A DNA stretch of 51,249 bases from Girardia tigrina. Taxonomy: Eukaryota. Numbering within the stretch: the stretch's first letter is position 1; each line of letters opens with the position of its first letter. The notes under the pieces are model-generated. The model worked only from the letters and a program-made list of their open reading frames with translations. It was not told the DNA's origin and did no database searches. A program made the position numbers and the translations under genes. This document shows positions 1 through 51,249 of the stretch, piece after piece. The stretch covers positions 1 to 51,249 of the forward strand of contig MQRK01172036.1 of assembly GCA_001938485.1 (NCBI GenBank), read 5' to 3'.

Positions 1-56
<56 letters not shown>
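1..56. repeat. (TA)n(GA)n compound microsatellite
   Basis: Directly visible at the window start. Confidence 0.95.
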
Positions 57-57
<1 letters not shown>

Positions 58-239
58 TAAACTAATAAAATGAATGGAATACGATGTTTAAGTACAATGT
101 AATGAAATATAAATATTGCAAGAATCACATAATAGAGATTACATTCGTACTCTGTATTTTTATATTATGATGATCAATATTTCTTAAATTGTTTTAAGAT
201 CAGTTGAAAAATTTTATTATAGGAGATATATGTCTAGTA

Positions 240-302
240 AACTTTATCTATCCTAAAATACTTAATAGATTAAATATTAAACATTTTAGGATAGATAAAG
301 TT
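240..302. repeat. Inverted repeat / foldback (possible MITE core)
   Basis: aactttatctatcctaaaat (240-259) is the exact reverse complement of attttaggatagataaagtt (283-302); weaker symmetry continues inside and outside. Confidence 0.8.
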
Positions 303-3300
303 CCCCTGCAGCCATTTCTTACAACAAAAATGACCCTTGTTTGACATTTAATATCTCACCATAAATCTCCCAATTTTCGTTTGAATGTTTCCTAGATAAA
401 AGTTAAACTTAAAACTTTGCTTCGATTATTCGAAAGAAGCCAAAGTGGTCATTTTTATTCACAATAAATAAATATAAATAAAATAATATAATTTTACAAA
501 TTGCTAATAAAATTTAAATTTCAAAAGTTAACTAATTTCAAATTCATAAATTTCATTAGATAAAATGATTTTCTTTTCTAATTTAATTCAAAAAGTTATT
601 TTCCTAACAAAAGCATTTTTGAATAAATAACTTGAACATTACAAAACATTTCAATTTTCAGCCAATTCAAATAATTTGTATATTTTGTTTTATTTACATT
701 TCCCTGCTCTAAGGAAAATAAAACTTTATTTTAAAAGAGAAAAAATATTTTACTATTTGTTTTTTTTTATAAATAAATTCTTTTTTAATTGTATTTTGTT
801 GATTAGGAAAATATATAAAAGGCATTAACGAATATTTTGGTCATCATATTTTTGTGATCGAATCGCTGTAAAACACAATTTTTTGACAAATTATTTTTCA
901 ATAAAAAGGAAACGTAAATATCGACATTCTTCAATAATTCGGTGATGTTGAAAATTTTCTACACTAAAAACGTTTTTTATAAATATAAAAATTATATATT
1001 TATTGAATTAACTGTTAGACAACCTAAACAAAACTTTGATTTATGTAGGAATCGTTAAAGAATAATACAGTTTAGTCAGTTAAATATTAAAATAAATAAT
1101 GGATTTTATGATCAATTAGTTAATTTTTGGTTAAATTAATTTTTTAATTTAATTTTGTTTTAAATTTATAAATTTAACATTGCAATCCGAAATTGTTTTT
1201 GGCAATAAAATATGTTTATGAGACATAATGAACTGTCATTTTCGCCGATAAAACAGATTACAACTATGTCGGCTGGTTACTAATCGTTTCAAAGATATTG
1301 TTCATAGATTCACAATACGTAAATACTAAGAGAATGTGACTTGGTAATAAATAATGAGATAAAATGTGGTTTATTTTAGTACGATTCACGACGCATTATA
1401 AAGTTAACCTCAACGTCTTGCTAGAAATTAAATCTTACAGGTACTTAAAAACCTTTAAAGTTTCTACTCATACAAGTAAATTATAAACATATTTTCAAAT
1501 GCCAACATGATTTATTTGTTAAAAAGGCATCTGATTAACGATCTAATAGTACAGCCTGTTATCCATCAAAATAAATGCATAATTGCAGGTTTTGTAAGAG
1601 CTTGAATGGCATTCAATGTTAACCTTTTTACTACAAAAATCTCATGTTTTATAACACCCTTAAGTTAGATTACTATTGGATATAATATGTATATAAAATA
1701 AATATCTTTAAGGCAAAAATCGTAGCCTTAAAGTTGAAAATCATTTAAAACTTTTGTTATTATTTAATTGTTGAATTAATCTTTCTTGGCAGAAATAAAA
1801 TTAAAACTTTGTCTATCTTCGAATATTTCCAAACAAAATTATGAATTATAACTTAGACCTTTCATTAAAAATAGACATTCATTAAATAATATATTTAATT
1901 TTAACTGAAACCCCAAAAGATATGAATTAAAGAAAGTAAAAGTCAATTAACATAAGAATCAATTTCAAGAAAATTGGAAATCGACGACTTTCTATGACTT
2001 TTTGGAAAATGATTTATTTTATTTATAATTTATAATAACTTTATTTTATCATATTAAATTTAAAAAATAATAATATAATCATTATTGATTAAAACAAAAT
2101 ATTGTAAAACCATTTAATTATTGAAAAAACTTTTAAACGTTAAAATGATTAAAATAGTAAATATTTAATTAAAATAAATAATTATCACACATTTGAAAAT
2201 AAATCTAATTTTCTTTTTTAGTGTCAAATCTTAGCATATTATTTTATTNNNNNNNNNNNNNNNNNNNNNNNNNNNNNNNNNNNNNNNNNNNNNNNNNNNN
2301 NNNNNNNNNNNNNNNNNNNNNNNNNNNNNNNNNNNNNNNNNNNNNNNNNNNNNNNNNNNNNNNNNNNNNNNNNNNNNNNNNNNNNNNNNNNNNTGGAGCG
2401 ACCGCTTAATGTAAGGCTGTACAGTAAGCACAGAGAAAGATCATATAAATAAGCATATATATACATATACATATATTAAAAGTTAAATAAATAAAATATA
2501 AATAATTTTAATATAAATTATAATATATTCGTGTTACGATAGGTCACTTATCAATGAATTCAAATATTTATTTAACTAAAAATCATTACAATTTATTACG
2601 AAAAAAGTCATTTATACAAAACTAAGCGATATTGTGGATTATTATTTGTGTTTATGATGATATGGATTTTTTGTGTATTTTTCATTTAAAATCTAACTTA
2701 TTCTTCATCAATGTAACATCTTCAAATTTTTCTAACTATTTTCGGCAAAGATAAAAAATAATAATAAATTTTAAATTTTAGATATTAATATTTTTTTTAT
2801 TTTTATTAACATTTTTATTAGATTTTGGCCATAAAAATAATTTAACAAAATATAAAATAATTAATTGATTAAATTGATAAATTTTCTGAACCATGAACTG
2901 TTCGTTTTCATTTTTCACATTGCTTTTTTGGTTTTAATTGTTGATAATTTTTAATTTTAAGATTCCATTTCATAAAATCTATTTTTTGAGCTTATGTTAT
3001 CAATCATTTATTATTTTTAAAACTGTTTTGGATATATAAACTTTCCCATAACAAATTTGATTCTTTAAAATTTTTATTTATAAAAACAATTCTTAAAATT
3101 TAATTCATTATAAATAAAAACAGCCAAAGAAGATCTTATAAAAATTTATTATTAAATACAAGAATCTAAAAAAAATTAAAATAAATATCGTATCGTCAAC
3201 TCAATAAAGCTAAAAAGTAAATAAAATTTTAAAATACATAAAAGAAAAAGTTTTAAATCCACATATTTTTAATAATTTTAAATATAAAAATAAAAACTCA

Positions 3301-4959
3301 TAAAGAAAAAATAATTAATTTAATTTATTGTATGTTGAAAATTATTTCCGGAAGGCAATTAATAAATGTTAATATTAAATCAAAATTTCATATATATACT
3401 TTATTATTTTTAAATTTTTTATTTGTTTTTTTTTGATTTATTCTTTTATTAGATTTTTGTTAAATAAATCTAAAATTGTTTTTAAATTTAATTTCTTGGA
3501 AAATAAAAGAAATACTGATAATAATTATTTAAATAAAATTTCGTTAGATAAATTTATAAGTTTTTTAGAATAAATTATGTTTTTTTAAATAAAATAATAT
3601 TAAATTTTAATAAAATTTTGAAAGCATACCTTAATGTAAGAAATGATAGCTATATTCATAAATAGCTGTTTCTACATGTAATATAATTTAATGTAATATA
3701 ATAATCAGATATTGTAATGTAAAAAACAACAGTCAGAAATATATTGTTTTTCAAAAAAAACATTCATCAAAATCATAAAAATAAAAGTCATACAAATACA
3801 AAATAAAAGAAATATTTATATTTTTTCGTTTAAATCAGTTTGCTTCAATTATTCTATTTAGGATTGAATGAGTTTGATAATTTACAAGCGTCAATTAATT
3901 TTAATGTAACTGAAAACACGGCAAAATTCTTTTTTTTTCTTTTGCAGATATTTTAATGTTTTTTATTAAAAAAAAGATTGTTCAACAAATAAAATATAAA
4001 ATTAATATTTTCAAAATACCTTTTTTGGTTTCGAAATTTTATTTCAAAATTTTAAAATAATATAATCTTTTTTTCATATATTATATGATTTGAAGTGAAT
4101 AAAATTTTATTTTTACGAAAAATAAGTTTTTTAGTACCTTTAAAAACAAAAACAAATATATGTTATCAATTTTTTGTTTTAGTACACTGCTGTATAAAAT
4201 GTTTTATTATCCTTTAATTAATGAAACATTATAAATAGTTAAATTTATTTAATAAATAATAATTATTAAAGTTGATTGTTATAGGAAATCGTCCCGGCCC
4301 ATAAAGTTGATCCCCTTCTTTCACTCTTCGCCCAAAATACCAGTCAACCTATCGTGGAATACTGAAAGCACCTGCTGGAAATTGCAAAAGAAGGCGACAT
4401 CAGTCAACCGACTTTCCTCAGAAGAATCGATGCTTCTAAATTTATTCGCTTCCTGATGGACGATATTCTTGAGCATCCGTGCACAATCTTGCTATATGTT
4501 TAGAACAGTTTACCCTTTTCTCAATCAGTACAATTGTAATCAATGTCAAATTTTCAAACTGGTTTAAATATTTAATCGTATATACTTTGATACTTTCATC
4601 TTTTTTATTATGCATTTTATCACTTCGTTTAACACAAAAAAAACAATTAAACAAAATCACTAAATGTAAATTCATCAGAGGTGAACACCTTGGACCTTGT
4701 CAACCTTCTTATTTTAATTTTGTTTGCAAAATAATAAGTCGTTTAAGTCATTGACCATGATTTAGCAAAGGCTTGTATGGATGTACGACGAAGTTTAAAC
4801 CTCAAATCTGACTTCAGTAACTGATACTTTGTCATGATTTTCTGTAATCTGATTGTTGCTTTCAGCGTCAAAAGTTGATTTTGACAATATTTCAAACTAG
4901 GCATTGAAGGATCCAACCTTTTCGCAATTTCCCGATTCGGTAACCCATCTCTTGTATGT

Positions 4960-5085
4960 TTTGTATGTTTTTGAAAATATTCTGTAGTAATTCTAAAAAG
5001 TATTGTGAGATGGTCTCTTGTGAGGCATTATCGATCAAATCCCTTTATCCATAAATTAGTGTTCAACCAAGCCCCTCTTCCCTTG
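4960..5085 (+). mobile_element. Penelope-like element, GIY-YIG C-terminal remnant
   Basis: Translates NSKKYCEMVSCEALSIKSLYP*ISVQPS, matching the YWERV[ST]CEALLIKSLSPSINVQ tail of other PLE copies here; ends where a Tigger-like element starts. Confidence 0.7.
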
Positions 5086-5096
5086 GTAAAAATGTA

Positions 5097-6060
5097 CAGT
5101 CTCACCTCGTTAATCCGCCACCCTCGCTAACCACCTAGAAATTCCTGGAATCGTTTTAAATACTATTAAAATCCCTTTGAACCGTCATTCCCTCGAGGNN
5201 NNNNNNNNNNNNNNNNNNNNNNNNNNNNNNNNNNNNNNNNNNNNNNNNNNNNNNNNNNNNNNNNNNNNNNNNNNNNNNNNNNNNNNNNNNNNNNNNNNNN
5301 NNNNNNNNNNNNNNNNNNNNNNNNNNNNNNNNNNNNNNNNNNNNNNNNNNNNNNNNNNNNNNNNNNNNNNNNNNNNNNNNNNNNNNNNNNNNNNNNNNNN
5401 NNNNNNNNNNNNNNNNNNNNNNNNNNNNNNNNNNNNNNNNNNNNNNNNNNNNNNNNNNNNNNNNNNNNNNNNNNNNNNNNNNNNNNNNNNNNNNNNNNNN
5501 NNNNNNNNNNNNNNNNNNNNNNNNNNNNNNNNNNNNNNNNNNNNNNNNNNNNNNNNNNNNNNNNNNNNNNNNNNNNNNNNNNNNNNNNNNNNNNNNNNNN
5601 NNNNNNNNNNNNNNNNNNNNNNNNNNNNNNNNNNNNNNNNNNNNNNNNNNNNNNNNNNNNNNNNNNNNNNNNNNNNNNNNNNNNNNNNNNNNNNNNNNNN
5701 NNNNNNNNNNNNNNNNNNNNNNNNNNNNNNNNNNNNNNNNNNNNNNNNNNNNNNNNNNNNNNNNNNNNNNNNNNNNNNNNNNNNNNNNNNNNNNNNNNCC
5801 GCCAATACAAAATAAGAACACAAATATATGGATCCCTCTTTTAACCGCCAAAAGTCCAATAGTTGTCCCAACTGCTAAGGATGCAAAACGATCCATGGAT
5901 ACAATTCTAACTTATCTAGACAGTCAACCAATGATGGATGAAGACGTTTCTGGGAATTTAAAGTTGTCAGCACTTATTAATCGTTCGGCACATAGCAATT
6001 TGCATCAGCCTTTTATCACAAACTATTTTAAACCAAAATAAACTGTATTGATTTAAAACA
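5097..6060 (+). mobile_element. pogo/Tigger-like DNA transposon remnant (spans N gap)
   Basis: TA|CAGTCTCACCTCGTTAATCCG Tigger-type terminus at 5095-5117; after the gap, PTAKDAKRSMDTILTYLDSQP...HQPFITNYFKPK* resembles the Tigger/TIGD C-terminus. Right TIR not seen. Confidence 0.6.
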
Positions 6061-7405
6061 AATACAAGATTTTCTAGTATACGGGTTTTGATTTATTTTT
6101 ATCTTATTTTATTTATTTATTTTTATTTTATTATTTATTTATTTTTTTATTATTTATTTTTTATTTTTTTATTTATTTTTATTTATTCTTAAAAGCTCTA
6201 AGTCCTTCAGAATATGGAATTTTAATGATTTTTTGTATTCTTCAGTATACAAACAAGCAAATAGAACACAACATTAAGATAACATTAGACAAATTATGTA
6301 CATATGCACGAGTTAAGAAACAATTAAAAGAATAAAATATTGAAGAATACAAACAAATCATTAAAATTCCATATTCTGAAGGATTTAGAGCTTTTAAGAA
6401 GAGTATTTGTAGAACAATAAATAGTGCTAAAGTAGTCTCTATCACATCCAAAGTTCAAAGTTTCCTTTCAAATAAATCGAAAACAGTTTGTGGTTCGCAA
6501 GCTAATCTCGTATATAAATCTAATTTTCACGGGTGTGAAAACTCGTACATTGGAGAGAAAGAAACGCCAACATCCAACACCCAGAGAAAAGAAAACTTGG
6601 AAGAAGAGAACCAGGAAGAGCCGACATCAAACCAATCCAATCCTCAGTTGACGTACAAAACTGTGAGTTTGCCGAGGATACAGCCGAACGACGATGCCGA
6701 AGAGACGCACTTACAATACCGACTGCCAGCCGATTACTAGACTACAAGAGGACAATTTAAGTACCCATTTCGCGGTTGTTACGCGTCCACCGTAACAGCC
6801 AACGGCATGTACGGCCATGGTACCAAGTTCCATGGTTGGTCGTTCGTTACTGGCAAGCTGACAGCTCAGAGGGGGAAGGCCACTGACCCCGGGGGGTCAT
6901 TAAGGACTTTAGTTTGGGTGGACCCTCTAAAGAGCCTTAGAATCAATACCATTACAGAGATGGGAGGCCCACATTGGAGAGACAAATCGTCATCTCAAAA
7001 CCCGTATTAGTGAGCACTCGCAAATGAGTCGATCGAGTAAGGTTCTTGATCATTGGTTATGTTGTAAAGATAGAACCTCGTCCATTTCAAAAGATGAGTT
7101 TTCTGTTCTACAAAAGGGATTCGATTTACATTACAAGTGAAAATTTTGTGAACTTCTACTAGTAAGGCACTACATCTCATCAATTAACATTCAGAATGGG
7201 CAAATTAAGGTTATTTATCAAAACAAAAAGGTTAGTTATCAAAACTTAAAATTTTTAATTAAAGATATTTTATGTCATTATTACCTAATAATAATTTAAT
7301 AAATAATAATATATTTTTTGAATTGTTCCATTTAAACATAATAAACTTTTTAAAATCGTGTTATTAAAACTATTTAATATACATGTACTAAATTTTCGAA
7401 AATTG

Positions 7406-7440
7406 ATGATGATGATGTATATAAACATCGAAACATATCA
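7406..7440 (+). ncRNA. Degenerate minimal hammerhead ribozyme
   Basis: aTGATGA-T-GATGT-atataa-ACATC-GAAA-CATATC: stem II intact, C3 changed, stem III palindrome broken. Confidence 0.5.
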
Positions 7441-7533
7441 AATAATTACATTAAAAAGCCTTAATCAAATTATAGTTTCAAAATATTAAACTTACATTCA
7501 CAAGACTCAATAATATATATATATGACATTATA

Positions 7534-7585
7534 TATTTTTTGCCTTAAAATTGTTGAAAGCCACCGAAATATATTGCAAAAAATA
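7534..7585 (+). ncRNA. Degenerate minimal hammerhead ribozyme
   Basis: Perfect 10-bp stem I (tattttttgc/gcaaaaaata) encloses CTtAAaA-T-tGTtG-aaag-CCACC-GAAA-TATAT-T; same layout as the intact copy at 33203-33250 but with a mutated CUGANGA box. Confidence 0.7.
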
Positions 7586-8320
7586 ATGTTAAATGTTAAT
7601 GTTAAAAATGTATAATGTTAAATGTATAATGTTAAAATGTTAAATTCATAAACCCGAATATGTTTTCGAATATTTAAATATGTAGTTTTTTATCTGATCT
7701 TTAACAAATATAGTTTGTAATATTTTCAATCAAAATCCTTTATCAACTGGAAAGGCTTTTGTTTTATTAAGTAACAATTAAAGTTATATTTTTAGACATT
7801 TATAAAACGATGTTTTAGGAATGATATTTTGGTTTCAATTCAAAATATATCTGAAGAAAGCACTTCAAGATCTTCTTGACTTTTCAATATCAAAGTAATT
7901 AAAGATTGTTGAACAGAACATATTTTCTCATTAAAGTTGTCGGTTGTGGAACTTAAAATTTTTTTATAAAGTTTCTTGTCGTTATCGCTTAAACTTGCTT
8001 TACTCTGATCGGGTGTCTCGAGGGACAGTGGTCATTAACTTTTTTATACAAAAAGAATTAATTTTCAGACAGTTTTTTGCTCATTCATTATTTGTACATT
8101 GTTACACAACTGTTTAAATAAGTATTAAATTTACATAGTAATTTAGAAAATGGAAATGTTTTTGTGTTAGTTGAAAATTAAAAAAAATCCGTTGGGTTTT
8201 ATGTTTAACATGCCATTTATTAGTTTTCCATAAAGAAATTTTAGATAGCAAATATATATGTTATAATAAAATATTTCGAGATAAGTAAAGTATAGTATAT
8301 TCAAATTGTGGACATAAATA

Positions 8321-8917
8321 TGTGATGCACCCAATAAATAAATGAAATAAGTAGAAAAGAATATGAAACATGAATATTTTAACCAGTTAAGTAGGGTTAG
8401 GGTTCTGGTTAGGTTTAGTTTAGGGTATGTATATGTATTTAATTTTCAATAAAGGACTACCAGCGTCTTATCAGATCCACGAAAGCATTTTCGTAGAAAA
8501 TGCATAGACTTTATTAAGGAATAAAAAATTCCCTTGTTGCAGAGCATTCTTGTTCTGATGTTTTTGTAGATTTTGACACTGTCTACCATGTCTTAATTGC
8601 ACAATCATGTCATAAAAAGTAGTTTTGAATGGGATTTTATCATGGTATACATTTTTCTAGTTCTCAATAATATCCTTCACCGAATACTTCTTCACAACAA
8701 GAAACTTTATTATAAATCGAAATACCACCACACAAAACATAATAATAACGAAAAATTTAATGTCCGTAAAAATTAGAACACATTCAGATGCTACAGTAAA
8801 ACAGATTGTATTTCAATATAACAATACTGTATCTAATACTCAAGGAATAAATCAATGAAAATCAAAAAAATGATATATTATTATACCTTTTTCCGGGTAT
8901 TTATTGGACGCATTACG
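8321..8917. mobile_element. Non-autonomous TIR element (Tc1/mariner-type MITE) flanked by TA
   Basis: TA|tgtgatgcacccaataaata ... tatttattggacgcattacg|TA imperfect inverted termini; internal TTAGGG-like tract at 8391-8426. Confidence 0.55.
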
Positions 8918-9168
8918 TATATTCATAGAATTTTGGTAAATTACCAAAAATGAAATTTTATATATTTTTTAAAAATTAAAAAAAACTTATCAAAATATAT
9001 TTTTAGGTGTAATAGACAGTCCAAAAATATTACTTTATAAGATTGAGTCCTGTACCTTCACCAGTTCTAAGAAAACTTAAATTTGTTATAAAAGAAAATT
9101 CCATTTTTTTGACAGGTTTATAATATAAATAATATTTATTACGACAAATATTCACTATTATTTAAACT

Positions 9169-10938
9169 CGGTACGTGACATTTTGGCGCAGGTCGTTTTG
9201 GCGCGAAGTCGTTTTGGTGCGAGGTCATTTTGGGACAAAGCCGTTTTTTATTAAATCAAAAGTCCGTGTTTATTTAAAAAAATCTGTTTTCTACAGATGG
9301 ATACATAAATAAAACATTTTACTCAAACATTTTTTATTAAATCAAAAGTCCATGTTTATTAGTTCATCAAAAAATTATGCGCGATTCCTCTAAGGTGCTC
9401 GATGATGTTTTGTTCTCTGTAAGTCTCACCAATTGTTCTGATCCAGGCATCTGCAGCGACGTATTTTCTGCGCTTTACAGGTGGCTGATCTCCACGAACG
9501 AATGATCGTGTTCTGAAGCAGATGAACCAGCATAGTCTCGGAAGTGATGCAGCGCAACTTCGAACTGCCATGATAATGACTGGAATCAATAGGGCAACAG
9601 ATACATCTGAAATTCCATCAGTTATCTTTAAAAGTGCTCTCCAAGGAACCTCGACTGCCGTTCAAGCGAATATGCCAAAGAAAGATGCAGCTCCTAATTA
9701 ATTTTAAAATTGAAGATCCACAGCTTCAATTATCATTCCGGATGTATACAGAAGTTACGAAGTCGCACCAGATCAGATGGGAGAAATTCTTTTATGGGAT
9801 TCCGGAGAACAAGATGAAGATCGCATTTTTCTCTTTGGCCGACAGTCGAATGGTGATTGGAGTAACCAAATGGACATACTATATGTGGATGAAACATTTA
9901 ACCTAGCTCCTGCTCTTTTTGCACCGATATATGTAATCATGGCAAACAGAAGAGGATTTGTGCTACCGAACAAAGAAGAAAGAACATACCGACGATTGTT
10001 TGAAGCCATTAAAGAATTGTGGCCATATTTCAACCCGTCGTCAATTTCTATCGACTTTGAAAAAGCCACAATTGGAGCTATTCGGGCTGTGTTTCCGAAT
10101 TGTGCAATCCATGGATACATCTTTTATTTAACGAAGAACATGCGGCAGAAGCTAGCAGAGGAAGGTCTGCTTAGCCGATATAACATCGATCCTGAATTCG
10201 CTTTGTCTGCCAGAATGATAGGCGCTCTCTCCTTTATTCCAATCGAAGTGCTTAGGAGGCACTGGAGAACGAAATTATGGAGGACCTCACACAAATAATA
10301 GATTGGTTTGAACATGACTACATTGGACGTCGAAATCGTAACCAGACTCGACGTCGTGCATTATTTCCTTCTCATACGTGGTCTGCCTACGAGAGAACAG
10401 TGAATGGAGAGGATCGAACGAACAACTATGTGGAAGCAGCACATCGAAGATTGCAAGCCGAATTCGGGGTGGATAATCCAAACATATGGAAATTTATAGA
10501 CGGCATTCGAGGTGTTCAAAAAGAACGTGACCTTATATATGAGCAATTCGTTCGTGGAGATCAGCCGCCTGTAAAGCGCAGAAAATACGTCGCTGCAGAT
10601 GACAGGATCAGAACAATTGTTGGGACTTACAGAGAACGAAACATAATCGAGTACCTTAGAGGAATCGCGCATATTTTTTGATGGACTAATAAACACGGAC
10701 TTTTGATTTAATAAAAAAAGTTTTGAGTAAAATGTTTTATTAAAGTATCCATCTGTAGAAAACAGATTTTTTTAAATAAACACGGACTTTTGATTTAATA
10801 AAAAACGGCTTTGCGCCAAAATGACCTCGCCCCAAAATGATCTCACGCCAAAACGGCTTCGCGCCAAAACGACCTACGCCCAAACGGCGGCGCAAAAATG
10901 GTCGCGCCAAAATGCCGGCGCTAAAACGGCCTGCTTCG
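9169..10938 (+). mobile_element. Mutator-like (MULE) DNA transposon, 5'-deleted, with about 330-bp inverted arms
   Basis: 9-bp TSD atttaaact at 9160-9168 and 10939-10947; subterminal gcgccaaaac repeats; arms 9169-9503 and about 10546-10938; internal MULE transposase. Confidence 0.93.
9504..10681 (+). pseudogene. MULE transposase, frameshifted and lacking its N-terminus
   Basis: Motifs LYVDETFNLAP, IDFEKATIGAIRAVFP, HGYIFYL (degenerate GCxFH) and RTNNYVEAAHRRL are split over several frames (ORFs 9777-10298 and 10277-10681). Confidence 0.9.
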
Positions 10939-11548
10939 ATTTAAACTTTAGAATAAGAACAGTAAAATTTGTGAAATTTACTGCAAAAATATTTATAGTA
11001 AATTGCAAAGAAAATACAAAAAAATAAGAAATTTGATAAATAAAATTCAAGTATGAGTTTTCAAATATTTTATAATTACATTTTCTAACAAAATAATATT
11101 CAAAATAATCCATACCTATGCTGGGATATCCATCAAGCAGTCTTTTTTCATGAACTGCTCAAGCATCGTTTCTGTACATTTTAATATTTATTTTGGTTGC
11201 AATGAGGGTTATATGGTATATTGATAAGGTACGTTATTATGGCGGAGAAAGAAGCTTAAATGTTTTTCAATTATGATCTTATTATCTTAGTGGCCCATCT
11301 TGTAATGATATAAATGAAGAAAGTATTTCGAAAAAAACATTTTACAAATTATGGATTGATTAAAAATTCTTATGCTTCAATATAATTAATGTTACGGAAA
11401 ACTTATTAATTAGTGTATTATAATCTTTATCTTTGCTCCATTTGAGAGCAGAAATGTTTATAAAAAAATAAGAAAGATTATACCTTCCTATATCTATCAT
11501 CTAAGCAAAACATTTAAGCATTTGTTCAAAAATTAATAAAATAATTAC

Positions 11549-11699
11549 CAAAAGAATCGGTTAAAACTCGACAAGTGATGATCGTTCCACAAGTGCTAAA
11601 AAGATCACGCAATTTCTCTTGATTATAATTTCTTGGCACAGATCCTACGTAAAGATTCGCTCCTTTGATCATTTCAGAACTTGGCCGCGCTAAAGAAAC
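11549..11699 (-). CDS. elav: Internal coding exon of an ELAV/Hu-like RNA-binding protein (RRM1 end, linker, RRM2 start)
   Basis: VSLARPSSEMIKGANLYVGSVPRNYNQEKLRDLFSTCGTIITCRVLTDSF matches the ELAV consensus VSYARPSSxxIKxANLYVSGLP...FSxxGxIITSRIL; acceptor tattcttttctacag|GTT and donor G|gtaatt; open frame. Confidence 0.9.
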
Positions 11700-12990
11700 C
11701 TGTAGAAAAGAATACAAGTAAATTTGATATATTTTACAATAATTATATAAAATAAAAATAAATTAAAAATATTTTTTAAAAAGAAATCAAAAAATTAAAA
11801 TAAAACATATCGACATTTTTTTAAAAAAATAGAATTCAAAAATTATTTTGTGTTTCTTTTAATCAGATAAATGAATAAACAAAAAAGGCATAGGAAATTT
11901 AGAGACAAAATTAGTTGAGGAATTATGGGAAAAATGAGCAGTCAATAATAATTATAAAAGTTATTATTATAGAAGTCAGTCGAAACATCAATCAAACTGT
12001 GGACTTGATTAAACTTCAATGACAGATTCGCCTTCAAATGGGTACGAAGGATATTTTGTCACAAAATTATCCCAAACGTTTATTTATAAACATAAGCAAG
12101 TTGTCTGGAAAAAAGATTAACATATCATTTGTATATCAAACTAGTAAAATGTTAAGAATTTCCTTTCTTGCTTTAATAATAATTTTAGTAATAATGATAA
12201 AAAGGGTATTTTTAAAGGTGTATTTAAATGCAAATGAAAAAAATGTTTTTTGAAATTGATGTCAAAAAATGGTTAATTAATAAAAACGTTTAATATTAAA
12301 AAAACAACATAGAAAAACGGATGGTTGCCAAGGCATGTGAGAAGCTAGAGTGAGTGGAAAAGCGTAAGAATGATAGTTGAAGAGTTGGAAGTCGATGAAA
12401 GAACAAGTTTTGACGAAAAGAAAGGAAGTTATCGTTAAGTTAGTAAAAAAGGAAATTAAATGCGGAAATTTTAGATGTTTAGTAGACGCAAAACTAAAAC
12501 CTGATTGTTAAAAATTTGTCGAAACGTTTGATATGAGTAAAAAAAAGATTTTTACCCTTATATCGTAGGATGTGAGATAAATTTTAGATAAATGTGATTC
12601 ACATTAACATACTGTTGTACATAAAGAATTAGAGATCTTTGCTACTAAAGATGCGATGTTATTTCTGAAGTTTTGAAAACTGACGCAACATGGTTGAACT
12701 CAGAAGTGTATCGATATTATTTTTAAAAAACAAAAACAATGCATTATCATTTTATGGGGTTTATTTTTATGAATTTTGCCACTGTACATTATATCTGCAT
12801 CCTAGAAAAACTCAGATGGTTAAATCCGTTTTATAGGATCAATTATGTTTACTTTAAAATAATGCATCATCTGAAGTTTCAGTTGAAACCCTCAAGTTTC
12901 TTGAAAGTAAGCATTGCCATCTTAATCAAAAATCTGTTTACTCTCAGGATGTAAATATCAGCGACAAAAATGTTTTCCAAAAATGTTACG

Positions 12991-13105
12991 TGTGAGGAAT
13001 ATTTTAAATTGTTTGAATGTGTAAATATATGGATGCGGTATGTTGAATTAAGTATGTTGAATTTAGAATGGTGATTCTCCCACCCAGATGGAAATTGGTA
13101 TTTTT
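12991..13105 (+). mobile_element. Gypsy LTR 5'-end fragment
   Basis: tgtgaggaatattttaaattg...cccagatggaaattggtattt resembles the LTR start after the PPT at 41765. Confidence 0.55.
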
Positions 13106-13729
13106 TTATTTAAATTTAAAGTGATTGACTATTCGAACACAATTAAAATTAAGTTTAATATTTTTTAGTAAAATTTAAATTAAATGCATTTTTAATAATT
13201 TTATGACATTTTTATTATTTTAAGATTTATTGAAAAATGGTAAAAATTATTATTTTTTTAATTAATATTTTTAGAGGCTAAATATTTTAAAAAATAATTT
13301 AGAAAAATTGTTCGAATAATCATGATTAAAAATAGAAATAAGAAAACCAATTAGAAGGATGACAAACGATGAAAGACTTTCTGAGAGTCATAATGACTCT
13401 AAATGTGATTGTAATAAACATTCAAACGAGACTTGTCCAAATGTTCTTAATATTACGGTTAAGAATGAAGATGCTTGTCTGGATAATCTTGCTCGGAAGA
13501 CTTAGTAAATTCATTATGGCATGAGCGATGAGAAACGCAACAGAGATTAAAGGTAACTGAAAATAATGGTTTTATTTTTGTGCAATACTCACACTTCTTT
13601 GTAAATAAATTGTTAATAACAATATTTACAAAAAAAAGTTTACTAAAATGCGAATTTCTTGTCATAAAAAATCATAAATATTATTTGTATTATTATTATA
13701 TGTTGAAAACCATTTTTCAACATTTATTT

Positions 13730-13770
13730 TAGTAAATAATTTCGGCGGATTATCCGCCATATTCAGACTA
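13730..13770 (-). ncRNA. Degenerate minimal hammerhead ribozyme
   Basis: tagt-CTGAAtA-T-GGCGGA-taa-TCCGCC-GAAA-TTAtT-T-acta; G8 mutated. Confidence 0.75.
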
Positions 13771-14092
13771 CATTAACATTAGTTTTGAAGCTTTTATATG
13801 ATTGCCATTGAAGTTCTATTTGAAAATATTTAACGAACAGATGTGACGCTTAAATATTAATTTTCGATCCATTGATTATATTAATAATGCTCCACACGTT
13901 ACTCTTCTATTAATAATTATTAAATCGATTGCACAGTATTTGAAAATTATTTTCTTCAATTTTCTTTTTAGATTATATTCAGCATTATTTTATTCATTGT
14001 GTAATCGTCTATGACATAGACTCTATGCTGTTTGCTCCATTTGTAGAGGTACCGATAATGGAAGCAATATTGCAGAACTTAATTAATATTAA

Positions 14093-14137
14093 TTTAGCCT
14101 GAAGACGGCGGGCAATCTACTTAAATTAATGGCTAAA
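14093..14137 (+). ncRNA. Degenerate minimal hammerhead ribozyme
   Basis: tttagc-CTGAAGA-C-GGCGG-gcaat-CtaCt-tAAA-TTAAT-G-gctaaa; 6-bp stem I and ATTAAT palindrome intact; G12, stem II and position 17 mutated. Confidence 0.7.
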
Positions 14138-16671
14138 ATAAATGTTGAAAAATGATATTTAATATTTTTAATGATATAAAATTGCCATTGTTTTTAAAAT
14201 TTTAATTATTATTATTCTTATTATTACCATTATTATTGTTATTATTATTTAAAAGAAACATTAAATTCTCTTTTTTTTGGTTTTGGAAAAGGCGGAAAAA
14301 ATTATTTCCTCTAAAATTTCCTGCCAATGTTTGAATTAAAAATTATAAATTTGAACTAAATATAAAGGAACAATAATTTATAAGATTTTTTCTTTAAAAA
14401 AATATTTCAAATTGTACTAAAGTGTTTTTAGAAAATAAAACATTTCGGATTTGAAAAGCAAATTATTAATTATTTTTTTTACTTGTTGAATATATTAAAT
14501 AAAAATTTTAAAAAAATATTTTTAATTAAAACATATTTTTTAATTTTTGTATTTACTGAATCTTTAAAATACAAATTTTACTTAAAATAAAAATAATATA
14601 ATTTTCAAAAATACAGAATATTTTTTTATTTATGTTGTTACGAGTAATTTACTTGTTTTGAAATGTTATTTTTTCTTAATTTTAAAATAAATCATTTAAA
14701 TTTATTTATCATTTTATTTTTCTGTTATATTTATTTTTTCTTCATTTACTTAATTTATTATTTATTATTAATTAATAAAAATATAATGTTCATATGATAT
14801 GAGCAATAAACAACTAATTAGAATTATTGATATTTTCTTAAAAATTACATAAAATTTATTTACATGTCTAAAAATAAATAAAATAAAAACTTCTTTTTTC
14901 GAATAGAATTGGTTTTTCTCCAAAATTCTTAGTTAGAAAATTTATAAAAATAATGATCATTTAGTAATCTTGATCGGATTGGCTTTCCGCTTATTGTTTC
15001 CTAATTATTAAATCACATTATAAATTAGTCATTTATCGTACAATTAAGCCTCATCAAAGGCCATTCTTTTTGAACCGAATATCTTGGAAAAAAAATTCTT
15101 TTTTTTCGTTATTTCCCGAAATAATATCAGAGTTTTTGAGTCTGACAACGATAATAATAACTATTATTAAAGTATTATAATTGTTAAAAATGGATCATAA
15201 CTCTATTCTAGGATTATGTTAATTTTATTTCTTATCATTTAATTTTATTTTTCCGTGATGTTATACTATAATCATTCTGTTTTCTTATGATTTTATCATA
15301 CTTTTCAATAAAATAACACATCAAAGTTATTTAGATTTATCAGTATTTATCTTTGTAAACGTTTGGGTATCCATCTGTCGAAACTGCGCTAATTTTATAT
15401 GTACATAAAAATGGAACCTACTAAAATTAACATACAATAATTAGTTTTCCTGTGAGTAAACTAAAAATGTTTTATTTTACTTTTATAAGATCAAATAAAT
15501 TATTAAAAAGACTGTCAAAGATGTTTCACTTTATTTACAAAGAAAAATGAAGATTAAAGAATAGAAATGGTGAGTCGCCCACTAAAACACTTTCCAAGCA
15601 GACTGAATGAACTAAGAGTATTCTTTAAATATTTCAAAAATACCTTTTATATTGATAACGTTTAAGTCTATTTTAATAGTGATTGTGAATGTCTTTTGTT
15701 TCAGTTGAAAAAAATAATAAAAATTATAATTATAAAAATTATTTCATTCAATAAATATAATTTTGTTCTCTTTATATTTAGGAAATATTTTATTTATTTT
15801 ATTTATTATTTTTTTAGGTACAAAAGTTACAAGAGTATGAATATATCTCAAAAAAACTATTAAAAAATATGTTTAAAAAATATGAAAAAAATTCTATTTT
15901 ATCGAATTTTCTTAATACACTTTGTCGACAAAAGTAAATACAATTTAAAACTTATGTCAAAAGTTTCTGTTTCTTATTCCATTAATTATTAAACCTTCAT
16001 AATATTAAATTTTCTATTATAAGATTTATTATACTTAAAGCCAAATATATCTAAAAACTATTTTTTCTGTATACAATTTTAAAATTAATTTATTTTCTTA
16101 ATAAATTGTATAATTGTATAATATAAATTTAAATAATTGTATCAAAATGTAAATAAAAAATAATAGTACTTTGTTCTATAGCAAATAAAGATAAAACCTT
16201 TTAAAATCACATATTAACATTCGTTTATTTTCTCATTTAATAATAAAATAATAAATTTATAATTTGAAACAGTATTAACAAAAAATAAAATTGATGCATC
16301 TAATAAAATTCGTTACACCATTTCAATTGATTAAAATTTTTAAAAGAAAATTAAAAATTATAATTAAATAAGAATGACAATTTTCAAGTATCAATTATTT
16401 ATTTTAATTTTCAAATAATATTTAATTTATTAAATATTGAAATTTATAAAAATAAAATAAAAAAAATGATTTTTTTTTAATTTGGTTCTCAATAAAGTAT
16501 TTCTCAGATTTCAAAGAATCATGGAATTTTTAAAATTAAATTTCATTTTAATTAAATATTTCTCTTATTTATTAGAATAAAAAATTTAATGAATTTTTAC
16601 AAATTATTGTATATTAAATATAATATATAGCTTTTAATAATTAAGATTTTTAATATTAAACACTATTTATA

Positions 16672-18704
16672 TCAGGTTGAGTCAAAGGTCCTTTATACTT
16701 TTTAGTGAATTAAAGTTTTTGTTACACCAAATCATTTAAGCCTGGCATTCATATGCAACCCTGGTATCATTTTACAGCCCATAAAAAGGTGAATCAAACT
16801 ACACTTTAAAAGTTAAATGTTTACACTTAATTCCCATATTTATTACGTTTTAGAATAATTGAATAAAAAACAGTAATTCGTGTTTTATAACGACATTATT
16901 GAAAATAATATCATACCAAAAAATTTTTTGGTGTACAAGCTTTTATAATTTGTCATATATTTGCGGTTCTGTATCTATTTCACCCACTTCCCACATTTTT
17001 TGACTGAATTATCAAAGCCTNNNNNNNNNNNNNNNNNNNNNNNNNNNNNNNNNNNNNNNNNNNNNNNNNNNNNNNNNNNNNNNNNNNNNNNNNNNNNNNN
17101 NNNNNNNNNNNNNNNNNNNNNNNNNNNNNNNNNNNNNNNNNNNNNNNNNNNNNNNNNNNNNNNNNNNNNNNNNNNNNNNNNNNNNNNNNNNNNNNNNNNN
17201 NNNNNNNNNNNNNNNNNNNNNNNNNNNNNNNNNNNNNNNNNNNNNNNNNNNNNNNNNNNNNNNNNNNNNNNNNNNNNNNNNNNNNNNNNNNNNNNNNNNN
17301 NNNNNNNNNNNTTTGGTAATTTGGTAGAGTTTGAATTTTATTCATGAAAATAAACAAAAAGATTGCTATGTAATACAGTGTATAAATTTGTAGATAATCG
17401 TAAGTGTTTTTTTTGCAAAATAAATTAAAATGTCTCGTATTGCAAGAGTACCAGACACAGTTGTGCGAGGGCCGACAATTACATTTCTTCAGCATCGCCT
17501 CGAAGCCAATTTAATAACAAATAAGTCAACTCGACTTCCTCCATTAATATTTCTTGTTAATATCAATTTGTCGAAATCAAAATCTCCAAAAGAAAAAAAA
17601 AGGAAAAGTGTACTCCTGAAAATTTCAAGTCACCAGCACAACGGGAAGTGGGTGAAATTTCGATCGCAAGATTTGATCCATACAGACAAACAAACAAACA
17701 AACAAATGAAACGTAATGAAAGCTTGTAAAAAAACGTGTAAAATCAGCAGCTGCGAGTCGAGAAATCTGCAACTTAGAAGGCAACAATGTGCTCAAGAAA
17801 TACAGCTCAGTGGTAGTTTCGTCGTTTTAATCAGTGAGATACTAATCTTGAAGATTAGGAACGCTTAGAGCGGCCAACAGTGGTAAACAAAGACAAATTT
17901 TGCGCCTAGATGAAGTTGCAGCCCTGTATTAGCACCTACAGGATGCCTGAGCAGCTCGGCCATTTTCCAAGCACCATTGTTCGACATCTGCATAACATGG
18001 GTTTTGTAAATAAAAATCCACTCCGAGTTCCTCATGAATTGACAAATATTCAAACCTGGAGTCGAATGAATTAGAAGCGAATTATTACAGAAGTTGAAAA
18101 GTAGATTTTATCCCGTAATTCTAATCTAGCAATGTCTTGAGCATGATCAACCAATTCAGCAAGTTGTTCATCAAAGTCACATAAAAAAGAAAGTTATGTT
18201 GTGTGTTTGGTGGAATTACGAGGGACCTATACATAATGACCAAACCATCATTTTAAAGCCCATAAAAACATTTATGCTGAACAATTACAGTGAGTTCATG
18301 ATGCTTTGAGTACTAACTACCACCGATTGTTGAATTGCAGTAGAGCAATCCTACAGCATGACAATGCACCAGCTCAAACATCCCGAAGGATGAAGCAGAA
18401 AATTCAGGAACTGCAATGCATTTAAGTCATTCTCCACCCAGTGTATAGCCCGGACCTTGCCTCTTCTGATTATTATCTGTTTTGGTCTCTGTCACACGTT
18501 TTACAAGGGAGTTGCTTTGATTCAGAGGAAGAGATCAAAATTGAAATTGCTGATTTTTTTTGCCTCCAAGACACATTCATGGTGTCACCATGGGATTGAG
18601 CGATTGACAGAAAGATGTATTTTGAGGAATAATATAATCAATGTTATAAAAATTTTTGTAAATGTAGGTCGTCTAAAACATTAATAACTATTGACTCAAC
18701 CTGA
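16672..18704 (+). mobile_element. mariner-type transposon with decayed transposase and a nested insertion
   Basis: TA-flanked TIRs tcaggttgagtcaa / ttgactcaacctga; IRVL*RHY*K | KRVKSAAASREIC...RVPHEL...KKVMLCVWWN...HDNAPA...HPVYSPDLASSDYYLF (35 residues between the last two D). Confidence 0.9.
16905..17730 (-). mobile_element. Helentron-associated non-autonomous element (HINE/DINE-1-like), nested in mariner
   Basis: Sub-terminal inverted repeats tacaagcttt (16934) / aaagcttgta (17719); terminal hairpin accaaaaaattttttggt (16915-16932); (CAAA)n microsatellite; second IR tttcacccacttccc / gggaagtgggtgaaa; A/T-run target; splits the mariner ORF. Confidence 0.7.
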
Positions 18705-18899
18705 TATACATCTTCATTGATATTCCATCGGTTAAAGAGGACACAATTGAAAAAGTGCCCAAGGTCTGAGAAAAACCTTTTTAACAGTCATGTCAGAGCT
18801 GAACATTTATGTAATGTGTATCTGTTAAATTATAAATTCCAAAAATTATCATCATAGGATTCTGAGTAACTTTCTTAATTTATTTCCCTACAAAAGTTC

Positions 18900-19750
18900 A
18901 AAAAACTTATTTTACCAACAAATGACAGATCCTCCAAAACATATAGTGATCAACTCAAGATCTTGATCGGAAGCAGCCCTCTCTTTACAAGGTTATGGTT
19001 ATGGTTAGAATAATTGGCAGAAATACTGAAGATATTGAAAACAATCATCCATGAGCTTTTAGTGAAGCAAAATTACGTAAATCGCTACAGATTTTGTGTT
19101 CTGTATAAAATTATACCGGTTTTAAAACAAATAGTGACAGTTAATAAAAAGTGGATAATCTATAAAATATGAAGCCAAAACGTTCTTAGGGTAAGTCAGA
19201 TGGACGCCAATTAGTCATTCAAAAAAACGATCATCACCCGAAGAAAGTTATGTCATTTGTGAGGTAGAATTCTAAATAAATATAAGGTATAACCAAACAA
19301 CCAGATGATTAATTTAAAAAGGTACTACTCCTAACTAGATGAATTAAAGATAGCGATCCAAAAATAACGGCCAGGAATTTCATTGCGATGTACCATAAAT
19401 ATGCCAGACCACATATTTCTTCAGCTTCAAGGAAGAAGTTGTTGGACATGTGCAATGATATATTACTTCATTAACCAAATTTAGCTAACTTTGCTCCTAG
19501 CAACTTAAACATATTCTGGTTTTTGGAAAATTCTCGTAACAACAAGAACTTTGAGTCTTTGAATGTCCTTTTTTCTCGACAAACCTTAGAAGTTGTGAAG
19601 GATTGCATTTTTTAGTTACAAAACAAATTCTAAAAATTATAGAAAAAAAGTAGTGTATAAATTGTTAATTAAATACATATCCAGACATAAAAAGTTTGCT
19701 TTTAAAATTTTATTAAAAATCGGTACCAACTTTCCAGGCGACCCCAAATT
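18900..19750 (+). mobile_element. Second, highly decayed mariner remnant
   Basis: HHPKKVM..., LDELKIAIQK*RP, ARPHISSASRKKL...LANFAPSN; TIR-like end near 19720-19748. Confidence 0.6.
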
Positions 19751-21162
19751 TGAAATTTTTAAACCTTGATTAGGAATATATTTTTGTTATTGGACATCAA
19801 CCTATTTTCAGGGACCTCATTGTACATAGAAATAAATAATATATAACTTCATTGAACTAGCTTAATTCAACATATATCATATTATTCATTTGTATGAATT
19901 GTATATATATAAAACTGGCTGCCCTAGTAAAAATGATTTGTCTTAAATCCAATATTTATTTAGAGAACATAGTTCACACTTTGTTAATATATCCCTTGTA
20001 TATATGTTTACCAGTTTTGATGATTAAAATGTAAATTATATAACATTCAAAAACAGAATATGTTTATATATTTTTAATTAACATATAATATATAACTACA
20101 ATAATTTTGAAACAAAAAGTTTTATGTAAAAAATACCCCATTCAGGAAGAATGTTTCTAGAACAAAAATAGAACAAAAAGAATGTGGAATAAATATATAT
20201 TAGTTGCATTATTTTAATAAATAAAATCAATATAAATTTTCATTCTACTAAAAGAGAAAAAAGTATTTCTAAATTTTCCAATTAATAAATCTATCTGAAT
20301 TCAATTAAGTTTTATTTAATTTTTCTACTTTTTATACCATTTTAAATAATCTAATCACAATTATTATTTCTAATCTAAATTGTTTTACCCGCCATATGAT
20401 GAATTATAAAGCCAGCTGATTTCAAGAGACAAAGTAAAAATTTATTTATATAATTTATTATGATCAAAATTATTATTATCGAATATTACAACATATTCTC
20501 TATAAAGATTAAAAAAATTATGTGACGCAAAAATATGAAATTATTAAAAAGAGTTGACAAAAATGAAACCGATAAGTCTTTTACACAGCATGCTCTGTAT
20601 ATACATTTGGCAAAAAAAAATTTTATTTCCACAAAAAAGTAATGTTCTATTTTGAATAAAAATGATTCTCCCATCAATAAATCAATATAAATGGGGTAAT
20701 AAGTGATCCTTTTAGAGAAAATTGTTTAGGTTATGTTCGATGGTTACATTAAGGTTCTAAGGTACACAATAGTTTCAATTGCACCGATTAATGAAGCCAT
20801 TCAAATTTGAACGCAGCATCATCTTGGAAAACAATTTAACTTAAAATATTTGTGGTGGTCCCTCATTTTGTATCATTCACAAAATTTACAACATTTTGCA
20901 GCGTTATCCTCATTGAAAAGATGAAATAAAATAAAATGTAAATGAGATAGACACCTTAGATATTCCTTTCTCTAGACCGTGGTCAGCAGATCTTTTGAAT
21001 ACTTTGAATAAATAAAGAAATCTATGAATACATGAAATTAAAGTCAGACAACGTGACTCGGTAAATTTTTTTCTCAAAATATAACCAATGTAATTGTGAT
21101 TTATATATATATNNNNNNNNNNNNNNNNNNNNNNNNNNNNNNNNNNNNNNNNNNNNNNNNNN

Positions 21163-21199
<37 letters not shown>

Positions 21200-21211
<12 letters not shown>

Positions 21212-22330
21212 TTCTCACATCCCCCACGATTTAAATGGCTTTAGCCATTCTACATTCCTGATCAAAATTCTACCATCTAACTCCAATTCATAATGTCTTA
21301 CGTGTCTTCGTTTCTTTATTGTTGCCGGGTTCATATATCGATCTCCTTCTTTTGTTATGTATTCTTTCTTTATAAACACTTTATCTTTAACTTGAAAATT
21401 TTGATTGGTCTCTACCTAATTATTGATTTTTTCTTTCCTGGCCTTTTCTTGATTGATGTTTTTCTACCAATGTCTTAACTTCTGCCTATAATATTTCCGC
21501 TGGTGAGACGCCTATGGTAGCTTGAATTGTGCTATTTAACATAAATCCCACCTCTAGAAAAATTTCCGTCCAGTCTTTGTGAGTTTGATCTTTTCTTCGT
21601 ATATTCATGGGTCTGTAAATGTTCTGAATTGTCGTATATGATCCCATTGGTATTACGTTGGTAGGGACTCGAATATACTATCTCAACTTTAAACTTATGT
21701 ATCTGCTAAATTGATCTTTTATCATGAGTATGTATTGGTATTCATTAATATTTCTATTAAAAGATCCACAAAAATCCATATATAGTTTTTGGAAGGGTTT
21801 TTCAGGCGACTTTTTTCATGTGCTTCTCTTTTGTTTTTGTTGGTAGGGTCTTCCTTTTTTGACAATTTAAACAGCCTTGTACGATTTTTTATCGTTTTTC
21901 TCATATCATCTACATCAAAGTTATTTTTAAAATAATTTTACACTTTCTTGCAACCAACAAGACATCTTGTGTAAATATCTTCCACAAATTCACTTAATAA
22001 TAAATTATTCCCTTGTAATCTTAAAAAAACACAAAAAAATACTTTTTGAAGGGCTAAACCATGGTTTGGAGAAGCTGAAGGCACTTGATTTTCCGATAAT
22101 CATTGTTTTCCCTTTCTGTTTTCATACACAATCCACCTTTTGTCTCTCGTCACATTCTGTTTTAAAAATAGGTCGGCAATAAATCCTTTTTAAAACTTCA
22201 TACATGTTTGACCGTACGTTTTTGTTCTATTTGGTGAGATCATGCGGTTCCGATACTTCCAGTCTTCAATTCTTCAAATAATTTAAATTTTTGGTTCGAC
22301 TCAATGTTTTCGGGTAAAAAGACATTACCA
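21200..22330 (-). mobile_element. Gypsy LTR retrotransposon 3' part (integrase, PPT, LTR start)
   Basis: Minus strand ...IRNVEWLKPFK followed by gggggA|TGTGAG at 21214-21225; VSPAEI and MLNSTIQAT motifs shared with the 41210-41860 copy. Confidence 0.85.
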
Positions 22331-22399
22331 AGCTAAAGGCCCATCATCCAGACTTAAATTTCCAGATCAAAATTTTTCAAACTAATTTTGACAAGTGAG

Positions 22400-24062
22400 T
22401 AACTTAAGTTAATCGGGATACACAGCGCAAATGTTATTTGTTGCTACAGGTGCCGAATTTGAAACAGCCCAAGCCTAGCAAAACTTTCTACCATACACAT
22501 CATACTTTGCTATATGCCAATCGTCAGGGTTGGAACTAAATCCTGATGATATTTTTGAGTTTTGTATGGTTTCGGTTTTCAATTCATTCTAAGATTCTCC
22601 GACCCATGAATTAACCTATTCCTTTGATGGTGGTTTTGGATTACCATTTTTGGTATAAACAACAGAATCAGAGTTCTTCCATCCATTAATACTAAAATAT
22701 AACAAATCTTTCAATGAACGAAAAATTCCTATATCTCCTGCTTGTAGATAAGGTGTCAAACCCCCTGGGATCACGATCATTTCAACATTTCTCTTAATAC
22801 AATGTTTTTTTATTTGTGGGCCTAAATGAACTCGACATGAATCCCAAATAATACACGTACTTTTGCTTAAATCAATCAAAGGAAACATATGGTCGATCCA
22901 TTTTATAATTAATTCTTGGTTAACCCAGGATTTTGATTGAGTAGGATGCAATATACGATTTTGTTTACAAATAGGACTTCCATCCTTCCATTTATGGATT
23001 ACCAAAGGCATTGCCTTTCTACCATCTGCCCAAATAGAAATCAGTGCTGTTACTCTCATTGAACTAAAACCATTTAATTTCATTACTACATTGCGTGCTC
23101 CGAGTAAATCCACAGTATTTGTTCTGGAATCCTCAAAAAATACTGCAGTTTCATCCATCAATAAAGTATTTTTAATATTTAAATAAGGCGATGATTTTTT
23201 AGATATCTCATATAATTAACAGCACGTAAATTTATGTCAGAGTCTGATAATGTTGTTAAATTGGTAGTTCGCCTAAGTGTAAATCCATTTCTCTTCGTAC
23301 ATCATGTTATCCAATTTCCATAAGCCTTTAATTTAATATTAAACTCTTTACTCAATGCTTCTGCCCTATCAGAAATATACTTCCGACTAACTTTCATTTT
23401 TCGTATTCTAAGATCTATTATCTCATCGCAAATAATTTGTTCTATAGTTCCCAAACTGGTTTTCTTTCCTGCTCCAAATGATCTTCTCATTGATGGTTTT
23501 TGATTAGTAAGTTTGTCTTTGTTTCTAAACCACTGTTGTAACATAGAATGATCATATATTTCCCCGATTTTTAAAAACTTAAATAGTTATACTAATAGGG
23601 TCGTGATACTATTTATATATTATCACTAAAACTTTTTTAAATTGGTGATATTATTTGGGTAGTGTTACTAAATGGCGATATCCGGTAGTAAACATTGAAA
23701 ACGTCAAAGGAAATATCATCTAACAAAAATAATCTTTTCCAGAATAGAAAATCATTAAAACTAAAATAACAATAATTTAAAGAAAAAAACATATAATAAA
23801 AATTCTGAAAAGAAACAAAAACATTAAATTAAATGAAATTAATTTGTTTAATTTTAAAATCTTTCAATATTTCCATTTATTCCACTAAATTCCGAAATTG
23901 GGATAATTTTCTGCACAACAGGAAACATCATATTTAATGTCATATTTTTCTTAAAAAATATAACGTTAATTTTGATTTTTATAAAATTATTTTCGTAAAT
24001 TTAATCAGAATTTCCATTATATCACAGTTTATTTTAAAAATTAATAGAGGCGGTGGATAATT
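22400..24062 (-). mobile_element. pogo-family transposon (decayed; CENP-B-type HTH and DDE_1 domains)
   Basis: ORF 23302-23544 HTH region; ORF 22616-23161 MDETAVFF...IIWDSCRVH...IPGGLTPYLQAGD; termini uncertain. Confidence 0.85.
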
Positions 24063-24253
24063 TAATTTATATTTCATTACCTAATTTAAAATTTATTGTT
24101 TAATGGTCTTTTTAATGAAATCAATTTAATTTGTTTTTCGGACTCTATTTTGGGATTTCTATTAATTTGCGTTGAGAGTGCTTTCCTTTTTGAAAAAGAA
24201 TTAAAAACGTTTCTATTAACAAATAAACAAGTAATAAAATATTGAATAAAATA

Positions 24254-24295
<42 letters not shown>

Positions 24296-24319
24296 GAAAC
24301 TGAATTTTCAGTATTGAAG

Positions 24320-24540
24320 AAAATTATTGACACATATCATGACAGGATAGTCGCTGAGGCATTATTAATAAAGCATTTAAAACCATGCTTAAATGTCGAA
24401 AGTAAATTGTGCAATCATATTTAAATGTTTTAAATAAAAAAGAGATTAATTGAGCAATAGTTAAAGTACCATATAAATGAATATTAATCTGAAATCTATT
24501 CAAATCTGAATTATGCTATAATAGTGAAACATGTTTGTTG
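24320..24540 (+). mobile_element. PLE tail with degenerate hammerhead
   Basis: HDRIVAEALLIKHLKPCLNVES; then CTGAAtt-AT-GCTAT-a-ATAGT-GAAA-CATGT-T at 24506-24535. Confidence 0.65.
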
Positions 24541-24618
24541 CTTAATAAAAAATTATTAAAATAGTGTATTTTCTTTTCCTTATATAAGATATTATTGGTT
24601 ATTAATTGAAAAATGTTT

Positions 24619-25560
24619 TTATATGTAATTAATGATTTTATACAGCTCTACTTTGTCAATTTTTAATGTTTTTGATTGGTTGTAGTGTCTTATTAATAAT
24701 GATTCCACAGAATTGCCGCGCATAATGATGATCAAAGCCCTTCTGTAAAAAAGAAAACTCATTCTTTGATGTATTACGGGTTCTATTTTTATAATGTAAC
24801 CAAGTATCAAGAACCTTTTTCGATCGTTTTGATTGTGAATGATGACTAATCCGTGATGAAGATTTGACTCTATCCAATGTAGACCTTATCTCTTTTTCAA
24901 TGGTATTGAATCTCTTGGCTATTTAGAGGATCTCACGAAACAAATGAGGATCTAGCCTCCCCAAAAAGGCCTGATACGGGATCGGATTGCTTATGTCTTC
25001 GAGATCGTTTTAGCTTTCAAGAAATTATCAATTGCATTTCCAGAAATAGGACATCTTAATTCTCCTCTCGCAAAAAAGTCTGTGATCCTAAAAGACAGTT
25101 ATGTTTCTTCGGCACTGATCATTTATTCCATTATCGTAAAGATAGACTTAGGTTCCGTAGTTAAATCACTTAGACTTTTTGAAATACCTTTAGTATTTTT
25201 GTCCTCTCCTTCAAATGAGTGGCTGATCTGATTAATTTTCTCTGATTGATTTGACGAGATTGTGACAATTTTGGCTCCAACACCTTAGTTAAGCAACACT
25301 TGTAATAAAAGTTAGCAACACCATTGTTTTAAATGTCTTTTTTACAGCATATATATTTGTAAAGTTATGCATCTTCTTTGATATTCATCATCGATGTAGC
25401 TTCTATAAAGTTTGGAGTTGCACCACTTCATGGTCTTTTCTGACATGTCTATTGAGACATTTTTGTTTGGTTAACTCCTTAAAGCATCCATCTTTTGGAC
25501 ATTGTAGATACATCTAATGTTCCGGTTTCCAACTTAAGTAGCTATTGTAAATCCACACAA
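24619..25560 (-). mobile_element. Penelope-like element (zinc-finger-insert family, copy 2)
   Basis: Minus strand: LQCPKDGCFKELTKQKCLNRHVRKDH (about 25430-25507), AEET*LSFRITDFFARGELRCPISG, DPLNSQEIQYH*KRDKVYIG, then HSQSKRSKKVLDTW...FSFLQKGFDHHYARQFC / ESLLIRHYN. Confidence 0.8.
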
Positions 25561-25997
25561 AAAATAAATTTAAAGTCACCAGAGACAATTTTTTTATTCA
25601 ATTCAGAGATTATCTATTTCTTTTCAATATGAGTGATTTATTTTTTTATAATTTTTAATAAATTTTCATTAAAACTATTTATAAATCTCCATTTTATCAC
25701 TTTTAAAAGATAAATCAAAAGATACTCCTTGATTTTATTTATTTCTTTATCTTATAAAATATATAGGAAAACACATCAATATTCAGCAACGAATGTTGAG
25801 ATTAAATCAACTCAAAATTAATCATCATCCGTGGAAAATTCTGTTTATTTATCGAAAGACTTTAATTGTTATTTTTTATTTCATTTTATCAAAAATAAAG
25901 CTTAAATTAATAAAACTTAATTATTTAATATTGAAATTTATTTTTAGCTATGAAATCACTTGTTAACAGTATCATATACCAATACTAAAAAATAATA

Positions 25998-26028
<31 letters not shown>

Positions 26029-26089
26029 TATTAATAATTATTATAATCAAAAGAGTGAAAATGTACAGGATAATCGAATTCGAATAAAA

Positions 26090-26500
26090 TTAAATCTTGG
26101 TATCCCGACAGAGAATGCATTATTCTGATCATTTTTAGGGATGCTAGTGATGTTTTCCTTGTTAATTTTAGTTAAAAAGCATTATACTCTACTTTGTATA
26201 CCCCTAAGACTTTCGTATAAATGTCACTATGGTGGACGAAAATAAAAAGGGCGTTCCAATGAAGTTTCTCTGGGAAATGTACCAAGCCACAAAACTCCAT
26301 CATCCATGTGAGTTTTTATCAAATAGAATTTGACTTATTGGGCGTTCTACATTTTCTAGACTCTAGACCTTATCCCAGTGATTTTCTTTTTAATAAAAAT
26401 ATAATTTAAAGAATACCAACAATCAAATCGACATTTTTTGTTCACAGATATTGATATTGTTTAAGTCATAATGTGGGCAAATATCGCAATGATCATTTAA
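26090..26500 (+). mobile_element. Decayed mariner remnant
   Basis: NVPSHK (HDNAPSH-like) and DLIPVIF / PSDFLF (PDLSPSDFFLF-like) motifs. Confidence 0.45.
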
Positions 26501-26819
26501 GGAGTCCTATAAAGCAATTGTGAAAATATCAATTTTTCAAAGACAATTGCTTAAACTTTTTCAATAATAAGAAAAAGACTCGGTTTAAGTTAGAAAGCAC
26601 CAGATTCCTCCAAGAAAACGCCCATGAGCGTATTTTTAGCAGGGATTATTCAATTTGAAATACGATTTTCTGAAAGATGCCCATGGATTATTTACAGAAA
26701 TATTTGGTGCATGTTTCGAAAAAGGAAAATTTCATGAAATTGAAAATTTACTTGTCCATGAAATAAGCTAAGAAACCTTCACAATTTAAAAGATTTAAAC
26801 GATAATTAAAATTTTATAC

Positions 26820-27146
26820 AGTTTATAATGTTCAGAAATGGTTGTGTATGTAAATATCGTCAACATATCTTTTGTACACAAAAGATCTTTAGCTAGTATC
26901 TGCGTTGATTTGACTTTCAATCAATTGCATGCAAATTGAGGACAATGTTGGAACAAGGGGTGAGACCATAACTAAACCATATTTCAGAATGTACCATTCC
27001 CCATTGAAGAGAAATGAAACATTTTAGTACTAAAAATTAGCATAGTAAATAATGCTTAATAATTATAAACTCTCAACATAAAGAAACAATACATTCAGCA
27101 TTTGTCAAAAGAGATCGATTTCGAACAAAGTCTGAAATCAAAAATA
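26820..27146 (-). pseudogene. PLE reverse transcriptase fragment
   Basis: VSFLFNGEWYILKYGLVMVSPLVPTLSSICMQLIE...VYKRYVDDIY; upstream V-E-S-L motif; cut by the Helitron. Confidence 0.8.
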
Positions 27147-27880
27147 TCCTTTCTATAGAGCTGTTGTTTGTTTGTTTGTCGGTCATGCTTTTCAATGTAA
27201 AATTGCGGACGAACCAGAGTGAATCCATTTAAGATCGTGTTCAATCTGGATAGCCCGCATCAATACAATTTTGTCGGTGTAGCGCCTTCGCAGAAAGACG
27301 CCCGTTAGCCGATGAAATCGATCGAAAACCATACAAAACGTTAAATGGTTCAATTAACACCGATTTCAAATAATGACAATTTTGATTATTCCTACAATTC
27401 CTACACGGATTTTCGTGAAAATTTTTATGAAAATATCAATAAAATACTAAGTTATTTGATAAATGACGATTTATATCACTTATTTACTAATTATATTTCT
27501 AAAAATCAATTTAGCTTAAATTTGCAAAATTTCATTATCATCTGATTTACGGTTTGCCGGTATATTTTTACTATATGCTGATTTTTTTTTAAATAAAAAT
27601 ATTTTTTAAATATACTGATAAAATGAGAAATATTGGAGGAAAAGTGAGTGAATCCGCGTTAAGTTGAGATAGCTCTGCATAGTCCGCATCGAGACGGTTC
27701 TGTCAGTACATCGCCTTTGCCGAAAGGCACTGGGAGCTGATTTATTTGACTGACTTTAATTAACACAGGATTCAAAACAATTAATAATGAAACATAATAA
27801 TTACGATTTAAAAATGAAAACAGAAACTTTCAAAGTCAAAAATTCATCTCACCCGTCATATATGACGGGTATTTTTCTAG
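27147..27880 (+). mobile_element. Non-autonomous Helitron
   Basis: A|TC 5' end followed by (GTTT)n; perfect 20-bp palindrome acccgtcatatatgacgggt (27851-27870), then atttttCTAG|T 3' end. Confidence 0.85.
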
Positions 27881-28153
27881 TTATTAATAAAACACCACAA
27901 CCCATTAATAAAAAAAAATTTTAAATTTAAAAAAACATTTTTGCCATTATTAACCAATAATATCTTAAATAAATAAATAAATAAATTGTTCCCTTTTAAA
28001 ATAATTTTATAAAAAAAAGTAACAATTAAATAGTAACTAACAAAAATGAAACGGATGATGAAAGAATTTCCGAAACATGTGCAATAATCGATTTCCTAAC
28101 AAAGCTTTAAAAAAAATTCTTTTTCAAAAATATAAAATTAGAGTTCAAAAGAA

Positions 28154-28206
<53 letters not shown>

Positions 28207-28256
28207 NNNNNNNNNNNNNNNNNNNNNNNNNNNNNNNNNNNNNNNNNNNNNNNNNN

Positions 28257-28293
<37 letters not shown>

Positions 28294-28479
28294 TAATTTT
28301 AATTCTCGATATTGTTTTAATTAAAGCGTTTATATTTATTTAAAAAAGCTTTTTGGAACATAATAATAATTTATAAATAAAAGAAACATTGTCTTTCAAT
28401 AAATCCAGATTCGAATATGTTTTTAATAATTGTAAATTAAAGTCGAGGTCTATTAAAAAAATAAATGTTATCATATTCA

Positions 28480-28820
28480 GTCATTTATCTTAATATTTTC
28501 GGTTTAATACTTATGAAAAAGGTTTCGGTTTCTTTTGATAAATTTGGGAATTCCATTGCAGTCCGCATACAAGAAATGATTGATTCAAATTTCCCTATCA
28601 ATTACTTAGTTCGAATTTTGACCGACAGATTAGGCAACTGATCTCTTCAAGTTGTCTGACGAAAATTTGGCAATGATATTTTCCTTTGAAAAAGAGAAAT
28701 TAAAAACAATATATTTCAATTAGTCTGAGATTCTTCCGGATTATATAACGAAAATCAGATAAAGTCTTTTTTTCATATCTGTTTCAAATTTTTTCCATTC
28801 TTCCAAAATTGAGTCAGTGT
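28480..28820 (-). mobile_element. Possible hAT transposase C-terminal remnant
   Basis: ILEEWKKFE... and MEFPNLSK resemble the hAT dimerisation region; short and degenerate. Confidence 0.3.
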
Positions 28821-30116
28821 ATAAAAAGAGAATAAATAATTAAACTATTATTATTATTATTTTATTCGTGTTTAAATAAACAAAATAACGTAGTAAAGAA
28901 TTAAATATATAAACGTTTTTGCAATTAAAATTGCTACATTTCGTCTTAATTTTTAATGTCTTTTGAGAAGGATGTTGAAATTTTGTTGATACAAGTTTCA
29001 TGATCCTTTGGAATATAAAGGATGTGTGAAATTTAGTCATTGAAAGGTATGGAAATGGGTAGTGCTACACGCTTTAATACACATTTGATCTTGTGGAAAG
29101 ACTTAAAAATTCAAGTTAGATTACTTATTTAATACACTTAAGTCTTCGTAATCAGAAAGATTATCAGGGTGATGAGACTCAAATTCTGGAACTTAATTGA
29201 TTGAAAAGTTTAAAACAAAATGAGCTACAATAGCAAATGACACTTTTAGGTAATGAACAAAAGTTATGAAGAAAATATGACAAGGCGAGAAATATTACCA
29301 CTTGTTAGCCACCCTACTATAAAAATAAAGTCTGTTAGAATTTTTGTGAGCTCGTTTTTTTTAAATTTTAGAAATGTAACACGTAAAACTTTTTCAGGAT
29401 ATTTCATAAAAAATTATAATTGTCAATATTTACAAGTACTTCATTACAATCAGATTTTAAAAAATGTTGTTAAAAAACATTTTGAGATAAAACTAATAAA
29501 CTAAAATTTAAATTTATCTACAAAAGTTTATCATATAAAAATTTAGGATTAACATAAATTAAGCTAAAAACGATATTGCACTTGAATTTATTTGAATATA
29601 AAAATTTAAGGATTTATTTTATAATTTTTTTAGAAATTATAAAATTAAAACTAAATGTTAATGTAATTTTATTTAATGAAGCAACGAAATCAAATATCAC
29701 AATTTAATATTTAAAATTATGATTAAACGTTACGAAACTAAGATCGAATATGTGTAATTAAATTTTTAATCATGAGTAACAATTAAAGTAAATATTATGT
29801 TAATAAAAAATTATATTAACTTGAAAATGGAAGGCGTAATAAAATTTAACAAAACAATTGTGACAAGTAATAAAATTAATTGTAAACTATGAACATCAAT
29901 TTTAAAATTAAAATGTATATCGATATTAATATTTAGTATTTTTATTTATAACTGGTTTGTGCAAAATAATAAAACATCGTTCCGTAGAAATGTGTTTAAA
30001 ATAGTTAGTAGTAATAATTCCAAAGACCATCAAGTACCATTCATCCCACTACGAGGCGCAGGTAAAGAAATCCATAAATGAATCAAATTTTGATGACTTT
30101 CCGAAATTTCATAGCT

Positions 30117-30215
30117 AAGAGGAATACTTTAAATTGTGTATGAATGTAATGTGTTGATTTGAGCGTGTGAACATCGGAATTGTGACTCATCCACTCTGTT
30201 GGAAAATTAATGTTT
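30117..30215 (+). mobile_element. Gypsy LTR 5'-end fragment
   Basis: gaggaatactttaaattgtgt...tcggaattgtgactcatccactctgttggaaa resembles the 12991 and 41765 copies. Confidence 0.45.
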
Positions 30216-33189
30216 CATTGTATTTGCGATAACTCATTCTAAAAAAGTGCACCTTTTTAAAATTATTGAAAATTTAATAATCCGATAAAATTTAAATATA
30301 ATAAATTAGGATAAATTTTAAATATAAATAATCTTCTCTAAACAATTTAAATGAACATATTTAATGTATCAAATAAAGTTATTTTAGAAGTTTGAAATAA
30401 TTTTAAAATTATTTTTATACATTTAAATAATTTATATTTAAATAATTTAAATGAAATATTTTATTGTATTATTATTTTATTTAATATTTTTACATAGTGA
30501 ATTTTAAATAAAATTAAAAAAACGAAACATTGAATAATTTTATAACGAATATCTCAGTATTTAAAATAATAAAAATCCAAAAGTAATACTAATTAGAATG
30601 ATGAAAAACGATGAAGGATCCTCCAACAGTCATCTCAGGGATGACTTTTTTGTAATGATAATAAATAGTTTAATAATAATTGTGTCAATGTTCTTAACAA
30701 TTCTTAAAAATAGCCTCCAATCGACGGAATACAAAACTTTATTCCGATCCAGAAAGACAAGATCTTGAATATTGATCAAGACTGTAATGGAATGGGAAGC
30801 GTACTGATCAGATCCAAACAAACCATAGCGTTTATAGAATTTTAAAAATTATAGAATTTTACGACTTAAATCTCAATGTTTTTGCTTTTAAACATAAATA
30901 TCAAATATTTTAAACGTTTTGATTTTTCTGTAACAGTAATGACAAATTCATGAAGGAAACTGTCTGAAAAACGCAAAAAAGAGATATGTGAACCATATTT
31001 TATCTGAAAACAAATTAGGGAGACCTTTTCATTTGTATATATTGATCAAAAGTTCCAAAATATATTCATACACAAACCAAAAATGAATTTTAATTTTCCT
31101 AAAATTTAGTAAGAAAAATTAAAAAAATTATTTCAACCCCATATCATATACAGATTCCTCAAAGTATGAAAAAATTGTCGTTTTATATTAGCCTAAATAT
31201 TTTTCTTTTAAAACTTGACTCATTGTATGAAAAAAAGAAAATAAAATTAAACAATTATTATTATTTGTGAATATATAAACAAACAAATAACGTTAAAAGG
31301 GAGCAGTAGAGTCGACATATTTACAATTCAAATCGTCATTCATATACATCCTTACGATGATCGCTATTCTCAAGAATGAATGAAAACGAGAGTTTTGATG
31401 CTTTATCGAATTTCCCCTTTCAAATTAACTTAAAACATTATAGGAAATATTTGCAAATCCACTCTCTTCTATTTTCAAATTGTCAAACATTTAATAAATA
31501 AATATTTTCCATGTGTATATGCCATAAGCAACGTAATTAATTCTGAAAGCTAATGTTTTTCCATGTTGATATTGGTTGTTCTATCATTATCATAATTGAC
31601 TTGTAGATGATTTTATCGGTTTTTTATTTGATAGCTTCTCTATTTGTGAATCCCCGAGGATTACGGAGTAGTTTTAAATATATAATTTTATATAATAGAA
31701 ACTTAAAAATTATCAATTGTCATGTTTAAATAATTTTAATATGTCGTTCAACTAGTACCCATTCAAGAGCCTTTATCATATAATGGTCATATAGTTAACA
31801 TTGCTGATAGGATATTTATTATAGCACCCTTACGAAATAATGAACGTCATAACAAATTGTTTTTCGTATAAAATTAAATAAATTTTCCAATTTCAAAGAC
31901 TTAACGAAACAGATCAGTTTGCTTTTATCAGAACCACAAAACATAAAAATATTCTAAGATATCCGATAGTTTTTTTTAATTAACATTTTATTTTTCAAAT
32001 TTATTTAAAATTCATTAATTTTAATATTCGTTTAAAAATAACAATAATTAAATTTACTACAAACACAAAAAATGAACTAGAACTTTTATTGTTATTTTCC
32101 AAATAATTTCAGATGTTAGAATTATTTAATATATTTTTTAAATAATTTTTGATTAATTTACAATATTTTTAATTTTTACATATTTTCTAAAAAAATAATA
32201 TTTAAATAATGAAAATTTATTTTAATATTGATATTTATATTTTTTATTTTTTTCATATTTATTACCAATTTTAAATCAAAAAATATAATTTTGAATATTT
32301 TTTCAAATGTTTTTTTTAAAAAATAAATTATGAAATATCAAAAATGTTATAAATTATTTGATTAATTTTTAAATAATTGAAAATATAAAATATTTTATTG
32401 TAATAAATAAAAAAGTGAAACAAATAACTGAAAGCAAATTTTATAAAAAAAAAGAAAAAAATAAATATATGTAAAATTATATTGACTCAGAAAATTTCAA
32501 CAAAAGGAGAAAAAGGAAGGTAATCGATGAAAAACAATAAGAAAATGATAGAATTGAGATAAAGTAATAAATAATACTTGTTTATCAAACTTTTGTATTA
32601 AGGTACGACGAAATATATCACTGATGTTAATTTGTAGGTTTAGGTTGGGTTTTCCCTCTTTTTGATTGATGGGATTTTATACTTGCGGTCAGACCTTTTT
32701 CTTTAATAAAATATTTATCCTTTACTTTTTGTCTTTTAACGAAAAAAGATTTCTTTTCTTTTTTTTCTTTTTTTTGTTAAGGCAAAAAATAAAGTAAGTC
32801 AAAACTACTATAATGATAATAACACTAAGATGAACTTTAATTATATAAATTTATCGATTTATTTATAATGCTAAGTAAATTTTATTATTATTTTTATAAT
32901 TTATTTATCTATTTTTATTTATACATGGTTGCCTCAGCACTAACCCTTTGGGGGTAGCAGATAGAAAAATTACTCCCCAAACGGTACTGGTCTCCAGCAA
33001 CCAATTCAGGTCACAAAATAATTCACAACCATTATCATTTTTATTCTATTATTATTTTTTAAACATTTTTTATAAAATAATATTACTTAAAAAATCTTTT
33101 AATCGATAATATCAAATTAATAACAAGAACATATTCTTTTTTGATATATTTAGTCAATTTTTAAATACAAATATTAATTAAGAACGCCA

Positions 33190-34290
33190 TTAAAATCAAA
33201 TTTTATTGCAATATATTTCGGTGGATTTTCCACCATCTTCAGGCTGAATTAACAACAATTTCGTTGTCTTATATATAGCAAATTGATGATTATACAAACA
33301 TCTTGCATAATAACTAATTAAATATTTTCAACAAATTGGAAGAGAGACTTGTTTGGACATTAATGGACGGACTAAGTGATTTAATCATAATGCCTCACAA
33401 GTAACTCTTTCCCAATATTTTTTAAAATTACTGCACAATATTTTAAAATTAGTTGTTTTCACCTCCGACTTTTAACCCTTCATATGTCCAGCAATATTAC
33501 TCCCACTACCCAATCGTCCATGCTCCTATATCCGTTTACAGAGATGACGAGACGTCTCTTCAATGTATGTAGAGTTACACCCATTACACGAAAATTCATA
33601 AACCAGATTGGAACATAAACTCAAAGGAGTACGAGATTTATTGCTGAATATACTTTGAATTTTGTAAGATTTAGAAAAGATTTTTAAATAATCTGATGTA
33701 CTCTTAAAAAGCGTGTTTTTAAAATTATCAAAATCAATATTAATAACTTCATTAAAATTTAAATAATAATTATACATAGATTCAATAGACGATTGGAACT
33801 TAAATCTATCTAATGTATTTCGAATTCCATGTTTTGAACTAAATTTTAGTAAATTCAATTCATCTTTAGATAAAACAATTTTACTTAAATTTAAAACAGT
33901 ATTTTCTACATTAATTGTCTTAAATTGTTAAGTTTTTTATTGTGTCCAGTAATTTTATCATTAATTAATTTGCCGGAAATACTATTAGAAAATTCATTAC
34001 ACAATTGAAAGCAATAATCATCACTTACATTTCTATAGAGCAGCTTCAACTATTGTAAATTCAAATAAATATTAATGATTATTTCTTAAATTATTATAAA
34101 TTATTGAAATTATATCCTCTTTTGGAAAAAAACTTTCTCGAAAATATTCAAATATTCAAATCCATCACATGCTTCAAATTTCTATTTAACTTAAATATTT
34201 TCTTAGACAAAATGTATTTGTCGTTCATATTGAAATCTTTTGAAATTATTCTTTTCATTTAGAAAAAACTTTTTTCATCATAATTTTTTT
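33190..34290 (-). mobile_element. PLE with the RT deleted (N-terminal region fused to GIY-YIG) and an intact 3' hammerhead
   Basis: HNKKLNNL...VLNLSKIVLSKDELNLLKF (PLE N-terminus) runs in frame into FSNKSRTPLSLCSNLVYEFSCNGCNSTYIEETSRHLCKRI, followed by YWERVTCEAL and IKSLSPSINVQ. Confidence 0.8.
33203..33250 (-). ncRNA. Minimal type I hammerhead ribozyme with intact catalytic core
   Basis: gc-CUGAAGA-U-GGUGGA-aaa-UCCACC-GAA-AUAUAU-U-gc: complete CUGANGA/GAAA core, 6-bp stem II, palindromic stem III, AUU cleavage triplet; lies 3' of the PLE endonuclease. Confidence 0.85.
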
Positions 34291-34404
34291 ATTTAAATTC
34301 TATATATAATTTTACGTTAATAAATTCGTTTTAATAAAAAGTGTCATATTATTTTACTTAATAAAGACTAAATTTAAAAATATATTTAGAGATAACAACG
34401 AACC

Positions 34405-34780
34405 TTCATCTTAAATGTTTCGGATTAATACTTAAATCCACCTGTATATCGACGCAAAAATGATGATTATGTATTCTAATGTAATAATCACACCAATAAA
34501 AGATTCTCATTAAGATGGTTGAGACTGCCGATTAAACAGGGGAATGTGACCTAATTAACAATGCTTCACACGACACTCTCTCCCAATAATTGTCAAAATG
34601 CTTACAAAGAATTTTGAAATTATCAAAATTAACATCACATTTACATTTTTTCCTATGTTCTGCAATGTTACTTTTACACTCTTTTCGACCATGTTCTTGA
34701 ATTCGTTTACAGAGATGACGGGCAGTCACTCCAATGTTTTTAGTATCACCCCATGATATTTATATTCATAAACAAGATCA
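34405..34780 (-). mobile_element. PLE GIY-YIG tail (upstream pseudo-LTR-like unit)
   Basis: LVYEYKYHG...IGVTARHLCKRIQEHGRK...YWERVSCEALLIRSHSPV; hammerhead-like half GGATT-taagtatt-AATCC-GAAA-CAT at about 34412-34440. Confidence 0.8.
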
Positions 34781-37700
34781 TAAAAAAGTGCTAAACGTGT
34801 AATAGACAGAACATATATTTTTTAATATTTTTTTGAATAAAGTACTATTAAGCAATATTTAGACATATTATTATTATCTAATGTTATTTTAGTTTTTTTT
34901 CTTTAAGTATATTTTTAAATGTATAAATTTCAAACTTGAAATGAACAAATATGTTTTATGTTAAATGAACTAAATGTTTTTTATTATAATAAAATTAAAT
35001 ACACTTTGGAAAAGGAAAACCAAAATTCAAGGTAGTTTTATACATATTTTATTTCTCAAAGTTATTTAAATCGAAATATAAAAATAATTTAATTTGGTAT
35101 TTATTATAATGTACTTCTAAACTAATGCATATTTCATAAATTGCAATTATTGTTTTCTTTATTTATAATTCTCATTGTTCTGAATGTTCTCTTTACTTCA
35201 ATCAAAAACTGATAATTTTTATTATTATATTAAATATAAAAGAAGAGACTTTTTATTGTTATTCATTAAACAATTTTTTCCGGAATTTATTCAATTGATT
35301 TTTTTATTTGTTTATTATTTTATTACAAACCGGTTTTTAAAATTTAAAAAATAATTTTTATCAGATTATTTATAATAATATTATAAACAAAAGATATATT
35401 TTTTTAATAATACTTTTAATAAAAAAATTCAATACGAATTTTTTTAATAAGAATTAAAATATTTAAATTAAATTCTTTCCTTTAAAAAATATTTTTAATA
35501 ATTAATAATTTTAAAATTAAAATTTGAATTTATGTTAATTAATAATAATCAAGTTTAAATTATATATTAATTCAAATAAAAAAAATAATTTAAGAAATTA
35601 TCTTGAAAAATATTTTCCTTCAAGATTTTTATAATAAATTTATATTTTTCGTTGTTTTTAATGAAACAAACACGAATAAATTTTATCGAATTTAGGAAAA
35701 TTTATATTTAATTTTATTTTCCAAAATAATAATAATGATATATTTTCTTCTATCCTTCATTTTAGTTTCCCTTAAACATTATTAAATTAAAATTTATGTA
35801 AAAAAATGTTCACCAAATGAAAATTAATTTACCAAGTTCTTTTTTTTTATTATTTTTTTTTTTGAATAGAGAAAAAAACTTTAAACAGACATTCTATTTT
35901 GTAAACGAGAATAATGAAGGAAATTTCAAATCATGGCATTGAAAGAATAATTAAAAGAGGACGCATCATCAACTATTCAGCATCCCATTACAATGAAAAC
36001 TATTCTATTGACCAGAAACTGATAACCAATTTATTCCGCTTGCATATCCACCAAAAATTTGAATCCTGATTTAAACCGGATATAATTTATTCTCTCTGAT
36101 TTGCGGCAACTGAAATGTCCGGATAAATGTGATTAAACCGCTCTCTTCTAACCGTAGGCTGTAGGCCGTTAAATTCAAATCAGTCAGCAAGAAATTAGCG
36201 ATTTTATCAACGCAACTTTCCATACACTTCCTAACAATCGAAAAAGCGGTTATCAGTCCCGATAAAGTGACAGTTTTGATGATATGATGAGCTCGACTCA
36301 ACTCTACATCAATTGAGCACTGGATCACTGATTGGGATTTTCGGCATAGTTTTTAATATGACTTAAATGCTGAAAGATAAGTTACCCGTTGTCTACCAAG
36401 TTGGATTGGAGAAAATGCGATTATTTCCAGTAGGGAAATTTTTGAGATTTAGTCTGGGTCTTAGTTTTAATGCCTCAACAATAAACTTTATTAAATTAAA
36501 TGTTATTTTGTGATTTTTTGCTGGTTTTCTCTCTCTCTCTCTCTCTTTCTTTTTTAGTCGTTTAATTGTTATTAGGGAAATCTTATTTTCAATGTCTAAA
36601 AAATCCGATTTAATTTTCAATTGAACAATTATTTCATGAATTTCAAGATTAAAGAATTAAGAAAATTTATTCAAATTGATAATAGAATCAAATTAACTTT
36701 TATAAGTATGAAAATATTTATGAAAATATTCCCTCCATAATTAATAGGATATGTGTTTCTTTTTATACAATTTATTAATCCATATATTAAAAAAACATTT
36801 TATCATAAATATTTTCATTAAGTCTTGCCAAAAAGTTGATGACAACTATGAGTTGGATGTTGGACGCAGATCGGGTGGAGCTGGAATCATCCTCGTCATG
36901 CAGTTTCATATTTATTTCCTTTCTACGGTGATCCGGGGACTAGCAATATTTATCCGAAGCATAGAAAACCGAGCTCCATGGTCCTGAGGGTCTTCTGTGG
37001 AGAGACGTCGGGTACATATTTTCCGACTCTTCAAATCAGTTCCATTGCTTGGTCTACTGTCTATATGGCTTCCTTTATCAGTACTAACCAGTAAAAGATA
37101 TCGAGATCATCGATTCGTGAAAGCTCTTTTAACGTCTGTAAAAGCACCGAATAAGCTGGACTATGGTGGTTTCAGTCTGGCCGAGGACAGATATGAAAAA
37201 TAGATCGTTCGGTTGAACAATGTCAGTCATAGAGCATATCCCATTCCATGTTTTTATGGTAACATTTAATAAAAATCGATTAATAAAAGAAATTTGATCA
37301 TTTTTTCACGAGAATCGATCAGCACAATCGACAATCGGATGTTTTTATTTGCATAACTTATTATACATGAGCATTTCTGCTTTTTTTCAAACTTTTTTTA
37401 CATAATTTTCAATTTTAAACATTTTTTTTAATTATTAATTACAGTAATAATTCTTTTGGACATGATATTTTTGTTTCGCCTTTTGGTTCGATTTCTTTTT
37501 TTCGTTTATAAATAAAAATATTTAATTTTGTATGTATATTAAAAATGTGTATGAGTATATATTTTAGTTTAAATTGATTCAACATATCAATAGTCACTAC
37601 AACAACCAATGATCAAGTTGATTTCGAAATGATCTTCTAAAGTATAAGCAGATAAAATTAGGTTCAAAATAAATAATCAAAGTGCATGTGGCAGCACAAA

Positions 37701-38076
37701 AATTTAAGTCGGAGAGAAAGCGGAAAATTGCAAAGTATGTAATTGAATTTAATAAACCGGTTTATAATGTCGGCTATCGTGGCATTTTAAAAAAGAGGAA
37801 CCATAAAGACGCTGATGATTGTTCTGGCCTCCGCCGGGCTTGGGGAGTTTGAAAACTGGCTCGAATGCCACCGAGCAGGTGCAGACTCGCTTCCTGAGGA
37901 TAAGTGGCTGCAGGCGAAGGTAGTGGGGGAACAATAGGTACACAATGCTATATTTTTACAAAAATGGATTCACCTCATTAAGACGAGCATTTTAAAAATA
38001 AAGGACTTTATTTTTTTTTTAAAAATAACATAATATATAGGAAAATTTAATATTTAAAGCTGAGAAATAATTGATA

Positions 38077-38340
38077 TTATGAAAGACAATTTTTGAAGTG
38101 TTTTCCACTTGAGGTGATTAAATGACAAATGCTCCTTTCAAAGTTACCAATTGTTCTGACCAAGAAATCGTTGTCTATGTCGTTTAATTGTGGTTCAAAG
38201 ATCACAATTTTTTTATCTTCAAAGGTATCTGATTCTGTCCGATAAACACAAATAACATAACATAAAATAGTCAAAAGGATTTGAATGGGGTGAAAATGGT
38301 AGCTGAACCATTCCTCGGATGACAAAAGCCACTCTTAAAA
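38077..38340 (-). mobile_element. Tc1/mariner (rosa/maT-like) transposase C-terminal remnant
   Basis: LPFSPHSNPFDYFMLCYL (WPPYSPDLNPxDYFLWGYL-like) in one frame and NFERSICHLITSSGKHFKNCLS* in the next. Confidence 0.65.
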
Positions 38341-39378
38341 GAAAATATAATTTTAAAAATCACAAATTGAATGTGTTGAGAATCAAGAACTGAATTATCT
38401 TTCTATGCTTAAAGTTAATCCTTCTCGTTGATGAAAATTTTGAGTTACTTTTTGAAACACTGAATTTTAACAATAAGTAATACTATTATTAAGAACGAAA
38501 TATGTCGTTAAATTTGACAAAAATAAATTAAATTTGACACGATTCATAAAATAATATTTATAAAAATATTTATAAAATAAATAAAATGTTTATACAAAAT
38601 AATTTATTATAAACTACAAACAAATCCAAATAAAATAATAAAAAAGTTGAGAAGAAAAATTCAAAAGTAAAAATTATGATAAAATTTTAAATATTAGTGA
38701 AAAATCAAAAATTTGTTTAAATTGTTTTAAAAAATAAATAATTTTTTAACTAAAATTAAAAATTCTTATTATAGATTTAGTATTTAAATATTGATAGAGT
38801 TAATTAATTATTCTTGTTATCTTGTTCGATTTTGTATTAATTAATTATATATTTCCAATCTCAAATCTAAGTATATGCTTCTACTATAATAGTTTATTTA
38901 AATATATATTTAAATATTTTATTTCTATATTCATATCTAAACAAACAATCAGATTAATGTACTTTTTAAAAATTGGTAATATTGAGATTTATTTAAATTT
39001 AATGTTTATTAATTGATTTTTATTTTTGTAAATTGTCTGTAAATTCAATTGAAAATTGATTCTCCGAATAAAATATAATTGATTCATTAAACAGTTGAAG
39101 ATGGGTCGATTGACGTTGATAAGATAGGTTTTATAAATTAATTTCAAAAAAATATATAATTTTAATAAAGAGTTATGTTTCTCATTTCGTTGATAAATGG
39201 AGATTTAAAAACTCACTTATTTAAAAATTTTGATTTATCGATATTTAAATTAATTTCTTCAATTAAAACAATAAATCAATCAATTTGTAATTAAATTTTG
39301 ATCCCTAGAATCCATATTGTTTATTTAGAGTGTGTTTTTGTTTCGACAGTGCTCAAGTTTCATCTTTATTCATCGAAA

Positions 39379-40454
39379 GTGAACCAATATTCTACGGAAC
39401 AACGATGTTTTATGGTTTTATTTTATCGGGATACGAATTAACCATCTGAAGCGGTTAAATTATTCAAGAAAAAGTTTGGAAATCACCACAATATAGATCC
39501 AAAGACAATTAAAAGGTTAGTAAAAGCATTTAAAATGAATTAAACTATTTTTATCATTATTTTAGAGTATTAAATACGGCTATTGTCAAAGAAAATATTA
39601 AGAAAGTTGAGGAATTGATCAAGCAAAGTCCTTTGACATCGATTAGAATGGTAAGCAAGCAACTGGAGATCAGCAAATCATCGGTACAAAGAATTATCAA
39701 GAAAGAATTGTCGTTATTTCCATACAAGATTCAAACCAATCAACCCATAAATCAACTTTCTGGTGAAAGACGTTTGGAATTTGCAACTCAAATTTTGACA
39801 ATGGCAGAAAATAACGATATTGATTTTGGAAAGATTTTGTTTTCAGATGAAGCGCACTTTCAAATGGAAGGATACGTTAATAAGCAAAATTGTAGAATTT
39901 GGGGATCAGAAAATCCACATTATTCCATTATTAAACCCTTGCATCCGAAAAGATTAACTGTCTGGTGTGGTATATTTTCAGAAATGATTATCGGACCGGT
40001 TATCTTTTCTGAGAATATTAAATCAACAGTTTATTTAAACATTCTTCAAGTACAAATGGTACCTTATTTGTATGGTTTGGGAAAAATAAGCTACTTTTAT
40101 TTCATACAAGATAGTGCAAGACCGCATAGAACCTGTGAAGCATTCGATTATCTTTCAGAACATTTCAACGGTCGAATAATAGGATTGGATTCAGAGAAAT
40201 TTACTGGTAAAGGAATATGTTGACCTCCTTATTCACCTGGTTTGAATCCATGCGATTATTTTCTTTGGGGATTCATAAAGGATGGTATTTATAGAACTCC
40301 AGTGGTTAATTGGAAAGATTTAAAAAATCGAATTGAAACCAGGTTTCGAGAGATCACTCCCTAAATGTTAAAAAGAGTTGTAAACAACTTTGAGCAACGA
40401 TTAAGAAATGTAATTGTTACAGAAGGATCTCACTTTGAAAATCTTAAATATTAA
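39379..40454 (+). pseudogene. rosa/DD41D-like Tc1/mariner transposase with a few stops
   Basis: YSTEQRCFMV...KTIKRLVKAF N-terminal HTH; FSDEAHFQMEGYVNKQNCRIWG; QDSARPH; *PPYSPGLNPCDYFLWG; EGSHFENLKY*. Possible right end gggacactatg|ta at about 40720. Confidence 0.9.
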
Positions 40455-41209
40455 TAAATATTGTTTTTTATTGAATACCTTTGTTACTGTTCATTTTAGG
40501 GCATATGTTTACTTCCAAAAAGTTGTTTAAAATTGAATAATCCATTAAATGAGTCATTATTTAACTTGTTTTTCGAACTTTTTTGAAAATCTTTGTTATG
40601 TAATTTTTTTTATGATGCTAGATTTTTAAAAAAAAATTATTAGTCAATATACAATATATAGACCCTAAACGTCGATTTAACATCAAAATGAGCGAAGGCA
40701 TACCCTGTGGGACACTATGTATAATTTATCATTATTCTCAATTAATTTTAAGGTGATCGTTAATTTTATTTACCGTATTGTCAATAATTTATTTATCAAC
40801 CAATATCTAAAATGTTTATCTACAGTATCTACGAAATATCTTTACTCAGAACCATTCTTATAATTATAATTTTAGAAATGTTATGTCAACGATACGTAAC
40901 CGCGGCAGTGAGAGCCATATACAGCTTTTCACTTGGTCAAGTTTTAAATTTTGAACGACGGGAGTGAAATTTGACAGTTCTTTTAGTTTCTCTGAACTGT
41001 TTGTTGCGCACGTACATGCAAATTGGTTTATTTTGACTTCTGATGTCACATTGATTTGTACATTCTTTTTATTTTATTAAAATTCAAAACACCAATCTGA
41101 ATTGCCAGACTTATTTTTATAACAATTGGAATTGTCTTTGGGACGATTCGCAGTAAAGCTTTCATACCATAAAATTTAAATTGATAAGATCTTTGATACT
41201 GATCAGTAT

Positions 41210-41860
41210 TTTCTCCAAAGGAAATCCATGTTGATAGAGAAAAAACATTTAAATCGGTTTTGTTCAAAGATATTGTGAAAAGGTTCAAAGTCGAGATAAT
41301 CTATTCAAGTCCATATCATCATAATACAAATGGGATAGTGGAAAGACAATTTCGAACAATCAGAGATGCTATAAATATTAGGATGAAGAACGGAGACCAC
41401 AGAGATTGGACAGAAGTTTTGTCGGAAATAGAATTTATGTTGAATAGTACAGTTCAAGCTACGACAGGTGTTTCACCGGCTGAAATAATATTTGGGAGAC
41501 GATTAAGACATTGATGGAAGAACAATAAAGAAACTTACTGAAACCCAGTTAATGTCGAACAAAATGTAGAGACAAGAAGAGTTTTTGAAATTGGAGACAG
41601 AGTGTTGATTAAAAAAGAAAATATATCAAAAGAAGATTAACGTTAAATGGGTCCCGCAATTGTGTTGAAACGCAATCACGGAAGGAGTTACGAGTTACAG
41701 CTCGAAGATAGTAGAATTTTGATAAGAAATGTTGAATGGCTAAAGCAATTTAAACCGAGGGGGATGTGAGGAATGTTTTGAATTGTGTGTTGATATTTGT
41801 GCATGTTGTATGTTGATTCGGATTGTGCATCTCCTACACAGATGGATGATTGGTATTTTC
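41210..41860 (+). mobile_element. Gypsy LTR retrotransposon 3' part (integrase, GPY/F region, PPT, LTR start)
   Basis: SSPYHHNTNGIVERQFRTI...NSTVQATTGVSPAEIIFGR...FEIGDRVL...GPAIV...IRNVEWLK; PPT gaggggga 41757-41764, then TGTGAG. Confidence 0.9.
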
Positions 41861-42059
41861 TTTGATTCCTACTAATTAAAAATAATTTAATTTAATTTTA
41901 AAGAAAAAAGATTTAAAATAATTTTTGAATGTATTATTTATTTTTTAATGTAATTTAAAATTTTAATATATTAATTTAATATGTACTTATTTTAAAATGT
42001 TTAGATTCTTTATAATTAATAAATTTTATTAAAAGATTTTCATTTATTGAAAATAATTA

Positions 42060-43450
42060 CCGTAAATTCCGGACTAAAGGCCGTACTTAAAAACCTGAAA
42101 TGAGTCATAATTTAAGAGTTGCGGTTTATATGTTAATGTTTTAAGTGTTCAAAAAAAGATATTTTAAATTAATTTAAATATTTGTTTAAATATTCTTTAA
42201 ACAAGTCATAATTCAAAATTTTTTACGGTATATTCTTTTTACGGTTAGTTTACGTTATAATAAATTATTTCAATTTTAGCCATGAACCGATCTTTATATA
42301 CTTCAGAGTGGAAATTAAGAGCAATTAAAGTAATTCAATCAAATCGAAATCGTAAAGCTGCAAAAATCGTAAAGTCAATGATCAGAAGATGGAGAAAGCA
42401 AGAAGATGAGTTGAGACAAGTTAAAAAATATCGTAAGAGCTTTCGTGGAAACACTCCAAGATGGACACATCTTGAAGATGATCTTAAGAATTGGGTCTAT
42501 GAAATGAGATCAGTTGGTGGAAGCCTTTCAACGGTCTCTATACGGCTAAAAGTTAAGGCACTAGCTAAAGAATTGGGAATTATGAATTTCTCAGGAAGAT
42601 TCATGAAACGAAATAATCTTTCGATTCGGTGCAAAATGACATTAGCCCAACGCCTTCCTGCAGATTTTGAAGAAAAGGCCAGCATATTGTCAAACAAAAA
42701 TTACAGAGAAGAATATACATCATGATAACATTTTCAATATGGATGAAGTATCTATCCATTTTGATATGCCAGCTAATCACACCATTGAACAGGTTGGTGC
42801 TAAATCAGTTCCAATTATGACAACGGGAAACGAAAAAACATCATGTACTGTTGTTTTAGCTTATTTTTCGAGTGGATTAAAGTTACCACCAATGGTAATT
42901 TTTTAAAGGAAAACATTGCCTAAAGGTAAATTTCCTGATGGAGTCAAATGAAAAAGGATGGATGGACGAAAAATTAATGCAAGCATGGGTTGGTGAAGTT
43001 TTAATTAAGAGACCAGGTGGGTTCTTCCACACATCATCCTCAATGCTTATCTGTGATTCAATGCGTGCACATCTTACCGAAGCTGTAAAGTCATTACTTA
43101 GACGTGCCAATACTGTCTTATCGGTTATCCCTGGCGGATTGACTAAGATTGTTCAACCTCTAGATATTTCAGTCAATAAATCATTTAAAGCCAAATTAAG
43201 AAACACTTAGGAAGAGTGGATGATGTCCGGAGATAAAAAAAACAGGTAGACAAAACTAATAAAATATTTTGGTGAATATATATTTAGTGTTATTAGTTTA
43301 TTTTCTTTAAACTGATTTATTTAAAATAGGCTTAAAATCCTTACATTTAGTGTGCGGCTTATAATACGGCGAATTGTACATGCGGCTATTACGTTAATAT
43401 TTTTTTTGGGAAAAGCAGGCAATGTGCGGCTTATAGTGCGGAAATTACGG
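42060..43450 (+). mobile_element. pogo-family (POGK/Passer-like) DNA transposon, both TIRs present, frameshifted transposase
   Basis: TA|ccgtaaattccggactaaaggccg ... cggcttatagtgcggaaattacgg|TA; ORF pieces 42282-42725, 42667-42906 (NMDEV, TTGNEK, KLPPMVIF) and 42938-43210 (DSMRAH, IPGGLTKIVQPLDISVNKSFK). Confidence 0.93.
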
Positions 43451-44689
43451 TAGTATGAATTCAACAAAATATCAAATAGCGAAAGTCTTTTGAATGATTG
43501 TTGTCAAAACAATTCTGCTTGTGATGTTAATAAATGTTTGAAAAATCATACTGATGTTGTTAATATGTACATTTAAACTATTTTCAGGTTTTACTCTTCA
43601 AATTTCACTTTATTAATTTCTGCAATAATTTTATCGTGCACATTTCCATATATTAAACTAAATATGTAAAATTCAACATACTAAATTAAAAATATTCCTC
43701 ATAATTCATTTATTTGAATTTTATTACTAAAATTATGAAATAATGTCTTTTATTTTTCATAGTTGTGTTTATTTGTAATTTTGGAAAATATTTAATTATA
43801 TTAAATAAATAATTTAATTTATGTATGGTTCTTTTTAGAATATTTAAAATAGGATTGCAGCTATCTCAATGCTCATATGTACCCACTATATTAGGAATAC
43901 GAAAATAGATCAAGTAATTAATAATATTAATACTTTGACTTAATTGTTTGAAAACATTTTATGAATATTATTTTAATATTTCTAAAAATAAAAAAATTAA
44001 AATTAAAAAATTAATTTGATACGATAATTAACAGATTATTTTATCTTAATTAGTTTGTTAAACATTTCTCTTCACATTCAAGTATTTTTTTGATTAAAAA
44101 AATGATTTTTATTTCGCAATAATTTTTAAATAAATTCCATTAAAAAAATTAGAAATTTAATGAGTTTGTTTTGGAAAGATAATAATTTTAACATATTTTA
44201 TTTACTCTATTAAAAGCAAAATATCACGAAACAATTTTTTTCGACAGAAATTTTCTTAATTCCAAAATTCAATAAATTGAATTTATTTTTTTCGAATAAT
44301 TTCTAATTTCTAATGAAAAATCTATTTTTTTCAGTTCATTAAAACAAAATTAAATTAAACGTATCATTATTTAATGGTACACAATAAATATTCTTTTGAA
44401 AGGTTTTAATATTATATTTATTTGAAACGAAAAATTTATTCTTAAAAAAATAGTTACCCATTTCAAAATTACCAGATTTTTATAATAAAAATATTTATGT
44501 ACTTTTTATTTGTTTAAACGTATTGGAAAATCATTTATTGCTAATTATAAAACAAAATGTAAAAAAATATAAAACAAAAGATTTTAAAAATAAAATGTAT
44601 ATGTATATATAATTTAACTAAAGTTTTTTTAAGATCGACCTTGTTTCAAAGTTTCATACTGCATAACCTACAATTATAATTTTTAAAAT

Positions 44690-45300
44690 TTTTCGAAAAC
44701 GATTTTTTGATTGCAAGGTAATTTTGTTAATAAATTTAATTGTTATTGGTGTAAAAACTCGTACATAAGTTCAAGGAACGTCCAGAAGAAACGATTCAAA
44801 CACGAAATTGATAGGAATTCAAATACCTGATCTAAGATTTAATACGAAAAGAATTCTAGACAAAATTTTTTATTCGAAAATGCCACAACCACATGTATAT
44901 ATGATTGTTTGTACAGTATCATGGTGTTATAAGGAATACTCAAAACAGAAAGACTTAAATGGACACATGAAACGAGTGTACTCGAACAATGAGTGTTCAA
45001 TGAGCATTATACAACCGGAAAAGATGACTGTCACCAGAATTATAAAACAAATAGATGGCTAAAGATGCATTTGATTTAGGATCATAGACTGGAATTTTAT
45101 GACAAAAGATAACATTTTAATAATGTACACAGAGACTAAAAATATATTTTGTGGAAGTATCTGGGGGACAACACCAACTGCCCCCACCTTATGCACGGTA
45201 CTTATTCGCAGTTATGAGAATCATTATTAATGATACATTACAACCTATTGATTATTATTCAAGGTTGACATAGGAAACAAACATTTAAATCAATATTCAA
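44690..45300 (+). mobile_element. Penelope-like element (zinc-finger-insert family, copy 3, internally deleted)
   Basis: SKTIF*LQGNFVNKFNCYWCKNSYI, then CTVSWCYKEYSKQKDLNGHMKRVY (44910-44981), tttaggatcatagact (FRIID, versus FRITD in copy 2), then ESLLMIHYN tail. Confidence 0.75.
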
Positions 45301-45684
45301 ATATTTCATAAATTATATTTTACACACCATTTGTGGTTTCACCAAATACGCAGCAAGACCATCGAAGCATGAATAATTAGTTTTTTGTTTTGATATTGAA
45401 GTCGATAACAACGATTGCTAGTGTATAATGCAGTATTTTGTCTTCTTGGGGTTATTGAAGAAGATCCATTTCCCATCGTCATAGTCGCAATACTTTGTTT
45501 CTTTGGAATTAGCTGTTGAGAAGAAATAAACCACCAATCAAAGTATCTCTGTTTCACTTAATGAGGTTCCTAATTGCATTGCTTGAGAATCCTTTTCAAT
45601 GATTTCAATCGTAAGGAAACTGTTTGTTGCGTAATTCCAGTGACTTTACAATTTCCTCTTAGATTATCAACTTATAATGCTTTC

Positions 45685-45950
45685 CTTACTCAATCAACTC
45701 AATTGTGAATGATCCGGGGTTCGAGATGACTATTTTGAATGATATTTAAATTATTAAACCAGATCAGCTTGCAATCCGCAAATAGTTTTCGATTTATTTG
45801 AGATGAAGCTTTCAACTTTGGATGTCATGGAAACCTCTTTGAAACTACCGCTTTTTTGCTAATGTTCTTCCTAAAGGCTTTAAATCCTTCAGAGTACAGT
45901 ATTTTGATTATTTGATTGTAGTCTTTGATGTTTTCTTTTAGTCCATTTGT
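45685..45950 (-). mobile_element. PLE of the same family with the YIG region deleted
   Basis: IIKILYSEGFKAFRK...SNKSKTICGLQADLV**FKYH joined directly to SHLEPRI / HSQLS*LSK. Confidence 0.7.
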
Positions 45951-46391
45951 TCAAGATGGAAATAAAAAATAAAATTTGGAATTTAATTTCAATTCCAATG
46001 AATTATATATATTTATATTTATTACTGTTAAAAAGAAAGAAAAAAAATATTACTTAAAATTACTTTGTTGTATTAAAAAAAGCAAAGGAAAAAATGTAAT
46101 TTTGAGTTGATGTTTTTTAATGTATTAATTAGAATTAAAGATTTTGATATATAATAAAAAATATATTAAGGAATATTGATTTTTAATTGTTAAAGAAAAT
46201 TATTCATGTCCGATTTAAAAGAACAGAAAACTTTGCCATTTGACTATATTTTTAATGTGGATTATTTTATAAAGACATTTGAAGATAATCATGTAAGAAT
46301 TACCGATCGGAGATTGCATATCAAAGAAACTGATGAAATTTCAACACTTACTAAAATTTGTGAAGACATTCATAATCAATGGTATGAATTA

Positions 46392-46690
46392 ATGAGAATA
46401 TTTCAAAATTGTGGAAACAGTATTGGAACGAAGTTTTGGAAAATAATCAACAACGAATACGGTGTCAAACCGACCACTGGTGTTTACGAAAGTGACAGTG
46501 ATTTGCAGTGACAGAGAATTTACGTTTACTTTACTTCTAGAATTCATGGAAAGTGTGTGCCGATCAGCGTCATGGTTTAATTGAATAGTACCACTCTCCA
46601 TTATGTACCGAATTCGATTCTTGGGAAATTGTTTCAACCAGATTATTTCATCGGTGGTTCCTCAAGTGCTTCTAATAATTGCGAAAGAAA
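46392..46690 (+). pseudogene. TUBB: Beta-tubulin pseudogene fragment (N-terminal about 100 aa, intronless, two stops)
   Basis: [94 protein letters not shown] aligns with beta-tubulin [41 protein letters not shown]...GQIFRPDNFVFGQSGAGNN. Confidence 0.88.
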
Positions 46691-47699
46691 TACGGTCCTC
46701 TTAAGAACCAAAATTGACGATTGGGAGCTTGAAGTTTGGGGCGTGTTCCTATGGGCCATAACGTTAATACTTGGCCCCAACAAAAGTAATTTTAAAGTAT
46801 TTCCACCGTCCTTAATCAGTTTTGTGTACGTAATTTGTCCAATGTAATTTTCATAATGAGATCTATCTGTTTATGCTGTTCATGTTATTCCTCAAGCAGG
46901 ATCTAAGAATATAAAAATTATGATCTGCAATTTCAAAAATTTGTTTAAAAAACTTAAACATTTTTTTTAGCAAAAATAACAATATATATATATATATATA
47001 TATACATCCTTTTTTTAAACCAACTTGATAATAAAAAATAAAAATAATATAATTTATCAAATACTGCTTATTAAAATTAATAATGATTGTATTTTCATTT
47101 TAATTATCATAAAAATAATTTAACTATATAAAAGACAGAAAATGAATAACAAATAACATAATTATCTGATTAATATTTAAATAAAAATAAAATAACATTA
47201 AAATCTAAATAAAATGGAATTGTTAACATAAATATATTATTATAAAATTTAAAAGACAAAACAAAAGACTACAAAGGAAAAACCCGGTTTGTAGCTAAAA
47301 AGAAATTCTTTTTCTTTTTTGAATAATAAAATAACCGAAAAATTAAGCTAATTAACAAAGAAAAAAATAATATAAAACCGAAAATAAAACACATTGCTTA
47401 CACCATTTTTTTATTTAAATAATTAACATATAATGTCAGTATTTTTGAGAATTTCTTTTATTTCTGTAGATACGTTTTATGCTTCATTTAATAAAAAAAT
47501 TCCCTTTGAATGAGACATGTATGGATGATTGACATTCGATTAAAATATAAATTCCCCAACCGATGACGACTTTTAATCATTACCAAATTCTTTCTCCTCT
47601 TGTAATTGTTTTCATTATAAAAAAAATATTTTTTTTGAACAAAAAAATATTTTTTACCATTACTTTTAATACAATTCTTCTTTAATACAGTTTGATTTA

Positions 47700-48620
47700 T
47701 TTGGAATTTTTTATTTGAAAACCTAAGTTTAATTGTCTTTTTTTCGTCTGCTTTTTACTTCTTATAAATAAATATAAATTATATAATTTTATTAAAATTT
47801 TTGGAAAACATTAAATTATTATTTTTTTTTATTTCTAATTAGATACATTTAGACACCGTTTTTCATTTCGTAATATTGTTGATTAAAAAACATAACTAAA
47901 AAGCTCGAAAAATATTTTTTGAAAAATGGGAGAGGTTCAAAATTATTGTTTTAAAACTTAAATAAATATTTTGGTGAGGGAAATTAAAAATGTTCGATTT
48001 TTTAAAATTTATAATATATTTATATAAAATATTTATAAAATATATTTAATTAATTTAAGTACTATTATTACTTTTCAATGGTCGTTATATTACTTATAAA
48101 TTTATAATATTTATTTTATCTTAATTTAATTTTAATTTCTGCTGAAAACTATTTTTTTGAAATATTTTTTCCATTATTTTCAAATACTATATTTTAAGAA
48201 ATTTTAATTTATTTAAATTGTTTTTATTTGAAAATAAATTTTAATCGTCTGTTTTTACTTTTTACAAATGAAAAAAAATTACATAATTGTATTGGTATTT
48301 TGAAAAACATTAATTTATTATTTTTTAAATATTCAATTTAATACATTTATACACAATTTTGCATTTCGTGATAAAAATAATCGAAAAAAACCTCAAAACC
48401 GATAAAAAATTATTTTGGTGAAAATGGGAGGGGATTAAAATTATTGCTTTAAGAATAATTAATAAAAAAATTGAGAAATTAAAAATCAGTGTTTTTCAAC
48501 ATCTGTAATATATAAATAATATTCATATTTTATGTCTTTGTATTACTTAATAATAATTTATCATATTTAATTTCTAATTTACTTTGTTTTCTGATGAAAT
48601 TTATTTTCTCTAAATCTTTT
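47700..48620. repeat. Diverged tandem duplication, period about 500 bp
   Basis: cgtctg at 47745 and 48246; catttcgt, aaaatgggag and aaaattattg recur at a similar offset. Confidence 0.75.
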
Positions 48621-48779
48621 TTTATCAATGTAACTTTAATTAAATATAAAATACGAGCTTAAGTGAGATGATTTTGCCATTGGTTATATTGTAAAATAAT
48701 AATATTATAATTCGACATTTTGATTAATTAATGGCAGATTTATTAATGAAAGAGAATATCGCGATTTTAAATTTTTATT

Positions 48780-50420
48780 TTTAGAAAACATGTTTTTTCT
48801 TTATTACGTCATCGTTATGAATTCTAATGACTGATTAGCAATCAACTGATATTGTTTATATAGCTGTAATTAAAATACAATTACCTCATTCAGGTCTTAC
48901 GTTATATACTTTAATGTGATTGGATAAATCACTTTGCACGTTTAAACTGGGTTTCAAAAACGTAAATTAACAGTTTTTCAATTATTATCATTTCATAATT
49001 ATAACAAAAGTTACTGATTAAAGATTAAAATTCACTGTCATGTCTCTTCCTTTAATTTCCATGACACTTCAACATATTATCGATAATTGAGCTATTCTAC
49101 TTAATTGAGTATGTTCAGCGATTCTAGTACGGATGAGAGGATTTGTCTCTCATATGTACAAAATTCTTCTTGATTGGGTATGATCTGCAATTCTAGTACG
49201 GAGGTGACGATTTGTCTCTCCTATGTACAAAATTCACATTTGTGACATTTATATTGGTAAACAAGATAATTTTTCATATTCAACCTTTATTAGAAAAATA
49301 GCTTGAGATTTTATTAGTTGAAAATAATATTTTAATTTTAACTCATACTGAAACAGGTTTCTCTAGAAAACGTTTAAACTATTTTGCTCCTTCAGAAAAC
49401 GGAAATTTTGAAAAAAAATAATGCTTCATCTTTCCCTTTTTTGTTACATTCGTTATACGGTTGTTATTATTCCATTTTAAATAAATTGACTCATTAGTAT
49501 TTTTAATAAGGTTTGTGAGTAGGAATAGTTATGTAATCAATATTGTGTGTTACTAACAGAAGTAACTAAGATTATTTGCGTAATAATTATTGAGTGATTG
49601 CTGATGAGATTGATTGTGCAAAGTCAGTTGTGATGATACAATAATATGGGTTACTTGTCTGATGTTGAATGTATGTTGAATGTATGTTGATAGTATGTGT
49701 CTTTGAGATTGTAAAGCAATGAAAAAGCTTTGAAGATGTGAGTTATTATAACATCACAATTTTCTCCATTAAATAGTCGAGATTATTGATATTGTGTTAT
49801 AGTTAATAAATCATATAATCGGAATTTGTCATTTTATTTTAAATGGATAACAAGGTTAATCCAAAACTTTATGTTATTTTTAACGAAGATGTTAAAATCC
49901 AAACATCCCTGTATAAAGCAGTATCTGTTGGGTTTCCGAAGACTCCATGATAGAAATGATTTTATTTCTTATACTTATTTTTAAAAAACAAAAACATGTC
50001 ATCTACATATCGAGTATAGAAGTTTGGTATTTCACTAGAATAAAGACTAATTTTTTGTTGAAAATTTTCTAAGAAAATTAAAGCCATTAACGGGATCAGA
50101 GGTGAACTCATAGCTACTTCATCAATTTGCATGTACTAATAATCATTAAATAAGATAAGAATATTGTTTTGCTAAATTCATGCTTTGGTGCTCATTGGCT
50201 TTGCTTTATCTCCAATAATTCATCCTAAAAATTGAATTGAACATAAAGTTGAATTGTTTGATCTAATGGAACATTTTTAAAAAGATTTACAATGTCAAAA
50301 GAAGCCATAATCTAATATCTTAATTTGCTTTCAATTTTCAATTTTTTCTACGAATTCAAATTAAAAACTGGAAAGGGGTTATTGATTAATAATTTAATTA
50401 ATTTCTAAATCTGGAATTAC
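48780..50420 (-). mobile_element. Penelope-like element with RT and GIY-YIG, decayed
   Basis: MASFDIVNLFKNVPLDQTI; QIDEVAMSSPLIPLMALIF; FYTRYVDDMF; RKPTDTALY; FPFSEG; LVYQYKCHKCE; YIGETNRHLRTRI; LKPSLNVQ. Confidence 0.9.
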
Positions 50421-51249
50421 TTTATTGTTCTTCTTCTTTACTCAAATAAAAAAAAATCTTTATAATTTTTATAAACCTTAAAAAAATTTATAACTTTTAA
50501 TTGATATTGAAAACAAAAAGTAAAAAGAAATGACATTATTTGTAGATCAGAAAAATATGGAAACATATTCTTCCAGCGGTTGGGTCATAGGATGACCAGT
50601 AAAGTATCCTGGAAAACACTGAAGTGTCCACATATTTGTCAACTGATTTTCGTTGCTTAAACTAGACAACTAATTGAGAATAATATTTTTTTGTCTGATT
50701 ACCAAAACAAGAAGGGAATAAAACATGGCAATTTGAGTCTGCATAAATTTTAAATTATCTGTTGAAAAAAGATACAGACCAAAATATAAATCTACATTTG
50801 GCATGGGTATAAGAAAATAAGACTGATAAAATTGATACACTGGACGATAATCAAGTGTCGGAGTTTTCTGTACACAAATATCTTTTGTACATAAAATTCA
50901 ATTAGTTCAATTATTTTTCTGTTTTCTTTTTTTTAACTTTTGTAGTGTTTTTATAATCAGAAAGCTTTTTTTCCTTTTAAATAATGCAAAACTAATTTCG
51001 TATTCTTTTTCAAATAAACATAGACAATGTACATGGAACAATTTATAATTTGAATAGAAATATAATAAATGTTGAATTTAGATAATGGTAAATAAATAAA
51101 TAAATAAAATTAATTTATCGAATTTCAGAAGCTTAAAAAGTTATAAAAGCGTTTTTTTATTTTATTTTCGAATATTCAAAATTTGTTTCATTTTTTTTAA
51201 ATTAAACCTTAGTAGGGGAAAAATGGGCATTCTGCCTACACCCCCCCCC

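Follow-up and report, generated by a model that had tools for sequence, protein, structure and literature searches.

The locus analysed here raises the question whether the GIY-YIG nuclease of a Penelope-like element (PLE) has acquired C2H2 zinc fingers of its own, or whether a foreign element has entered the nuclease gene. It lies in a stretch of 51,249 nucleotides of Girardia tigrina DNA (contig MQRK01172036.1), in the following called the window, which is AT-rich, gapped and full of decayed transposons, and in which intron-split genes and EN+ PLEs point to an animal genome. A first-pass annotation had read the segment as a PLE lineage with the architecture RT-[CxxC-YIG]-ZF1-ZF2-[YIG nuclease], i.e. 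as a candidate natural zinc-finger nuclease, and had named a second possibility, namely a parasite with PLE endonuclease genes as its specific insertion site. Our analysis favours the latter, and the parasite is almost certainly a LINE with three C-terminal C2H2 fingers.

Anatomy of the interrupted nuclease gene

The host PLE of copy 1 is 5'-truncated. Its remaining upstream part, which comprises the RT-EN linker and the first half of the GIY-YIG domain up to YIGE, is found at 6246..6558 on the plus strand (92/104 residues identical to aa 348-451 of the database PLE protein P0002). At the 5' end of this host copy, positions 6352-6400 recur as an inverted copy (6186..6234, minus strand; 49-nt arms, 96% complementary), and inverted structures have been described for PLE insertions (PMC8557442). 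The second half of the nuclease follows at 6971..7215 (+; 72/82 residues identical to P0002 aa 448-529) and is out of frame with the first half. Between the two halves lie 412 bp (6559..6970, +) with a GC content of 0.50, as compared to 0.31 and 0.36 in the flanks, in agreement with the GC-richer segment that had been noted before.

The repeat that had been described on both sides of this insert is an exact 12-bp direct repeat. Its left copy consists of the YIGE codons (6547..6558, +), and its right copy (6971..6982, +) marks the 3' junction of the insert, as is evident also from the junction comparison with copy 2. There is no other exact 12-mer repeat within 6240-7260, and shuffling of this segment produces some 12-mer repeat in 5.9% of the shuffles; the repeat is therefore informative because it lies exactly on both homology boundaries, and not because of its length. 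As microhomology is possible at the 5' junction, the target-site duplication (TSD) may fall a little short of 12 bp.

The PLE frame indeed enters the insert, where it reads LVYKSNFHGCENSYIGE, but the proposed continuity ends there. An in-frame TAG is present at 6738..6740 (+), upstream of the finger, and insert and repeat together amount to 424 bp, which is why IGETNRH resumes in a different frame. An open RT-ZF-ZF-GIY-YIG frame, the suggested proof of the fusion, is thus broken in copy 1 by a stop plus a frame change. The finger-like motif itself, with tyrosine in place of the first cysteine, is where it had been seen (Y-x4-C-x12-H-x4-H, 6762..6833, +). It aligns to the last C-x4-C-x12-H-x4-H of P0027, P0028, P0005, P0007 and P0031, i.e. 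it corresponds to a decayed third finger of a LINE ORF. A Pfam search returned no zinc-finger match for the copy 1 finger, and the C2H2 matches of the fingers in copies 2 and 3 (see below) are weak and under the curated cut-offs (E 0.005 and 0.0004, respectively), so that the suggested zf-C2H2 check was negative for the finger in question and gave sub-threshold matches for the other two copies. The exchange of the first Cys of finger 3 to Tyr (6762-6764) is recurrent, as it is also found in the database fragments P0026 and P0029, which belong to different families.

The insert as the 3' end of a LINE

A query comprising the fused frame was compared with 1.84 billion representatives and gave 24 matches, 21 to the PLE part and three to the insert, and none of the 24 spanned both parts. 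The three insert matches are the C-termini of P0005, P0007 and P0026, and further searches matched the insert to the C-termini of P0027-P0031. In P0005, three C2H2 fingers come after a non-LTR RT. The longer-form search gave one match among 593 candidates, which is P0027, and the shorter-form search gave five matches among 556 candidates. P0027 is one protein of 1169 aa, the start of which looks incomplete, and contains Exo_endo_phos_2 (E 5e-7), RVT_1 (E 3e-34) and three C2H2 patterns. It aligns to LINE-1 ORF2p (E 6.5e-28), with the ETH, GDFN and SDH motifs of APE in register, and its top matches in an Atlas search are APE-RT clusters at 0.97-0.98; an Atlas search with the finger region gave generic C2H2 clusters only. 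The order of an N-terminal APE and a subsequent non-LTR RT is hence present in the relative P0027, whereas the window retains the 3' end only.

The copy 1 insert begins right after finger 2 of such a LINE and shares 85/123 residues with P0028 aa 329-453, up to the last residue of P0028, and 69/114 residues with the full-length P0027. Its last part (6905..6970, +) comprises the ORF end, with the stop of the P0028-type ORF at 6938-6940, and a short 3' tail of ~30 nt, after which the repeat follows. This part resembles the tail of copy 2 (47/64 aligned bases identical, a score reached by 0/1000 shuffles). The 412-bp insert is thus almost certainly the 3' end of a LINE. As judged from the alignments, copy 1 is a 5'-truncated LINE with an intact 3' end and a target-site duplication; an intact 3' end is also found in copy 2.

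The RT and APE motifs of the LINE relatives look to us like those of the RTE clade, and we take the RT thumb motifs of P0027 to resemble RTE rather than I-group elements. As this likeness is one of motifs, we term the LINE only “RTE-like”. Its families are mutually 42-49% identical (49% for P0027 and P0005). Plant RTEs have a 3' tail of short tandem repeats (PMC3747384); no such tail is visible at the two intact 3' ends in the window (copies 1 and 2), both of which directly abut the target.

Other identities of the insert were considered and rejected. An intron is not indicated, as the insert ends lack a GT-AG pair by inspection, and a DNA transposon is not indicated either: of 38 inverted pairs, the 25 longest include none that would form terminal inverted repeats of the insert. 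For a ribozyme or retrozyme insert, there was no relevant Rfam match, and folding of the 3' tails did not surpass that of shuffled sequence (z -0.06 and 0.29); Rfam gave five matches on the window, all of them microRNA-family annotations and four of them on AT repeats. The idea that the 3' tail of the insert might be a second GIY-YIG first half or mimic the sequence upstream of the target found no agreement in any of 10 comparisons (0/10 significant, p 0.11-0.99). Scans for the DNA context of relatives, two in bacterial/archaeal genomes (with 14 and 48 pattern matches, of which none was confirmed) and one in plasmids, yielded nothing.

The host is an ordinary PLE

Penelope/Poseidon-type PLEs consist of an RT, followed at the C-terminus by a GIY-YIG domain with a CxxC between GIY and YIG (PMC8557442). 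The 536-aa protein P0002 contains RT (RVT_1, E 2e-11 in Pfam) and GIY-YIG, has the CxxC between GIY and YIG by inspection, and reads uninterrupted across the insertion site. The flanks of copy 1 are 88% identical to P0002 on either side of the insert, and the host has the hallmarks of a canonical EN+ PLE, i.e. an RT plus a C-terminal GIY-YIG with CxxC. A linker CxxC finger was not seen in P0002 by eye, which fits a Penelope/Poseidon assignment. The host shows nothing unusual, and its copies in the window differ from such PLEs by LINE insertion and decay.

The fetched PLE relatives give the same picture. The downstream-half query found two proteins among 14 candidates. A total of 30 proteins was fetched, 20 with the CxxC-YIG motif, two PLE fragments that stop before YIG, and eight of LINE type. 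All 20 proteins with the motif continue straight into the rest of the nuclease, with the PLE proteins having been searched as 50% clusters, within which a finger fusion could stay hidden. The sole C2H2 pattern match among the PLE proteins, in P0023, is the nuclease's own CxxC-H-H, and no sequence similarity was found between the eight LINE-type and the 22 PLE-type proteins. The two database PLE fragments P0016 and P0025 depart from their family just before YIG; they may be further interruptions or plain frameshifts.

Could the GIY-YIG nuclease nevertheless have gained a C2H2 array, and work as a natural zinc-finger nuclease? The insert does begin in the PLE frame, and Adineta vaga has PLE ORFs with long in-frame inserts (PMC3846280). 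The insert, however, carries the C-terminus, stop and 3' tail of a LINE, the frame is interrupted by a stop and a frameshift, and the continuity of the GIY-YIG domain in all 20 fetched proteins with the motif, the lack of similarity between the LINE-type and PLE-type proteins, and the lack of any match that covers both parts (0/24) point in the same direction. We therefore regard a zinc-finger nuclease lineage as extremely improbable, and the architecture that had been proposed for it is abandoned: its frame is broken, its intact relatives are continuous, and the inserted part is the C-terminus of an APE-RT protein. We see in the host an ordinary PLE that the insert entered secondarily.

Further LINE remnants in the same PLE family

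That the insertion is not a one-off event, as had been stated, is borne out by three LINE remnants in this PLE family. Homologous inserts are present at 24881..25507 (-, copy 2) and 44901..45094 (+, copy 3), but an identical placement at both junctions can be seen in copy 1 only; the claim that all inserts sit at the same place holds for copy 2 with respect to the 3' junction, and for copy 3 with respect to the 5' side.

The insert of copy 2 contains finger 1, the linker, part of finger 3, the C-terminus and the 3' tail of a P0031/P0026-like LINE family. Its best match is P0031 (69/161 residues), and in tblastn comparisons it matched P0031 with E 1e-11, versus 0.002-0.09 for P0028. The second half of the PLE nuclease (24641..24880, -; 49/71 residues identical to P0002) begins at the very base at which it begins in copy 1, according to the junction comparison. 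An upstream PLE half was not detectable at copy 2 (p 0.19-0.58), and the composite could therefore also have existed before, with copy 2 as one of its 5'-truncated copies. A PLE RT remnant lies upstream on the same strand (26847..27023, -; 31/59 residues identical to P0002 aa 179-237), which is a candidate link only.

In copy 3, the first half of the PLE nuclease (44650..44767, +) ends at YI; 17/27 residues are identical to P0002, and the DNA match to copy 1 was reached by 0/1000 shuffles. LINE fingers 1 and 2 begin ~110-130 bp past this end of the PLE similarity. Their best match is P0005 (26/64 residues), with Pfam zf-C2H2_6 at E 0.0004, below the cut-off, and the 3' junction is lost. The last residues of the PLE nuclease are found at 45218..45307 (+; 14/28 residues identical to P0002 aa 508-535, with a DNA match to copy 2). 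The ~110 bp 3' of YI had no significant match to PLE or LINE (one of five tests with p=0.016). A continuation of the PLE past YI (p 0.18-0.82) and a LINE C-terminus after finger 2 (p 0.45-0.73) were unsupported, and an arrangement with finger 3 before finger 1 was dropped, as the alignment is collinear, with finger 1 followed by finger 2.

This PLE family is represented by a fourth copy (45600..45944, -), which has no insert and lacks ~26-30 nt across the target site near 45736-45740. This deletion may be a cut-and-repair scar or ordinary decay, and small deletions are common among these PLE copies.

Targeted insertion or a single origin

We consider it likely that a target-specific, RTE-like LINE parasitises PLE nuclease genes at one set position within the YIG codons. 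The case for targeting is made by three decayed copies in one 51-kb window, with both junctions preserved in copy 1 only. All three LINE remnants of the window (3/3) lie in the P0002 family of PLEs, in sense orientation, and at or near the YIG codons, and the 3' junctions of copies 1 and 2 fall on one and the same PLE base. The 5' ends vary, as copy 1 begins after finger 2, and copies 2 and 3 before finger 1. A 3' junction that is shared by independent insertions, which is the mark of target-specific elements, is thus given by copies 1 and 2, which are two cases only. Under a uniform-insertion model, the exact base of 1 of 7 sites would be hit in the right orientation with p about 7e-5 per insertion, the model having been framed after seeing the data.

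The PLE site could in principle be a mere hot spot of a LINE that is not strictly specific and has most of its copies elsewhere in the genome. A single window samples little of the genome, broad integration has been seen for the characterised RTE-1 and Vingi elements (PMC13708176), and Utopia includes families of weak specificity (PMC4640811). A profile of the eight LINE proteins, run on all six frames of the window, returned 21 rows with an iE of 10 or less; the eight rows with iE <0.001 were all within the three loci, and the next row was at 0.054. Neither protein profile, tblastn nor nhmmer detected a stray LINE tail or ORF fragment elsewhere in the window, and in view of the 3/3 remnants in this PLE family, we regard the hot-spot explanation as unlikely. 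In other PLE families of the window, three YIG loci are empty (occupancy 3/4 versus 0/3, Fisher p=0.11), which may reflect family-level recognition or chance.

A further question is whether the three remnants go back to one event. An ordinary LINE without target preference could long ago have entered a PLE master copy just once, and the composite would then have been passively copied by the PLE machinery and have decayed into copies 1-3. The high occupancy of one PLE family (3/4) and the one 3' junction common to copies 1 and 2 agree with this, as does the frequency of deletions in these copies. Moreover, identity between copies 1 and 2 is 73% in the 3' tails and 72% in the PLE flanks, i.e. 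tail and flanks appear equally diverged; we read this equality as indicating a conserved LINE 3' end, but a single origin predicts the same. The LINE parts themselves argue against common descent. In the tree, copy 1 clusters with P0027/28/29 to the exclusion of copies 2 and 3 (support 99/100; second tree 100/99), and the closest LINE relative is P0031 for copy 2 and P0005 for copy 3, so that inserts 1 and 2 match LINE proteins that are only 42-49% identical to each other. An AU test against copies 1 and 2 as a clade gave a borderline p=0.042 (LG+G4; copy 2 filled 48% of the columns); copy 3 was left out, as it is without the segment in question. In addition, copies 2 and 3 reach further 5' than copy 1, the truncation of which lies at its duplication, and the host flanks differ in their identity to P0002 (88% for copy 1, 69% for copy 2 and 63% for copy 3), with the flanks of copy 1 being far closer to the intact P0002 than to copy 2. 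Due to the different LINE families, the AU result, the differing 5' ends and the unequal host flank identities, copies 1-3 are most likely not one insertion handed down, as far as such comparisons can tell, and a single origin appears quite unlikely.

A possible mechanism of targeted insertion

How could repeated insertion at the YIG codons be achieved? Target-primed reverse transcription is established LINE biology, and it would account for the fixed 3' junction, the variable 5' ends and the duplication. The LINE would be one long ORF with APE endonuclease, RT and three C-terminal C2H2 fingers. A first nick of the bottom strand within the Tyr codon would prime cDNA synthesis from the 3' end of the element, and this synthesis would halt early at variable points, giving the variable 5' ends. 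A top-strand nick ~12 nt downstream would then cause the duplication. After the insertion, YIG and the downstream nuclease lie apart and in different frames, and the host nuclease is thereby inactivated. For the LINE, the presumable gain would be a harmless multicopy landing site and, as all three inserts are in sense orientation, possibly read-through transcription.

Recognition of the site could be accomplished in several ways. It may well be that the APE domain reads the target, which we give a little less than an even chance, and in R1Bm and Tx1L it is the APE domain that reads the target site (PMC1950540). A reading of the target by the three fingers is less likely, and a guidance of insertion by pairing of read-through RNA with the target is the least likely of these options. 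The complete scenario, in which an RTE-like LINE lineage of sufficient age to comprise families that are ~50% identical uses three C2H2 fingers to find YIG codons and knocks out the nuclease by insertion, is doubtful as a whole.

Relation to known elements

The closest precedent is Tx1L of Xenopus laevis. Tx1L and Tx2L are APE-type non-LTR elements that insert site-specifically into another transposon, Tx1D (PMC1950540, PMC6719617), and the likeness consists in an APE-type LINE that inserts into another transposon. The target described here differs, as it is the coding sequence of a retroelement nuclease motif and not a DNA transposon, and so does the LINE, the ORF of which ends in three C2H2 fingers and the motifs of which look RTE-like. 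A precise 3' junction, variable 5' ends and several families per multicopy target site have been described for R1, Tx1, R2, NeSL/Utopia and Keno (PMC4640811), and the window LINE shares with these elements the precise 3' junction, the variable 5' ends and the use of one site by several families. Most target-specific families fall in the RLE clades, Tx1 and R1, and we found no PLE genes among the targets named there (PMC4640811).

With respect to the protein, RTE-2_OV of Octopus vulgaris and RTE-1_MD have a single ORF of ~1100-1200 aa that encodes an endonuclease, an RT and one C2H2 finger, the finger being called relatively rare in RTE elements (PMC9115989). The window LINE has three fingers instead of one, no tandem-repeat tail at its two intact 3' ends, and is apparently site-specific, whereas RTE-1_MD is listed as random (PMC13708176). 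Vingi and Ingi LINEs are APE-RT elements with C-terminal C2H2 fingers, and in this they are alike, but the RT thumb motifs of P0027 appear closer to RTE than to the I group. In the openly accessible literature that was searched, we found no report of LINEs targeting PLE genes.

If the targeting holds true, an RTE-like lineage aimed at the PLE nuclease motif would represent a further origin of specificity, as sequence-specific APE retrotransposons have been described mainly in the R1 and Tx1 clades (PMC4640811), and a retroelement would use another retroelement as a niche while disabling that host. If it is the fingers that guide, the LINE would be an APE retrotransposon that zinc fingers direct to a specific site, and one that does not belong to the R1 and Tx1 clades. 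RTE-1 and Vingi proteins, which integrate at random, are in development as RNA-delivered gene writers (PMC13708176), and a natural site-specific relative with C2H2 fingers would make it testable whether fingers can steer an APE retrotransposon. For annotation, nested LINE remnants in PLEs are a trap, as they mimic a zinc-finger nuclease fusion.

Other elements in the window

A tentative hammerhead-like motif lies 3' of the host PLE of copy 1 (7403..7433, +; pattern match, no Rfam match, fold z -0.96). Another one, at 33210-33242 (-) and 3' of a PLE nuclease, folds better than shuffles (z -2.99), also with no Rfam match. Remnants of other PLE families are found at 33320-33909, 34499-34747 and 48901-50404 (-) as well as at 4971-5084 and 24293-24472 (+), and those that include YIG are uninterrupted; at 49084-49246, a YIGET segment is tandemly duplicated. 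An element with 325-bp inverted ends that are 92% identical surrounds a broken ORF at 9181-10869, which we take to be a MULE transposase. The remnants at 22616-23586, 39534-40223, 42264-43210 and 41046-41774 together with 21210-21694 presumably derive from pogo, Tc1/mariner and LTR-integrase genes. Finally, the ORF at 11526-11762 (-) looks like an exon, contains an RNA recognition motif (RRM_1, E 2.3e-8) and is probably a host gene.
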